This document shows, one piece after another, positions 1 to 64,000 of a stretch of DNA of 64,000 nucleotides (its first letter is position 1; every line of letters begins with the position of its first letter). The position numbers and the translations under genes were made by a program. Origin of the DNA: an uncultured Cytophagia bacterium (GTDB taxonomy: Bacteria > Zhuqueibacterota > Zhuqueibacteria > Residuimicrobiales > Residuimicrobiaceae); NCBI GenBank assembly GCA_964387285.1, contig CAYLWO010000023.1:948-64947 (forward strand). The letters are read 5' to 3'. The notes below the pieces were generated by a model, which worked only from the letters and a program-made list of their open reading frames with translations, had not been told where the DNA came from and made no database searches.

Positions 1-1
1 C

Positions 2-415
2 GGCATGCATCAACGGGCAGGCAATAAAAACGTGATCGAATTGCACGGCAGCCTGTGGCGCGTGCGTTGCAGCACACACGGCGTCTGGGAGGATTTGTCG
101 CCCACATTTACCCATCGCCGCTGCCCGCATTGCCAACAATGGCTCAGACCGGATATCGTTTGGTTTGAAGACATGCTGGACGAGGAGGATGTGCAGGCGG
201 CTGCCTACGAATTGGAGACCTGCGATCTGTTCATCAGCATAGGCACTTCGGCTAGGGTGTGGCCTGCGGCCGGCTATCCGGTTATCGCCCGACGCCACGG
301 CGCCTGGTGTGTGGAAATCAATCCGGAACCAACCGAGAACAAGGATCTGTATCAGCAGGTGGAACGCGGCAAAGCAGGCGCTATTTTGCCGCAATTATTT
401 GGCGTGAATATATAG
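2..415 (+). CDS. cobB: NAD-dependent protein deacylase, Sir2 family (C-terminal part; 5' end lies outside the window)
   Basis: The reading frame is open from the window edge. It has a Sir2-like zinc-ribbon Cys pair (CSTHG...CPHC) and the C-terminal Rossmann segment (FISIGTS...GAWCVEINPEPT). Confidence 0.75.
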   Translation, partial: GMHQRAGNKNVIELHGSLWRVRCSTHGVWEDLSPTFTHRRCPHCQQWLRPDIVWFEDMLDEEDVQAAAYELETCDLFISIGTSARVWPAAGYPVIARRHGAWCVEINPEPTENKDLYQQVERGKAGAILPQLFGVNI

Positions 416-512
416 AAACGTCCTCTATCAGGATTTTTCTACAAAAAAAATCGTCCTGGCTGCAGCAACCAGGACGACGAGATTCCTTCGGAGAGAGTGT
501 GCGAAAAAAAGA

Positions 513-917
513 CTAACTCGGTTTTTCACCTTTTTCGAGTTTATCGGCAATAGCAGCCAGAGCGGTGCGCACGGTTTTGCTCTTGTCAATTTGGGCCTGT
601 TCACGAATCGCCGCTACAACCCGGGTATCGCCGATTTTCCACAAAGCATTGGCAGCCACGATGCGTATGGAACTGACATCATCGGTTTTCATCATCGTGG
701 TCAACACATCCACCGCTTTTTTGCAGCACTGCACGCCTAATTTTTCCGCTGCCTTGGCTCGTTCCATCGGTTTATCGCTGTTCAAGGAGACCAACATCTC
801 TTTCTGTTCCTTGGTCAATTCTGTGGTCGGGGCCACATAGGTATCGCGCGCCCAGGCGCCGACACACAGCACGACAACCAACAGGGCGATGACACTGATC
901 ATTCGATTGCTTTTCAT
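513..917 (-). CDS. Small exported HEAT-repeat (PBS-lyase-like) protein
   Basis: It has an N-terminal signal peptide (MKSNRMISVIALLVVVLCVGAWA) followed by helical repeats of the 'D..VR..AA.ALG.IG' type. A GGAGG ribosome-binding site precedes the ATG. Confidence 0.55.
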   Translation of the reverse strand: MKSNRMISVIALLVVVLCVGAWARDTYVAPTTELTKEQKEMLVSLNSDKPMERAKAAEKLGVQCCKKAVDVLTTMMKTDDVSSIRIVAANALWKIGDTRVVAAIREQAQIDKSKTVRTALAAIADKLEKGEKPS

Positions 918-980
918 GGTACACCTCCATTTAATAATATAGGATAATGGTTTGAATTCCTGATTTCACTGTATACATTG

Positions 981-996
981 GCAATTCGCATGCCAG
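981..996 (-). promoter_or_regulatory. Sigma-54 (-24/-12) promoter candidate for the HEAT-repeat gene
   Basis: The minus strand reads GCTGGCATGCGAATTGCC, i.e. TGGCAT-N5-TTGC with exact GG-N10-GC spacing. It lies about 64 nt upstream of the ATG at 917. Confidence 0.5.
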
Positions 997-1107
997 CAAA
1001 ATTGATTTAGTAAAAAAAACACTTTTGCAACAAGTTGTATAAATTAAACGTTACCATTGGTGCCAATCATGTAGGTTCATGCAGGTTTTTCTACTGCATG
1101 GCCATTT

Positions 1108-1145
1108 TGGTGCGTTTCGTACCACTCGTGGTTCAAAACGTACCA
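1108..1145. promoter_or_regulatory. Two inverted 17-bp sites (TGGTGCGTTTCGTACCA and TGGTTCAAAACGTACCA), candidate enhancer (UAS) for the sigma-54 activator
   Basis: The sites are 21 bp apart centre to centre and sit about 115-150 bp upstream of the sigma-54 promoter. Their consensus is TGGTAC-N5-GTACCA with 6-bp palindromic arms. They lie between the activator gene and its likely target. Confidence 0.4.
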
Positions 1146-1637
1146 ACACTTTGAAAAAAAATTTTTTCACCGCGTGATTTTTGCAAAAAGAAATAAATTC
1201 TTCCTGCATAATTCGGCATTCGCATCGTCCAATCTGGGTGTGTATAAAAGAAGAAATCCGGCGGAACGATAAAATGTATCAGCAATGTAAATATACTATC
1301 ACACAAAAGTATAAAACGCAAAACATCTGCCTGATCATCGACTATTCGGTCAGAACACGGAATTCGGAGACGGACGTTGAAAAAAAGAATCCCAAAATGT
1401 ACCAGATGATGAAAAAAAGAATCGCTTTTAATAATCTTTTTGTAGAAGGGGATTGCTTCACGCCAGCGCGGATATTCCTCTTTGGCGGCTGCTTTGCCTT
1501 CATTTGCAATGACACGGTCTTAACATGATCGGGGTAATCATGGCATCCATGCCCTTTTCCGAATAACCCGGAACCAGATGTCGGACGCCTCAAGAGACTC
1601 TTGCAGGTTTTTGAGTTTTAAATCAGGATAGAGAAGC

Positions 1638-3119
<1,482 letters not shown>

Positions 3120-3205
3120 CGCCTTATTATACAACAAAATAGAGAAAAAAGTTTCACTCTGAAATCGGCGAGGAGGGCGTTCCGTTCACCTGATCAATAG
3201 ATTTT

Positions 3206-4333
3206 TCATGCCAAAGCAGCCAGGCGTTCAACCCCTTTAGCCAGGATCTGATCCTCTACGGCAAAAGAGAGGCGAAAGTGGCTATTGTGTTGTGAAAAAT
3301 CCTTACCTGGAACGATCAACACCCCGGCCTGACGTGCGCGCTCAAAAAAGGCCCGGCCATCCTGTCCAGGCGCTCGCGGGAATAAATAAAAACCGCCGTC
3401 CGGCTTGACAATATCAAAACATCCTTTCAGGCGGTCATAAACCATATCCCGTTTTTTCTCATAGGCTTTGCGAAACGGCGCAAAATCAATATCAAAGGCT
3501 TTCAGAGCCATTTGTTGCGCCACCGCATTCAGACTGGCATGGGTGAATTGTTGAATGGTGATCATTTTATCAATCACATCCGCCGGCCCTGACGTGTAGC
3601 CGAGCCGCCAACCGGTCATGGCCGCGCTTTTGGAAAAGCTGTTGACAATAATGGCATTTTTGGTCATTCTTCCCAGGCTGATCCACTCATCGGTAAACAG
3701 AAAGGGCTCGTACACCTCATCGGAAATGATGTAAAACCGGCGGCGCTCAGCCAAAGCGACGATTTTTTCCAGCTCTGCTTTTTTATACACCGCTCCGGTC
3801 GGATTATTCGGACTGTTGAGAATGATGGCCTTGGTGCGATCGGTAATCAGTTGCTCAATCCGTTCCGCTTTGATTTGAAAATCCGGATACGTGTCCACAC
3901 CCACCGGCTCGGCGCCGGCCAGAAAACAGATATTGCGATAAGCGACAAAGTAGGGATCCGGAACGAGTATTTGATCGCCGCTGTCCGCCAAAGCCAGGAT
4001 CGCCATCAGCAAACCGCCGGTGGCGCCGGCCGTGACCAGGAAATCGCCGTATTGAATGCCGCGCTGATCCAGATTCTGGCCGATTAAGCGGCGCAGCTCC
4101 GGAATGCCCCTGGTGGGTGTATACCGGTTATGGCCGCTGCGAATAGCGTCGCAGCCCGCTTCCATCAATTCTTCGGATAGATCGAAATCCGGTTCACCTA
4201 TGGACAGATTGATGTACTCCGGATGCTGAGTGGCGATTTCAAATACTTTGCGAATGCCGGACGGTTCTATGCGGCTGACGCGCAGGGCCGGTGATGCTAA
4301 AATCGACGACACAAAAAGTCCTTTCCCTTTCAA
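3206..4333 (-). CDS. Class I/II PLP-dependent aminotransferase (aspartate aminotransferase family)
   Basis: It shows the NLSIGEPDF, NSPNNPTG and SFSKSAAMTGWRLGY motifs, the last carrying the PLP-lysine. Its start overlaps the upstream TonB-like gene by 4 nt. Confidence 0.85.
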   Translation of the reverse strand: MKGKGLFVSSILASPALRVSRIEPSGIRKVFEIATQHPEYINLSIGEPDFDLSEELMEAGCDAIRSGHNRYTPTRGIPELRRLIGQNLDQRGIQYGDFLVTAGATGGLLMAILALADSGDQILVPDPYFVAYRNICFLAGAEPVGVDTYPDFQIKAERIEQLITDRTKAIILNSPNNPTGAVYKKAELEKIVALAERRRFYIISDEVYEPFLFTDEWISLGRMTKNAIIVNSFSKSAAMTGWRLGYTSGPADVIDKMITIQQFTHASLNAVAQQMALKAFDIDFAPFRKAYEKKRDMVYDRLKGCFDIVKPDGGFYLFPRAPGQDGRAFFERARQAGVLIVPGKDFSQHNSHFRLSFAVEDQILAKGVERLAALA

Positions 4334-5340
4334 TTTGATCTGGACAGCGGCCTGTTATCATAATAAAAAGTCCAAACCATTTCCAACATCTCTTCCGGAA
4401 AATTTTCCGGCAAGGGCTTGAACGGATTGGATGCTCTAACCGAGTTGAGACTGGTCTGCACCAACGACGCATGCCCGCGATATCCCAACGTTTCCAATCC
4501 TTCGACCGTGCCGTTGCGCTGCAGGCGAAAACGCAGGCGGACCTCTGCGCTGATGGCGCCCATGACGTAAAATGCCGGCGGCGGATACAGATGTTCGCGC
4601 AAACGGCGACGCATATACTCGATATAGGGCGCCCACTCCCAGGCATAGGTGCTGAGCGACACATCGCCGAATTCACCGGCCGAGCTATTGCGATTATCGT
4701 ACTGACCATCCTGCGAAAAGTTGCGGTTACCGCCGCGGCCGCCACGCAAGAGATCGCGACTAAAAGGTTCATACGCCTGCGAGGCCGGTTCAAAGCTGTC
4801 GGTCGTCTCGCCGCTGGATTTTTTACGCAATTTTTCCCATGGAATCATGCCCTCGCCTTCATAGGATTTCGCTTCTCGACCGCCGGCCTCTGCCAGCTGT
4901 TGCTCGCCATTCTCTCCGGCCGGCGCACCGGGCGGCGTCGGCAAAGAGGGCGCCATGGACTGACCGGGCGGCAAACCATCACCGCCTTGAAAAACAATTC
5001 GCGGACTGTTGCCTTCGCTGTAGGGCAATCCCTGAGGTAAATCATTCCGAGTGTAACGATCGGCTGCCTGTGCGCTTTTATCGGAAACATAAAGAGTGGG
5101 TTGATCGTCTTTTTTCTCTTTGACGACCTCTGGAGTCTCGATCAACTCTATAGGAATGTAGCGAAAGCGTGGGAAATGCATTTGTATGGAATCAGGATAA
5201 GCCGGTTGTACAGGCAAGGTGTATTTTTCAGGCGCCAAATTCGGCAACAGCAGCAGCGTCAACAAGAAGTGAAAAAGACCGGATAGCAATAAGCCGATGA
5301 GGACAAAACGATCGTTATTTACTTGATCTCGATAGTACAC
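4330..5340 (-). CDS. TonB-family energy transducer-like protein
   Basis: It has an N-terminal transmembrane anchor (FVLIGLLLSGLFHFLLTLLLL), a Pro-rich spacer and a C-terminal segment fitting the TonB C-domain pattern (YPP.A...G..AEV.LRF.L.RNGTV). Confidence 0.5.
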   Translation of the reverse strand: MYYRDQVNNDRFVLIGLLLSGLFHFLLTLLLLPNLAPEKYTLPVQPAYPDSIQMHFPRFRYIPIELIETPEVVKEKKDDQPTLYVSDKSAQAADRYTRNDLPQGLPYSEGNSPRIVFQGGDGLPPGQSMAPSLPTPPGAPAGENGEQQLAEAGGREAKSYEGEGMIPWEKLRKKSSGETTDSFEPASQAYEPFSRDLLRGGRGGNRNFSQDGQYDNRNSSAGEFGDVSLSTYAWEWAPYIEYMRRRLREHLYPPPAFYVMGAISAEVRLRFRLQRNGTVEGLETLGYRGHASLVQTSLNSVRASNPFKPLPENFPEEMLEMVWTFYYDNRPLSRSN

Positions 5341-5343
5341 AGC

Positions 5344-5676
5344 CTATTGCCAATCTGCCAATTCCGTTTCTTCATGTATCCAGTCCAGATACTCGCGGTT
5401 GCCCTCATCAATCGAGAAGGCGATGATTTCCGGAACCTGGTAAGAGTGCTCGGACTGGATCCATTCGCTCAACTCTTTAAAATACTTTCTGCGGGTCTTC
5501 ATGATGACCGTCACTTCATTGGCAGAGGTGATCTGGTTCTTCCACCAGTAAAAAGATTTCACGCCGGCCATGATATTGGCACAGGCGATCAGCCTGGCTT
5601 TGAGCACCTTTTGCACGATTCTTTCCGCTTCCTCCTGCGTAGCGCAGGAGGTCAAGACCAGGATATAGCTTTCCAT
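5344..5676 (-). CDS. cutA: Divalent-cation tolerance protein CutA
   Basis: It is 110 aa with typical CutA1 motifs (LIACANI..G..S.Y.WK...EVPEIIA..I..GN..YLDWI). Confidence 0.85.
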   Translation of the reverse strand: MESYILVLTSCATQEEAERIVQKVLKARLIACANIMAGVKSFYWWKNQITSANEVTVIMKTRRKYFKELSEWIQSEHSYQVPEIIAFSIDEGNREYLDWIHEETELADWQ

Positions 5677-5726
5677 AAAAGACCGTTGAAATTAAGTGTC
5701 CATTTTAACGTAGAACTGCAAAGTAA

Positions 5727-5755
5727 TTGCAATTAATATAAAAGTCAAGTATTTT
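5727..5755 (+). promoter_or_regulatory. Sigma-70-type promoter candidate (TTGCAA-17-TATTTT)
   Basis: The -35 element TTGCAA and -10 element TATTTT are separated by 17 nt and lie about 50 nt upstream of the ORF starting at 5805. Confidence 0.35.
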
Positions 5756-5804
5756 CAAGTTTATAAAAAGGAACCTTGGACGGTTCTAATTCGTAGAAAT
5801 TATA

Positions 5805-6698
5805 TTGTTTAATATACGAAATTGTTCCATTAAAATGGCTATTTTTATGTCGCGAAGCGCCGTTTGTACAATATTTTACATCATAGTATTCCTCGCTGCA
5901 TTGGCGCCAGTTGTTTACTGTCAACAGATTTTACCGGCTCAGTCTTCGGTAGATTCATTGGCGAACCGTCCTAAAGAGCAATATCCTGATTCGTCCTCCC
6001 AGGGATTGAACCTGGTCTATTCGCGCAGCTTTCTCGACCTGAGCAAATTGCCGAAAGAACCATTGCCGTCAACCTCTATCGTTGTTACCCCAGCCTACAA
6101 GCAAGGGAAAATAAGCATGTCGATTTCCGGTTCAAACCATGCCGATATCGGCATGCGCATGATGGAACAGCGCCATCACCCCCACGGACAACCCGTCCCC
6201 ATCAGCCAGATCATCCAATATATTGTAGAAAAATTGAACTTGAAGCCTCGCCCTGGCCCTCCTTCCCTGAATTTTATTCCCACCAGGGAGGAACTGAGCG
6301 TATTAAATTCCGTCTGGACTAAATCAGAGATCACGGATCAGCAGGTTTATGCCGATTTGGATACCTCGGTCAAATTGACGGCTGTGGATGTCAACCAGGT
6401 TTTAAAGGGGCTGGAAGCGAAAGGATTGCTGACTTTAGAGTTAATTTCACCGCGCAACGAATTGACCATTCTCACGCCTTTTGGCGCCATGCCGGTTGAA
6501 ATGAGTCCCACCAACCTGCGCAATCGCGTCTATCGCTACAAGAGCCTGGTGGATCGCCAACATATGATGCGTTTTTTACAGGCCCATCTCGGCCAGGCCA
6601 CGGACCCTAACGCGACCAGAAAGCGCACTCCGGCAGATTCATTGCGTCAGGTGCAGGAACTGCAGAATAAAATCATGCAATTGGTGAAACCGGAATAA
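5805..6698 (+). CDS. Hypothetical exported/membrane protein with a C-terminal segment resembling a BlaI/MecI-like winged helix
   Basis: It has an N-terminal hydrophobic segment (CTIFYIIVFLAALAPVVYC); the start is uncertain (5805, 5835 or 5850). The C-terminal region (ELSVLNSVW..EITDQQVYADL...VDVNQVLKGLEAKGLL) resembles penicillinase-repressor-type wHTH domains. Confidence 0.45.
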   Translation: MFNIRNCSIKMAIFMSRSAVCTIFYIIVFLAALAPVVYCQQILPAQSSVDSLANRPKEQYPDSSSQGLNLVYSRSFLDLSKLPKEPLPSTSIVVTPAYKQGKISMSISGSNHADIGMRMMEQRHHPHGQPVPISQIIQYIVEKLNLKPRPGPPSLNFIPTREELSVLNSVWTKSEITDQQVYADLDTSVKLTAVDVNQVLKGLEAKGLLTLELISPRNELTILTPFGAMPVEMSPTNLRNRVYRYKSLVDRQHMMRFLQAHLGQATDPNATRKRTPADSLRQVQELQNKIMQLVKPE

Positions 6699-6769
6699 CT
6701 TGAACTTGTATTCATCTTTTTAAATGCAAACGCAGATAGAGTTGATTTATTGAATGCTCATCGACGCGT

Positions 6770-6872
6770 GTGGGAAAAAGACCGGCAACGTCCGGAGCGC
6801 CGACGTCCCACCCGTAATTTCAACGCGCCCGCAAAAGCGACCGGGACGGTCGCGTTCCCGACAAATCTGTGA
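6770..6872. repeat. Copy 1 of a ~100-nt conserved GC-rich hairpin-containing element
   Basis: It is about 83% identical to the copy at 7071-7176. It contains the palindrome GCGACC-GGGAC-GGTCGC. On the minus strand it ends with CCGGACGTTGCCGG followed by TCTTTTT, which is terminator-like. Confidence 0.6.
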
Positions 6873-7070
6873 GTTGAAATCCACGGATACCTACAGTAAG
6901 GTTGTCCCAGATTATCTACGATTGTTTGGTCGCACAGCGACCAGTGCCGGTAGCCGGGCGTTTTAGCGCCCGGGAAACAAGGTACACCACCGCGTCGTGT
7001 AGCGACGTATGACCGACCTGTACACAGCCATCACATTGTCGCAAACCATATCATACATTTTCATGACACA

Positions 7071-7176
7071 AGTGGAAAAAAACCGGCCACAACCGGAACG
7101 CCGACATCCCGGCCGCAATGTCAATGCGCCTGCAAAAGCGCCGGGACGGTCGCGTTCCGGACGGGAAAAATCTATC
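7071..7176. repeat. Copy 2 of the ~100-nt conserved element
   Basis: Its sequence similarity to copy 1 can be seen directly. It lies 301 bp downstream of copy 1. On the minus strand it ends with CCGGTTGTGGCCGG followed by TTTTTTT. Confidence 0.6.
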
Positions 7177-7546
7177 ACGGCAATAGCATCATCTTATCCG
7201 ATTGCACCAGAGTTGCCTCCGTTGCGCAAGCTGCTTTAGGACATTCGTCCCGCTAGTTGCAGTGAGTTTCCACAGATCCCGGCACTCCCGGTATTGCGGG
7301 ATGAACATCCCGCGTCCGCTTGCGCGCAGCGGACATCTGCTGAGCGATCGCCTCTGTCCCTATCTTTAATACCGTGAGCCCTTTATCAACGCCACTTGCT
7401 GTACAAGGGGATTGCTTCACTCCACCTCAGAGAGTGCTCTTTGTCAAAGACACCTCCTCCAGTTCGCAATGACATCGTTTTAGTGTCGTTGGGGTATTCA
7501 CCGGATCATGAAACCTCACAGATCGCCAAGACCTGGAGGTTTGTAT

Positions 7547-8620
7547 TCACAGTCGACAAGGATCAGCCAAGGCATGGATAGAATGATTAAAGCACATGCG
7601 CCCTTTACCGCACAACTCTAAAATCGGATCCGGATTCAACAGGGAACCATAATACTCCATGGCCGCAGCAGGGCACCCGCCGAGGCAGTGCTCGCGAAAG
7701 GGATTTGTACACGTCAGACAGATCACTGGCACTGAATTCCACAAGGGATGCTTTCTTCCTTTTTCAACCAAACAAGAAAAAGAGTCCTTGCGCAGATCGC
7801 CTAAAATAATGGACGAGTGGTTGCAAGGCCGTAGTTTGCCGTCCACACTGATGGTGTAATAGGAATGGCCGTTTCCACGCGGACACCAACCAAAGCTGAG
7901 ATTGCTGAATTTTTCCAGATGCAAAAGACATGCGGGAATGGGCACCGCACAGGATGCAGAAACGTGATAATGTCCTACCACTTGATCAAACTGGCTCAGG
8001 CTTTCATCCAATTCCTGTACAGACGGCAAAATAGCCGGACCCGTTCTCTTGCCAACATTCACGCGATTATAAAGCACGCCGGCCGCGCCCAAAGCCAGAG
8101 CCAGTTCCACCGTACGATATACATCCCGGTAATTGGTCTTGGTGGCGATAAAAACATGGGTAAAACGGGCTTGATGCGTATGCAGTTCGGCGATGTTGCG
8201 CAGGATGGCCTGAAAAGAATTCCTGCCGGCAATCTGATTATGAATTTTTTCCTGAAAAGAAAATAAGGTGATCTCGTACGAGAGTCCGTTTGGCAGTCGC
8301 TTCTGCCTGGCGCGATCCAACAACGCAGCGTTGGTCACGATAATGGGTTCCAAACCCAAATCCACCACATCGCCGACAATTTCAGCGAAATTGGCGCGCA
8401 GCAGGGGCTCGCCGCCGGTTATGCCTACGTATTTTAAAGGAATCTCCTTTTTAATTTGCGCAAGCAGCCTTTTAATTTCTTCCCGGTTAAGCATCGGCCC
8501 CTGCAAGGGCACTGTTCCCCGGCCGTTATCCCGCCAATAATTATAACAATGAGTGCAATGATGATTGCACTGATAAGCAATTTCCAGACTTACCATCTGC
8601 AGCGGATCAGCGACGGTCAT
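7547..8620 (-). CDS. Radical SAM enzyme with C-terminal SPASM/twitch-type auxiliary Fe-S cluster domain (peptide/protein-modifying maturase class)
   Basis: It has the N-terminal CNHHCTHC (CxxxCxxC) motif and a GGEPLL SAM-binding motif. The Cys-rich C-terminus includes CLTCTNPFREHCLGGC (Cx2Cx7Cx3C) plus further Cys pairs. Its ATG directly abuts the stop of the upstream ORF. Confidence 0.8.
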   Translation of the reverse strand: MTVADPLQMVSLEIAYQCNHHCTHCYNYWRDNGRGTVPLQGPMLNREEIKRLLAQIKKEIPLKYVGITGGEPLLRANFAEIVGDVVDLGLEPIIVTNAALLDRARQKRLPNGLSYEITLFSFQEKIHNQIAGRNSFQAILRNIAELHTHQARFTHVFIATKTNYRDVYRTVELALALGAAGVLYNRVNVGKRTGPAILPSVQELDESLSQFDQVVGHYHVSASCAVPIPACLLHLEKFSNLSFGWCPRGNGHSYYTISVDGKLRPCNHSSIILGDLRKDSFSCLVEKGRKHPLWNSVPVICLTCTNPFREHCLGGCPAAAMEYYGSLLNPDPILELCGKGRMCFNHSIHALADPCRL

Positions 8621-9043
8621 CTACTTGATGGCCTCCCGCAATGTTTTAGCCAGAGAGGGAGAAATGATTTTTTCTTTAACAAAGCCGTCGATGAGCGCGT
8701 TCTGCATAACGGGGTTGAGCTTGCGCCAGAGCATGTCGGCCGGATAGTAGCAGAGAATGTAATAGCATTTGAACTGCGCCACCGGCGGCAGTACAATCAC
8801 CGCAATGTTGCTGCCGTCGATAATAATGCCGCCGCTGACCGGACCAATCTGATTCTGAAAATATTTCTCCAAAGGTACGGACGTCAACGCCAGTCTGGGA
8901 TCGAGCACAAAATGCTTACCTTCCGGCGTCTCTACATCAAGGCTTGCACCGGATTTTTTAATTTGCGCCGGCTGCATGGTTTTGCCGTACTTTTTCGTAA
9001 GCGCCTCAATGGTAAAGGGCACATTTTGTTCCTTCTGATTCAT
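8621..9043 (-). CDS. Hypothetical 140-aa protein, translationally coupled to the radical SAM gene
   Basis: Its TAG stop is immediately followed by the ATG of the radical SAM gene. I recognise no similarity. The C-terminal half is hydrophobic and Tyr/Cys-rich (KCYYILCYYP). Confidence 0.45.
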   Translation of the reverse strand: MNQKEQNVPFTIEALTKKYGKTMQPAQIKKSGASLDVETPEGKHFVLDPRLALTSVPLEKYFQNQIGPVSGGIIIDGSNIAVIVLPPVAQFKCYYILCYYPADMLWRKLNPVMQNALIDGFVKEKIISPSLAKTLREAIK

Positions 9044-9133
9044 GGCATTCTCCTCTCATGAAAATCATCGGTCAAACCGACAAGGCCAAATAGATTAACA
9101 GGAATGGTTTGCCGGCAAGACGGATATCTGCTT

Positions 9134-9150
9134 TTTAATACCGTGCAACT
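9134..9150 (-). promoter_or_regulatory. Sigma-54 promoter candidate for the 140-aa/radical SAM operon
   Basis: The minus strand reads TTTTGGCATTTGAGTTGCACGG, i.e. TGGCAT-N5-TTGCA, an exact match to the consensus spacing. It lies about 92 nt upstream of the ATG at 9043. Confidence 0.55.
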
Positions 9151-9267
9151 CAAATGCCAAAATACCGAGTCAGAATCAGGAGGGAATGATGCGGCCAACA
9201 GGATGAAATTACTGCAATTAATTTGCAAAACTAGGTTAAAGCTGCACCAGAAAAATCGGACTATTTA

Positions 9268-9301
9268 TGGCAATTTTACCATGAACATGGCAACTTTACC
9301 C
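9268..9301. promoter_or_regulatory. Two direct 14-bp repeats (TGGCAATTTTACCA / TGGCAACTTTACCC), possible upstream activator sites
   Basis: The repeats are 20 bp apart and sit about 120-150 bp upstream of the sigma-54 promoter at 9134-9150. The first is a TGG-N8-CCA quasi-palindrome. Confidence 0.3.
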
Positions 9302-9338
9302 GAATAATCCAAATCAGAAAAACGGTCGTTAAGAACTT

Positions 9339-9365
9339 GCGCAGGCCGGATGCACGGCCTGCGCC
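9339..9365 (-). terminator. Stem-loop terminator candidate after the 1086-aa secreted protein gene
   Basis: GCGCAGGCCG-gatgca-CGGCCTGCGC forms a 10-bp GC stem about 35 nt downstream of the stop. The minus-strand tail is only moderately T-rich. Confidence 0.4.
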
Positions 9366-9399
9366 AACAAGATGATGACATAAGGACGACTTGAAAAAA

Positions 9400-12300
9400 T
9401 TAGCGCAGCAGCACCATTTTTTTCTTGCTTAAAAACGCCCCGGCTTTAAGCACATAATAATAAGCGCCTGACGGTAAATCAGCGCCAGACTCATCGCGAG
9501 CAATCCAATTCACCTGGTGCGCGCCGGCTGCCAAAAGGCCGCTCTTAATCAGCGCGACTCGCTGACCGGCAATGTTGTAAACAGACAAAGATACCGTTTC
9601 CGGCTGAGGCAGGGTAAAGGAAATCAAAGTGGCGGCGTTGAACGGATTGGGATAATTTTGCTGTAGCTGAAAAACCAATGGTTGCGCCGCATCACGACCG
9701 TCACACACGAACGTCGGATTATTCCGGCTAAACTCGGAGGTGTTGCCCAAAACATCGGTTGCGGTCGCGGTGAGCTGGGTATCCTGAACGCCTATGGTAA
9801 GGGAAAACTCTCCCAAGGCATCAGCAAGCACACTGCCAAGATAACGACGACCCTGACCGGTTGCATCGCTGAACAATTCTACGCGAGCATAGGGCGCCGT
9901 TCGACCATACACCGTGCCATCGCCTCTGGGGGCAAAAATAGGCGCGGCCAGATCCAGATTAGCGCCCAATTGATTGTCAATGCCCAGACCGCCATTGTCA
10001 TAGATGGCATTGCTGGTAATCGTATTGTACACCGTGTGTTCGCCTGTAAGACATACGCCATGACCGACATTGCCGGCAATGACATTTTGCGGGCCTACTT
10101 TATTTTCCATGGCGCTGTTCAACAGATACACGCCATGACCGGTGTTCGCATAGATTTCATTGCCCACCGAGCCGATGCGATTATTAAAAATTTTATTACC
10201 TTTAGAGCCTGCACCATCAACGACAATGCCGCAGCCGATCTCAACCCGATTACGGCCATTGCCGGCAATGACATTAGCCGGGCCAATATCATTGTTGGCC
10301 GCAGCACCGTAAATAAAAATGCCGTGTTGCGTGTTGCTAATGATCTTGTTGCGTTTGCTATTCAAACCGATTGTATTATTGCAGAGTGTGTTGTAATCCG
10401 AATTGCCGCGCAGTTGCATGCCGCTGTAACGATTTCCGGACACCACATTGCCATAGTTGGCATCAGCGCCGCCAATGAGGTTGTATTGTGCATGATCCGC
10501 AAGCACGATGCCGGATTCGGCATTAGCCAGACTGTCGTCGTCGGCAATATTCACACCCACGCGATTGCCGGCCACCTGATTTGAATCAACACCGACGCCT
10601 TCAAGCCGAATGCCGGTGCGTCCGTTGCCCGAACAGATATTGCCCTCTGTCTCGTATAAACCGCCAATGAGATTTTGGCTGGGGCCTTTTTCCAAACGAA
10701 TGCCGTCGCGGACGTTGGCCACAGCCCGGCCCTGGGTATTGACGCCGACAAAGTTATTCTGCACCACGTTGGCGCGACAGGGCGCGCCGGACAACAAGAT
10801 ACCGTGCAAACCCATAGCTACAATGTGATTGCGCAGCAGCGGCGTTGCGCCGCCGATGGTATTGGAATCCGCCGTGGCGATGACAATGCCGCTCCAGCCG
10901 TTCTGCGGCATGGCAGAGACGCCATCGCCGGCTAAGCCGACATAGCATCCGGTAATGCGATTAAAGCGGCTCACCTCGCCGATGACGGCAATGGCGTTTT
11001 GACTGAAACTGCCGATGCCAATATCGTGTATCCAATTATGGGATGAATGAATCTCGATGCCTTTGGCTTTGTCGCCGGCTGCAGAACCATCCAGAAAAAT
11101 TTCCGGTCCCAGCGGATTATCGATAGCCCGGTTTTTACTCTGCGAAGTTCCATCAATTTCCAATTGGCCGGCAGAAAGCACCGGCAAAGGTTTGGTGGGT
11201 TTAATGACCCATATGGATTGAGCCGCATCATATCCGGGATCAGTGGTCGGAATATCGAACAGAATCTTGTCGCCATGAGATGTGAGATTGCTGCCGGTGA
11301 TGGCCCAACGCAAACTGCCTTCTACCGAATCACGGGTAGTGGTCACCACAAAAGGAACAATGCGCAACGGCTGACAAAATTCGGAACTGTTATTTTTACT
11401 GTCGGTCATCATGGCGGTCACATTCGGTCCGCGCGGCTGGCCGTTCCATATAAAATCACCGGTCTGATCCGTGATCACCGCAGCTTCAAACCAGGCCGCT
11501 TCATCTGCAGGATCAGAATAAATTTCCACCACCGAGCCGGCCGGTGCTTTACCCTGCACACCGGCGCTGGTCACCTGTAAAATGACGGGCGGCAACACGC
11601 CGGCATTAGCGCCGGAGGAAAGCTGCACAGCCGTGTTCGTGTTTTGGGAAATGGCATTTTGCGTGATGACATTGCGCAACGCCGCACTGCCGGCAATGCC
11701 AATACCGTATTTTTGGTTGTACACGATCATGTTGAAAGGACCGATCTGATTGTCCACAGCGCCGCCAAAAAGATAAAGACCATACCGCTCGTTGCCCATG
11801 GCGATGGTACCGTCCTGATTGACGCCAATATGATTTTGACTGATAACCGATTTTTTGACCAGTGTGCCCTGAATTAAAATACCGTGCCACAGGTTGGCGC
11901 TGACCACATTGCCATCTGCAACAGTATCGCCGCCGATTACGGTAGCCTGTGCCGAGCTGTAGAGAAAGATGCCGTTCTGTTGATTGGGCAACTTGTTGCC
12001 GCCGGCATCGCACCCGATCAAGTTACCCTGTATAATGGTGCTATCCGCCTTTTCGATCTGGATGCCGTTTTTCAGATTTGCGGAAATGATATTGCGCTCA
12101 CCGTCTTTATTGCCGCCGAGGCGATTTTTGGGGCCGGCGTTTTTCAGGTAAATGCCGTTGCCGCCATTGGCGGCGCCGCTTTTGCCGTCTTGCGCAACGC
12201 CGATAAAACAACCATAGATGATATTATGACGGCTGACCGGATCCGTGATTAAAATACCGTTATCGGAGAAGGAGGTGATGCCGAGCGTTTGTACGATATT

Positions 12301-12660
12301 CCCGGCAGAACTGATAACCAGGCCGCTGCTCAAACCAACGCATTGCCGTCCGTCGATAAAAATTTCCGGGCCCTGGCTGTTGGTGTTGCGCTGTGTGGCC
12401 GCATTAAGCCAAAGGCCGCCATCGGTTATCGTCGGCAAGGGAGAAAGCGGAGCAATGACCCACACCTTGCCGTTAAAACCGGGACTGGAATCCGGAATAT
12501 TGAATACGATGCTGTCCGCACCGATATGCGTGTTGGCTTGTTCCAAAGCCCAACGCAACGAGTGGTCGCCGCTGTCATCAACATTGGCCACAGTAAAAAT
12601 GGCGGAAAAACAGGGAACAATTAAAAGGAGCAAAAGCGTGCAGATGCGCACAACGTTCAT
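9400..12660 (-). CDS. Secreted right-handed parallel beta-helix repeat protein with two CSLREA-like N-cap modules and a T9SS (Por) C-terminal sorting domain
   Basis: It has a signal peptide. GSLRWA motifs appear at residue ~33 and ~450. There are many G-rich beta-helix repeats (NxxxGNxxxG), and the C-terminus (FQLQQNYPNPFNAATLISF...VYNIAGQRV) is T9SS-type. Long antisense ORFs on the plus strand are codon-bias artefacts. Confidence 0.8.
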   Translation of the reverse strand: MNVVRICTLLLLLIVPCFSAIFTVANVDDSGDHSLRWALEQANTHIGADSIVFNIPDSSPGFNGKVWVIAPLSPLPTITDGGLWLNAATQRNTNSQGPEIFIDGRQCVGLSSGLVISSAGNIVQTLGITSFSDNGILITDPVSRHNIIYGCFIGVAQDGKSGAANGGNGIYLKNAGPKNRLGGNKDGERNIISANLKNGIQIEKADSTIIQGNLIGCDAGGNKLPNQQNGIFLYSSAQATVIGGDTVADGNVVSANLWHGILIQGTLVKKSVISQNHIGVNQDGTIAMGNERYGLYLFGGAVDNQIGPFNMIVYNQKYGIGIAGSAALRNVITQNAISQNTNTAVQLSSGANAGVLPPVILQVTSAGVQGKAPAGSVVEIYSDPADEAAWFEAAVITDQTGDFIWNGQPRGPNVTAMMTDSKNNSSEFCQPLRIVPFVVTTTRDSVEGSLRWAITGSNLTSHGDKILFDIPTTDPGYDAAQSIWVIKPTKPLPVLSAGQLEIDGTSQSKNRAIDNPLGPEIFLDGSAAGDKAKGIEIHSSHNWIHDIGIGSFSQNAIAVIGEVSRFNRITGCYVGLAGDGVSAMPQNGWSGIVIATADSNTIGGATPLLRNHIVAMGLHGILLSGAPCRANVVQNNFVGVNTQGRAVANVRDGIRLEKGPSQNLIGGLYETEGNICSGNGRTGIRLEGVGVDSNQVAGNRVGVNIADDDSLANAESGIVLADHAQYNLIGGADANYGNVVSGNRYSGMQLRGNSDYNTLCNNTIGLNSKRNKIISNTQHGIFIYGAAANNDIGPANVIAGNGRNRVEIGCGIVVDGAGSKGNKIFNNRIGSVGNEIYANTGHGVYLLNSAMENKVGPQNVIAGNVGHGVCLTGEHTVYNTITSNAIYDNGGLGIDNQLGANLDLAAPIFAPRGDGTVYGRTAPYARVELFSDATGQGRRYLGSVLADALGEFSLTIGVQDTQLTATATDVLGNTSEFSRNNPTFVCDGRDAAQPLVFQLQQNYPNPFNAATLISFTLPQPETVSLSVYNIAGQRVALIKSGLLAAGAHQVNWIARDESGADLPSGAYYYVLKAGAFLSKKKMVLLR

Positions 12661-12701
12661 GGTTACCTACCTCCAGAAAATAACGAATGTTCAGACACTG
12701 T

Positions 12702-12730
12702 TTGACATAAAAGTACGAACTTTTTATACT
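12702..12730 (+). promoter_or_regulatory. Consensus sigma-70 promoter (TTGACA-17-TATACT)
   Basis: The -35 and -10 are perfect with a 17-nt spacer. The downstream target is unclear: lacI-like is about 290 nt away and a second promoter follows. Confidence 0.35.
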
Positions 12731-12881
12731 AATATCATACGCAAAAAAACATCGGATACGGAAATTTTCCTAATTGCTAATTTTGCTGACCATCGAGAAA
12801 ATAGGGGGTTATTTCAACGTAACACATTTGCGAAAACCAGACAGCGATTTTGGCCACAATTTCGATTTTTCGTAAAAATGA

Positions 12882-12934
12882 TTGACAAAGGTAAAAAACT
12901 ATCTTATATTTACGCTGCATCGAAAACGATTTCG
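12882..12934 (+). promoter_or_regulatory. Consensus sigma-70 promoter (TTGACA-17-TATATT) with an overlapping LacI-family-type operator (CGAAAACGATTTCG)
   Basis: The -35 is at 12882-12887 and the -10 at 12905-12910. The 14-bp near-palindrome at 12921-12934 fits the nGnAAnCGnTTnCn LacI/GalR operator pattern. It lies about 100 nt upstream of the LacI-family gene. Confidence 0.45.
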
Positions 12935-13018
12935 AGAATTAGCAAAATAGAAATTATTTGATTTAGCAATAAATGACAAGATTAACGAATACTTGTAACC
13001 TCTTAAAAGAAAACGAAA

Positions 13019-14023
13019 ATGGTAAACATCCGTCATATTGCCAAAGAAGCACAATGCTCCGTTTCCACTGTTTCCAAAGCACTTAATAATCGCCACGACG
13101 TGGCTGAAGAAACACGGAAGAAAATCATCGATATTGCCAAGGCGCACAACTTTCATCCCAATGCCTTTGGCAAAGGTTTAAAACGCAGACTCACCGAGAA
13201 TATCGGAGTGATCTTTTGGCGCGAAAGTCAGCCGCTGTCCGCCAATCCCTTTTACTCGCGCGTATTGGAAGGCATTGAAGCGGAATTGGTGGTCAATAAT
13301 TTCAACCTCGTGTTGCACCTTTTGCCTGAAGGCACTCAGGATCAACTGCCCAAAATGATCCGTGAACAACAGGTGGATGGCGTTATTCTGGTCGGCGTTT
13401 TTCATCAGGAATTTATTGATCAAATCAAGGCGGCGCAGGTGCCTACCATCATGGTAGATCCGAAAATAACCAGCAACACTTTTTGCCAAATCCTTATTGA
13501 CAACGAGGACGGCGCTTTTGAAGCCACGCAATATCTCATTCAAAAAGGCCATCGCCGCATCGGTTTTATTTCCGGCGATCTGGAACGACAAAGTTTCCGG
13601 CAACGGTATGACGGTTACCTCAAAGCGCTGGACTATGCCAAAATTCCCGCTGAGCCACAATTGGCGCAAACCGGCGGTCTGGAAAAAGGCTACGATCATG
13701 TTAAAGCCCTGCTGCACCTCGCCGAGCGACCCACTGCCATTTTTGCGGCCAATGACATTAATGCGATCTATGGTTACAAAGCGATCCAGGAAATGTCCTT
13801 GCGCATTCCCGAAGACATCAGCATCATTGGTTTTGACGACATCGAGCTGAGCAAAATGATCACGCCGCCGCTGACCACCGTGCGCGTATACAAAGAGCAA
13901 CTGGGCTCCATTGCCGCACGCACCATGCTCAAACAGATGAAAAACCAGCACGAAAAACCTTTTACCACTTTGGTGCCTACCCGGTTGATTGAACGCGAAT
14001 CCGTAGCGCCGCCAAGTGTCTAA
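13019..14023 (+). CDS. LacI-family transcriptional regulator
   Basis: It has an N-terminal HTH (VNIRHIAKEAQCSVSTVSKALNN) and a periplasmic-binding-protein-like sugar-binding core. Confidence 0.9.
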   Translation: MVNIRHIAKEAQCSVSTVSKALNNRHDVAEETRKKIIDIAKAHNFHPNAFGKGLKRRLTENIGVIFWRESQPLSANPFYSRVLEGIEAELVVNNFNLVLHLLPEGTQDQLPKMIREQQVDGVILVGVFHQEFIDQIKAAQVPTIMVDPKITSNTFCQILIDNEDGAFEATQYLIQKGHRRIGFISGDLERQSFRQRYDGYLKALDYAKIPAEPQLAQTGGLEKGYDHVKALLHLAERPTAIFAANDINAIYGYKAIQEMSLRIPEDISIIGFDDIELSKMITPPLTTVRVYKEQLGSIAARTMLKQMKNQHEKPFTTLVPTRLIERESVAPPSV

Positions 14024-14088
14024 TGGCGTTGGTTCAACGAGTAGTCTTCTTCTCCTGATGCAAAACACCTTTTTTTAAGGATCAGATC

Positions 14089-15411
14089 ATGGCGAAACGC
14101 CTTGGGATTTTTCTTTTATTGGTCGCACTATCGTGTCCGGCTGCAGAAAAAGATTTTATTCGGGTTAACGGCATTCAATTTCAGCTGAACGATCAACCGT
14201 ATTATTTTCTGGGAACCAATCTCTGGTATGCCGCCTATCTTGGCGCTCCTGCAAATAATGCCGGCCGCAAACGACTGCAGGCTGAACTGGACACGCTGAA
14301 AAATCTTGGCGTCCTTAATCTGCGCATCATGGCTGCCTCTGAAGGATCAGGTCTTGCCGGCCAAATCCAACCCGCCATTCAGCCTGACGCAGGAAAATAT
14401 GACGAGCACCTGCTGATCGGACTGGATTTTTGTCTCGCTGAAATGGCCAAACGCGACATGAAAGCTGTGCTGTTTCTGAATAATTATTGGGAATGGAGCG
14501 GCGGCATGTCGCAATACATGAGCTGGGCAACCGGCCAGGAGTATCCGAATCCGGCCAATCCCAAATTCGGTTACTGGCAACTCATGTTGACCAGCGGCAG
14601 GTTTTACACTCAGGAAAAAGCCAATGATCTCTATCGCCAATATATCAAACATCTCGTACTGCGTAAAAACAGCATCACCAGCCAGTTGTACAAAGATGAT
14701 CCAACCATCATGGCCTGGCAACTAGCCAATGAGCCCAGGCCCAATCCGGACGAACAGAATCGCGAACAGCATTTTACCGACTTTATCCGGTGGGTGGATG
14801 AAACAGCAGGCTATATCAAATCACTGGACAACCATCATCTGGTCACAACCGGCAATGAAGGAGTATGGGGTTGCCTGGACTCAGAGTCCTGCTACCTCCG
14901 AACACACCAGAGCAAAAACATCGACTATCTCACTTTTCATTTATGGGTGCTGAACTGGGGTTGGTATAATCCATTAAAAGCGGATTCGACCTACTCTGCG
15001 GCTGAATTGAAAGCCCTGAACTATTTGCACAATCATATTGACCTGGCAAAACAGCTTGGCAAGCCCACTACTCTGGAAGAGTTTGGCATTCCAAGAGACC
15101 ATCATAAATACTCGATCAAAGCGACCACCCATTTTCGCGACCGCTTTTATACCACGTTGTTTGATGCCATGCATCAAAGCGCCAAATCCGGTTCCCCCAT
15201 GGCCGGCAGCAATTTTTGGGCTTGGGGCGGCGCCGGTCGGGCGTTTGATGAAAAGATTTTTGTCTGGGTTAAAGGCGATGATTATACCGGCGATCCGCCG
15301 CAGGAGCCGCAAGGCCGCAACTCTGTTTTTAACTGCGATGTCAGCACCATACGGATCATTAAATCCTTTGCGCAAAAAATGAACCACTTGAGCGTGACGC
15401 AGAAACCATGA
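14089..15411 (+). CDS. Glycoside hydrolase family 5 (likely endo-beta-mannanase), exported
   Basis: It has a signal peptide, a GTNLWY motif, a WQLANEPR acid/base segment and an LEEFG nucleophile segment. Its end overlaps the next gene by 4 nt. Confidence 0.75.
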   Translation: MAKRLGIFLLLVALSCPAAEKDFIRVNGIQFQLNDQPYYFLGTNLWYAAYLGAPANNAGRKRLQAELDTLKNLGVLNLRIMAASEGSGLAGQIQPAIQPDAGKYDEHLLIGLDFCLAEMAKRDMKAVLFLNNYWEWSGGMSQYMSWATGQEYPNPANPKFGYWQLMLTSGRFYTQEKANDLYRQYIKHLVLRKNSITSQLYKDDPTIMAWQLANEPRPNPDEQNREQHFTDFIRWVDETAGYIKSLDNHHLVTTGNEGVWGCLDSESCYLRTHQSKNIDYLTFHLWVLNWGWYNPLKADSTYSAAELKALNYLHNHIDLAKQLGKPTTLEEFGIPRDHHKYSIKATTHFRDRFYTTLFDAMHQSAKSGSPMAGSNFWAWGGAGRAFDEKIFVWVKGDDYTGDPPQEPQGRNSVFNCDVSTIRIIKSFAQKMNHLSVTQKP

Positions 15412-18290
15412 AAACGAGAACCGTTCTTTGTGCACTGCTGTATTGGGCATGGGTGCAAGCCCAGGTGGGCGGCTGGAAAGAAAATTTTAATGATGAAATC
15501 CTGGTCGGCTGGGAAATGCAGAATCCGGCAACGTTTTCCTTACAAGAGCATGATAGTCTGCTGGAAATAACCTACACGCGTACGTCAGCTTCCTGGGAAT
15601 GGGATAATTTCAATTACGCACCGCCTCCTGTCGATATCGCGCAAACTCCAACCATCTCCTTGCTGGCGAAATCCTCTGTTGCTTCCGTGTTGACGCTGAA
15701 ACCGGTCTATGCAGACAACCGCAACGACTGGCTACAAGCAGTTCTGCCGGCGGACCAGGCATGGCATGCCTACAGTTTTACACTGACGACCACCGGCGCT
15801 ACGCGACTCGATCGTATCTATTTTTATCTCGACGGCGGCAGCAAAACGCCCAGCAGCGGTACGATTTATTTTGACGAACTGTGCATCGGCGATTCAACCA
15901 GGACCGCCGGCTTTGCCCGCCGGGATAACCTCGAAACAGCCATGACCGCAGCGAACGCACTGATCGCCAGTACGCAGGAAGGATCTTCTGCAGGCCAATA
16001 TCCCATCCACAGCAAAACAGCTCTGGTCCATGCCATCAATCAGGCTCGTTCCATGTTCGATAATCCTACTGCCACACAGCAGCAAATCGACGCTGCAGTC
16101 TGGTCGCTGTATGACGCCTGCGTCAGCTATGAAAGCAACGTGCAAATCATCAACCCGGGCATGAACGATGGCAAGTGCGGGGCCAGAACCCGTTATCTCT
16201 ATGCAAACCTGGCCAATCTCTCCGGTCGCTATATGCCGTTCGGTATGCACGATCCAACGGGTTATGGGGTCGGCTGGAGCGGCGACGATGACCGCTCGGA
16301 CGTTAAAGACGTGTGCGGCGATTATCCGGCTGTTTCGTCCTGGGATTTGAACGGCGCGCTTAATGACGATGAAACAGAATTTGCACGATTTCGCCATCGC
16401 ATCATCTCTACCTATAAGCGCGGCGGCGTAAATTCCCTCTGCTGGCATCAATTCGATCCGGAAGGCATTTCTTTTTATGCAGAGAACCTCAAATATGCCG
16501 TCGTGCCCACTGTGCTGCCCGGCGGCAAATATCACGCGTTTTACAAAGAGCGTTTGCGACGGGTGGCACTGTTCTTTAAATCGCTGCGTGGCGAAGACGG
16601 TCAATCCATCCCCCTTCTGTTCCGGCCTTTTCATGAACATGACGGCAACTGGTTCTGGTGGGGCGCCGGTCCCTGCACCGCTTCCGATTACAATGCATTG
16701 TGGCGTTTCACGCATCATTTCCTGCGCGATTCGTTGAACGTGCATAATCTCATTTATACCATATCGCCGTCATCGTTCAATACGGCTGCCGATTATGTAA
16801 AAATTTATCCGGGCGACGATCAGGTTGACATTCTCGGCATGGATTTTTACTTTTCTGAGACCATCTCTGTTGCGCAGCAATCATCGTTTGTCAATCGTCT
16901 GCACATTACGGCAGGCCTGAGCACAGAACGACACAAACTTCCGGCTCTGACCGAAGTGGGACAAGAGGGGCTGCACACCATTGATTGGCACACGCACAAC
17001 CTGTTGCCGCCGTTAAAAAATGATTCGCTGGCATGCAAAATGATTTATGCCGCAGTCTGGCGAAACGCCAACACCTCGCATCATTTCGCACCCTATCCCG
17101 GACATCCCAGTGTGCCGGATTTTCTCGATTTTTACCGCGACCCGGCAACCTGGTTTGAAAAAGATTTACCGGATATGTACGCTCCGGTTGCACCGGACGT
17201 CAGACCGCCGCTCTTTACTCGCATTCCGGAACAACCTTTTATCGCCACGGATACCACATTTGCGATTCATTTGCAAACCGACGAGCATGCTTCCTTGCGT
17301 TACAGCAACATCAATCAGGCCTATGCGCAAATGCCCTACGAGTTTCAGTTTGGTCAAAATGGCCGCGAGCACAGCACGCTCCTGCACGGTTCGCAGGGCA
17401 GAACCGACATTTATTACATTCGCGCCATGGATCTGGCGGGCAATGAAAGCGAGACGCTGAAAATTTCCACAAACGTCGATACGCTGCAGCGCGAGATTCC
17501 CTGGCATCATCCGTTATACCAACGCCGGGAGTGGTTCCAGGGCCAGGCGCCGTTGGGATACAAGAGCAACGATAACATCACCACAACCAACACGAGCAAG
17601 ACGGTTTACTTTTATCGCACCTTTACCCTGGAGCGGATGGCCGCTTCGCTGCGAATACTGGTACGCTGCCATGACGGCGCCGTGGTCTATGGCAACGGCG
17701 TCGAACTGGGACGCATCAAAATGCCGGAGACGGAAACGATCACTTACGAAACCTCGGCGCTCAGTGCGGCCAAGAACAGCACGCTGCTCACCCTCCATGC
17801 TTCGCAAATGGAATCGCTGCAGGTCGGCGACAATCTGCTGTGCATTGAAGTGCATACAGCCGGCGTAGCGAATCCGGATTTATCGTTTGACGCCTGCATG
17901 TTTGTCAACGATACGCTGTTTTTCCCATTGGGAGCAGTCTGGCATTATTACGCCGCCGGGCAGGCGCCGCCGGTCCTGCGTTTGGCTGATGTGTCGACCG
18001 GAGTCGGCGCCATCACAAAGTTGCCGGTCACAGTTAACCTGGAACTGAATTTTCCAAATCCCTTTAATCCACAAACGCGCATTCGCTATTATCTGCCGCA
18101 TTCTCGGCATGTTCGCCTGCGCGTTTACGATGTAATGGGCCGCTTAACCAGAGAACTGGTGAATCAAAAGCAGACTGCTGGGTCGTATTCGATTTTGTTC
18201 GACGCCGGTTCTCTGGCCTCCGGTCTGTATCTATGTTGTCTACAATGCGACGACTATGCCAAAACAATAAAGATGATTTTATTACGGTAA
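15408..18290 (+). CDS. Multidomain GH26-type beta-mannanase with T9SS C-terminal sorting domain
   Basis: It has a signal peptide and the GH26 hallmark HEHDGNWFWWG. Its C-terminus (NFPNPFNPQTRIRYYL...VYDVMGRL) is a T9SS sorting domain. Confidence 0.75.
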   Translation: MKTRTVLCALLYWAWVQAQVGGWKENFNDEILVGWEMQNPATFSLQEHDSLLEITYTRTSASWEWDNFNYAPPPVDIAQTPTISLLAKSSVASVLTLKPVYADNRNDWLQAVLPADQAWHAYSFTLTTTGATRLDRIYFYLDGGSKTPSSGTIYFDELCIGDSTRTAGFARRDNLETAMTAANALIASTQEGSSAGQYPIHSKTALVHAINQARSMFDNPTATQQQIDAAVWSLYDACVSYESNVQIINPGMNDGKCGARTRYLYANLANLSGRYMPFGMHDPTGYGVGWSGDDDRSDVKDVCGDYPAVSSWDLNGALNDDETEFARFRHRIISTYKRGGVNSLCWHQFDPEGISFYAENLKYAVVPTVLPGGKYHAFYKERLRRVALFFKSLRGEDGQSIPLLFRPFHEHDGNWFWWGAGPCTASDYNALWRFTHHFLRDSLNVHNLIYTISPSSFNTAADYVKIYPGDDQVDILGMDFYFSETISVAQQSSFVNRLHITAGLSTERHKLPALTEVGQEGLHTIDWHTHNLLPPLKNDSLACKMIYAAVWRNANTSHHFAPYPGHPSVPDFLDFYRDPATWFEKDLPDMYAPVAPDVRPPLFTRIPEQPFIATDTTFAIHLQTDEHASLRYSNINQAYAQMPYEFQFGQNGREHSTLLHGSQGRTDIYYIRAMDLAGNESETLKISTNVDTLQREIPWHHPLYQRREWFQGQAPLGYKSNDNITTTNTSKTVYFYRTFTLERMAASLRILVRCHDGAVVYGNGVELGRIKMPETETITYETSALSAAKNSTLLTLHASQMESLQVGDNLLCIEVHTAGVANPDLSFDACMFVNDTLFFPLGAVWHYYAAGQAPPVLRLADVSTGVGAITKLPVTVNLELNFPNPFNPQTRIRYYLPHSRHVRLRVYDVMGRLTRELVNQKQTAGSYSILFDAGSLASGLYLCCLQCDDYAKTIKMILLR

Positions 18291-18527
18291 AAGAAATACC
18301 TTACCTGCGCGATGTATGCCGACTATACAACGTGCAAATTCCGAGGTTATCTAAAAGTAGATCTATAACATATAGTTCCGGATTCAGCCGGAGAACTAGA
18401 AACTTTATGAAAATTCTTTACAAAGCATTGAATGAACTCTAGATCGGGCAAAATTGACTTTTAGAACAGTCGCAAAGATAACACCTGTCGCTGACATTAA
18501 ACAAACCATCAACCGAAAGGAAACCCC

Positions 18528-20351
18528 ATGCGTTTGAACTGGTTGGATTTCACCATCATATTCGTCTATCTGATCGGCGTGAGTTTGATCGGCGTATTTT
18601 TACGCAAACGCGCAGCCAAGAGCGTCAATTCCTATCTGCTGGGCGGCAATGAACTGCCGTGGTATCTGTTGGGTTTGTCCAACGCATCAGGCATGTTCGA
18701 TATCTCGGGCACCATGTGGCTGGTGACCATCATGTTCGTCTATGGCCTGAAGAGCATTTGGCTGCCCTGGCTCTGGCCCACCTTTAACCAGATTTTTCTC
18801 ATGATCTTTTTATCCGCATGGCTGCGTCGCTCCAACGTGCTCACCGGCGCGCAATGGATCGGCACGCGCTTTGGCAAGGGCCGCGACGCCACCCTCTCGC
18901 ACACTATTGTGGTCATCTTTGCTTTGATCAGTTGTTTGGGCTTTATGGCTTACGGTTTTGTCGGTCTGGGCAAGTTCATGATGATTTTCATACCCTGGGA
19001 CATCGTTTCACAGTATGTGCCGTTTCATGTGCCCCTGGAATATGTACCCCATGTTTACGGCATCACGTTCACCATTTTTGCCGTGATCTATACGATTCTC
19101 GGCGGCATGACCAGCATTGTACTGGCCGATCTGGTGCAATATATCATCATGACGGTCAGCAGCATTATCATTGCCGTGATTGCCATGAAAGCTTTGGCCG
19201 GCAGCACCATGACTGTTCCGGAAGGCTGGTACAGTCCCTTCTTTGGCTGGACGCTTAACATCGACTGGTCCGGCATTATTGCCGGTGTGAATGAAAAGAT
19301 GGCCGGTGATCAGTTCAATTTCTTTACCATCATTATGATGCTGATGCTCTTCAAAGGCATACTCTCCAGTGCAGCCGGACCGGCGCCTAATTACGACATG
19401 CAAAAAATTCTCGCCACCCGTTCGCCCAAAGAAGCGGCTAAAATGAGCGGTTTTGTGTCCGTCGTTCTCAATCCGGTTCGTTATCTCATGATCACCGGTT
19501 TTGCCGTACTAGGTCTGGTTTTCTATCACCGGCTCAATTTGCAGGTAGGCGGCAAGATTGATTTCGAACAGATACTGCCTTCTGCCATTAACGAATTTGC
19601 GCCAACCGGATTGATCGGCTTGCTGTTGGCCGGTTTGATGGCCGCGTTTATCGGCACTTTTTCCGGCACGCTCAATGCGGCGCAAGCCTATATCGTCAAT
19701 GATCTCTATCTCAAGTACATCAAGCCGAAGGCCACGGCACGCGAGACCTCGGTGATCAGTTATGTTTCCGGATTGGTGGTGGTCACACTGGGCATCATCA
19801 TCGGTTTTTTTGCGCAGAACGTCAACAGCCTGCTGCAGTGGATCGTCTCCGGACTGTTCGGCAGTTATGTGGCCTCCAATGTGTTGAAGTGGTACTGGTG
19901 GCGATTTAACGGCTATGGTTATTTCTGGGGCATGGTGTTCGGTTTGGCGCCGGCGCTGATTTTTCCTCTTATTTTCAAAACCACTCTCGAGCTCTACTAT
20001 TTTCCCGTGTTGCTGATACTGGCGACCTTTGGCTGCTATCTGGGCTCGTATTTATCCAAACCAACGGACGAAGAGACGCTGATCTCTTTTTATAAAAAAG
20101 TCCGGCCCTGGGGTTTCTGGAAACCGATTTATGAAAAGGTTAAAGCGCAGGAACCTGGTTTTGAGCGCAACAAGAATTTCAAACGCGATATGCTCAATGT
20201 GTTTGTTGGCGTCGTCTGGCAGACCGCGCTGGTGGCGTTGCCGATTTATATTGTGTTGATGAAGTGGATGCCCACTCTCCTGTGCCTGGTCATCACGGTC
20301 TTGACCAGCTGGTTCCTGAAAAAGAACTGGCTGGATAAACTGGAGGATTAA
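18528..20351 (+). CDS. Sodium:solute symporter (SSS family) transporter
   Basis: It has about 13-14 predicted transmembrane helices and an SSS-type N-terminus (FTIIFVYLIGVSLIGVF...YLLGGNELPW). Confidence 0.8.
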   Translation: MRLNWLDFTIIFVYLIGVSLIGVFLRKRAAKSVNSYLLGGNELPWYLLGLSNASGMFDISGTMWLVTIMFVYGLKSIWLPWLWPTFNQIFLMIFLSAWLRRSNVLTGAQWIGTRFGKGRDATLSHTIVVIFALISCLGFMAYGFVGLGKFMMIFIPWDIVSQYVPFHVPLEYVPHVYGITFTIFAVIYTILGGMTSIVLADLVQYIIMTVSSIIIAVIAMKALAGSTMTVPEGWYSPFFGWTLNIDWSGIIAGVNEKMAGDQFNFFTIIMMLMLFKGILSSAAGPAPNYDMQKILATRSPKEAAKMSGFVSVVLNPVRYLMITGFAVLGLVFYHRLNLQVGGKIDFEQILPSAINEFAPTGLIGLLLAGLMAAFIGTFSGTLNAAQAYIVNDLYLKYIKPKATARETSVISYVSGLVVVTLGIIIGFFAQNVNSLLQWIVSGLFGSYVASNVLKWYWWRFNGYGYFWGMVFGLAPALIFPLIFKTTLELYYFPVLLILATFGCYLGSYLSKPTDEETLISFYKKVRPWGFWKPIYEKVKAQEPGFERNKNFKRDMLNVFVGVVWQTALVALPIYIVLMKWMPTLLCLVITVLTSWFLKKNWLDKLED

Positions 20352-20466
20352 AAGAGTCTTGTTTTGATGATCCACGTTGCTTATGTAAGTAAAAATCGTG
20401 AAACAAAAGGGGATACGAATCCTCAGCCCGAATTCCTATCCCCATTATACAGCCACAAAAAACCGG

Positions 20467-23451
20467 CTATCGGCTCAACTTCTGCACATGCTTAAACAAC
20501 TCTTTCTCCGCCTGCAATTTGTCTTCATTGCCGTATACGCAAATCGCATTCTGCCTGAGAATATCTGCCATCATCGGTTGCAAGGATTTTATATCCTGCA
20601 GGGTTACGCCGATGACCTGATCACGCTCCATTTGCAGATCGGCTCGCCGGGTCTTTTCGAAAAAATACCTGACAGCCAGGTCTCCCTTGTCCGATGCTGT
20701 GAGCGGATTGTCCATGGCGGCAATGGTGCCAAGGACGTATCGCGTCATAGCCTTATCTTCCACCTGGAGATTTTCCAGATAATCAGGAATGGCGTCATAG
20801 TTCGCCAATGTTTCTTTCAGATTAGGATCGCGATACGAAAGACAGAGAACGTCTCCGTTTACCGAAATATTGGTAAAGCCGCCGTAAGCGCCGCCGATGA
20901 CGCGCACCCGGTTCTGCAGCCAGTCGGAGGAAAGGATCTGGTCCAAGACGCGCATCCAGCCGGTCCACGCATAGCCCAGCAGCTTGAAATTGTACCCCTT
21001 GGCGACATACTGCACTTTGGACGCCGTTTGAAAGCCTTCGTTGCTTTTTTCCAGTTCGAATTTCCACGGCATCGGAGGATGATGCGCAGCAGGTAGCGCT
21101 GCAGCAAAGGAAGGAAATTCCTTAGCCAAAACAGCCATATCATTTTTGCTGCAGGTGACGGCCGCCGTCAGGTTCTCTTTGGTGAAGAGCAATGAGGCTG
21201 TATTTATCAATTTTTCACTTATCGGGACGAGGTTGGAATCCAGCTTGGCGGCAAGATCCGTTACAAACCGGTAATATTCGATTCCGGAAGTCAGCTCGTT
21301 GAACAGGCCGTTGTTGCTGAAATACGAGACCAGCCGCCGGCGCGCATAACCGAAACCGTTTTGCTTCACGGCAGCATCCAGCCGCGCCTGATGGCGGACC
21401 ATGATTTCTTTTAGCCGCTCGGCGTCGGACAGCCTGGTGTGATTTACGATTTCATTCAGCAGTTCAAACAGTTTGCCGGCCTTGGTGTTCATAATCTTGG
21501 CGCTCACGACGAACCTGGGCGCCAGCAGTGCATCATTTTGATTCTCTAAATAGGAGGAGAGATAAGTGGAAAAACCGCCGGTGTGGATGTTCAAGGCGAC
21601 ATCGAGATCGCCGTAGGCATAGTGTTCCGTGTTTTGGCTGCCGAGCACCTCGGCCAGGAGAGCGGCATACGGTATCAATTCCTGCGGTAAAACGCGCATA
21701 TCGAACAGCATGCGCGCATAGACCACGCCGTTGGTAAATTCCTCATGCCACAGCACCGGAACGCCGGCCAGGGTTTGCGGATTGACATCGTACCAGGATG
21801 CTTGCGGCGTGATGTCGTTACGATCCAGCATGGGAACAGATGCAACGGCTTGCGGCGAATCTTCCCGCTTTTGATGATCAATCAATTCGAGAGTCTCTTT
21901 TACCAGTTTTCCCTTTGCCTGAGCGGAAAGCGTTGCGGCAAATTTGGCGAGTTCTGTTTTTATATTTGCAGCGTTTTCCTTTTCCAATCCCGGTTTCGGC
22001 TGCAGTGTCAAAAACAGCATGTGCGGGTTTTCGATGATATATCTTTTCAGAATCGTTTCAAGATAGTCCGTTGTCAATGCGGTTTTCAAGTGCGCCAGGG
22101 GTTTTTCATATTCCAGCGTCAGGAACGGGTCATCTGCAAAGAACCAGCCCGGGAGAATTTGGAAATTGTAGGTGATTCCTTTTTGCGCATCGTTGCCTTC
22201 GCGCAATTGAAACTCGGTCCGGTTCAGCGCGCCTTCCACGGCCTTCTTATCCAGAGAGTTCCTGACGACGTCGTTTAAAGTCGCCATGACGATATTACGG
22301 AATTTTTCCATGTCAGCCGGATTGGCATTCTGCACCCGGATTTGAAATACATTCTGATGCAGCTCGTCCACAAAGGCGCTCACATCCTGACCGATGCCCG
22401 CCTTGAGCAGCGCCAGCCGCACCGGCCCTGCCTCCTGATTGACCAGCAGATCGCACAGAATGTTCAAAGCCATGGTGGTGGCGCGATCGGTGTTCACGCC
22501 GGCGACCACGCTCATGGTCAGGTAGGTTTGATTTTCCGTCACGCTGCCTTCTGCAGCGGAATAAAAGGCGGTCGTCTCCCTGGGTTGCGTGAACGGCTTT
22601 TGCAGTGGAAAACTGGACGGACGTTTGGCTTGCACGTATTTGGACAAATACTCCTTATCAATGAACGCCAACTCTTTATCCAGGTCCGCATTGCCGTACA
22701 ACATAATATAACTGTTAGCCGGATGGTAGTATTTTTTATAGTATGTAATAAACTGTTCGTAGCTCAATGACGGAATTGCCGGAGGATAGCCGCCGGAAGA
22801 AAAACGGTATCCGTTGTCCGGGAAGAGATTTTTGTTAATGTGATAGCCCAATTCACGCGTGGGACTGGAAAAGGCGCCTTTCATCTCGTTGTAAACGACC
22901 CCTTTGTACACCGGCAGGCTGTCGGCGGATTCCAGTTCGTAATGCCAGCCTTCCTGTTTTAAAATCCGTTCGTCGCTGAGAATGAGCGGGTTAAAAACCG
23001 CATCGAGATACACGTGCATCACATTAAAATAATCCTTATCGTTCATGCTGGCGAACGGATAGCAGGTCAGATCATTGCCGGTGAAGGCGTTGAGAAAAGT
23101 GACCAGAGACCCCTTGTTCAGAATATCGAACGGGCTTTTCACAGGAAAATTTTTCGAACCGTTCAGTACCGAGTGTTCCATGATATGCGGCGTACCGGCA
23201 TCAGATTCCGGATCCGTTTTAAAGGCGATGCTGAATGTTTTATTGGGATCATCCACCGCCATTTTCAGCAGCCGACTGCCGCTCTTTACGTGCTCAAAGT
23301 ACAGGCATTCGGCGTTCACTTCTTTGACAAAACGTTTTTCAAGCAATTTGAATCCATGCATGACAGAACCTTGTCTTATTTCACCGGCGAAAAGAAGATG
23401 GAAGGTAAGCACAACTCCGAGAAGGATTAAAGTACAAAGCTGGTTTTTCAT
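20467..23451 (-). CDS. M16-family zinc metallopeptidase, long two-domain (PreP/insulinase-like) form, exported
   Basis: It has a signal peptide and an inverted zinc motif HIMEH...E (HxxEH). Its 994-aa length is typical of M16C. Confidence 0.85.
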   Translation of the reverse strand: MKNQLCTLILLGVVLTFHLLFAGEIRQGSVMHGFKLLEKRFVKEVNAECLYFEHVKSGSRLLKMAVDDPNKTFSIAFKTDPESDAGTPHIMEHSVLNGSKNFPVKSPFDILNKGSLVTFLNAFTGNDLTCYPFASMNDKDYFNVMHVYLDAVFNPLILSDERILKQEGWHYELESADSLPVYKGVVYNEMKGAFSSPTRELGYHINKNLFPDNGYRFSSGGYPPAIPSLSYEQFITYYKKYYHPANSYIMLYGNADLDKELAFIDKEYLSKYVQAKRPSSFPLQKPFTQPRETTAFYSAAEGSVTENQTYLTMSVVAGVNTDRATTMALNILCDLLVNQEAGPVRLALLKAGIGQDVSAFVDELHQNVFQIRVQNANPADMEKFRNIVMATLNDVVRNSLDKKAVEGALNRTEFQLREGNDAQKGITYNFQILPGWFFADDPFLTLEYEKPLAHLKTALTTDYLETILKRYIIENPHMLFLTLQPKPGLEKENAANIKTELAKFAATLSAQAKGKLVKETLELIDHQKREDSPQAVASVPMLDRNDITPQASWYDVNPQTLAGVPVLWHEEFTNGVVYARMLFDMRVLPQELIPYAALLAEVLGSQNTEHYAYGDLDVALNIHTGGFSTYLSSYLENQNDALLAPRFVVSAKIMNTKAGKLFELLNEIVNHTRLSDAERLKEIMVRHQARLDAAVKQNGFGYARRRLVSYFSNNGLFNELTSGIEYYRFVTDLAAKLDSNLVPISEKLINTASLLFTKENLTAAVTCSKNDMAVLAKEFPSFAAALPAAHHPPMPWKFELEKSNEGFQTASKVQYVAKGYNFKLLGYAWTGWMRVLDQILSSDWLQNRVRVIGGAYGGFTNISVNGDVLCLSYRDPNLKETLANYDAIPDYLENLQVEDKAMTRYVLGTIAAMDNPLTASDKGDLAVRYFFEKTRRADLQMERDQVIGVTLQDIKSLQPMMADILRQNAICVYGNEDKLQAEKELFKHVQKLSR

Positions 23452-23572
23452 AAAGAATCTCCAAATAAATTACGTGTTAAAATAATCATAAAGCTTTCGA
23501 AAATCAAGCTAGATAGTTGTGTAGCGAATCAGGCATGAATTCCACGAAGTAAATAGATGGCCTAAAATAGAG

Positions 23573-26032
23573 TTATTCGCACCTCAACGCCTCCACCGGG
23601 TTGGTCCTGGCGGCGCGTATGGTTTGCCAGCCTATGGTTCCTATTGCTATTATCAGAGCCAGTCCGCCGGCTAAAGCAAACATCCACCAGCTGGTATCGA
23701 TTCTATAAGCAAAATTTTGCAGCCATCTGTTCATAACGTACCAGGCAACCGGCCAGGCGATGAGATTGGCCGCGATCACCCACCTGATGAATTCCTTGGA
23801 CAGTTTGATCGTTAACTGGACCATCGAAGCGCCCAACACTCGGCGTATGCCGGTCTCTTTGGTTCTTTGTTCTATGGTAAATGACGCCAGACCCAGCAAT
23901 CCCAAACAGGCAATGGCTATCGCCAGGGCGGAAAAGGCGGTAAACAGTTTGCCGATTCGTTTTTCCGTATTATAGAGTTTGTCATATTCGACATCGAAGA
24001 AAAAGTATTCAAACGGCTTGTTGGGAATGAATTTATTCCAGATCTTTTCTATAAAGGCGACGGTGGCCATGACATTTTGCGGATGTATACGAACGGCGAT
24101 ATAGGTTCGCGATTGTCTTTGCAGAACCAGTACCATGGGGGCAATGTTATGATACAGAGATTCATAGTGAAAATCCTGCACAACGCCGATGATAGGTACA
24201 AAGAAATTTGCATCGTTGGGAAATCCGATGCGTTTTCCGACATAGGGTCTTTCATAGCCGAGCAGTTTGCCGGCAGCCTCGTTTATGACCACCGCAACAG
24301 TATCCGAAGCAATCTGCGGAGAAAAAAAGCGCCCTTCCAGCAATTCGAATTTCATGGTTTCGGCAAAATTGAAATCGCCATTGAGAATATTAAACTGCAG
24401 CCGCTCTCCATGCGAGCCGCCATCGGCAACGCCGACAAAATCCTCAAAATCCTTTCCCGGCAGGTTGCTTATGCCGGCTATGGAAATTATATTGGGATTT
24501 TGCAGCAAATCCGTTTTAAATACGTCAAAAACGGTTGCAGGCCCAATTGGCGCCTGCGGCGTGCCGTCAGCATTCTGTCCAACGGCCCAGCCGCGTTTAA
24601 TGACCAGTATGTTTTCCTTGTCGAATCCCAGGCGCTTGTTTTGTATATAACGCAATTGCTGATAAACAATAAAGGTACCGACCAGCAAAGCGATCGAAAT
24701 GGCAAATTGAAAAACAACGAGCGCGCTGCGCATATGGGAATTTCCTGACGTCCCCCGGGTACTGCTTTTTTTCAACACCTCGATGGGTTTAAAGGAGGCA
24801 AGATAAAAAGCCGGATAACTTCCCGCCAGGACGCCAACCACAAGAACGACGACCAGTAAAACGGGCGCAAAAAACCAATGAGAAAAATAAGCAAAGGTCA
24901 ATTGTTTTCCCGCCAGGTTGTTAAAGCAAGGCAACAAAAGCTTGACGCATATCAAAGAACCCATCAGTGCAACAGCGGCAAAGAGAACTGATTCAAGCAG
25001 GAACTGATACACCAATTGGGATTTAAAAGATCCGATCGCCTTGCGTACGCCAATTTCCCTGCTGCGGGTGCAGGATTTGGCAGTGGAAAGATTCATGAAA
25101 TTTATGCACGCAAGTAAAAGTATGAACAGGGCTACAAATGAAATGATATAAACATATTTTATATCACTGTTGGGCTCCAGTTCTCTGGAAATGTGCGAAT
25201 GCAGGTGAATGGATGTAAGCGGCTGCAAATAGAATTCGATTTTACCGCCGGATTGGTAGAATTGAGCCAGGGTCATCTTGGTCCTTCTTTCAATATGCGG
25301 CGCGACAAATTTTTCGATCAGAGAAGGAAATTTTGCTTCAAGCTGTCTGGGGGAACAATCCTTTTGCAGCACGATATAGGTATACATATAATGAGCCAGC
25401 CAGAATCCCGGGTATTTCCATTCCCAGGAAGATAACGGACAAAGCATGCCGTAATGAAAATGAGAATTTACCGGTGCATTTTCGATAATGCCGGATATGC
25501 GGTAAGGTGTGCCGTCCTCATAATTGACGATTTTACCAACAGCATCTGCGAGGTTGCTAAAGTATTTTTCGGCTGTTGCCCTGGTCATGACCACGGTATG
25601 ATGATCTTTAAGCGCGGTTTTCATATCCCCATAGAGCATGCGCACAGGGAAAACATCAAAAAAAGTTGAATCCACCCATAAGAATTGTGTTTCATTAAAG
25701 GTTTTGTCCTGATAACGAACCAGCATATTGGGTGTAGGGACGATGCGCGTCGCCTGGAGTACTTCCGGATATTCCCTTACCAGGGTTCCGGCCATTAATT
25801 CTGAGGTGACCGCCTCGTCCAGGTCTTGATTGCCAAACCTACTTTTAACAGCCACGCGGTAAATTTGCTCCGCTTTTTCATAATGGGTGTCATAACTCAA
25901 TTCGTCAAGGACAAACAACACGATTAACAGACAGCAGGTCATGCCGATAGTAAGCCCGACAATATTGATGACAGAATAGGTCTTTTGCTTTAACAAATTC
26001 CTGAAAGCGATTTTCAAATAGTTTTTATACAT
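23573..26032 (-). CDS. FtsX/MacB-like ABC transporter permease with two FtsX domains (no adjacent ATPase gene)
   Basis: Its N-terminus (MYKNYLKIAFRNLLKQK) is typical of this family. It has 4+4 transmembrane helices with large periplasmic domains. The start is placed at the ATG at 26032 preceded by AGGAG; the ORF track extends to 26080. Confidence 0.8.
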   Translation of the reverse strand: MYKNYLKIAFRNLLKQKTYSVINIVGLTIGMTCCLLIVLFVLDELSYDTHYEKAEQIYRVAVKSRFGNQDLDEAVTSELMAGTLVREYPEVLQATRIVPTPNMLVRYQDKTFNETQFLWVDSTFFDVFPVRMLYGDMKTALKDHHTVVMTRATAEKYFSNLADAVGKIVNYEDGTPYRISGIIENAPVNSHFHYGMLCPLSSWEWKYPGFWLAHYMYTYIVLQKDCSPRQLEAKFPSLIEKFVAPHIERRTKMTLAQFYQSGGKIEFYLQPLTSIHLHSHISRELEPNSDIKYVYIISFVALFILLLACINFMNLSTAKSCTRSREIGVRKAIGSFKSQLVYQFLLESVLFAAVALMGSLICVKLLLPCFNNLAGKQLTFAYFSHWFFAPVLLVVVLVVGVLAGSYPAFYLASFKPIEVLKKSSTRGTSGNSHMRSALVVFQFAISIALLVGTFIVYQQLRYIQNKRLGFDKENILVIKRGWAVGQNADGTPQAPIGPATVFDVFKTDLLQNPNIISIAGISNLPGKDFEDFVGVADGGSHGERLQFNILNGDFNFAETMKFELLEGRFFSPQIASDTVAVVINEAAGKLLGYERPYVGKRIGFPNDANFFVPIIGVVQDFHYESLYHNIAPMVLVLQRQSRTYIAVRIHPQNVMATVAFIEKIWNKFIPNKPFEYFFFDVEYDKLYNTEKRIGKLFTAFSALAIAIACLGLLGLASFTIEQRTKETGIRRVLGASMVQLTIKLSKEFIRWVIAANLIAWPVAWYVMNRWLQNFAYRIDTSWWMFALAGGLALIIAIGTIGWQTIRAARTNPVEALRCE

Positions 26033-26093
26033 GATTACTCCTGCACCTGATTCAGACTGCAGCACAACTCTACAGCGCAAGTTTTACTGGCCA

Positions 26094-26126
26094 AGACCTC
26101 ACAGGTTTTAAAAACCTGTGAGGTCT
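26094..26126. repeat. 33-nt perfect palindrome AGACCTCACAGGTTTT-A-AAAACCTGTGAGGTCT (copy 1)
   Basis: Its 16-nt arms are exact reverse complements. A second copy lies at 33074-33106. Confidence 0.8.
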
Positions 26127-26168
26127 AAATCGCAAAATAAAGCTGTAGTAATAATCACCTTCATTAAA

Positions 26169-26184
26169 GGCAAAAACCTTGCCA
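26169..26184 (-). promoter_or_regulatory. Sigma-54-like promoter candidate (TGGCAA-N5-TTGC) upstream of the FtsX permease
   Basis: The minus strand reads TTTTGGCAAGGTTTTTGCCTTT with GG-N10-GC spacing. It lies about 138 nt upstream of the ATG at 26032. The -24 element is a weaker variant (TGGCAA). Confidence 0.35.
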
Positions 26185-26275
26185 AAAAAAATGACGCTAA
26201 CCTATTGAAAAATATCTATAATAATTTGAGGGGCATTACTCAAACGTTTCAATAAACGTTCAATTCCGAACATTC

Positions 26276-26292
26276 TGGTACGTTTTGTACCT
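26276..26292. promoter_or_regulatory. Third copy of the TGGTAC-N5-GTACCA 17-mer (TGGTACGTTTTGTACCT)
   Basis: It matches the site at 1108-1124 at 14 of 17 positions and the site at 1129-1145 (reverse) at 16 of 17. It lies about 95 bp upstream of the sigma-54-like element at 26169-26184. Confidence 0.35.
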
Positions 26293-26439
26293 TTTGGCGG
26301 CTAGATGGAAGGAAATCAAATGGCTTTGCAGTAATTGATGTCTGGGAAAAGAGCTTTTATTAGCTCCGTAAAGACCGATCACTGGAATTATGACAGTCGA
26401 TAATAATTTATATAAATCTGTTAATAAGATTCGAAAAAT

Positions 26440-28875
26440 TCAACCCAACACCACTTCCACTTTATGCACCACGCCTGCCTCCTGCACGGGCACCATGTTG
26501 CCCGGTGTCTTGACGCCGTTAACCGTCAGTTCCTTGACGCCGCCATTAACACCATGCGGATTGCGGATGTGAATGTGATATTCGGCGCCGCGATATTTGC
26601 GAACTATTGTAAACTCGCGCCAGGTTTTCGGAATGCAGGGATCGATTTGCAAACCGTCGTAATCCGGACGAATGCCGAGAATGTATTGCGTGATGGCGTA
26701 ATAGTTCCACGCTGCCGTGCCCGTGAGCCAGGAATTCTTGGCCTCGCCGGGTTTGAAAGCGTCCTTGCCGGCAATCATCTGCGCGTAAACATACGGTTCG
26801 GTGCGATGCAGATCGCTGATCTCTTCCAGATAAGAGGGTGCGATCTTGCGCCAGTATGCAAACGCCTCATCCCCGCGGCCGATCATGGTCTCGGCTATCA
26901 TGATCCAGGGATTGTTGTGGCAGAAGATGCCGGCGTTTTCCTTATAGCCGGCCGGATAGGTGGAAATCTCGCCCATGTTAACATGATAACAGGTAAAAGC
27001 CGGATTGTTCAAGACAATGCCATAGGGACAGTCGAGATATTTTTTCACCGCATCCAGCGCGGTTTGCGCCCGGCCGTCCTCAACGCCGATGCCGGCCATG
27101 ATGCAAAAGCCCTGGGGCTCGATGAATATCCTGCCCTCTTCGCATTCGCGGCTGCCGATCTTTTTGCCGTAATAGTCATAGGCGCGCAAAAACCACTCGC
27201 CGTCCCAGCCGGCAACATCCACCGCGCGATTCATATCATCCACATGCTTTTGCGCGCGCTCAGCTTCGTGGTCTTTGCCAAGCAGGCGACAGAGCCGCAC
27301 ATACTCTCGACCATAGAGCACAAACAGGCCGGCGATAAAAACCGATTCGGCCACGCCGCCTTTTTTGTTCTCGGTCGTTTGAAAGGACTCATCCGGATTA
27401 GTGGAAAAACAGTTCAGATTCAGACAATCGTTCCAGTCGGCGCGGCCGATCAGCGGCAATCCGTGCGGGCCCAGATTGTTGATGACATGATTGAAAGAGC
27501 GGGTCAGGTGTTCAAACAACGAGGCTGCGGCCGTGACGTCGTTGTCGAACGGCGTCAGTTCATCGAGAATGGTGAAATCACCGGTCTCTTTGATATAGGC
27601 GGTGACGGACAGAATCAACCACAACGGGTCGTCGTTGAAATTGCCGCCGACCTCGAAATTGCCGCGTTTGGTCAGCGGTTGATACTGATGATAGGCGCCG
27701 CCGTCCTCGAATTGCGTGGCGGCAATGTCCAGAATGCGCTGTTTGGCGCGTTCCGGTATCTGGTGTACAAAGCCGACCAGGTCCTGATTGGAATCGCGAA
27801 AGCCCATGCCGCGGCCGATGCCGCTTTCAAAATAGGAAGCGCTGCGCGACATGTTAAAGGTGACCATGCACTGATACTGATTCCAGATGTTGACCATGCG
27901 ATCTAATTTTTCATCGCCGCTTTGAACCTGATAGATGGAAAGCAAGTCATCCCAGTATTTACGCAATGCCGTCAACTCTGTTGCTACCTTTTGCGCACTG
28001 TCGCAACGGCTCATCAGGCCTCTGGCTTTGGTTTTATTGATAACGCCCTTGCTTTCCCACTTTTCATCCGATTCATTCTCCACGTAACCGAGGACGAAAA
28101 TCATCGCCTTTTCTTCTCCCGGTTCAAGAGTGACAGCGAGACGATGTGAAGCGATTGGCGACCAGCCGTGCGCGTGCGAATGGCCGGACTTATCCGCAAA
28201 TACTGTTTGCGGATGATTCAGACCGTTGTACAGTCCCAGAAAACTCTCGCGATCCGTATCGAAACCGGCGATGGGCTGATTGACCCAGTAAAAGGCGTAA
28301 TGGTTTCTGCGTTCCTTGTATTCGGTTTTATGATACAGCGCCGAGCCGTCGATCTCGACCTCGCCGGTCGAAAAGTTGCGCTGAAAATTGGTCATGTCAT
28401 CCAGCGCATTCCACAGAGTCCACTCTAAAAATGAAAAAAGCGAAAATGTTTTACGCATCTTGGATTTATTTTTCAATACAACCTGGTGGATCTCGCCGGC
28501 GAACTGCAGAGGCACAAAAAACAACACCTGCGCACTCAGCAAATTCTTTTCTCCGGTAATGCGGGTATAACCCAAGCCGTGCTGACACTGATAAGCGTCC
28601 AATTCGGTCTGCACCGGTTGCCAGCCCGGATTCCAGACACAACCGTTTTCATTGATGTAAAAATATCGGCCGTTGGCATCCAGTGGAATATTGTTGTAAC
28701 GGTAACGGGTAATGCGACGCAATCGGGCATCTTTATAAAAACAATAGCCGCCGCTGGTGTTGGAAATAATGGAAAAAAAATCCTCCTGCCCGAGATAGTT
28801 GATCCACGGATAAGGTGTGCGGGGATCGTTGATGACATATTCCCTATTTGCATCGTCAAAATGACCGAATTTCAT
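26440..28875 (-). CDS. GH94 cellobiose phosphorylase
   Basis: It is 811 aa and matches cellobiose phosphorylases along its full length ([25 protein letters not shown]; [11 protein letters not shown]; [39 protein letters not shown]; [15 protein letters not shown]; GIFCHNNPW). The ATG is preceded by GGAGG. Confidence 0.85.
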
Positions 28876-29185
28876 GCATGGCCTCCATAATTACAGCCGG
28901 ATCGATTTTACTTTTCCCATAATATACGGCACAGGAATTTAAAATCAAAAAAATATCGAGACGCTTCCATCGCTCAAGCCTTTACATGTCAAACAATGCC
29001 CAATCGGATAAGCCGGGATGAAATGTCGGACACCTCAAGGTACTGTCGCAATAGGCAGAACAACCCCGGGGGCGCGTTTTTTACGACCCCGGGTTTCTTA
29101 ACTCATTGATTATGCGTCGAGAGACCCCCGGAGTGGCCGCAAAAAACGTGGCCGCATCCGGGGTCTGGACCTGGCTTGGTATTAC

Positions 29186-29214
29186 TTGACAATGAGCTGC
29201 GAAAGATATATATT
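29186..29214 (+). promoter_or_regulatory. Consensus sigma-70 promoter (TTGACA-17-TATATT) with a ~210-nt leader
   Basis: The -35 and -10 are perfect with a 17-nt spacer. The leader contains a hairpin GACGGCA-ataa-TGCCGTC followed by GTTTCT at 29270-29293. Confidence 0.45.
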
Positions 29215-29421
29215 TTAACATTCCTCTGCATCTGATTCTGCCCTCTTCCGGTTCGCATGCTGATTGTAAGACGGCAATAATGCCGTCGTTTCTGCCATGA
29301 CGTTGCATTTAGGGCAATAAGCCTCCTTACCCTACAGGGACGTCATTAAAGCTGTCCATCGTAATCGTTCCATGTACAATGAGCCCAAATACAATGTTCA
29401 ACCAATCAAGGAGAAAGCGCC

Positions 29422-32400
29422 ATGAAAAGAACGATAGCCCTTTACTCACTGTTCTTTTGCGTTTGGCTCACGGCTGCTGCCCGAGCCGACCTGGTACTGG
29501 AAAAAGTTTCCGAAATCGGGGGGATATCGACCTGCGTGCATGGCGCCAACAGCATGCTGGTTTTCAATGAAGGCAAGAATCTGGTTTTTTACTCGATCGA
29601 TGCTCCAGGCGCTTTTTCTCCTGTCAACCGGATATCTCTGGTGGATATGGTCACGGATGTGGTTATCAAGAACGGATTCTGTTATGCCCTGACAGACGAT
29701 GCCGGACTGTACGCAATCGATATCCGGGATCCCCATAACATGCAAATAACCGACATTGTCCAGGGCATTGCCAATGGCCGCGATCTGCAGATTGTTAAAG
29801 ATGCGTTGCTCGTTTCCGACAGTTCCGGCGTGCAGATTATTCAATGCTATAATCCCGCTGACCCGGAATGGCTCGAGTCGATTCATCTCAACGCAGGCGC
29901 CCTGGCCACAGCCTACGACCCGGTGAACAGTCAATTGTATGTGCTGGAAGACGGCTACGGCGTGCGCATCTATAATTTTGTCTTTCTCAACCAACCCCGC
30001 GAAGACGGTTCCTATGCCATCCCCGGTTACCTGGGCGGAACCGGCAAACTGGCTGTGAAGCAGACCTATCTGTATATTACCGATCCCTACAGCAACCAGC
30101 TCCGCGTCCTCAATGTCGCCAATCCACAATCCGTTCAGGCAGTGACAAATTTCGGCCCTGCCAAAACCACACCCTTTGATATCCAGATTTCCGCAAACCG
30201 CGCCTATCTTTCAGTGCTCAGCGGCGGTGTTTATGTTTTGGATATCACATATCCTTTGCAACTGAAATATTTGACCTTCATCGCCACCGGTGCTTCTCCC
30301 CGCGAATTGGCAGTGCTCGGAGATTTCCTGTGTGCGACCGATATCGCAGATAATCTGGTGATCATGAACCTCCAGAACTTGCAGGCTGTGCAAAAAATCG
30401 CCACGTTCCACAGCTGGATACCCATGGCAAAAAATGTAGCAGTTGACCAGCAAAAATTATTTGTCACTTCCATGAGCGGCGGCGTGCAAATGCTGGATGT
30501 TTTTGATCCCCTTCATCCTGGCTTTCTCGGCAGCTACCGCCACCATGGCCTGAACGCGCAAGCGGTTGTCGCGGAGAACGAAATCCTTTATCTCGCGGAT
30601 GACGATTCTGTGCATATCATCAACACCGCTGATCCTTCGCTCCCCCGGCGCAGCGGCTCCTTTTTCACCGGCGCGGCGCAATCCAATAGTTATATTGTGG
30701 CCATGAACAAATGGAACGAGCAACTTTTCCTGGCCTGTGGCGCTGCCGGTTTAAAGTTTGCCGATGTGCGGAATCCGGCTACAGCCCGCATAACCTCCAC
30801 TTATGATACACCCGCACTCTGTCGTGATCTTTTCGTCTGGCAGGATTACCTGGTCTATGCCGATTTTATCTCCACACAACTGGTCCGATACGCCGACCCG
30901 GCCAATGTGCAATTGATCAGCCAGGATGCAAACCGGCTTTCATACTGCGTCTGCAGAGAGAATGACTATGTACTCGTTGGCAGCGACAATCTGTATCTTT
31001 ATAAACTGGATGCAGCCAACCAAATGACCTTTGTCAGCGAGAGTCGTGATCGTTTTCCCTGCACGAAAATTGTTGCGCTGGAAGGCTATGCTTTTGCCGG
31101 AGGCGAACTCGGCATCTGTGCCTTTGATCTCCGCGATCCATATAATGTCAAGGCGGCATCATCCGTTTATCGCACCAAAGAACCTGTAAGCGATCTGGTT
31201 ATAAAGAACGGTTATATTTACGCAGCCCTGGGACAGGAAGGACTCGTCATTCTGTCAATAAAAGTCGATCAGCCAGCTACCCCTCCGACGGTGGTCATCA
31301 ATACCCAGGATGACGGTCCGGGATCCTTGCGGGCTGCTCTAGAGTATGCAAACAGCCATAAAGGCATGGATGCCATCCTTTTTGCAATTCCCAAGACCGA
31401 TCCGGGTTTTGATGCTCAACTCGGCGTGTGGCGAATCCAACCCTCAACTCCTTTCCCGCACATTACGGATGACAGCCTGGCGATTGCCGGTTCCAGTCAA
31501 CGTCAGTTTTTGTCGGAAGACGCCAATCCATTCGGTCCAGAGATTGTAATCGACGGCGCTGCCACCGCCGCATATGCGGGCAGCGGCTTTTACGCCCAGG
31601 GCGTGCAGCAGATTTATCTCACGGGCTTGAACATCTGCAATTTCAGCAGCGCCGGCATCAATTTTATAAACGTTGAACAGGCTCAGATTTCGGGTTGTTA
31701 TATCGGCACGGATCCGGTAGGAATGAAGGCCGCAGGCAATTCTCCTGGTATTCAGATCTGGCAGGGATGTCGCAATATCCAGGTCGTATCCGTATTGGGG
31801 GATACCAATATCGTCTCGGGCAACGACTATGCCGGCATTGCCATCATGCAGGATTCGAAACAGATTGCGCTTGTCGGCAACATCATTGGGTTGAACCGCA
31901 CCGGCCAGGCGACTCTGGGCAATAAATCATTCGGCGGCATTCGCATCACAAGTCAGTCAGACAGTAATTTTGTCTACCGGAACCGTATCGGCGGCAATCC
32001 CATGGGCATCGAAATTTCCGAATCGTCGAACAATGCCATATTCGATAACGTCATCGGCACCGACTCGACGCTGATAAAAAATCTGGGCAACAGCCTGTAC
32101 GGCATTTCCATTCGAGGTCAGGACAAGCCGGCGATGCAAAACATGCTCATGAACAACATCATCGGCTTTAACGGCCAGACTGGAGTCTATATTTCCGGCG
32201 CAAAAGCAATCGAGAACACCATAGCGAACAATATTTTTTATCGTAATAACGATCGGGGAATTGAAAACGTCGACGGCGGCAATAAAGAGCTGGCGCCGCC
32301 GGACCTGTATGACATCGATCAAAATAAAATACTGCACGGAAAAGGAGAACCCGAGCAATTTATTCAGGTATTCACCGACGACGGCCGCGAAGGCCAACGA

Positions 32401-32832
32401 TTGCTGTCCAGCGAACAGTGTGACGCTTCCGGCAACTTTTCCGTCGATCTCAAGGGTCTGAGTCTGTTGAAAAACATAACCGCGCTGGCCATGGACGCAA
32501 ACGGCAACACCTCCGAGTTCAGCGTCATGTTGGTGACGCTGGTTGAGCATGACGGGACAAGCGCTCCAATGGAATTTTATTTACAGCAGAACTATCCCAA
32601 TCCCTTTAATCCAACGACCTTCATCGGTTTTGGCGTAAAGAAAGCATGCCGCGTCCGACTGCGCGTCTACGATGTGCTCGGTCGCTGTGTTTTACAACTG
32701 GCGGATAGACGCTACGAACCCGGGCATTATCGGGTCCCGTGCGAGGCAAAGAGCTGGAGCAGCGGAGTTTATTTTTGCACCATTGAAATGGAGGAATTCC
32801 AGGCTACTCGTAAAATGATACTTATGCGGTAA
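29422..32832 (+). CDS. Secreted protein with N-terminal repeat (beta-propeller-like) region, a CSLREA-like beta-helix module and a T9SS C-terminal sorting domain
   Basis: It has a signal peptide. A GSLRAALEYAN motif lies near residue 640, followed by beta-helix repeats. The C-terminus (FYLQQNYPNPFNPTTFIGF...VYDVLGR) is T9SS-type. Confidence 0.8.
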   Translation: MKRTIALYSLFFCVWLTAAARADLVLEKVSEIGGISTCVHGANSMLVFNEGKNLVFYSIDAPGAFSPVNRISLVDMVTDVVIKNGFCYALTDDAGLYAIDIRDPHNMQITDIVQGIANGRDLQIVKDALLVSDSSGVQIIQCYNPADPEWLESIHLNAGALATAYDPVNSQLYVLEDGYGVRIYNFVFLNQPREDGSYAIPGYLGGTGKLAVKQTYLYITDPYSNQLRVLNVANPQSVQAVTNFGPAKTTPFDIQISANRAYLSVLSGGVYVLDITYPLQLKYLTFIATGASPRELAVLGDFLCATDIADNLVIMNLQNLQAVQKIATFHSWIPMAKNVAVDQQKLFVTSMSGGVQMLDVFDPLHPGFLGSYRHHGLNAQAVVAENEILYLADDDSVHIINTADPSLPRRSGSFFTGAAQSNSYIVAMNKWNEQLFLACGAAGLKFADVRNPATARITSTYDTPALCRDLFVWQDYLVYADFISTQLVRYADPANVQLISQDANRLSYCVCRENDYVLVGSDNLYLYKLDAANQMTFVSESRDRFPCTKIVALEGYAFAGGELGICAFDLRDPYNVKAASSVYRTKEPVSDLVIKNGYIYAALGQEGLVILSIKVDQPATPPTVVINTQDDGPGSLRAALEYANSHKGMDAILFAIPKTDPGFDAQLGVWRIQPSTPFPHITDDSLAIAGSSQRQFLSEDANPFGPEIVIDGAATAAYAGSGFYAQGVQQIYLTGLNICNFSSAGINFINVEQAQISGCYIGTDPVGMKAAGNSPGIQIWQGCRNIQVVSVLGDTNIVSGNDYAGIAIMQDSKQIALVGNIIGLNRTGQATLGNKSFGGIRITSQSDSNFVYRNRIGGNPMGIEISESSNNAIFDNVIGTDSTLIKNLGNSLYGISIRGQDKPAMQNMLMNNIIGFNGQTGVYISGAKAIENTIANNIFYRNNDRGIENVDGGNKELAPPDLYDIDQNKILHGKGEPEQFIQVFTDDGREGQRLLSSEQCDASGNFSVDLKGLSLLKNITALAMDANGNTSEFSVMLVTLVEHDGTSAPMEFYLQQNYPNPFNPTTFIGFGVKKACRVRLRVYDVLGRCVLQLADRRYEPGHYRVPCEAKSWSSGVYFCTIEMEEFQATRKMILMR

Positions 32833-33073
32833 AAAACAGAGGTTTTCCCTTTGTTGAAATAAGCGCCTATGGATTTTGCCGCATCGTCAAAAATTTCCAG
32901 TTTAAAAATCACCGGCCGGATGCCGTCGGTGCAGCAGGTGATCATGCTGTGCCGATGTACTGTTCGGCCAGGTCCTGATTGAGCGTTCGTTTAAGGACGG
33001 TGATTTTGCATTTTTTCATGGGTGATTTCTTCTGTGATATACTAGCCATCATCGGTGAGCACAGACCTCACAG

Positions 33074-33106
33074 GTTTTCGAAACCTGTGAGGTCTTGGAT
33101 TTGGTT
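33074..33106. repeat. 33-nt palindrome copy 2 (AGACCTCACAGGTTTT-C-GAAACCTGTGAGGTCT)
   Basis: It is identical to copy 1 except for the two central nucleotides. It lies between convergent gene ends. Confidence 0.8.
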
Positions 33107-33111
33107 TAAAC

Positions 33112-34359
33112 TCATAATTTTTGTCCCAAAGCCCGCAACGCGTTTTTAGCGCTTTCAGCGTTGTTATTCAAATGTAAAGCTTTCCGGTAATTTTTAATCG
33201 CCTGCAGCGTATCGCCGTTCGCCAGACAGGCTTCGCCGAGGCTGTCGTATACATTCCAAGAGTTGGGATAAAGTTCCACAGCTAAATTAAATGCGGCCAG
33301 AGCTGAGGCCAGATTTTTCTCAGCAAGATAACGGTAACCCAGAAGGTTTAACTCATATTCGGTCACATAATACTTTTCTTTTTCGGTCTTTATAATATCC
33401 AACACAGCGATACGAGCTGCTGTCGCTCCGGATTGACGCATCATATCGGCAAAAAAATCAGCCAGAGAGGATTTGTACTTTTTAATAATATTGGTATAAA
33501 TCATCTGGATCCATCGATTTGCATTCAACTCTGGAAACAACCTCCCGTCCCACGCATGCCAGTCCTTGAGTAGGTCCTGTTTCTGCATCTCCTCCATGCT
33601 CTGATTCGATTTAATACCCCGGGTGATAATATCCAGTGTTTTTTGCACCATATCCAGGTAAATTTTCAAATCCCGACGTTTAAGAACGCGATCATGGCCG
33701 GCTACGAAGACAATGTCATCGGAGAAATGATCATAAAGCCAGCCAATCGCACGAATCATAGCATGAACGTCTCCGGTGGCGGAAATGGAACCAAAGGAAT
33801 CCGGAATGATCAGATCGCCGACACAGACGATTTTCGCTTTGTGAAAATGCACCACCACATCGTGATGGGTGTGTCCGGGCAAATAGACGACATCGATGCG
33901 ATCATTGTTGAAATAGAGCGTCAGCGAATCTTGTAAGGTGATATCAGCCAGCTGTCCGGAAGGAAAATCCGGAATAGCCGCCAACCGTTCCCGTCCCAAC
34001 CGATGAGCGATGACGATCCCGCGTCCACGGAGCTCTGCATTGCCGTACGCGTGATCCAGATCCGTATGGGTATTGATGATGTAACGGACGTCGGTATGAC
34101 CGAGTGTTTGCAGCTCTTCCCAAACCGCGGCCGGCGAGTTCACAAAACCACGAGCAGGCCGGCTGTCATAGCCGGTATCCACCAATAACACGCCGTCCGG
34201 CCCGGTCATGACGAGGATGTTAACGATATCGTTTTCCACAAACCGGTAGACCGATTCCGTCAATTTGTCGGAAACGACCTGGCCGTTTTGCGGTTGCGCC
34301 GGGCAAACCGTGCAGGCTGAGCAAAAAATCGATAACAGCCAAAACCGCGTCTGTTTCAT
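33112..34359 (-). CDS. Exported MBL-fold metallo-hydrolase with C-terminal TPR repeats
   Basis: It has a signal peptide at the ATG at 34359 (MKQTRFWLLSIFCSA). The metal motif is THTDLDH, with downstream His/Asp residues, and C-terminal TPR-like repeats follow. The ORF track's upstream extension is unlikely. Confidence 0.7.
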   Translation of the reverse strand: MKQTRFWLLSIFCSACTVCPAQPQNGQVVSDKLTESVYRFVENDIVNILVMTGPDGVLLVDTGYDSRPARGFVNSPAAVWEELQTLGHTDVRYIINTHTDLDHAYGNAELRGRGIVIAHRLGRERLAAIPDFPSGQLADITLQDSLTLYFNNDRIDVVYLPGHTHHDVVVHFHKAKIVCVGDLIIPDSFGSISATGDVHAMIRAIGWLYDHFSDDIVFVAGHDRVLKRRDLKIYLDMVQKTLDIITRGIKSNQSMEEMQKQDLLKDWHAWDGRLFPELNANRWIQMIYTNIIKKYKSSLADFFADMMRQSGATAARIAVLDIIKTEKEKYYVTEYELNLLGYRYLAEKNLASALAAFNLAVELYPNSWNVYDSLGEACLANGDTLQAIKNYRKALHLNNNAESAKNALRALGQKL

Positions 34360-34471
34360 TACAGATCTCCTTAGAATTCGCTTGTTTTCCAAGGCAATAT
34401 AAATAAAATTTGCAACCGCCCAACCTGCATATATCGGCGTCAAAACCCGAAACCGCCCGGTTTGTACCGGT

Positions 34472-35101
34472 CTATTTCCGCGCGGACAAGCGCGACCGCA
34501 AAAATTCAACAGGATTCTCCATGCGTTCGTTCAGCTGTTTCCGATTATAACAGACCAGGGCAAAAGTTTTAAAAAAACGGCCGGGCAAAGCCCTGGTCGG
34601 TTCGGCCGGCAGCGGCCTTTTTTTCATAATTTCAAAATGAAAATGGTCGAACTGCCGGCCATATTTTTTCAGCTCTTTTTTGTTGAAATAGCGGGCTATG
34701 GGCTGCATGGGATTTACCGTATCACCTACGGCCATGTTGAGCGCCACCAGATGCTCATATACAGTCCAGAGCGTATCTTTTTCTACAATGTGCTCGACGA
34801 TGATCTGTGCGTAAGGACCGTCGTTGCGCAGGCTGATGATCTTGCCGCGATGCGCCGGATAGATCGGCTGATTGTCATAATCATCACTCGGTCGCAAAAT
34901 ATCGATGCCGGTATGGCAGTGTTTGGGAATGCCCGGACGCGCCTTGCGCATCAAACCGAATTGACCGATCTGCGTCAGTTTGATGCTGTCAACTGTAGTC
35001 GCATTTTTATACGCTGCAGGAACAAACCATTGCGCTTGCACCATTGTGGCAGAGAAAAAAAGAATACCCAACCATCTCATGCAGATCCTGCTCCTCTTCA
35101 A
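34472..35101 (-). CDS. M23-family (LytM-type) metallopeptidase, exported
   Basis: It has a signal peptide and the HxxxD (HCHTGIDI) and HxH (DHFHFEI) motifs. Confidence 0.75.
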   Translation of the reverse strand: MKRSRICMRWLGILFFSATMVQAQWFVPAAYKNATTVDSIKLTQIGQFGLMRKARPGIPKHCHTGIDILRPSDDYDNQPIYPAHRGKIISLRNDGPYAQIIVEHIVEKDTLWTVYEHLVALNMAVGDTVNPMQPIARYFNKKELKKYGRQFDHFHFEIMKKRPLPAEPTRALPGRFFKTFALVCYNRKQLNERMENPVEFLRSRLSARK

Positions 35102-35175
35102 CCAATGGCGAACACGGATCGGAACAGATAATAACAGTGCTAAAATCCGTTCAATCCGCGTTCGTTTTTCTCTGA

Positions 35176-36654
35176 CTATTTTTTCCCGGTCGGTAATTCC
35201 AAACCATACTTCTGTTGTTTATCAGCCCGCTTGAGCTGATAGGCGAGAAAAATCGAAACCACGCCCAGCACCACCAGCATGAGAATGGGCACGGTGTAAT
35301 CATAGGGCGGGATGGTTTTGTCCAGTTTGGCCTGCTCGATATAAGCAGCGACCTCTTCCAAACTTTTGCCGTTGTTCAGCATGGACTCCCTGATGCCCTG
35401 AATCTGCTTGACAATTTGCGGGTTCATAATATCGACCATCTTGCCAATGCCCCAGAAAAAGGCGGACAGTCCATAGTTCTGGATGGTGAACATGGTGGCA
35501 TAAGCCGTACCCAGCCGATTCTCGGCAACGATCTTGGCCACGGACGGCCACATGGCGGCCGGCACCAGAGAAAAAGCGACGCCCAGGCACAACAAGCCCA
35601 TATATCCCAAGAACAGACTGTTGAAAATCGACAGAGCCAGATGGGCAAAAATGAGCAACAGAGATCCGAGAATCATCAAACTGGCGGCCTTGCCCTTTTT
35701 ATCTACCAGAGTGCCGAAAATGGGTGTGAACAAGATGGTGCCGAGCGGAATGAGGCTGGTCACCTTGGGTCCGTTATGAAAAAAGGCGGTAATCTTTTGC
35801 CATAAAGTCATGCCGGTCAAATCCGGCATCGTGAGGGTGAAACCGAATTTGTTTACCAACAGATCCGGTGCGTATTGGATAAACGGGAACACAGCGGCGT
35901 AAAAAGCGACACAGAGCAGAGTGATAAAAATATAAGAACGATCGGTAATCAGATCGGTCAGATCCTTGAATCTAAATCCCTCCTCGTGCACCTCGGTCAC
36001 TTTACCGGCCAGTTCTTTTTCCCGACGGTCATATTTCACATCCATCATCAGGTAGGCTAAAAACATGATCAGCGCCACACCGATCAGAGAAGCGGCAAAG
36101 ACCAGACCGCTGTAGACGCTGCCACCGGCCACGTCGATGCCGAACAGATTGCAGCCGGCTGTGCCCAGACGACCGAACGCAACGTTAATGGCCATGGCCA
36201 GGGCCAGTTCATATCCTTTGAACCATTTGACAATCGTGCGGGAGCACATGACGCAAATAGTTTCCAACCCGGTGCCGAACAGCAAACGGCCGATGATCAT
36301 CCAGGTGAGCATGGTGTTTTTATCCTGACCGAAAAAGCCTTTGGACGCAAAAGCGACGATGAAAGCGCCGACTGTGGCCAACAGACCGAAAATGGTTCCG
36401 GTTTTTCGGATCCCCCATTTATCCAGGGCTATGCCGCCGACAATAATCATGAGCGCCATATTGGCCCAGGTGGTGGAAGATACCACCATGCCGAACTCGC
36501 TGCTGTCAAAACCCAATTGGCTTTCCATAAGGCCTTTCAGGGCGCCGAGGCAATCGTTAAACCAGTAGGTGCCAAAAGTCAATCCACTGACCAGAACCAG
36601 AGCAGTCCAGCGCAAGGCAGCCGATTCATTAAGCATTTTTTTAATTTGTTCCAT
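35176..36654 (-). CDS. MFS transporter
   Basis: It has 12-14 transmembrane helices with MFS loop motifs. The ATG at 36654 is preceded by GGAG. Confidence 0.8.
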   Translation of the reverse strand: MEQIKKMLNESAALRWTALVLVSGLTFGTYWFNDCLGALKGLMESQLGFDSSEFGMVVSSTTWANMALMIIVGGIALDKWGIRKTGTIFGLLATVGAFIVAFASKGFFGQDKNTMLTWMIIGRLLFGTGLETICVMCSRTIVKWFKGYELALAMAINVAFGRLGTAGCNLFGIDVAGGSVYSGLVFAASLIGVALIMFLAYLMMDVKYDRREKELAGKVTEVHEEGFRFKDLTDLITDRSYIFITLLCVAFYAAVFPFIQYAPDLLVNKFGFTLTMPDLTGMTLWQKITAFFHNGPKVTSLIPLGTILFTPIFGTLVDKKGKAASLMILGSLLLIFAHLALSIFNSLFLGYMGLLCLGVAFSLVPAAMWPSVAKIVAENRLGTAYATMFTIQNYGLSAFFWGIGKMVDIMNPQIVKQIQGIRESMLNNGKSLEEVAAYIEQAKLDKTIPPYDYTVPILMLVVLGVVSIFLAYQLKRADKQQKYGLELPTGKK

Positions 36655-36837
36655 GCACAACTCCTATGACATAGTAACAACAGTTTTCAAGAAAAGAATT
36701 TAGCAGAAAAAGTCGAATTGTAAACACTTATTTTACGGTAATCTTAAAACCTTGATTCTTTTAAAAGTTATTGCTAAATTATACTCTATTATTCTGCTTT
36801 AAAACATTATAAAAACACATAATAGGTACAAGGCATC

Positions 36838-37930
36838 ATGTTTGAAGATTTAAAAGTACGCAACAACGATTATCAGGAGCGCTTGCAAGCGCTCAGGAGG
36901 TCTCTTTGACATTGATCAAAAAGCGCAAGCCATAGAGACCCTGGAAGCCAAAACGCATCAAGCCAATTTCTGGAACAACAATGAAACGGCGCAAAAGGTT
37001 ATGCGCGAAATCACCGAGTTGCGCCAATGGGTGGACGCCTGGCAAAAATTGGAGAAACAGCGACACGACGCCGCTGACTTGCTCACGCTGGCAGAGGAAG
37101 AAGCGGACGAAGCCCTGGCCGCTGAATTGACTGCGGACCTGGATAAGCTGAATAAAGGCGTGGCTGACCTGGAATTCCGGCGCATGCTGGGCCATCCGGA
37201 AGACATCAAGAACGCCATCTTGACCATTCATCCCGGCGCCGGCGGCACAGAATCCCAGGACTGGGCACAGATGTTGATGCGCATGTATTCGCGCTATATA
37301 GAACGCAGCGGCTATGGTTCGGAAATCCTCGACCTGCAGGACGGCGAAGAAGCGGGCATCAAGAGCGTGTCCATTGAGGTGACCGGCAACTATGCCTACG
37401 GCTATTTGAAAGCCGAAGCCGGCGTGCATCGTCTGGTGCGCATCTCCCCTTTTGACGCCAACAAGCGGCGCCACACGTCCTTTGCCTCGGTGTTTGTCTA
37501 TCCGGAAATCGACAATGCGGTGGAAATCAATGTGGATGAAAAAGATCTGCGCATCGACACCTATCGTTCCAGCGGCGCCGGCGGTCAACATGTCAACAAA
37601 ACCAGCTCAGCCATTCGCATCACCCATATTCCGACCAACATTGTGGTGACCTGCCAAAACGAACGTTCGCAGCACCGCAACAAAGAGTCGGCCATGAAAA
37701 TATTGCTGTCGAAACTGTATCAAATGAAACTGGAAGAGGATGAAGCCAAGCGCGCCAAACTGGAGAGCACCAAGCGCGATATCGCCTGGGGCAGCCAGAT
37801 TCGCTCCTATGTATTTCACCCATATAACATGGTTAAAGATCATCGCACCGATCACGAAACCAGCAACATCTCATCGGTCATGGACGGCGATCTGGATGAT
37901 TTCATTCACGCCTATTTAATGCAGCACTAG
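36838..37930 (+). CDS. prfB: Peptide chain release factor 2 with programmed +1 ribosomal frameshift (ORF0 36838-36906 joined to 36908-37930)
   Basis: The sequence AGGAGG TCT CTT TGA C lies at 36895-36910: an SD-like element 3 nt before CUU, followed by an in-frame UGA. The downstream frame encodes RF2 with the GGQ motif (SGAGGQHVNKT) and an SPF-type stop-recognition region. Confidence 0.9.
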
Positions 37931-37941
37931 AGGACGCGGTC

Positions 37942-39066
37942 ATGCAACAAACCATTGCCAAAGTGGATCTGTCAGCGATCGCCTTTAATCTGCAGGGCAT
38001 TAAATGTAAAGTAGGGCCGGCAAAAATCATGGCCGTGGTCAAGGCCAATGCTTACGGACACGGCAGCCTAACCATCAGCCGCACCGCGCTGGAGCAAGGA
38101 TGCAGCTATCTGGCTGTCGCACGTGTTGATGAAGCTATCGAATTGCGCAAAGCCGGCATTGAAGCGCCCATTCTGGTATTCGGCGGATTCTCTCATGACG
38201 ACACCTTTTTTATTCCGCGGTTCGATATTGAGGCCACTGTTTTCGATGAAGCCGGCCTGCGCCGGTTGGCTGCAGCAGCCAAACAAGCCGGACGACCGGT
38301 GCGCGTGCACGTTAAAATCGATACCGGCATGGGTCGATTGGGTGTGGACTGGCAACAGGCATGGCCATTTATCCGGCAATTGTTAAAATATAAAGAACTG
38401 CCGCTGCAAGGGCTCTATAGCCATTTTGCCACTGCAGACAGTCTGGACAAAAGCTATGCCGAGCTGCAACTGGAACGCTTCAAGATTTGCATCAATCAAT
38501 TAGCAGCGGAAGGGATCCAGGTCCCGATTAAACACATTGCCAACTCGGGCGCAATCCTGGACATGCCGGACAGTTATTTCGATATGGTGCGGCCGGGCAT
38601 CATGATGTACGGTTATTATCCCACTCGCGAGACTACTGAAAGCGTGGCCCTGCGACCGGCCATGACTTTGCAAACGCAAGTGGCGCAGGTCAAAACCATC
38701 GAACGGGGCGAGAGCGTCAGTTATGGACGATTGTTCATTGCCAAGGAGAAAACCCGCATCGCCACCCTGCCGGTGGGTTATGCCGACGGTTATAATCGGC
38801 TGCTGACCAATTGCGGCGAAGTACTGATTAATGGCAAAAAATTTCCCCTTGTCGGTCGTGTGTGCATGGATTTGATTATGGCTGATGTCAGCTCTGATCC
38901 TGACATAAGCAGCGGCGATGAAGCGGTGTTGTTCGGCGAGCAAGCGGGAGAATGGATTACCGTGGATTCCATTTGTGAAAAACTGCACACCATCCCCTAC
39001 GAGATCACCTGCTGGGTGGCTAAACGGGTGCCGAGAGTATATATGAACAGCGGAAAGCTTGAATAA
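37942..39066 (+). CDS. alr: Alanine racemase
   Basis: It has the PLP-lysine motif VVKANAYGHG and is the typical 374-aa length. Confidence 0.9.
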   Translation: MQQTIAKVDLSAIAFNLQGIKCKVGPAKIMAVVKANAYGHGSLTISRTALEQGCSYLAVARVDEAIELRKAGIEAPILVFGGFSHDDTFFIPRFDIEATVFDEAGLRRLAAAAKQAGRPVRVHVKIDTGMGRLGVDWQQAWPFIRQLLKYKELPLQGLYSHFATADSLDKSYAELQLERFKICINQLAAEGIQVPIKHIANSGAILDMPDSYFDMVRPGIMMYGYYPTRETTESVALRPAMTLQTQVAQVKTIERGESVSYGRLFIAKEKTRIATLPVGYADGYNRLLTNCGEVLINGKKFPLVGRVCMDLIMADVSSDPDISSGDEAVLFGEQAGEWITVDSICEKLHTIPYEITCWVAKRVPRVYMNSGKLE

Positions 39067-39147
39067 AAGCGAACGCGGATTAAACGGATCTGACGGATTT
39101 ACACGGATAAAAATAATTTACGCAGATTAACGCTCTATCTTTCATTA

Positions 39148-39172
39148 TTCGTGTCCATTCGTGTAATTCGTG
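39148..39172. promoter_or_regulatory. Three direct TTCGTG repeats spaced 10 and 9 bp, in an AT-rich intergenic region
   Basis: The sequence reads ATTCGTGTCCATTCGTGTAATTCGTGG. The helical-phase spacing suggests a protein-binding array. Confidence 0.25.
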
Positions 39173-39541
39173 GTTTTTAAACCGAACTCAATAATATGAA
39201 ATTAAATGACGTTGTACTGACCGTGGAAGTGGATCGAATAATATTAATATACGAGGACTGCCGTTATCGATTCCGGGAATCTTCAACGACTGTCTTTGGC
39301 AGGCCGAAGGATCTGTTCGCGTCGCTGTTTTAGCCGCCATGCTCGGAACAAGCGGCGAACAGATGCTTCGCCGCTTTGAGTGATCGCATAGTATAAAAAT
39401 AATTTTATTTTGCGGCTCAGCATGACAATGAGTATGCAAAAACTTAACAACAGTCTTAAAAGATGACTGACATGAAATACCAATTCATCTGAGTGGGGGC
39501 ACTGATCGCTCTATGTCAGTCTTTATAAAACGGACAACCAT

Positions 39542-39772
39542 ATGCCGGAACAAATTAAAAAATGGGTTGAAACCTGGCACAAGGCCGGCAAGGCTTTAGA
39601 AGAAGAAAAGATTCGGGAATTGACCGATCCACACTATTATGAAAAGCATCTGCCGGGATTAAACGCGCTGCTGCAATATGCCTATGAGCACCGTGTGGAA
39701 CGAACAACAACCGGTCTGATAGAATGGCAAAAAATTGTAAAAAAAATTCATGAAAGCAGACAGGACAACTAA
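39542..39772 (+). CDS. Hypothetical small protein (76 aa), overlaps start of next ORF
   Basis: The ORF is listed in the track. It overlaps the downstream nucleotidyltransferase-like ORF by 23 nt, and I recognise no similarity. Confidence 0.3.
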   Translation: MPEQIKKWVETWHKAGKALEEEKIRELTDPHYYEKHLPGLNALLQYAYEHRVERTTTGLIEWQKIVKKIHESRQDN

Positions 39773-40334
39773 TCCACTTTTTATTGCCGCGCTGGAATTG
39801 CAGACTTTTTTCATGCAGAATAGTTGGCCTTTCTGTTTTATCGGCGGCCTGGCTGTGATGCGTTGGGGAGAGATGCGCGTCACCCAGGATGTAGACCTGT
39901 GCCTGCAATGCGGCTTTGGTCGCGAGAATGAGTATATCAAAAACCTGTTAAAAGAATTCAACTCTCGGATTTCCGACGCGGAAAAATTTGCCAAGGCTCA
40001 TCGGGTATTGTTGCTCAAGACAACGAACGAGATCAATGCAGATGTTACCCTTTCGGGTCTCGATTACGAAGTAGAAATGATTCAGAGAGCGACTCTTTTT
40101 CCATATACCGATACCTGTTCTTTGCTCACCTGCTCCGCAGAGGATTTGATCGTGCTAAAGGCTTTTGCCGATCGGCCGCGCGACTGGATGGATGTGGAAA
40201 CTATTATACAAAGACAACAGAAAAAACTGGACCGGAAAGCCATACTAGAGCGGTTACACCCCCTTTGCATCGCCAAAGAACAACCGGATATCTTGAAAAA
40301 ACTGGAACAAATATTTTTATCCATTAACGAGTGA
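39750..40334 (+). CDS. Nucleotidyltransferase-fold (Pol-beta superfamily-like) protein, putative
   Basis: It has a GG...DVD arrangement (FIGGLAV....RVTQDVDLCL) typical of minimal nucleotidyltransferases. The assignment is tentative. Confidence 0.4.
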   Translation: MKADRTTNPLFIAALELQTFFMQNSWPFCFIGGLAVMRWGEMRVTQDVDLCLQCGFGRENEYIKNLLKEFNSRISDAEKFAKAHRVLLLKTTNEINADVTLSGLDYEVEMIQRATLFPYTDTCSLLTCSAEDLIVLKAFADRPRDWMDVETIIQRQQKKLDRKAILERLHPLCIAKEQPDILKKLEQIFLSINE

Positions 40335-40342
40335 GAACTGTT

Positions 40343-41845
40343 ATGCAAGAACCCCACGTAGAAGACCTGAACGAAGTCATGAAAACCCGGCGCGCCAAAC
40401 TGGACAAGCTGGCCGAGATGAATATCAATCCCTTTTCCTATCGCTTTAGCCGCACCCACCAGGCCCGCGAGGTGCTGGCCAAACATGCCGAGTTGGAAAA
40501 CCAGACCCTGCGCCTGGCCGGACGCATCATGGCGGTGCGTCGCATGGGCAAGGCGGCATTCGCGCATATCATGGATCTCAGCGACCGCATTCAAATTTAT
40601 GTGCGTCTCGATCAGGTGGGCGAACAGGCTTACGAGCTGTTTAAATTATTCGACATCGGCGACATCATCGGCGTGCAGGGCACGGTGTTTGTCACTCATA
40701 CCAACGAAATCAGTATTCTGGCCACCCATGTCGAACTGTTAAGCAAAAACCTGCGACCGCTGCCGGTGGTAAAAGAAAAAGTCGAGGACGGCAAAGTGAC
40801 CTCCTATGACGCCTTTGCCGACACCGAGATGCGCTATCGCCAACGCTATGTCGATCTCATCGTCAATCGCCCGGTGCGCGACGTATTCATCAAACGCTCG
40901 AAAATCATCAGCGCCATGCGTCAGTATCTGGACAGCCGCGGCTACCTGGAGGTCGAGACGCCGGTATTGCAGCCGCTCTACGGCGGCGCCGCAGCCCGTC
41001 CCTTTACCACGCATCATAACACTTTGGACATGACGCTCTATCTGCGCATTGCCGACGAGCTTTATCTCAAACGGCTTATTGTCGGCGGTTATGAAGGAGT
41101 GTATGAAATCAGCAAAGATTTCCGTAACGAAGGGATCGACCGTACGCACAATCCCGAATTCACCATGATGGAACTGTACATCGCCTATGAAGATTATCAG
41201 TTCATGATGAATCTGGTGGAAGAGATGGTCATTAGCATCGCCACCCAGGTACATGGTTCGGCCAAGGTGCACTATCAGGGTCAGGAGATCGATTTTACCG
41301 CGCCCTGGCCGCGCATCAGCTTTTTCGACGCCATCAAAAAACATACGGGCCACGACCTGGCCGGCAAAAGCAATGCCGAGTTGCTGCAGATCGCCAAGGG
41401 TTTGCATTGCGAAGTGGAAGAGGGCATGAGCAGCAGCAAAATTCTCGACGAGATCATGAAAGAAAAAGTCGAACCCCATTTCGTGCAACCGACCTTTTTA
41501 TGCGATTATCCGGTCGAGCTGTCGCCCCTGGCGAAAAAACATCGCAGCATGCCCGGCCTGGTGGAACGCTTTGAATGTTTTGTCGCAGGACGCGAAATCG
41601 CCAATGCGTTTTCCGAGCTCAACGATCCCATCGATCAACGCAAACGCTTTGAAGCGCAGATGGACATGCGCGCGGCCGGAGACGAAGAAGCGCAAATGCT
41701 CGATGAAGATTTTCTGCGCGCTCTGGAATACGGCATGCCGCCCACCACAGGTCTGGGCATGGGCATCGATCGCCTGACCATGCTGCTGACCGATGCGGCT
41801 TCCATTCGCGACGTTATCTTTTTTCCCACCATGCGGCCGGAATAA
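40343..41845 (+). CDS. lysS: Lysine--tRNA ligase (class II)
   Basis: It has an OB-fold anticodon-binding N-terminus and class II motifs (FRNEG; GLGMGIDRL). The ATG at 40343 is the more likely start; the ORF track begins at a GTG at 40331. Confidence 0.9.
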   Translation: MQEPHVEDLNEVMKTRRAKLDKLAEMNINPFSYRFSRTHQAREVLAKHAELENQTLRLAGRIMAVRRMGKAAFAHIMDLSDRIQIYVRLDQVGEQAYELFKLFDIGDIIGVQGTVFVTHTNEISILATHVELLSKNLRPLPVVKEKVEDGKVTSYDAFADTEMRYRQRYVDLIVNRPVRDVFIKRSKIISAMRQYLDSRGYLEVETPVLQPLYGGAAARPFTTHHNTLDMTLYLRIADELYLKRLIVGGYEGVYEISKDFRNEGIDRTHNPEFTMMELYIAYEDYQFMMNLVEEMVISIATQVHGSAKVHYQGQEIDFTAPWPRISFFDAIKKHTGHDLAGKSNAELLQIAKGLHCEVEEGMSSSKILDEIMKEKVEPHFVQPTFLCDYPVELSPLAKKHRSMPGLVERFECFVAGREIANAFSELNDPIDQRKRFEAQMDMRAAGDEEAQMLDEDFLRALEYGMPPTTGLGMGIDRLTMLLTDAASIRDVIFFPTMRPE

Positions 41846-41848
41846 CCC

Positions 41849-43084
41849 ATGCGCTACGAGCTCTTTATCGCACTGCGCTACCTGCGCTCGCGCCGTAAAA
41901 CCGGATTCATTTCGGTGATCACCTATATTTCTGTGATCGGCATCGTCATCGGCGTGGCTGCGCTGATCATCGTTCTTTCGGTGATGAACGGATTGGAAAA
42001 AGAGGTGCGCTCCCGTTTTCTCGGCGTGGACAGCCATCTGAAAATAGTGCGTAAAGACCGTGAACCCATGACGGATTATGCGACCGTCATCAAACAGGTG
42101 CAAACCATCAACCATGTCGTGGCGGTCACGCCGTACGTCGAAGGCAAAGGGTTGGCAAAATCCCGGGAACAACAGACCGGCGTCCTGTTGCGCGGCATTT
42201 TACCGGAAACTGCCACCCAGGTCACGGACATCGCTAAAAACATCAACTATGGTCAACTGGAATTGGGCGCCACCAAGGTCGAAGGCGAAGCGGATCTGCC
42301 GGGCATTGTGTTGGGTTTTAATCTGGCGGACCGCCTGATGACCACGGTCGGCGACAAGGTGGCCATTGCCGGATTTGAAGGCCTTTTCCATTTCGGCCAA
42401 ATGCCGCAGCTGATGCAGTTTCGCATCACCGGCTATTTTGAAACCGGTTTGTTCGAGTATGATGACGCTTATGCCTATATTTCATTGGCTTCAGCGCAAA
42501 GGTTGTGTAAAACCGGCCTGGCGGTCACCGGTATTGAAATGCGGCTGGACGATTATGAAAAAGCGGATCGCGTGGCTCTGGACATCCGGGAAAAACTATC
42601 GGCTGAATATGAACCAGTAACCTGGAGAAACCTGAATCCCAATCTCTTTGCCTGGATGCAGATCGAAAAATGGGCGGCGTTCATCATTCTCTGTCTCATT
42701 ATCACGGTTGCGGCTTTTAATATTCTCTCCACGCTCATCATGGTTACCATGGAAAAAACCAAAGAGATCGGCATCCTGCGCTCCATGGGCGCTTCGCAAA
42801 CCAACATCCGCAAAATATTTACCTTTCAGGGCGCGCTGGTCGGAGTGCTAGGAACCATACTGGGCAACCTCATCGGTTTTACCTTTTGCCGGCTGCAGCA
42901 AAGCTATAAATTTTTCAGCCTGCCTTCCGACATTTATATCATTAACTGGCTGCCGGTGGATATGGCGGCCATGGATTTTATTTTGATCACAGCAGCCGCT
43001 CTGGTGATCACATTTATCGCTGCGGTGTTGCCGGCACATCGGGCCGCTGGTCTGGATCCGGTGGCAGCGTTGCGCTGGGAATAG
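41849..43084 (+). CDS. lolC: Lipoprotein-releasing system transmembrane subunit (LolC/LolE family, FtsX-type)
   Basis: Its N-terminus (YELFIALRYLRSRRK) and MacB-like periplasmic domain are typical of the family, and it has 4 transmembrane helices. Confidence 0.8.
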   Translation: MRYELFIALRYLRSRRKTGFISVITYISVIGIVIGVAALIIVLSVMNGLEKEVRSRFLGVDSHLKIVRKDREPMTDYATVIKQVQTINHVVAVTPYVEGKGLAKSREQQTGVLLRGILPETATQVTDIAKNINYGQLELGATKVEGEADLPGIVLGFNLADRLMTTVGDKVAIAGFEGLFHFGQMPQLMQFRITGYFETGLFEYDDAYAYISLASAQRLCKTGLAVTGIEMRLDDYEKADRVALDIREKLSAEYEPVTWRNLNPNLFAWMQIEKWAAFIILCLIITVAAFNILSTLIMVTMEKTKEIGILRSMGASQTNIRKIFTFQGALVGVLGTILGNLIGFTFCRLQQSYKFFSLPSDIYIINWLPVDMAAMDFILITAAALVITFIAAVLPAHRAAGLDPVAALRWE

Positions 43085-43149
43085 GATATTAAATTTTTTC
43101 GGTTTGTTTGTTTAATACTTTTGGCAATAAAAAAGAAACCACAGAGAGC

Positions 43150-43298
43150 TCAAAGGCATCACAAAGGACACAAAGAAAAAATTTTCGATTTTTATGTGTA
43201 CTGTGTACTGTGAATTTTATGCATTTGTCTACTTTGCGTCCTCTGTGAACACTTTGTGATCTTTGTGGTCATCAATGTTCTACAAAGAACACCAAGTG
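43150..43298. promoter_or_regulatory. Cluster of CACAAAG/CTTTGTG heptamer repeats and a TGTGTAC tandem in the lolC-lolE intergenic region
   Basis: Forward copies lie at ~43150, 43160, 43169 and 43282. Inverted copies lie at 43253-43268. The tandem TGTGTACTGTGTACTGTG lies at 43195-43212. Confidence 0.4.
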
Positions 43299-43387
43299 AA
43301 AAAAGTAATCCAAATATATTCGGCATTTGTTCTACCGTTATGTCCTTTATTGGGAAATTAGATTATTAAAAGCAAGACCTACACCTT

Positions 43388-44602
43388 ATGCCCTTTGAAC
43401 TCTACATAGCCTGGCGCCATTTGCGCTCGCATCGACAATCCGGACTGTTATCGGTCATCACCTGGATCGCCATTGCCGGCGTGATCATCGGCGTGGCCGC
43501 ACTGGTTATCGTGCTGTCGGTGATGAACGGCTATGAATCCGAAGTCCGCTCCCGTTTCATGGCCATGGGCAGCCATGTAAAAGTCAAAACCTTTCATAAT
43601 CAGGGTTTCAGCGACGTTGCCACCGTGGTTAAAACCCTCCAGACCTTGCCGCAGGTTCTGCATTACACGCCTTACATCGACGGACAGGGCATCATCAAAC
43701 ATAAAAAGAACACCATCGGCATGCTGGTTCAGGGCATTGATCCGGCCACAGCCGGACAGGTGGTGGATATTCCGGCGGCCATCATCAAAGGCAACTATCT
43801 GGCCGGCGGCCGGCAATCCGGAATCCTGTTGGGGATTTTTCTGGCGGAAAAATTGCACGTGCAACCCAACGATACGGTCCTGGTGGCCAGTTACATGGGC
43901 AACACCTCTTTGACGCAAATGCCGCAGATGATGAAATTTGTCGTCAACGGGATTTTTCAAACCGGATTGTACAATCTCGACGACAATCTTTCTTATATTG
44001 ATCTGGCGGACGCGCAAAAACTGTTTCTCATGGGCAAAAAAATCAACGGTCTTGAATTGCGTCTTGACGATTATCAGCAATCTGAAACCGTGGCCGCAGA
44101 GATCCGCAAACGTCTGGGTTATCCCTATCATGCCAACACCTGGTTGGATATGAATCCCAATCTTTTCATCTGGATGAAAATGCAGAAATGGACCGCTTTT
44201 ATCGTTCTGAGTCTGATCATCCTGGTGGCTGCGTTCAACATCATCAGCATTCTGATCATGATCGTTATGGAAAAAAAAGCGCACATCGGCGTGCTGAAAT
44301 CTTTGGGCGCTTCATCACGGCAAATTCGGCAAATATTCACTTTTGAAGGCATATTTATAGGTGTGTTCGGCGCTCTGGCCGGCAGTCTCATCGGCTACGG
44401 CCTGTGCTGGTCGCAGCTGCAGTTTAAATGGCTGTCCCTGCCGCCGGACGTTTACATCATATCCTGGTTGCCGGTGCTGATGCGCGTCACTGATTTCTGC
44501 ATCATCTCGTTGATCACCATAATTCTGGCCTGGCTGGCTTCGGTGTATCCGGCCATGCGTGCGTCTCGTTTACATCCTGTGGAAGCACTGAGAAATGAAT
44601 AA
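43388..44602 (+). CDS. lolE: Lipoprotein-releasing system transmembrane subunit (second LolC/E paralog)
   Basis: Its N-terminus (FELYIAWRHLRSHRQ) is typical of the family. It overlaps the lolD start. Confidence 0.8.
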   Translation: MPFELYIAWRHLRSHRQSGLLSVITWIAIAGVIIGVAALVIVLSVMNGYESEVRSRFMAMGSHVKVKTFHNQGFSDVATVVKTLQTLPQVLHYTPYIDGQGIIKHKKNTIGMLVQGIDPATAGQVVDIPAAIIKGNYLAGGRQSGILLGIFLAEKLHVQPNDTVLVASYMGNTSLTQMPQMMKFVVNGIFQTGLYNLDDNLSYIDLADAQKLFLMGKKINGLELRLDDYQQSETVAAEIRKRLGYPYHANTWLDMNPNLFIWMKMQKWTAFIVLSLIILVAAFNIISILIMIVMEKKAHIGVLKSLGASSRQIRQIFTFEGIFIGVFGALAGSLIGYGLCWSQLQFKWLSLPPDVYIISWLPVLMRVTDFCIISLITIILAWLASVYPAMRASRLHPVEALRNE

Positions 44603-45290
44603 CTGTTGGTTAAATACTTTTGATCTGCATAAATGGTATCGCACCGGCAAGGACTCTCAATTGCATGTGCTCAAAGGCATCACCCTGAGTGTGGCGACCG
44701 GTGAAATTGTCGCCGTGGTCGGGCCATCCGGCGTAGGTAAAAGCACGTTGTTGCATCTTATCGGCACTTTGGATCGGCCCAGCCGCGGCCGTATCGAGTT
44801 TGCAGGCCGGGATATTTCCCAATTTTCCGAAATGCAGTTGGCGCCGTTTCGCAACAAGACCATCGGTTTTGTTTATCAATTCCACCATTTGCTGCCGGAA
44901 TTCACCGCTCTGGAAAATGTTATGATGCCCGGACTCATCGCCGGCGAAAGCGGCAAGGCATTACAGACCCGCAGCCTCATGCTGCTGGATCGGGTGAATC
45001 TGCAAGCGCGCGCTCATCATCGTCCCAATGAACTTTCCGGCGGTGAACAACAACGCGTGGCTGTGGCGCGGGCCTTGATCAATAACCCCAAACTTTTGTT
45101 GGCGGATGAACCGTCAGGCAATCTGGATATGGCTTCCGGGGAACAATTGCACCAGCTTTTATGGGAACTGTGCCGCAGCAACGGCAATACGCTGATCATC
45201 GTCACCCACAACCGGGAATTGGCCGAACGAGCCGACCGCATTGTTGAATTGTATGATGGCGGAGTAAAGTACGACAGACGTAATCATTAA
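44595..45290 (+). CDS. lolD: Lipoprotein-releasing system ATP-binding protein
   Basis: It has a Walker A (GPSGVGKST), the ABC signature LSGGEQQRVAVARAL and a Walker B (LLLADEPSGNLD). Confidence 0.85.
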   Translation: MNNCWLNTFDLHKWYRTGKDSQLHVLKGITLSVATGEIVAVVGPSGVGKSTLLHLIGTLDRPSRGRIEFAGRDISQFSEMQLAPFRNKTIGFVYQFHHLLPEFTALENVMMPGLIAGESGKALQTRSLMLLDRVNLQARAHHRPNELSGGEQQRVAVARALINNPKLLLADEPSGNLDMASGEQLHQLLWELCRSNGNTLIIVTHNRELAERADRIVELYDGGVKYDRRNH

Positions 45291-45297
45291 TCTTGCT

Positions 45298-45325
45298 ATA
45301 AACCGGCAATTGGTTTATATTATGG
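45298..45325 (+). terminator. Hairpin plus U-rich tail after lolD
   Basis: ATAAACC-GGCAATT-GGTTTAT is followed by ATTATGG. The GC content is weak. Confidence 0.3.
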
Positions 45326-45547
45326 CATGATATTTGTGGATTTATTATTGATCGAACAAGTTCCGCTGACCACTTGATCACATTAATCCATAAATAACAA
45401 AAATTTATAGAAAAAGAACCTGTTGAAAAAAAATAAAGGAGCGTCAAACTTTACGGACAACCTGTAAGAAAATTAAAGAGCAAGGTTGATCTGTTGCCAA
45501 ACAAATTGGTAAATGTCTTCCTATGAATTCCCACTTTGGAGCTTTCT

Positions 45548-48037
45548 ATGAAAAACAATTTCTCAAGTCGCGTTCAAATGGTAATACAATTTGCTCGTGA
45601 TGAAGCGTTGCGACTGGGACATGACTATATCGGCACCGAGCATTTATTGCTCGGGCTCATTCGCGAAGGCGAAGGCATCGCCATTGAAATTCTCCACGCC
45701 CTCGGTTGTGATTTGGAGGAGGTAAAAACTGCGGTTGAAGACGCCGGACGCGTTTCCGGCGACACCATGACCATCGGCAACATTCCCTTTACCAAACGTG
45801 CGGAAAAAATATTAAAAAGCGCCTATGTAGAGGCGGATCGTCATAAATCCGACATCATCGGCACCGAGCATTTATTGCTGGCCCTGGTTAAAGAGAAAGA
45901 GGGCCTGGCTGCACAAATTTTAAAAAGCTTCGGCGTCACCTATGAAGCGGTTTCAGAAGAGTTGGAACGGGTCATGCAGGGCGCTGCGCAAAATCAGGTC
46001 AATCAGGAAGCACAGCAAAAATCACAAACGCCGGCGTTGGATCATTTCGGCCGCGATCTTACCGAGATGGGGCGTCGCGGCGAATTGGATCCCATCATCG
46101 GTCGTGAAAAAGAGATACAACGCGTGGCGCAGATTCTGAGTCGACGCAAGAAGAACAATCCGGTGCTGATCGGCGAACCCGGCGTCGGCAAGACGGCCAT
46201 TGCCGAAGGACTGGCGTTGCGCATCATCGAGAAAAAAGTGCCGCGCATTCTGCATCACAAACGCGTGGTGACGCTGGATCTGGGCGCCATCGTGGCCGGC
46301 ACCAAATATCGCGGTCAATTCGAAGAGCGCATGAAAGCCATCATGAACGAACTGATGCGCACGCGCGACGTCATTTTGTTCATCGATGAAATGCACACCA
46401 TCGTCGGCGCCGGCGGCGCCTCCGGTTCGCTGGACGCTTCCAATATGTTTAAACCCGCACTGTCCCGTGGCGAACTGCAGTGCATCGGCGCCACCACCCT
46501 GGATGAATATCGGCAGTACATCGAAAAAGACGGCGCACTGGAACGGCGCTTTCAGAAGGTGATGGTGGATCCCCCCACCACTGAGGAAACTTTTGAAATC
46601 ATCAAGGGATTGCGCCAGCGCTATGAAAGTCACCATCGCGTAAAATACACCGACGAGGCGATTCGCGAAATCGTCAAACTTTCCGATCGCTACATCACCG
46701 ACCGTTATCAACCGGACAAAGCCATCGATCTGATGGATGAAGCCGGCGCGCGCGTGCATCTGGCCAATATCGTCGTGCCGCGTGAAATCACGGAACTGGA
46801 AGAGCAGATCAAACGCATTCGCACGGAAAAAGACACGGTGGTGCGTTCGCAGAATTTTGAAAAAGCCGCGGTGTTGCGCGATCGTGAAAAAAATCTGTTG
46901 CGCGAACTGGACGACACCAAAAGGCGATGGAACGAAGATCAGGAGGCGGCCTTTGCCCAGGTCACGGAACAGAATGTTTCTGAAGTCGTAGCCATGATGA
47001 CCGGCATTCCCGTGAGCCGGGTTGCGCAAACCGAATCGGATCGGCTGCTGAATATGACTCAGGTTCTAAAAGAACGGATTGTCGGCCAGGATGTGGTCAT
47101 CGACGTGCTGACGCAAGCCATTCGTCGCACGCGCGCCGGTTTAAAAGATCCCAATCGGCCCATCGGTTCGTTTATTTTTCTCGGTCCCACCGGCGTGGGC
47201 AAAACCCAACTGGCGAAAGAACTGGCCAAGTATCTTTTTGAAACCGAGGACGCCCTGATTCGCATCGACATGTCCGAGTATATGGAAAAATTCGCCGTCT
47301 CCCGCCTCACCGGTGCGCCTCCGGGTTATGTGGGTTACGAGGAAGGCGGACAGTTGACCGAAAAGGTGCGGCGTCATCCTTATGCCGTGGTGTTGTTCGA
47401 TGAAATTGAAAAAGCGCATCCGGATGTGTTCAACATTCTGCTGCAGATTCTCGACGAAGGTCATGTCACCGACGGCCTGGGCCGCAAGATCGATTTCAAA
47501 AACACCGTGCTGATCATGACCAGCAACATCGGCGCGCGCGAAATCAGCAAAAGCGGCGGTTCCTTCGGTTTTGCCAAATCCGATGCCCAGTCCGATTACA
47601 ACGCCATGCGCGAAAAACTGATTGAAGAAGTGCGCAAGCTGTTCAATCCCGAATTCATCAACCGCGTGGACGATATTGTCGTGTTCCGGCAATTGGATCG
47701 CGATGACATGCTGAAAATCATCGACATCGTCATCGACGACATGCTCTCCAAAGTGTCGGACCGCAACATCAAAATCGATCTGTCCAAAGGCGCCAAAGAG
47801 TTTCTGGCTGATCTGGGTTTTGATCCGCAGTACGGCGCCCGGCCGTTAAAGCGCACCATTCAAAAATACGTGGAAAATCCCATTGCCGAGGATATTTTAA
47901 AAGGCCGGTTCGGCGACAACTGCGCCATACGCGTGCGTAAAAAAGGCGGCAACCTGGAACTGGTGAGCGGCGCCGAAGCTTCCGGCGAGCCGGACAGCGA
48001 CGACGCCGGCAAGCCGCAGCCGGTGGAAAACGAATAA
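45548..48037 (+). CDS. clpC: ATP-dependent Clp protease ATP-binding subunit ClpC (two Clp_N repeats, two AAA+ modules)
   Basis: It has Clp_N repeats, two Walker A motifs (GEPGVGKT and GPTGVGKT), a UVR-like middle region and a C-terminal D2-small domain. The ATG at 45548 is preferred; the ORF track begins at a TTG at 45536. Confidence 0.9.
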
Positions 48038-48056
48038 ATTCTTTCAATCAAAAAAA

Positions 48057-48080
48057 AGCCTCCAAAGGAGGCTTTTTTTA
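48057..48080. terminator. Bidirectional Rho-independent terminator between clpC and the convergent PorV-like gene
   Basis: AGCCTCC-aaa-GGAGGCT is flanked by an A-run on one side and a T-run on the other. Additional GC hairpins lie at 48100-48145. Confidence 0.75.
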
Positions 48081-48153
48081 TTTTTCAACGCACTGATCGC
48101 CCGGCAGACATCTGCCGGGCGTCAACCGGCGCGGGATATTCGTCCCGCAATTA

Positions 48154-49143
48154 TTAAAACTTTAACCCCACACTGATTCGGCTGACCGCATCAAAATATT
48201 CCATTTCACCGTATGAATAACCCACATCCAGTTTAACGCCGCCCAGTTCCTTCTGCAGACCGACGCCGGCGCATAAACCTTCATTGTCATAATTGAATTT
48301 GTAGCCGCCGCGCACCGAGATCATCTCCATCAGCGTATATTCAGCGCCCAAATGGATGCGTTCCGTATAATCGCGCGGATGCAAGGCATCGACAGCCACC
48401 ACCAGCGTATTTTTGTGCTCGCCCATAAAGTCCAGCACATCCATGGCAAAGCCGAGGGTGAAGGTCAAGGGCAATTCAAACCCTTCCTGCACATACTTGA
48501 ATTCCGGCGAGAAATTGCGGATCGACATGCCCAGGCGAAAGCTCTTAAAGCCCGGATAAAAAATGGTGCCGAGATCAAAAGCCAGACCGGAAACCTCGTT
48601 TTGCGAGGTGGCGCCGTCGGGCAACAGGTTTGCGCCCAGTTTCTGGTATGCCCATTTCACCTGACCGCCGATGCTGAATTTGTCGGTCAAACCCTTGGCG
48701 TAGGAAAGGCCGATGGCATAGGCGCCGACATCCAGGTTGCCGGTTTCCACATAACCCTGGGTGCTGCTGCCGTCATAGCGGGTGCCGATAATATCATCGC
48801 CGTAATCAGAACCCAGATAGGAAAGACCGACCGTACCCCAATTGCCCAGATTGTAGGCGGCGCCGACGCCGATGTAAGAGATATCGGCTATCCACTGCGT
48901 TTGCGAGGTAAAGATGTGCACCTTGTTCTGCATTTTGGCCATACCGGCCGGATTGTAAAACATGGCGGTGGCGTCGTCATTAACCATGATATAAGCGCCG
49001 CCCATGGCAGCCGCTCGCGGGCTCATGTCAATTTTCAAGAATTGCAAACCCGTCTGCGCCACCTTTTTCACGACCGCATAGCCGGGCGTCATCAGCAACA
49101 CCACGGCCAGGCACGCGATAAAAAGTATTTTCCATTTATTCAT
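48154..49143 (-). CDS. PorV/PorQ-family outer-membrane beta-barrel protein (type IX secretion-associated)
   Basis: It has a signal peptide and an N-terminal motif (FLKIDMSPRAAAMGGAY...NPAG) recalled as characteristic of PorV-like barrels. Confidence 0.55.
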   Translation of the reverse strand: MNKWKILFIACLAVVLLMTPGYAVVKKVAQTGLQFLKIDMSPRAAAMGGAYIMVNDDATAMFYNPAGMAKMQNKVHIFTSQTQWIADISYIGVGAAYNLGNWGTVGLSYLGSDYGDDIIGTRYDGSSTQGYVETGNLDVGAYAIGLSYAKGLTDKFSIGGQVKWAYQKLGANLLPDGATSQNEVSGLAFDLGTIFYPGFKSFRLGMSIRNFSPEFKYVQEGFELPLTFTLGFAMDVLDFMGEHKNTLVVAVDALHPRDYTERIHLGAEYTLMEMISVRGGYKFNYDNEGLCAGVGLQKELGGVKLDVGYSYGEMEYFDAVSRISVGLKF

Positions 49144-49156
49144 ATGTGTGCTCCTT

Positions 49157-51331
49157 TTATCGAACTATGACAAATTTCACGTTCTTGGACTGGCCGTCCG
49201 GGGTGGTGATGTTGGCGATGTAGATGCCGCTGACGGGCCGCTGACCGGTTTCCGAGGTTTGCTGTTCATTAGCCAGCACGCCCCACTTGACGTCTCCGGT
49301 GCCCTTGTTATGCTCAAAGGTTTTCACCAGATCTCCGCTCTCGGAAAAGATGCGAATGGTGCATTCGCCGGGAACGTTGAGGAACTGAATCATGTTGGTG
49401 TCGCCGGGATACTGAATTTTCGCGGCCGCGAGACTGAACGGATTGGGCACTACACGCACCTGATCCAGCGAACTCCCGGGCGCTCTTTGCAGCGAGGCCG
49501 GCAGTGTGGTCATATTCAGATACAAGCCGCTCTCCAGACTCTCCTTCTTGCCGTTCCAATCAGCTGCATTGGATACGCCGTCGTCAAAGGAGGTCACATA
49601 GTAATAATAGGATGCGCCGCGGGACGCGGTTTTGTCGTCAAATTGATGCACTAGATTTGCACCTTTTGTCGTCTCAAAAACTTGGACAAAGGCGGAATCC
49701 GCATAGCTGCCCACAGCCCGATACACGCGATAACCGGCAAAGTCCGAAGCGCTCTCGGCAATATCATCCCATTTGATGCGGATGGCGTCCGCACGAGACT
49801 GCACTTCAATGGACGGCGCCGGCGGCGGAATCGGAATATCGTAATTCTGTTTCTGATTCCATTGCGCGGCGCGCAGGTTGGCAAACAAAGAGTCCTTGCC
49901 GGTCATAACCCAACGATCCTTGGCCTTGTCGTTATCGGTCTCGGCCAGCTCCGGATATTTGGTGTACTGCGGCGGCAGATTGTCGGGGCCGGTGAAGGTG
50001 CACTTTTTGGCATACCAATCGCTGGCGACTTCAAAGCCCTTGCGTTTGGAAATGCTGCCAAAACCCATGGCGTACACCAGACGAATGGAATCGCCGGGCG
50101 CCAATCTGAACGGACCGTAAGAGGCAAAAATCGCTTCATGCCAGTGACCGCCGAATCCGGGATCGTCGTTCACGTGCTTGTAACCCTGTTCGTCATGAGG
50201 CAATTCGTGAAAGGTGCCGGGATAGGTGCCGGTCATGAATTTTTTATAAGAGAACTTGCCGTCAATAGCTGAGGTGAAACCGCGTTTATGCACCTCAAAC
50301 GCTTTCCACAGTTCGTTCATATGCAACTTGGCGTTTTCCTTGACATACAGTTCGCGATAACTCCAGATGGTGTGCATCTGCGGTTGCGCCTGGTTATCGT
50401 TGGAAAAATCGTTAACCTTATTGCTCATGAACAGAGTAGCTTCGCCGGCAAACTGGGGTCCGGCTAATCGTTTTTTGTTTTGATCTTCCCGCGGATCGCC
50501 GAAATCGTCAATGGTGGAACCTTTTGAACGATGCGGGTAATAGTACATCACGCGCAGATCCTCGCCCGGCCGGCATCCCCACCAGCTGGACCACTCTTTG
50601 GGCATGCTGTTGTCCGGCTCGGCGCCGATCATGCGCATGACATACAGGCTGTCCAGAGTCTGATTGGGCAATTCGATAGTCGCATCGCGGTCCACGTTGC
50701 CGGTGTTTTTGAAAACCATATCATAAATCACATAATCGTCGTGATACTTTTGACTCCAGGCAAAGACCTTTTGCGTCACTTCCACGCCGATCCAGGTGCG
50801 GGCGCGTGAGATGTAAAACTGATCTGCTGTGGTGCTGTATTTGTTGATTTTGTCCGGCGCCACTTCATCGGCATCGTCAAAGGGGAACGGATCGTTATTA
50901 ACCATGCCGTCGACGACCACTACCGGCGGTTGATAACGTCGATAATTATGGTGCGTACGACCGTCCGCTTCCTCCACCACGAATTGAATTTCTTCAGAGT
51001 TGGAGGTGCCATATTCGGCGCCGGCGGTCATATAGGGGTAGAGCGTGCCTTCCGCATTGGTCCAATTGCGCACAGCGATATGGGTGCCGTTGTTGCGAAA
51101 ACCCCATTGGGTGAACATGCGGTTGGTGTTGCGGTTGCCGTCATAGTCATAGCGGGCCACGCCCTCGCTGTTGCCGGTTTTGGCTTCGGTTTCGCTTTGG
51201 TGGCCGTTATCGATGACGCGCACCTGGATCCTGCCGACTTTGACCCATTTAAAAATGCCGGCGGCCTTCAGGGGCACATAAAAACCCATGAAAAGGCACA
51301 GCATCATGGTTAAAATGGTATATCGTCTCAT
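49157..51331 (-). CDS. Secreted hypothetical protein with fibronectin type III domain and T9SS-type C-terminal domain
   Basis: It has a signal peptide, an Fn3-like segment (PPAPSIEV...YRVYRAVG...YYYYVTSFD) and a C-terminus (VVPNPFS...IRIFSESGDLV) resembling a Por sorting domain. Confidence 0.55.
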   Translation of the reverse strand: MRRYTILTMMLCLFMGFYVPLKAAGIFKWVKVGRIQVRVIDNGHQSETEAKTGNSEGVARYDYDGNRNTNRMFTQWGFRNNGTHIAVRNWTNAEGTLYPYMTAGAEYGTSNSEEIQFVVEEADGRTHHNYRRYQPPVVVVDGMVNNDPFPFDDADEVAPDKINKYSTTADQFYISRARTWIGVEVTQKVFAWSQKYHDDYVIYDMVFKNTGNVDRDATIELPNQTLDSLYVMRMIGAEPDNSMPKEWSSWWGCRPGEDLRVMYYYPHRSKGSTIDDFGDPREDQNKKRLAGPQFAGEATLFMSNKVNDFSNDNQAQPQMHTIWSYRELYVKENAKLHMNELWKAFEVHKRGFTSAIDGKFSYKKFMTGTYPGTFHELPHDEQGYKHVNDDPGFGGHWHEAIFASYGPFRLAPGDSIRLVYAMGFGSISKRKGFEVASDWYAKKCTFTGPDNLPPQYTKYPELAETDNDKAKDRWVMTGKDSLFANLRAAQWNQKQNYDIPIPPPAPSIEVQSRADAIRIKWDDIAESASDFAGYRVYRAVGSYADSAFVQVFETTKGANLVHQFDDKTASRGASYYYYVTSFDDGVSNAADWNGKKESLESGLYLNMTTLPASLQRAPGSSLDQVRVVPNPFSLAAAKIQYPGDTNMIQFLNVPGECTIRIFSESGDLVKTFEHNKGTGDVKWGVLANEQQTSETGQRPVSGIYIANITTPDGQSKNVKFVIVR

Positions 51332-51355
51332 ATTTCGATTCTCCCATTCTTGATG

Positions 51356-54300
51356 TTATAGATCAACGCGCAGGCCAAAAGTCACATAGCGCAGATCCTG
51401 GTAATACATGAAATCCCGGTTCGGCATGTCGATGTACGGTTTGTCGTCGCTCTTCACGTCGCCCACCTGATCGTCGCCGGCAATGTATTTGCCCTTATCC
51501 ACATCGCGTAACGCATCGAATTCCTTGCTCTTGTACATGGGCAGATGCAGGGATTCGAGATAATCGCGATAATCCTGGCCATCATAAAAAGCGCCGGCGC
51601 TGGTGGCGGTGTTGAGATAGAGCTGGTTGAACAGATTGTTGACATCGACAAACAGTTCGAAATTGGTTTTCGCCAAGGAGAAACGACGGCTGACGCGCAG
51701 GTCACTGGTCCAGCGGCTCCTCCAGTGCAGATCGTTCTGCACGCCCTCTTTTTTCAACGGATTCCACGTCTGGTAATCGCCGGACCGCCAGCTAAACACT
51801 GGAGAAATCATCCAGTCGCCCAGTAGATTAATTCCCAGAATCCTGGGCCCAAAATCGCTGGGCGACATCAGATTCACACTAGCCCGCAGGTAAGGTTGAA
51901 TGGTTGAACGGGTGATGTTCGGATCCTCAAAACCGGTGGAAGCAGCTGTGCGGGGATCCTGATAATAGACATTGCGGCCGAGAAAACCGTACTGGCGCAC
52001 CGGATAGGTATAATTGAACCAGCCGGTAAAGTAACGACCGAATGATTTATCAATGCGCAATTCAAAGCCGCGCACGTCTTCATAGTTGGTATTGTTATAG
52101 GTATAATAACTGACGCTGCCGGTGTAATTAATGTATTGGATTTCGTTGATCTGGTCGGCCACGTCGCGGTAAAAACCGTTGAGCTGCACCAGGAACTGGT
52201 TGGCGACATTCCATTCGAATCCCAGCTCATAAGCCACGGTCTTGGGCAGCAAGGCATTGGGATTGCCCAGACGCGTAATACCGTCCGATGCGCGACCGAG
52301 AGTGATCTGGTACATTTGCGTGGAGGTCGGCAAGCTGGTGAAATGACCATAGTTGAAATACAGCTTTACGTTTTTGGTAATGGGGTGTGAGATGCCCAGC
52401 CGCGGCAGCACCATGAGGTGGCCTTCGGCTTTTTCCGTCGGCGCTTCAGAGAGCTGACTCTTGTACTTGGCGGAGAGATATTTGGTATACGGATCCACTG
52501 TGTACCAGTCGCAATTGGGATTGTTGTACTCGAGGCGGACGCCGATGTTGGCCACCATGCCTTCGAATTCCAGTTTGTCCTTGACATACGCGCCAAGGCG
52601 CCACGGGAACTGATCCCATTCCGTATGATAATCTTCCCAACGGGACTCGAACCGATTGCGTTCATACTCGGTGTGCAGATCGTCATAATTGACTTCTATG
52701 CCGGCTTTGAGCTGGTTGCTGCGGTTGACCTGGCTGGTGATGTCAAAGCGGGCATTCACAGTATACACCTCGCCGAGATCGCGATGACCGCCGCCGTCCG
52801 CGTTCAGAGAAGCGCCGTCGCCCTGAGTGGTGACGGTGGTGCCGGTGCCGATCCAGAATCCCCACGGTCGTTCGTCCACTGCCGTGTTGCCGAAATAACG
52901 CAAGGTGGTGGTGTCGCGATAAGCGTCCGCACCCCAGGCTCTGGCCGAGTTTTTAACATGCACCTGAGAAATGCGGATGTTGTAAAAAGTCTTTGGGCTC
53001 AGCACATGATCGAAAGTAATGCCGAACATGCTGCGATAAATGTCGAAAGGAATCGCCGCAGAGGGCCAGAACCAGACCTTGTGATCTTCAGACTGGCCGC
53101 CCGGCCACAGGTTCGAAGTATAGTTGCTGTTGCCGCCGGTGACATAGGCGTTGTCGGAACCGCCTTCGCGGGAGTTAGCCACGGTGTTGGTTTCGCCGTA
53201 GTAGCCCTCGACCGAGAGCTTCATGTTCGACGTCAAACGCGAAGTGAGTTTTAACGATCCGCCGGATTCACGGAAATAATCGCGCGATGTGGGCCAGGCA
53301 AAGGCCTGCCAGTCGGAACGGTAAGAAGCCAGGAACGACAGATTGCCCAGTTTCTTGCCGATAATCGGCACACCGCCAGAAAACATGGCGTCAACCAGAT
53401 AATCGCTTTGGTTGCCATAGGTGTTTTCTTTTTGACCGAATGCGGAACTGCCTTCCGCCGCATGCTCCCACAGGAAAAGATCATAACACTGTTGCGGGGT
53501 ACGGTCGTTTTTCGGATCTTTATCTGCCAACAATCGTTTTGAAAATGAATCCCACCCTTCAAACTCGAGATTTTGATGCCTGGTGGCCTCGTCCCAACCG
53601 GCCTTGGTGCCGACAAAAGCCACCTGGGGATCCAGATAAGGCCGCATGTAGAAAAAATCCTTGCTGATCATGGACGGACCATAGTGTTTGATGCGGGCCG
53701 GTTTGTAGCGAAAATCCACAGAGCCGGAATAGCGATTGGGATCCGCATCCTTGGTAACCACGCTGATCATGCCGGCGCGCACGTTGCCGTATTCGGCGTC
53801 GAAACCGCCCTTCATGATGTTAACCTCTTTGATCACGCTCATGTTTACGGTTTGCAAGGGCTGATTGGAGCGGTTGTCCACCACGATCAGACCGTCGACC
53901 ATGAAACCTTGCTGATCCAGACCGCCGCCGCGGATGACGCCGTCATTGATGCCTGCCTGGTGGTTGACGAACTGTTGCACGCTGCTCACCAACGGCACCT
54001 TGACCACCTCTTCCACCGTACTGGAGATCTGCGCGGCAGAGATGTCTTTTTTGACGATTTCCCGTTCCGCCACCACCGTCACTTCCTGGCCGGCCAGGGT
54101 AGTGGATACCAAACTAATGTCCACCGGCGTAGTATGATCCGAGCTGATCCGGACGCCGGTGACGATGGTCTTTTCATAACCCATCATGGTCGCCTGCAAC
54201 GAATAGGTTCCCGGCGGCACATTGATGATGAAATAGGTGCCCTGAATATCGGTTATGCCGCCCAGCATGGTGCCGACCAACTGGATATTGACGCCCATCA

Positions 54301-54439
54301 GCTTTTCCCCGGTAGTTGCGTCTTTGACGACGCCGGAAATTTTTCCGGTCACCCCGGAGAAAACCAGAGCGGGCAGAACCATCAACAAGAGCAAAAACGG
54401 TAAAACCGCTTTGCCCTTAAAAAACGTTCCTTGACTCAT
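51356..54439 (-). CDS. TonB-dependent-receptor-like outer-membrane protein with N-terminal carboxypeptidase-regulatory-like domain
   Basis: It has a signal peptide, a CarbopepD_reg-like beta-sandwich (GKISGVVKDATTGEKLMGVNIQL) and a plug-like segment. A long beta-barrel region follows. The ATG is preceded by GGAGG. Confidence 0.7.
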   Translation of the reverse strand: MSQGTFFKGKAVLPFLLLLMVLPALVFSGVTGKISGVVKDATTGEKLMGVNIQLVGTMLGGITDIQGTYFIINVPPGTYSLQATMMGYEKTIVTGVRISSDHTTPVDISLVSTTLAGQEVTVVAEREIVKKDISAAQISSTVEEVVKVPLVSSVQQFVNHQAGINDGVIRGGGLDQQGFMVDGLIVVDNRSNQPLQTVNMSVIKEVNIMKGGFDAEYGNVRAGMISVVTKDADPNRYSGSVDFRYKPARIKHYGPSMISKDFFYMRPYLDPQVAFVGTKAGWDEATRHQNLEFEGWDSFSKRLLADKDPKNDRTPQQCYDLFLWEHAAEGSSAFGQKENTYGNQSDYLVDAMFSGGVPIIGKKLGNLSFLASYRSDWQAFAWPTSRDYFRESGGSLKLTSRLTSNMKLSVEGYYGETNTVANSREGGSDNAYVTGGNSNYTSNLWPGGQSEDHKVWFWPSAAIPFDIYRSMFGITFDHVLSPKTFYNIRISQVHVKNSARAWGADAYRDTTTLRYFGNTAVDERPWGFWIGTGTTVTTQGDGASLNADGGGHRDLGEVYTVNARFDITSQVNRSNQLKAGIEVNYDDLHTEYERNRFESRWEDYHTEWDQFPWRLGAYVKDKLEFEGMVANIGVRLEYNNPNCDWYTVDPYTKYLSAKYKSQLSEAPTEKAEGHLMVLPRLGISHPITKNVKLYFNYGHFTSLPTSTQMYQITLGRASDGITRLGNPNALLPKTVAYELGFEWNVANQFLVQLNGFYRDVADQINEIQYINYTGSVSYYTYNNTNYEDVRGFELRIDKSFGRYFTGWFNYTYPVRQYGFLGRNVYYQDPRTAASTGFEDPNITRSTIQPYLRASVNLMSPSDFGPRILGINLLGDWMISPVFSWRSGDYQTWNPLKKEGVQNDLHWRSRWTSDLRVSRRFSLAKTNFELFVDVNNLFNQLYLNTATSAGAFYDGQDYRDYLESLHLPMYKSKEFDALRDVDKGKYIAGDDQVGDVKSDDKPYIDMPNRDFMYYQDLRYVTFGLRVDL

Positions 54440-54569
54440 ACCAACCTCCCGTTTGTGTAAACGTCAAACTTGATTTAGTAACCTTGACAGCAACGAAAAG
54501 GCAAACCTCCTTTCGATTGAAATTACTATTGTTTGATTTTTGGCAACAGAGTAAATGAATAATCATCAT

Positions 54570-55349
54570 TCAAACTGTATCGAGATCTGCTCCTGTGCTC
54601 TGCGCACCGGAGGTCCATTTCTTTTTATCATATAAACGCAGATTGTGCGTTTCTGTGATTTTCAGATGTTCAGCCATGGCCGATATGGCGGCCGGCGCAT
54701 TTTGCTCCTGTATGGCTTTAAAAATGCGTCCGTGATATTCCAGGGTGATGTCGACAATGGTTTGGTCGAAAAAAATCGGCGGGTGAAATTTTGCCAAAAC
54801 GTGGAAGATCGGTTCCAGTACAATCGGAATAAGCGGATTGTTGCAGGAGCGGGCAATAATGCTGTGAAAGACAATGTCATAATGGCTGATGCGCACCTGA
54901 TCACTGGTTCCATCCCGCATCATGTGCAGCGTTTCCTGCAGCTTGGTTACATCCTCGTCGCTGCGATACTGAGCGGAAAGCCCGGCGACCTGCGGTTCGA
55001 CCATCTGTCGTACACTGAGAATATGCACCAAGCCGGACTTGCCGCATTTATAATCGACCAGTTGGGAAAAGGGATCCAGAACATTATCCAGCGAGGGCGC
55101 TTGCACCACTGCGCCTTTGCCCTGAATGATTTCGATATACCCCTTGGTGGAAAGCATCTTTAACGCTTCGCGCACCACGCTGCGGCTGACGTTAAAAATG
55201 GATGTTAATTCATTTTCACTGGGCAGGAATTCACCGGCGCCGTAAACCTGTTTGAGAATGGCGTCGCGTATTTGGGATTCAATTTGCTCGCAGAGTTTGG
55301 CCGGCCGGACTATGCCAACCTTTTTTAAGGAAGCAGCTCGTAACGGCAT
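54570..55349 (-). CDS. GntR-family transcriptional regulator (FadR/FCD subfamily)
   Basis: It has an N-terminal wHTH (LPSENELTSIFNVSRSVVREALKML) and an FCD-like C-terminal domain. The start is placed at the ATG at 55349 (MPLRAASL), which has a ribosome-binding site. Confidence 0.8.
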   Translation of the reverse strand: MPLRAASLKKVGIVRPAKLCEQIESQIRDAILKQVYGAGEFLPSENELTSIFNVSRSVVREALKMLSTKGYIEIIQGKGAVVQAPSLDNVLDPFSQLVDYKCGKSGLVHILSVRQMVEPQVAGLSAQYRSDEDVTKLQETLHMMRDGTSDQVRISHYDIVFHSIIARSCNNPLIPIVLEPIFHVLAKFHPPIFFDQTIVDITLEYHGRIFKAIQEQNAPAAISAMAEHLKITETHNLRLYDKKKWTSGAQSTGADLDTV

Positions 55350-55449
55350 GAAATCCTTTTCACCTGTAGGTTGTCTACTTGTCGTACAAGTACTGTACAA
55401 TTATTTACAAAAATTACAAACTAAAAGCAAGTTTTTTTTACCTAAACAG

Positions 55450-55481
55450 CAAAAAAATGCCCCGGGGAAATCACGGGGCAT
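55450..55481 (-). terminator. Rho-independent terminator after the lipoprotein gene
   Basis: On the minus strand, ATGCCCCG-tgatttccc-CGGGGCAT is followed by TTTTTTTGCTG. Confidence 0.65.
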
Positions 55482-55601
55482 ATCTAATTAAAAAATATTA
55501 CTTTAATTTAATAATTGTACAGCAATTAAAATTATAACAGGTGATCAGTTTCTCATTTTTTAGCTAAAAATTTGCGCAAGAGCACAAAACAAGCAACGTT
55601 G

Positions 55602-56354
55602 TTACTTGCCGGCAGAAAGATCTTTGAAAAGCAGTAAAGCGGTTGCTGCAGCTGATAAGGCATCCTGCTGCGAACTTGTCAGACCAGAAGACAACCAAAC
55701 AGCTCCCGCATTGATCACTTCCACTGCAGCTACTTGTTTGCCGTTCTGGATCAGGATATACCCTGAAGCATCGCTCAATGGCATGGGTGAACCAGCCAGC
55801 TTGTGCGTGCCTGCAACACTGTAGGCCTCTGTTCCGTCGGTAAAAACGCCGCGAAACAAACTTTCACCTGAATCCTGATTGAGCACCATGGTCCATTTTG
55901 CTCCGTCACTGCTGCCAAGTCGCACCACGAGATTATGTTCGGATTTTATGCCTACAGTCAATTCTCCTCCCCAGGCTTCGGTTTTAATGTCCGCTGCTTT
56001 GAGTCCGGCCGCAGCCTGACCGTGCCACTGTTTTCCTGCGGGCGTTAAGAGTGAAAATTCATAATTCTGTTTGACCGTTGCTTTTTCATATTTCCAGAAA
56101 CCCCAGGCGGTGCGTTTGGTCCAGCCGCGTGAGACATCCGTGACCTTGTATGGTCCGAACTGAAATTCCTCATGAAAGCCGCCGCGACCGCTGCACTTCA
56201 TTTCCGACGCAGCCTTTAGCTCGCTCGGAACCGCCATGCGCGCCGTATGACAACCGGAAAACATAACAGACAAAACAAAGCCCAGCACCAGGCAAAGCGA
56301 GCAAAATCGTGTACGAACCGTCATCATAGTCATCTCCTTATGCATTTCTACCAT
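55602..56354 (-). CDS. Hypothetical lipoprotein
   Basis: It has a signal peptide with a lipobox-like FSGC. The start is ambiguous among several Met codons. Confidence 0.5.
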   Translation of the reverse strand: MVEMHKEMTMMTVRTRFCSLCLVLGFVLSVMFSGCHTARMAVPSELKAASEMKCSGRGGFHEEFQFGPYKVTDVSRGWTKRTAWGFWKYEKATVKQNYEFSLLTPAGKQWHGQAAAGLKAADIKTEAWGGELTVGIKSEHNLVVRLGSSDGAKWTMVLNQDSGESLFRGVFTDGTEAYSVAGTHKLAGSPMPLSDASGYILIQNGKQVAAVEVINAGAVWLSSGLTSSQQDALSAAATALLLFKDLSAGK

Positions 56355-56397
56355 CTGGCCTAATCGACCTTTCCGATTTGATTAAAAAACAGTTTCG

Positions 56398-57846
56398 TTA
56401 TTTATTGACCAATTTTAGTTTACTGCGAATGGACAACGGGTCTGCCAAATTTTTGCCATTGAGAATAGCCATCGTTTCCAAATCGGCCTCTTTAACGCCG
56501 GAGGTACGCAACACCGAGGCCAGGGTGCCGGCGGTTTTGCTGGCCGTCACGGACAGCAGCGTCGGTTTAACCTGCATCTTTTTCGCATCGGTGAGCGTTT
56601 TGAATTGACCCATGACGCCGCCAAAAGCGGAGGCATAGGAACTGTAGTTAGCCGGCACGGTGATGCCGTGCAAAGTATAAATCAAGTTGTCTTTTTTAAT
56701 GAAATAGGACATCACGGCCAGCGTATCCGACTGGGTGATGACGCCGGAGACTACGCGGTGAGCCGGCAGGCCGTTGACGGTGAGAGCATCGGATTTTTGC
56801 ACACTGGCTTGAGCCTGTTGTACAAAAGCGCCGGCAGCTGTTTGCGGATTATCACCGGCCGCGGCCGTCATCATAATGGCCGCATCCTCGTTGGGCGAAA
56901 CATACTGCAATTGACTGGGTGAATTGTTCACCGTCCATTTGGCCGGAACAGGTAAAACGAATTTCAAGACTGGGTGATAAAACGCCTGGCCATCCACATA
57001 ACCTTGTCGGGGATCTTCGCCGAACACCATGCCGTCCACTTGCGCCAGATATTGCTCCTGGTTGACCACAAAGGTTTGTCCGGCCAACTTTTGTTGCCAC
57101 TCGGCGGTTTTTCGGCGCACGGCGCCGATGCGGTCCTCAGGATTGGGATGCGTCGAGAACCACGCGGGCAATCCGCTCGAGCCGGAAGAGGGACTCATGC
57201 GCTCCAGGGTATTGAAAAAATCCGCCATAGCATAAGCGTTATAATTGGTTTTGGAGGAGTATTCTACGCCCAGATCGTCCGCCTGGCGCTCATTGTCGCG
57301 ACTGAAACGAAGGAATAACAAGCTGACGCCGACCTGAGCGAGACCGGCGTATTTGCGGAAATCCTCGGACAGAATGGAACCAACGCCAAGACCAATGGAG
57401 GCCAATTGAGAACGGCTGTACTGCTGCGCCGTGTGTCGGGCGGTGACATGGCCTATTTCATGGCCCAGGACGCCGGCCAGTTCCGCTTCGGTGTTCAGAT
57501 AACTGAGAATGCCGCGGGTAACATAAACATAACCGCCGGGCACGGCAAAGGCGTTGACCACCGGCGTATCCAGCACCTTGAATTGCCAGGCCAGGTTGGG
57601 ACGATGAGAAAGGGCTGCCATTTTTTTGCCCAACTGTGCAACATAGGCATTCAATTCTGCATCTTCGTAAGAGCCGTAGCTGGCAATCACCTCTGCGTCG
57701 GTTTGCTGGCCTAAGGCCGATTCATCCGCCTCGCTCAACAACATGAACTCGCGTTTACCGGTGACGGGATTAACCGCACAGGTGATAAGCCACACGGCAA
57801 GTACGGCCAGAGCGAGGTAAGCAAAAACACGTTGTCTTTTTTTCAT
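56398..57846 (-). CDS. M48-family zinc metallopeptidase (BepA/Ste24-like) with C-terminal TPR-like region, exported
   Basis: It has the HEIGH zinc motif (LGHEIGHVTARH) and a signal peptide starting at MKKRQRVF (ATG at 57846, GGAGAAAG ribosome-binding site). Confidence 0.85.
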   Translation of the reverse strand: MKKRQRVFAYLALAVLAVWLITCAVNPVTGKREFMLLSEADESALGQQTDAEVIASYGSYEDAELNAYVAQLGKKMAALSHRPNLAWQFKVLDTPVVNAFAVPGGYVYVTRGILSYLNTEAELAGVLGHEIGHVTARHTAQQYSRSQLASIGLGVGSILSEDFRKYAGLAQVGVSLLFLRFSRDNERQADDLGVEYSSKTNYNAYAMADFFNTLERMSPSSGSSGLPAWFSTHPNPEDRIGAVRRKTAEWQQKLAGQTFVVNQEQYLAQVDGMVFGEDPRQGYVDGQAFYHPVLKFVLPVPAKWTVNNSPSQLQYVSPNEDAAIMMTAAAGDNPQTAAGAFVQQAQASVQKSDALTVNGLPAHRVVSGVITQSDTLAVMSYFIKKDNLIYTLHGITVPANYSSYASAFGGVMGQFKTLTDAKKMQVKPTLLSVTASKTAGTLASVLRTSGVKEADLETMAILNGKNLADPLSIRSKLKLVNK

Positions 57847-57893
57847 ATCACTTTCTCCATGATTAAAAAAACAGCCGGATATCTGCAAAGCCG

Positions 57894-59399
57894 TCATTGC
57901 TTTTTGCGTTCATCCAGACAACGGATGCGTCCTTGCACTTTGGAACGGATTTGCGGATGCTTTTGGATATATTCGATAACGCCGTCGGACAGAAGGATGC
58001 CGGTGGTTTCGCTGTTCGGCGTAGGGAAACCGAAATATTTTTCCGCCTGACCTCCGGTAATAAAATCCACCGTGGCGCCGACATAGATTTTTTTCGGATC
58101 AACCGGCCGATTGTTGATTTTTGCAGAACGCATCTCGACCATGCCGCCTTTGGTTATTTTAAACGAATAACTCAAACCGCTCACCTGTAAAATGCCCGGT
58201 TCCTGCCGCAGTGCGGCTTGAGCATTGGTTTCCATGATTTTTATCAATTCAGCGCCCGTGCATTTAAAGGTGGTAATGTAATTGGTAAACGGCAGGATCT
58301 CGACAATATCCAGCTTGGTAATTTTGCCTTTGTGCACATCCTTTCTGATGCCGCCGCTGTTCAGCACGGCGAAATCAGCGCCGGTCAGAGCTCTCACCAC
58401 ATCCGCAAGATAATTGCCGATATTGGATTCAAATTGATGACTGCGCCGCCATTCCACCTGCAACTCGCCCAGGGTCTGGCCGTACTCGGCGTCGATCTGA
58501 CTTGCATATTTTTGCACCAGTTGCTGCATGTCTGCATCCGGCCTCTTAACGCTATCCACCCAGGCCGGCAACAGTTCATAATCAAACTGCGCCACCGAGT
58601 CGGCCGCTACGGTCAGTTGCAGCCTGCCTAAATAACGGGTTTTGCTGTCCGCCTGCACCACCAAAATGCGATTTCTGACTATCGGCTTGTTGAGCCGGGA
58701 ATGGCTGTGGCCGCCGACGATCACATCTGCGCCGTGGATTTTATCAGCCAGGTTCAAATCTTCATCCACGCCCTGATGAGTGAGCAATACGATCAGGTCC
58801 GTATCGGCGTCGATCTGGTCGATGTATTTCTGGGCGGCGATAACCGGATCCTCGACGCGGACGCCCTGAAGATTTTTCCTGGCTGTCTCCTCAAATAATC
58901 GGGACAACGTCAGTCCGATGACGCCAACGCGAACCGAGCCGATGCGATAGATGGCGTATGGTTTTCCGGTAAACAAGGAATCGTTTTGATAAAGGTTGGC
59001 GCACACCACATCAAAGCGCGCCAGCTTGATGATTTTCTGCAGATTCTCCTGCCCCTCATCAAACTCATGATTGCCGACGGTCATGGCCTGAAAGCCGAAC
59101 CGGTTCAGCATGTGGACAAAACCGCCGCCGATCACGCCCTGGAAGTCAATTTTAGCAATCGGTGTTCCGGTCATGATGTCGCCGGCGTTTAGTAAAAGAG
59201 CAGCCGGATCCTTTTCGCGACTCGAGTTTACCAGCCAGTGTAAAGCCGTCATACCGCCGATCATGGGCTTCTGTTCTTTTTGAATCCAGGTGGCCGGCGC
59301 CGGTGCAAACTGGCAATGCAGATCATTGACGTGCAGGATGGTAAGTTTTTGTGCAAACAAGGAGGAACAAAGCAAAACTGCAAACAACAACTTTTTCAC
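57894..59399 (-). CDS. Bifunctional metallophosphatase/5'-nucleotidase (UshA-like), exported
   Basis: It has calcineurin-like motifs (ILHVNDLH, GNHEFD) and a 5'-nucleotidase C-terminal domain. The likely start is the GTG at 59399 (MKKLLFAVLL), preceded by GGAG. Confidence 0.8.
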   Translation of the reverse strand: MKKLLFAVLLCSSLFAQKLTILHVNDLHCQFAPAPATWIQKEQKPMIGGMTALHWLVNSSREKDPAALLLNAGDIMTGTPIAKIDFQGVIGGGFVHMLNRFGFQAMTVGNHEFDEGQENLQKIIKLARFDVVCANLYQNDSLFTGKPYAIYRIGSVRVGVIGLTLSRLFEETARKNLQGVRVEDPVIAAQKYIDQIDADTDLIVLLTHQGVDEDLNLADKIHGADVIVGGHSHSRLNKPIVRNRILVVQADSKTRYLGRLQLTVAADSVAQFDYELLPAWVDSVKRPDADMQQLVQKYASQIDAEYGQTLGELQVEWRRSHQFESNIGNYLADVVRALTGADFAVLNSGGIRKDVHKGKITKLDIVEILPFTNYITTFKCTGAELIKIMETNAQAALRQEPGILQVSGLSYSFKITKGGMVEMRSAKINNRPVDPKKIYVGATVDFITGGQAEKYFGFPTPNSETTGILLSDGVIEYIQKHPQIRSKVQGRIRCLDERKKQ

Positions 59400-59581
59400 G
59401 ATAACTCCGCAATTAAACACAGGTGATCAATATGAAAATATTAAGGAATTCTGCAAGGTTTGTCAAGAAGTATTTTCAGCGCACTCGAAAGGGGCGGCAT
59501 AAACGAGACAAGCCCGTACAGTTAAGGTCAGATGGATAAAATCCTCAAGCACGCACAAAAGCTGCCATAAACCCGCATACC

Positions 59582-59617
59582 AAAAAAAAGGAGCGACGCT
59601 GGTATGCGCCGCTCCTT
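59582..59617 (-). terminator. Rho-independent terminator after the giant secreted protein gene
   Basis: On the minus strand, GGAGCGGCGCATACCAGCGTCGCTCC is followed by TTTTTTTT. Confidence 0.6.
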
Positions 59618-59670
59618 TGCTTTCCTTCATAGAACCGTTGCGCCGAGAAATTGCACAACGGTCGCTCGAT

Positions 59671-62600
59671 TTATTTTACAAACTCCATCTTGCGGGTAAT
59701 TTCGAACCCATTCACCCGCAGTTTGTACAGATAAGTGCCGGATGGCATGACCTTGCCGTTGTTATCCTTGCCGTCCCAGGTCACGGTGTGCATGCCGGCG
59801 CTGAAATTGCGCTCCGCAACTTTACGCACCAACTGACCTTTAAGGTTAAAGACGGACAGTTCCACAGAACCGGCCTCTTTCATGCTAAAGGTGATGCGCG
59901 TCTCCGGATTGAACGGGTTCGGATAATTCTGCTCCAATGTGTAGGCGTCGGGATTGCTGGTGGACACCTTGACGGGTCCGTGCAGCGTCATGCGTCCGTT
60001 ATAGTCCACATCGGCCAGTTTGTAGTAATAGGTCTTGCCTGTCTCGGTGTTGTTATCGCTATAACGATAACTGTTGGCAGAAGAGCTGGTGCCGGCGCCG
60101 GGTATTAAAGCGCTGTTGATCTGCGTATATTCGCCCTTCTCCGAGTCTGAACGGTAGATGGCAAAACCCAGGTTCTCGGTTTCAGAACCGGTCTTCCATT
60201 CCAACTGCACGCCTGCGTCTGTGGTGGTGGCGATAAAAGAGGTCAATTCCACAGGCGTCAAGCGGAAGTAATAGTCCTGCACTTCGCCGTCAAATGCATC
60301 CGAATAACCCGAGGGGCTGGATACAGCTGACAACGGCGGCCGCTGTCCCGGCACGCCGGTAGAGGCGTAGCGGAAGCGAGCCCATCGTTCCTGATTGGGC
60401 ATAGCCGTTGCAGGCACCTGGAAGTTGATGGTATTGATGGCGCCGCCGTTAATCGTGCGCGCCGGAATAATATTTTCACCAACATCGTTCCAGTCAAAAT
60501 CATTGTTGAAATCGATCCAGGCTGCCAAAACGCCGTCCTGGCTGACCGTGATGTTAACACTGGTGTTTTCACCCGGATCTGTCGAACCAAAAAGGATACC
60601 GTCGTTCTCAGAACCGTCATTGGGCGCTGCTTCAGCATCCACCCAGGGACCGACTTGCGTAATCAGACCGATCCAGATGTCGTTATTGTAGCGGTGACGA
60701 GCCGTCGGCAGAGCATCAGAACCATAATCATACTCGTCCTCAGCCGGCGCTAACACAGTCAGGTACACGGTGGCGACATCGCAAGCCTGTTGCACGTCGC
60801 ACACGCGATAGACAAACTGATCCGGTCCATAATAGGTGCCTGAAGGCGTATAGGTAAAAGCGCCGTTGGCGCCGATCACCACGCTGCCGTGCGATGGTGC
60901 AATCACAGGCGTAGTAGTGACGATCATGGCATCACCGTTCGGATCATAGTCATTGGTCAGAACATTACCGCTAACCGGTACGCCCGGATTGGTGAGTTCT
61001 GCATCATCCACTGCAAACGGAGCATCGTTGCCTGCAGGATCATCCAACACATCCACGGTTACGACGCCGTCATCACAGAGGCCGCCGGCATCGCAAATAC
61101 GATAAACCCAGGTGTCTCCACCCGTATAGCCGGTGCTCGGAGTATAAGTGAACGAACCATCCGGATTCAAGGTAACCGTGCCGTGTTGCGGATAGGTCAC
61201 GATGCTCGGATTGCTCAGTACGTCGCCGTCCGGATCCACATCGTTGGCCAACACATTACCGGTGATTTGATCGTTGATCAAACCTTGCACCGCATCGTCG
61301 TTGGCAACCGGCGGATCGTTGGTCGTGCCGTTGTCAATCACCTCTATGGTCACCGGAGCGGAATCGCATGCCCCGATAACGCCGACCAGACAGACCTGAT
61401 AGATAAACGAGTCTTCACCGACATAATCGGGATTCGGCGTATAAGTGTACAAGCCGTTCGTGCCCAAAGACACCGTGCCATGAGTCGGTTGCGACAGGAC
61501 TGTCGTAGTCACCGAAGCGCCGGGCGGAATAATGTCATTGGTCAACACATTTCCGGAAACCGGGGTATTCGGCGTCGTATTGTTGATGTCTGGAATGGCA
61601 TACAGATTCGCCGGAGCGGCTGCAACCGTCAGATATACGGTTGCCTGATCGCACAGCGACGGCGAACCACTATCGCAAACCCGATAGATAAACTGATCAG
61701 GTCCGATATAATCAGTAGACGGCGTGTAGGTAAAGGAACCGTTGCTGCCCAAACTCACCGTACCATGTTGCGGTTGCGCAGTCACGGTCGGATTGATCAA
61801 CTGATCGCCATTCGGATCATAATCATTGGTTAACACGTTGCCGGTTACCGGTGTGTTGGGTTCTGTGGTCTCGGCATCATCCACAGCAAACGGAGCATCG
61901 TTGCCCGCAGGATTATCCAGGACGTTTACCGATACCACGCCGATGTCGCACAGACCGCCGGCATCGCAGATTTGATATTGCCAGGTATCTTCACCCACAT
62001 AACCGAAAGTCGGCGTATAGGTAAAAGAGCCGTTCGGAGCTAAAACCACGGTTCCATGTTGCGGAGCTGTGGTAACGGTCGGATTGCTCAACACATCACC
62101 GTCCGGATCCACATCGTTGGCCAAAACATTGCCGTAGATGGGAACATCCATTAGGCCCTGCACCGCGTCGTCATTAGCAATGGGCGGGTCGTTGCCCGGC
62201 TCATCGTTTACGACTTCGATGGTTACCGGCGCGGAATCACAGATAATCGGCGCTGCTGTGGTGCATACCTGATAGGTAAAAGCATCTTCGCCGACAAAAC
62301 CGTTCTGCGGTGTATAGGTGTATTGACCGTTCGAACCCAGGGATACCGTTCCATGAGTCGGCTGAGTCACTATGCTCGTTGTCACTAAAGCGCCGACCGG
62401 AATAATGTCATTGGTCAGTACATTGCCGCTGACCGGAGTATTCAGGGTCGTGTTGTTAATGTCGGCAATGGCATAGAGCTCAACGCCTTCAGGACAACTG
62501 TCGAAATTAATTGTTCCGGTCTCTGAATCATTGCCGCACTCGCCGCCAACCGTCAACGTGACAGTATAATCATTCTGGTTGGCATAGCTGTGCGACGGAT

Positions 62601-64000
62601 GCTGCAGCGAACTGGTCGAGCCATCGCCGAAATTCCAGGACCAACTCGTCACCGAACCGTCTGACTCATCCAGGAACTGGATGCTGTTCGTCGCGCAGTT
62701 GCTCACCGCCCAGGCAAACGCGGCCACAGGCGGATTCGGATAAATATGAACATATTCATCCTTCACTTCCACCCACGTCCCTTCATCCGCCGTCACCGTC
62801 AGACTTACCGTATAATCACCCGGCGCCGTATAGATATGCGATACCGGCGACAATGTTGACGTGCTTGTAGTCGAACCATCGCCGAAATTCCAGGTATACG
62901 TAGGATTAGTCGCTGTGCCGCTCTGCGTCGGCGTAAACGTGATGCTCGTGTTCACGCAAACACTCGGATCATTCGCGCTGAAATCCACAGAATACCAAAA
63001 CTCGCCGACATGAATATAAGCGACTTTTTGTTCCGTATCCGTTCCGCAGCCGCCGCCGATGGTCAACGTCACCGTGTAATCGCCGGCCGCTGTGTAAACA
63101 TGAGTCGGATTCTGTAAGGCACTGACGCCGCCGTCGCCAAAATTCCAGCTCCACGACGTCGGATTGCCGATGGACTGATCGTAAAAATTCACCGTCAACG
63201 GCGCACGACCCGCTCGCGGCGTCGCATAAAACTCCGCCTGCGGACCCACATGAATCAGTTCAAATTTACTCTCGCTGTCCTGACACGGACTCTGGCCATA
63301 AGCGGTCAAGGTAACCGTATAGTTGCCCGCTGCCGCATAGCTGTGCGTCGGATTGGCCGCTGTACTGGTTGCTCCATCGCCGAACTCCCACAGATAGCTG
63401 ACTATGTCCGCCACCGGCGTTGATCCGTTATAGAAATTCACCGTATTGCCAACGCACACGTTCAACGGCGCTGCCGTGAAATCCGCATCAATCGTACATC
63501 CGCTATTTATGATGGTCACGGTCGTTGTCGCATTATCCGTCAGATCGCCGCATGGACCGGTCACCGTCAACGTCACTGTGCGGCTGCCGGTTGAGGTATA
63601 CACGTGCGTCGGATTCGGCTCATTGCTGCTGCTGCCGTCGCCGAAATCCCATGCCCAGCCCGTAATGGTTCCAGTTGAACCTGCAGAACTGAAATGCACC
63701 GTCAGTGGCGCTGTACCGGTTGCAGGATCCGGATCGGTAGTAATTTGCGCCGAACTGGAGGTAATCGGCTCCCAGATCACAATATAGTTTATCTTGCTTA
63801 CTGTGTAGCTCTGACCCAGACATGTATAGCTCATGGTCACATCCCAGTGGCCCGGCGTATTATAGGTCACAACCGGGGGATTTTGACCGCTATAGCTGGA
63901 TGGATTACCACCTTCAAATGTCCACTGAACATTGGATGGCGTGCCGCTGAACACCGGTGTGAATTGCACCTGCATGCCAGGACACCCTTCGGTCTGATTC
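59671..64000 (-). CDS. Giant secreted protein (>1440 aa, 5' end outside the window) with PKD domains, multiple cadherin/Ig-like repeats and a T9SS C-terminal sorting domain
   Basis: It has PKD signatures (WNFGDGS, FGDGST), repeated ~95-aa modules (FTYTP..Y.G.D.F.Y.VCD...CD.A.V.I.V) and a C-terminus LEQNYPNPFNPETRITF...VFNLKGQLV. The frame is open to the window edge. Confidence 0.8.
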   Translation of the reverse strand, partial: NQTEGCPGMQVQFTPVFSGTPSNVQWTFEGGNPSSYSGQNPPVVTYNTPGHWDVTMSYTCLGQSYTVSKINYIVIWEPITSSSAQITTDPDPATGTAPLTVHFSSAGSTGTITGWAWDFGDGSSSNEPNPTHVYTSTGSRTVTLTVTGPCGDLTDNATTTVTIINSGCTIDADFTAAPLNVCVGNTVNFYNGSTPVADIVSYLWEFGDGATSTAANPTHSYAAAGNYTVTLTAYGQSPCQDSESKFELIHVGPQAEFYATPRAGRAPLTVNFYDQSIGNPTSWSWNFGDGGVSALQNPTHVYTAAGDYTVTLTIGGGCGTDTEQKVAYIHVGEFWYSVDFSANDPSVCVNTSITFTPTQSGTATNPTYTWNFGDGSTTSTSTLSPVSHIYTAPGDYTVSLTVTADEGTWVEVKDEYVHIYPNPPVAAFAWAVSNCATNSIQFLDESDGSVTSWSWNFGDGSTSSLQHPSHSYANQNDYTVTLTVGGECGNDSETGTINFDSCPEGVELYAIADINNTTLNTPVSGNVLTNDIIPVGALVTTSIVTQPTHGTVSLGSNGQYTYTPQNGFVGEDAFTYQVCTTAAPIICDSAPVTIEVVNDEPGNDPPIANDDAVQGLMDVPIYGNVLANDVDPDGDVLSNPTVTTAPQHGTVVLAPNGSFTYTPTFGYVGEDTWQYQICDAGGLCDIGVVSVNVLDNPAGNDAPFAVDDAETTEPNTPVTGNVLTNDYDPNGDQLINPTVTAQPQHGTVSLGSNGSFTYTPSTDYIGPDQFIYRVCDSGSPSLCDQATVYLTVAAAPANLYAIPDINNTTPNTPVSGNVLTNDIIPPGASVTTTVLSQPTHGTVSLGTNGLYTYTPNPDYVGEDSFIYQVCLVGVIGACDSAPVTIEVIDNGTTNDPPVANDDAVQGLINDQITGNVLANDVDPDGDVLSNPSIVTYPQHGTVTLNPDGSFTYTPSTGYTGGDTWVYRICDAGGLCDDGVVTVDVLDDPAGNDAPFAVDDAELTNPGVPVSGNVLTNDYDPNGDAMIVTTTPVIAPSHGSVVIGANGAFTYTPSGTYYGPDQFVYRVCDVQQACDVATVYLTVLAPAEDEYDYGSDALPTARHRYNNDIWIGLITQVGPWVDAEAAPNDGSENDGILFGSTDPGENTSVNITVSQDGVLAAWIDFNNDFDWNDVGENIIPARTINGGAINTINFQVPATAMPNQERWARFRYASTGVPGQRPPLSAVSSPSGYSDAFDGEVQDYYFRLTPVELTSFIATTTDAGVQLEWKTGSETENLGFAIYRSDSEKGEYTQINSALIPGAGTSSSANSYRYSDNNTETGKTYYYKLADVDYNGRMTLHGPVKVSTSNPDAYTLEQNYPNPFNPETRITFSMKEAGSVELSVFNLKGQLVRKVAERNFSAGMHTVTWDGKDNNGKVMPSGTYLYKLRVNGFEITRKMEFVK

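What the first reader, a model, noticed from the sequence alone, without database searches (positions are those of the whole stretch)
917..1640. Enhancer-binding-protein gene, paired inverted 17-mers (TGGTAC-N5-GTACCA) and a sigma-54 promoter arranged in front of a small exported HEAT-repeat protein
The GAF-domain sigma-54 activator (GAFTGA present) is followed on the same strand by a 720-bp intergenic region. In it the minus strand shows CTGGCATGCGAATTGCC (TGGCAT-N5-TTGC) 64 nt upstream of the HEAT-repeat gene ATG. About 115-150 bp further upstream, two 17-mers sit in opposite orientation, 21 bp apart: TGGTGCGTTTCGTACCA and TGGTTCAAAACGTACCA. Both derive from a TGGTAC-GTTTT-GTACCA palindrome-with-spacer. 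This is the classic geometry of a bEBP dimer-pair enhancer looping to a sigma-54 promoter, which gives a concrete, testable regulator-site-target prediction. The signal sensed by the GAF domain and the role of the secreted HEAT protein are unknown.
Basis: partly seen in the sequence, partly recalled or inferred. Interest (0 to 1): 0.6.

Follow-up and report, generated by a model that had tools for sequence, protein, structure and literature searches.

The report
Conserved sigma-54 enhancer, promoter and target
A regulator gene, its two DNA docking sites and a sigma-54 promoter form a conserved on-switch for a small exported helical-repeat protein in an uncultured bacterium; the design is textbook, and only the signal and the target's job are unknown.

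Summary
All parts lie on the minus strand. They are a sigma-54 activator gene (1638-3119), two 17-bp dyads (1129-1145 and 1108-1124, 21 bp start to start), a -24/-12 promoter (981-995), a ribosome-binding site, a 134-aa HEAT-like gene with a signal-peptide-like N-terminus (513-917) and a terminator (450-478). Nine related lineages (HEAT protein 54-91% identical) keep the same order. Eight of them keep 117-122 bp from the proximal dyad to -24, while the rest of the spacer has diverged. The working consensus is TGGTAC-N5-GNNCCA. A matrix built only from non-window sites ranks the two dyads and a third site (26276-26292) as the top three of about 128,000 window positions. The third site lies 100 bp upstream of a second sigma-54-like promoter, before an ADOP/MacB-type permease gene, which is a probable second target seen only in this window.

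Corrections:
- The sensor domain is a very divergent GAF, below Pfam thresholds in this protein.
- Only about 230 of the 720 intergenic bp are functional. The other 490 bp are lineage-specific filler.
- Only the spacers, not the arms, are mirror-imaged.

This is a new member of a known kind, with modest interest.

The parts
1638..3119 (-). Sigma-54 activator (bEBP) gene. It has a divergent GAF-like N-terminal domain (about residues 1-170), an AAA+ sigma-54 interaction domain with GAFTGA, an AAA lid and a Fis-type HTH_8. The mechanical ORF extends to a TTG at 3137.
   Evidence: Pfam domains. Start inferred from orthologue alignment. GAF_2 hits in 3 of 6 orthologues (best E 1.1e-5). A remote relative, P0135, passes the Pfam GAF_2 cut-off. 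No NCBIfam equivalog cut-off is reached.
1146..1637 (.). Lineage-specific, AT-rich (40% GC) filler between the activator stop codon and the enhancer. It contains one copy (about 1440-1550) of a roughly 110-bp element that also occurs at about 7400-7510.
   Evidence: Absent from orthologous loci, where the distance from stop codon to enhancer is about 3-225 bp. No Rfam match and no terminator-like or notable promoter-like site. Repeat copy.
1129..1145 (-). Promoter-distal enhancer dyad. Reads TGGTACGTTTTGAACCA in gene orientation.
   Evidence: Scores 18.8 bits with a matrix trained on non-window sites. Conserved in position in 9 lineages.
1108..1124 (-). Promoter-proximal enhancer dyad. Reads TGGTACGAAACGCACCA in gene orientation. 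Its centre is 121 bp from the TGG of the -24 element.
   Evidence: Scores 19.3 bits. The spacing is 117-122 bp in 8 of 9 lineages.
1049..1065 (-). Possible weak third site, TGGCACCAATGGTAACG (15.4 bits). It is conserved only in the closest relative, L017, so its status is uncertain.
996..1048 (.). A/T-tract-rich segment between enhancer and promoter, including T8 at about 1011-1018. It is an inferred bending or IHF-type region. Comparable A/T tracts occur in every lineage, and L020 has a full WATCAANNNNTTR match.
   Evidence: Read directly from the sequences. That it bends DNA is an inference.
981..995 (-). Sigma-54 -24/-12 promoter, TGGCATGCGAATTGC.
   Evidence: TGG(C/T)A(C/T)-N5-TTGC is present at the equivalent place in all 9 lineages.
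921..928 (-). Ribosome-binding site, GGAGGTGT. It is invariant in 7 aligned lineages.
513..917 (-). 134-aa protein with a Sec-type signal peptide (cleavage predicted at AWA|RD), followed by three HEAT-like (PBS-HEAT/alphaRep-type) repeats. An invariant Cys64-Cys65 pair sits where repeat 1 normally has 'IGD'.
   Evidence: Pfam HEAT_2. Profile against PDB alphaRep proteins, E 2e-42. AF2 model pLDDT 80 with six repeat helices. Foldseek matches. Homologue sequences and their invariant columns. The signal peptide was judged by inspection only.
450..478 (-). Intrinsic terminator (13-bp stem followed by T8) ending a monocistronic HEAT transcript.
26276..26292 (-). Single 17-bp dyad, TGGTACGTTTTGTACCT on the + strand. 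Its centre is 100 bp upstream of a second sigma-54-like promoter. Probable second enhancer.
   Evidence: Scores 17.0 bits, third best in the window. Composite test.
26170..26184 (-). Sigma-54-like -24/-12 element, TGGCAAGGTTTTTGC, 138 nt upstream of the permease ATG.
23573..26032 (-). 819-aa duplicated MacB_PCD/FtsX permease (ADOP-like). Probable second target of the activator.
   Evidence: Pfam. NCBIfam ADOP subfamily, below cut-off. Identical protein P0009. Homologues at 60-76% identity in other contexts lack the site.

Best explanation
This is a one-component sigma-54 switch.

The activator gene is the last in a conserved cutA / TonB_C-like / (aminotransferase) / activator gene string. Dimers of the activator bind, through the C-terminal Fis-type helix-turn-helix, to two 17-bp dyads of consensus TGGTAC-N5-GNNCCA. 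The dyads lie two helical turns apart, on one face of the DNA. When the divergent GAF-like N-terminal domain receives its still unknown signal, the AAA+ domains assemble into the active ring. The intervening A/T-tract DNA, about 120 bp long, loops. The GAFTGA loops contact sigma-54 holoenzyme sitting in a closed complex at TGGCAT-N5-TTGC (981-995), and ATP hydrolysis opens the promoter.

The transcript is monocistronic. It runs from about 50 nt of leader through the ribosome-binding site and the HEAT gene to the terminator at 450-478. The product is an exported protein of three HEAT-like repeats with an invariant Cys-Cys pair.

A single copy of the same dyad, 100 bp upstream of a second sigma-54-like promoter, probably places an ADOP/MacB-type permease gene under the same activator.

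Shown here: the elements, their statistical excess and their conservation. Inferred: who binds the dyads, the looping, sigma-54 dependence in vivo, the signal, and export of the product.
For: - Domain set of a bEBP with GAFTGA.
- It is the only bEBP in the 64-kb window.
- The dyads occur 3 times against 0.03 expected.
- A matrix trained only on orthologous loci ranks the three window sites as the top 3 of about 128,000 positions.
- The composite of dyad plus promoter occurs 3 times against 0 in 300 simulations.
- Nine lineages keep the order activator, dyad pair, sigma-54 promoter, HEAT gene. The invariant columns are confined to the dyad arms, -24, -12 and the ribosome-binding site.
- The distance from dyad to -24 stays at 117-122 bp in 8 lineages. 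Over the same lineages the distance from stop codon to dyad varies from about 30 to 490 bp, and from -12 to the ATG from 46 to 71 nt.
- In a metagenome scan for the paired pattern, the only hit with a sigma-54 promoter downstream is another orthologous locus, L072.
- A terminator lies after the HEAT gene.
- Enhancers 80-150 bp upstream, looping and GAF-mediated control are the established bEBP mechanism (review PMC4987338).
Against: - There are no binding, transcript-start or rpoN data, and rpoN is not in the window.
- The assignment of the dyads to the adjacent activator rests on conserved adjacency only.
- The permease site is a single dyad found in this window only. Permease homologues at 60-76% identity, in other genomic contexts, have neither dyad nor promoter.
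- In L077 the proximal dyad is degenerate, the dyad spacing is 20 bp and the distance to -24 is 86 bp, so the geometry is not universal.
- The GAF assignment for the window protein is sub-threshold.
Confidence: 0.8

Rival explanations
1. The dyads are a genuine protein-binding enhancer or operator, but they are bound by a different regulator encoded elsewhere. This could be another bEBP or a classical dimeric repressor or activator. In that case the adjacent activator acts at other sites.
For: No binding data exist. The window shows a second, different dyad pair upstream of another sigma-54-like promoter (9267-9302 and 9145-9159), so the genome has several bEBP/enhancer systems. The permease site lies 23 kb from the activator gene.
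Against: The activator gene and the dyad pair are adjacent in every lineage whose contig reaches far enough. The 6-N5-6 dyad of 17 bp, with an A/T-rich centre, is the format used by Fis-type HTH bEBPs such as NtrC (own knowledge). The position 117-142 bp upstream of -24 fits an enhancer, not an operator.
Confidence: 0.1
2. The 17-mers act at the RNA level, as hairpins that terminate or stabilise the activator transcript. In several relatives they start only about 30 bp (3 bp in L077) after the activator stop codon.
For: Each 17-mer can form a 6-bp stem with a 5-nt loop. In L001, L002 and L004 they lie about 30 bp after the stop codon, and in L077 3 bp after it.
Against: In the window they are 490 bp from the stop codon. 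No T-run follows them, and the terminator scan did not call them. The upstream arm is invariant while the downstream arm changes without compensation (GAACCA, GCACCA, GCGCCA, GTTCCG). That is the pattern of a protein site, not of a helix. The same dyad recurs upstream of an unrelated gene.
Confidence: 0.03
3. The juxtaposition of palindromes and a -24/-12 look-alike is due to chance.
For: The promoter pattern alone is not enriched in the window (2 observed, 0.62 expected).
Against: and conservation in nine lineages.
Confidence: 0.01

Closest known systems
NtrC and the glnAp2 enhancer (enteric bacteria)
   Same: A pair of 17-bp 6-N5-6 dyads with an A/T-rich centre, bound by a Fis-type HTH. They lie on one DNA face about 110-140 bp upstream of a TGGCAC-N5-TTGC promoter, and activation is by looping and ATP hydrolysis (own knowledge; general scheme in PMC4987338).
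   Different: The arm sequence differs (TGGTAC/GNNCCA against TGCACC/GGTGCA). The dyad spacing is 21 bp rather than about 32 bp. The sensor is a GAF-like domain rather than a phosphorylated receiver. The NCBIfam ntrC model scores 324, below its cut-off of 558, and matches the central domain only.
GAF-domain bEBPs NorR (norVW), FhlA (formate regulon) and NifA
   Same: One-component architecture of GAF, AAA+ and HTH. In these proteins the GAF domain holds the ATPase in check until a ligand is sensed. They use multiple enhancer sites next to the regulated gene (PMC4987338).
   Different: Profile comparison of the N-terminal domain with the E. coli NorR GAF gives no match. The NCBIfam NorR, FhlA and NifA models match only the central and HTH parts, below their cut-offs. 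The FhlA enhancer CATTTCGTACGAAATG shares a CGTAC/GAAA string, but its dyad axis is placed differently, so this is a resemblance only. The targets are unrelated.
ZraR-ZraP and PspF-PspA (sigma-54-driven envelope stress proteins)
   Same: A bEBP drives a dedicated sigma-54 promoter for one small helical protein. That protein works in the periplasm (ZraP) or at the membrane (PspA) (PMC4987338).
   Different: The HEAT-like protein has no sequence or fold relation to ZraP, CpxP, Spy or PspA. There is no sensor kinase and no divergent promoter arrangement. A stress role here is speculation.
PBS-HEAT / alphaRep-type repeat proteins (e.g. MTH187, CpcE/F lyase subunits)
   Same: The repeat sequence and fold of the target protein match.
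   Different: This protein has only three repeats, a signal peptide and an invariant Cys-Cys in the loop of repeat 1. It has no known partner.

Membership tests
Bacterial enhancer-binding protein (sigma-54 activator) | AAA+ sigma-54 interaction domain (PF00158) | tested here: met
   E 5.6e-69 over residues 201-367, covering the full profile.
Bacterial enhancer-binding protein (sigma-54 activator) | GAFTGA sigma-54 contact loop | tested here: met
   ...FGHEKGAFTGAVG... is in the translation.
Bacterial enhancer-binding protein (sigma-54 activator) | C-terminal Fis-type HTH DNA-binding domain | tested here: met
   HTH_8, E 3.5e-12, residues 456-496.
Bacterial enhancer-binding protein (sigma-54 activator) | ATP-dependent activation of sigma-54 holoenzyme | not testable with these tools
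   Needs in vitro transcription or a reporter assay.
GAF-domain sensor | Significant match to a GAF profile or fold | tested here: inconclusive
   The window protein has no Pfam hit even at E 10. GAF_2 hits 3 of 6 orthologues (best E 1.1e-5) and GAF hits 2 of 6. Relative P0135 (27% identical, E 5e-6 in a library of 1.84 billion proteins) passes the GAF_2 cut-off, 30.7 against 28.6. The best PDB profile hit is a GAF sensor, 3o5y, at E 0.27. The single-sequence AF2 model is unusable, pLDDT 37.
Named bEBP equivalogs (NtrC, NifA, NorR, FhlA, ZraR, PspF, PrdR and others) | Score at or above the NCBIfam curated cut-off over the full length | tested here: not met
   The best is PrdR at 347 against a cut-off of 795. 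All matches cover only residues from about 185 to 492.
Sigma-54 promoter | GG-N10-GC with TGGCAC-N5-TTGC context, in the correct orientation at a short distance from the gene start | tested here: met
   TGGCATGCGAATTGC at 981-995(-), 64 nt from the ATG. Conserved in 9 lineages.
Sigma-54 promoter | Transcription start about 12 nt downstream of the GC, and dependence on rpoN | not testable with these tools
   No transcript data are available, and rpoN is not in the window.
bEBP enhancer (UAS) | Dyad-symmetric sites, usually two or more, 80-150 bp upstream of the promoter | tested here: met
   Two dyads centred 121 and 142 bp from -24. The 80-150 bp range is taken from PMC4987338.
bEBP enhancer (UAS) | Conserved across orthologous loci and enriched over chance | tested here: met
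bEBP enhancer (UAS) | Specific binding by the cognate activator | not testable with these tools
   Needs EMSA or a footprint.
HEAT-like (PBS-HEAT) repeat protein | Repeat profile match and a helical-hairpin repeat fold | tested here: met
   HEAT_2 at 40.8 bits against a cut-off of 27.7. alphaRep proteins at E 2e-42. AF2 pLDDT 80 with six paired helices. Foldseek rmsd of about 1.5 Å to alphaRep structures.
Exported (Sec) protein | N-terminal signal peptide with a cleavage site | tested here: inconclusive
   Judged by inspection only: MKSNR, a hydrophobic run, then AWA|RD. The pattern is conserved in homologues. No signal-peptide predictor was available.

The most novel reading that the evidence does not exclude
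The module may be a lineage-restricted envelope (metal, redox or membrane-damage) response of KSB1-like bacteria. An orphan, highly divergent GAF-type sensor has only about five recognisable relatives among 1.84 billion representative proteins. In this reading it switches on a periplasmic three-repeat HEAT protein, whose invariant vicinal Cys-Cys is the working part, together with an ADOP/MacB-type permease. The switch would be genetically tied to cutA and a TonB_C-like gene. That would make it a functional analogue of ZraSR-ZraP or Psp, built from unrelated parts.
Probability: 0.15. Interest if true: 0.5.

Novelty: new member of a known kind. Interest (0 to 1): 0.3.

Why it matters
The finding gives a complete and unusually well-footprinted regulator-site-promoter-target assignment in an uncultured lineage, including a usable binding-site matrix. 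With that matrix the regulon can be read from any complete genome of the group. The orphan sensor domain and the Cys-Cys HEAT protein can also be tested in a heterologous host.

It does not change how sigma-54 activation is understood. The architecture is the classical one.

Tried and rejected
- Word-index homology search with the N-terminal 205 residues returned nothing. The GAF question therefore rests on profile evidence only.
- A NorR-like iron-site idea was dropped. Profile comparison of the sensor alignment with the E. coli NorR GAF gave no match.
- The metagenome-wide scan for the paired-dyad pattern returned 47 loci. Of these, 46 are 21-bp-periodic repeats or unrelated sequence without a sigma-54 promoter, and one is another orthologue, L072. 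It therefore gave no new targets.
- The permease target could not be confirmed by conservation. Homologues P0010, P0012, P0014 and P0016 (60-76% identical) sit in other contexts and lack both dyad and promoter. The genomes that carry the activator could not be scanned in full.
- A high-scoring matrix hit after the HEAT gene in L003 is that gene's terminator hairpin, not an enhancer.
- Rfam found nothing at gathering thresholds in the window, and only one chance-level hit (manA-II, 20 bits against 100) in 880-1700.
- The 83-aa ORF 1342-1593(-) in the filler DNA was rejected as a gene. It has a TTG start, no ribosome-binding site, no conservation, and it overlaps a repeat copy.
- Literature searches for the motif, and for a link between bEBPs and HEAT proteins, found nothing relevant.

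Full report
**Observation.** All of the following lie on the minus strand:
- An activator ORF at 1638-3137. Orthologue alignment puts the likely start at the ATG at 3119.
- A 720-bp gap (918-1637).
- A 134-aa ORF at 513-917.

The activator has the Sigma54_activat, AAA_lid_14 and HTH_8 domains and a GAFTGA loop. The small protein matches HEAT_2. CTGGCATGCGAATTGCC reads on the minus strand at 979-995, 64 nt from the ATG. The two 17-mers are at 1108-1124 and 1129-1145, 21 bp start to start.

**Chance.**
- TGGTAC-N5-GTACCA with at most one mismatch occurs three times in 64 kb, against 0.03 expected.
- The promoter pattern alone is not enriched (2 observed, 0.62 expected).
Its centre lies 100 bp upstream of TGGCAAGGTTTTTGC (26170-26184, minus strand). 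That element precedes a duplicated MacB_PCD/FtsX permease gene, ADOP-like, at 23573-26032.
- In a composite test, a matrix site of at least 14 bits lying 80-160 bp upstream of TGGCA-N6-TTGC on the correct strand occurs three times in the window and never in 300 simulated windows.

**Conservation.**
- A genome-collection scan with the activator found four full-length orthologues at 64-68% identity, L001-L004. All have the HEAT gene directly downstream.
- Homologues of the HEAT protein are few, only eight clusters. Their contigs gave further lineages: L017-19 (91%), L020-23 (80%), L079 (66%) and L077 (54%, a candidate division KSB1 assembly).
- A metagenome pattern scan added L072.
- In every case the order is activator, 17-mer, about 4 bp, 17-mer, TGG(C/T)A(C/T)-N5-TTGC, ribosome-binding site, HEAT gene.
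- In the alignment of seven lineages the invariant columns fall in the dyad arms, the -24 and -12 elements, and GGAGGTGT plus the ATG. The rest is diverged.
- The distance from the proximal dyad centre to -24 is 117-122 bp in eight lineages. The distance from stop codon to dyad ranges from about 30 to 490 bp, and from -12 to the ATG from 46 to 71 nt. L077 differs: the distance to -24 is 86 bp, the dyad spacing is 20 bp, and the left arm of the proximal dyad is degenerate.
- A matrix built only from non-window sites ranks the two dyads and the permease dyad as the three best of about 128,000 window positions.

**Anatomy of the site.** The consensus is TGGTAC-N5-GNNCCA. Among 18 sites in the nine lineages:
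- The upstream arm is exactly TGGTAC in 15.
- The downstream arm is exactly GTACCA in only 4.
- The G at position 12 and the CC at positions 15-16 are invariant.

The arms therefore behave as direct repeats. The 5-bp spacers are A/T-rich and mirror each other: T-rich in the distal site and A-rich in the proximal site, with the reverse in L003. The uncompensated changes in the downstream arm argue against an RNA hairpin and for a protein-binding site. A/T tracts lie between enhancer and promoter in all lineages, and L020 has a full IHF-type consensus. Bending there is inferred, not shown.

- The 720-bp gap is inflated. Positions 1146-1637 are 40% GC, against 50% for the window, and have no counterpart in any orthologous locus. 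They contain a copy of a roughly 110-bp element also found at about 7400-7510. Nothing functional was detected there.
- The HEAT gene ends in a strong terminator at 450-478, so the unit is monocistronic.
- The activator is the last gene of a conserved string, cutA / TonB_C-like / (aminotransferase) / activator, with a convergent Sir2 gene after the HEAT gene.

**The proteins.**
- The N-terminal 170 residues or so of the activator have no Pfam hit in the window protein. GAF_2 hits three of six orthologues, with a best E of 1.1e-5.
- An exhaustive search of 1.84 billion representative proteins finds only eight hits at E up to 1e-3. Five of them are N-terminal parts of sigma-54 activators; P0132, P0136 and P0137 are not. 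One of the five, P0135, passes the Pfam GAF_2 cut-off.
- The best PDB profile hit is a GAF sensor at E 0.27. The domain is therefore best described as a very divergent, narrowly distributed GAF.
- It does not align with the NorR GAF, and the protein reaches no NCBIfam equivalog cut-off.
- The HEAT protein is a confident three-repeat PBS-HEAT/alphaRep-type fold behind a Sec-type signal sequence, which was judged by inspection only.
- It has an invariant Cys-Cys where the repeat consensus has 'IGD'.

**Mechanism.** The most likely reading is the classical one (confidence 0.8). Activator dimers sit on the two dyads. A signal received through the GAF-like domain triggers assembly of the AAA+ ring. 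The DNA loops over about 120 bp, and sigma-54 holoenzyme at 981-995 is remodelled by ATP hydrolysis. The general scheme is as reviewed in PMC4987338. The permease gene is a probable second target, but this is supported only within this window. Homologues at 60-76% identity from other contexts lack the site, and the genomes of true relatives could not be scanned.

The rivals are a different regulator binding the dyads (0.1), an RNA-level hairpin (0.03) and chance (0.01).

**Verdict.** This is a new member of a known kind. It is useful as a clean regulon seed in an uncultured FCB/KSB1-like lineage; T9SS markers in the window fit that placement. It is not surprising to a specialist. Interest 0.3.

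Noticed in passing
window 9145-9302 (minus-strand genes 8621-9043 and 7547-8620): There is a second, different enhancer-like arrangement. The sigma-54-like promoter TGGCATTTGAGTTGC (9145-9159, minus strand) lies about 100 nt before a 140-aa ORF with no family match, which is followed by a radical-SAM/SPASM-like gene. Two 16-bp dyads lie 115-135 bp upstream, 20 bp apart: ATGGCAATTTTACCAT (9267-9282) and ATGGCAACTTTACCCG (9287-9302). Its activator is not in the window.
   Followed up: partly
window 26096-26130: A perfect long inverted repeat, AGACCTCACAGGTTTT / AAAACCTGTGAGGTCT, lies in the leader of the permease gene, between the sigma-54-like promoter and the ATG. No T-run follows it. A related string (AACCTCACAG...GCCAAGACCT) occurs near 7520-7545, so it may be a dispersed hairpin repeat.
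   Followed up: no
window 6770-6860 and 7070-7160; also 7400-7510 and 1440-1550: The 850-bp gap at 6699-7546 holds two GC-rich direct repeats of about 95 bp. It also holds a roughly 110-bp element (AAGGGGATTGCTTCAC...TTCGCAATGACA...GGGGTA) that has a second copy inside the activator-HEAT intergenic filler.
   Followed up: partly
window 1049-1065: TGGCACCAATGGTAACG scores 15.4 bits with the dyad matrix. It lies between enhancer and promoter and is conserved in the closest relative only (L017: TGGCACCAACGTTAACA). Next to it, the direct repeat CCTRCATG x2 (about 1067-1095) is also shared with L017. Their function is unclear.
   Followed up: partly
window 513-917 (residues 64-65 of the protein): An invariant vicinal Cys-Cys occurs in all nine family members, at the loop where the HEAT-like repeat consensus has Ile-Gly-Asp. 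The family is very small: eight clusters among 5.8 billion protein clusters.
   Followed up: partly
window 3206-5676 and loci L001-L004, L017, L020, L072: The string cutA / TonB_C-like gene / activator / HEAT gene, with a convergent Sir2 gene, is syntenic in all long loci. The class I/II aminotransferase gene (3206-4333) is present only in the window, L017 and L020 lineages.
   Followed up: partly
L029, L024-L026: Close homologues of the ADOP-like permease in other organisms occur in tandem arrays of three to five paralogous permease genes. Some are interleaved with toxin-antitoxin-like genes (PIN, PhdYeFM) and AAA_14/DUF4143 genes.
   Followed up: no
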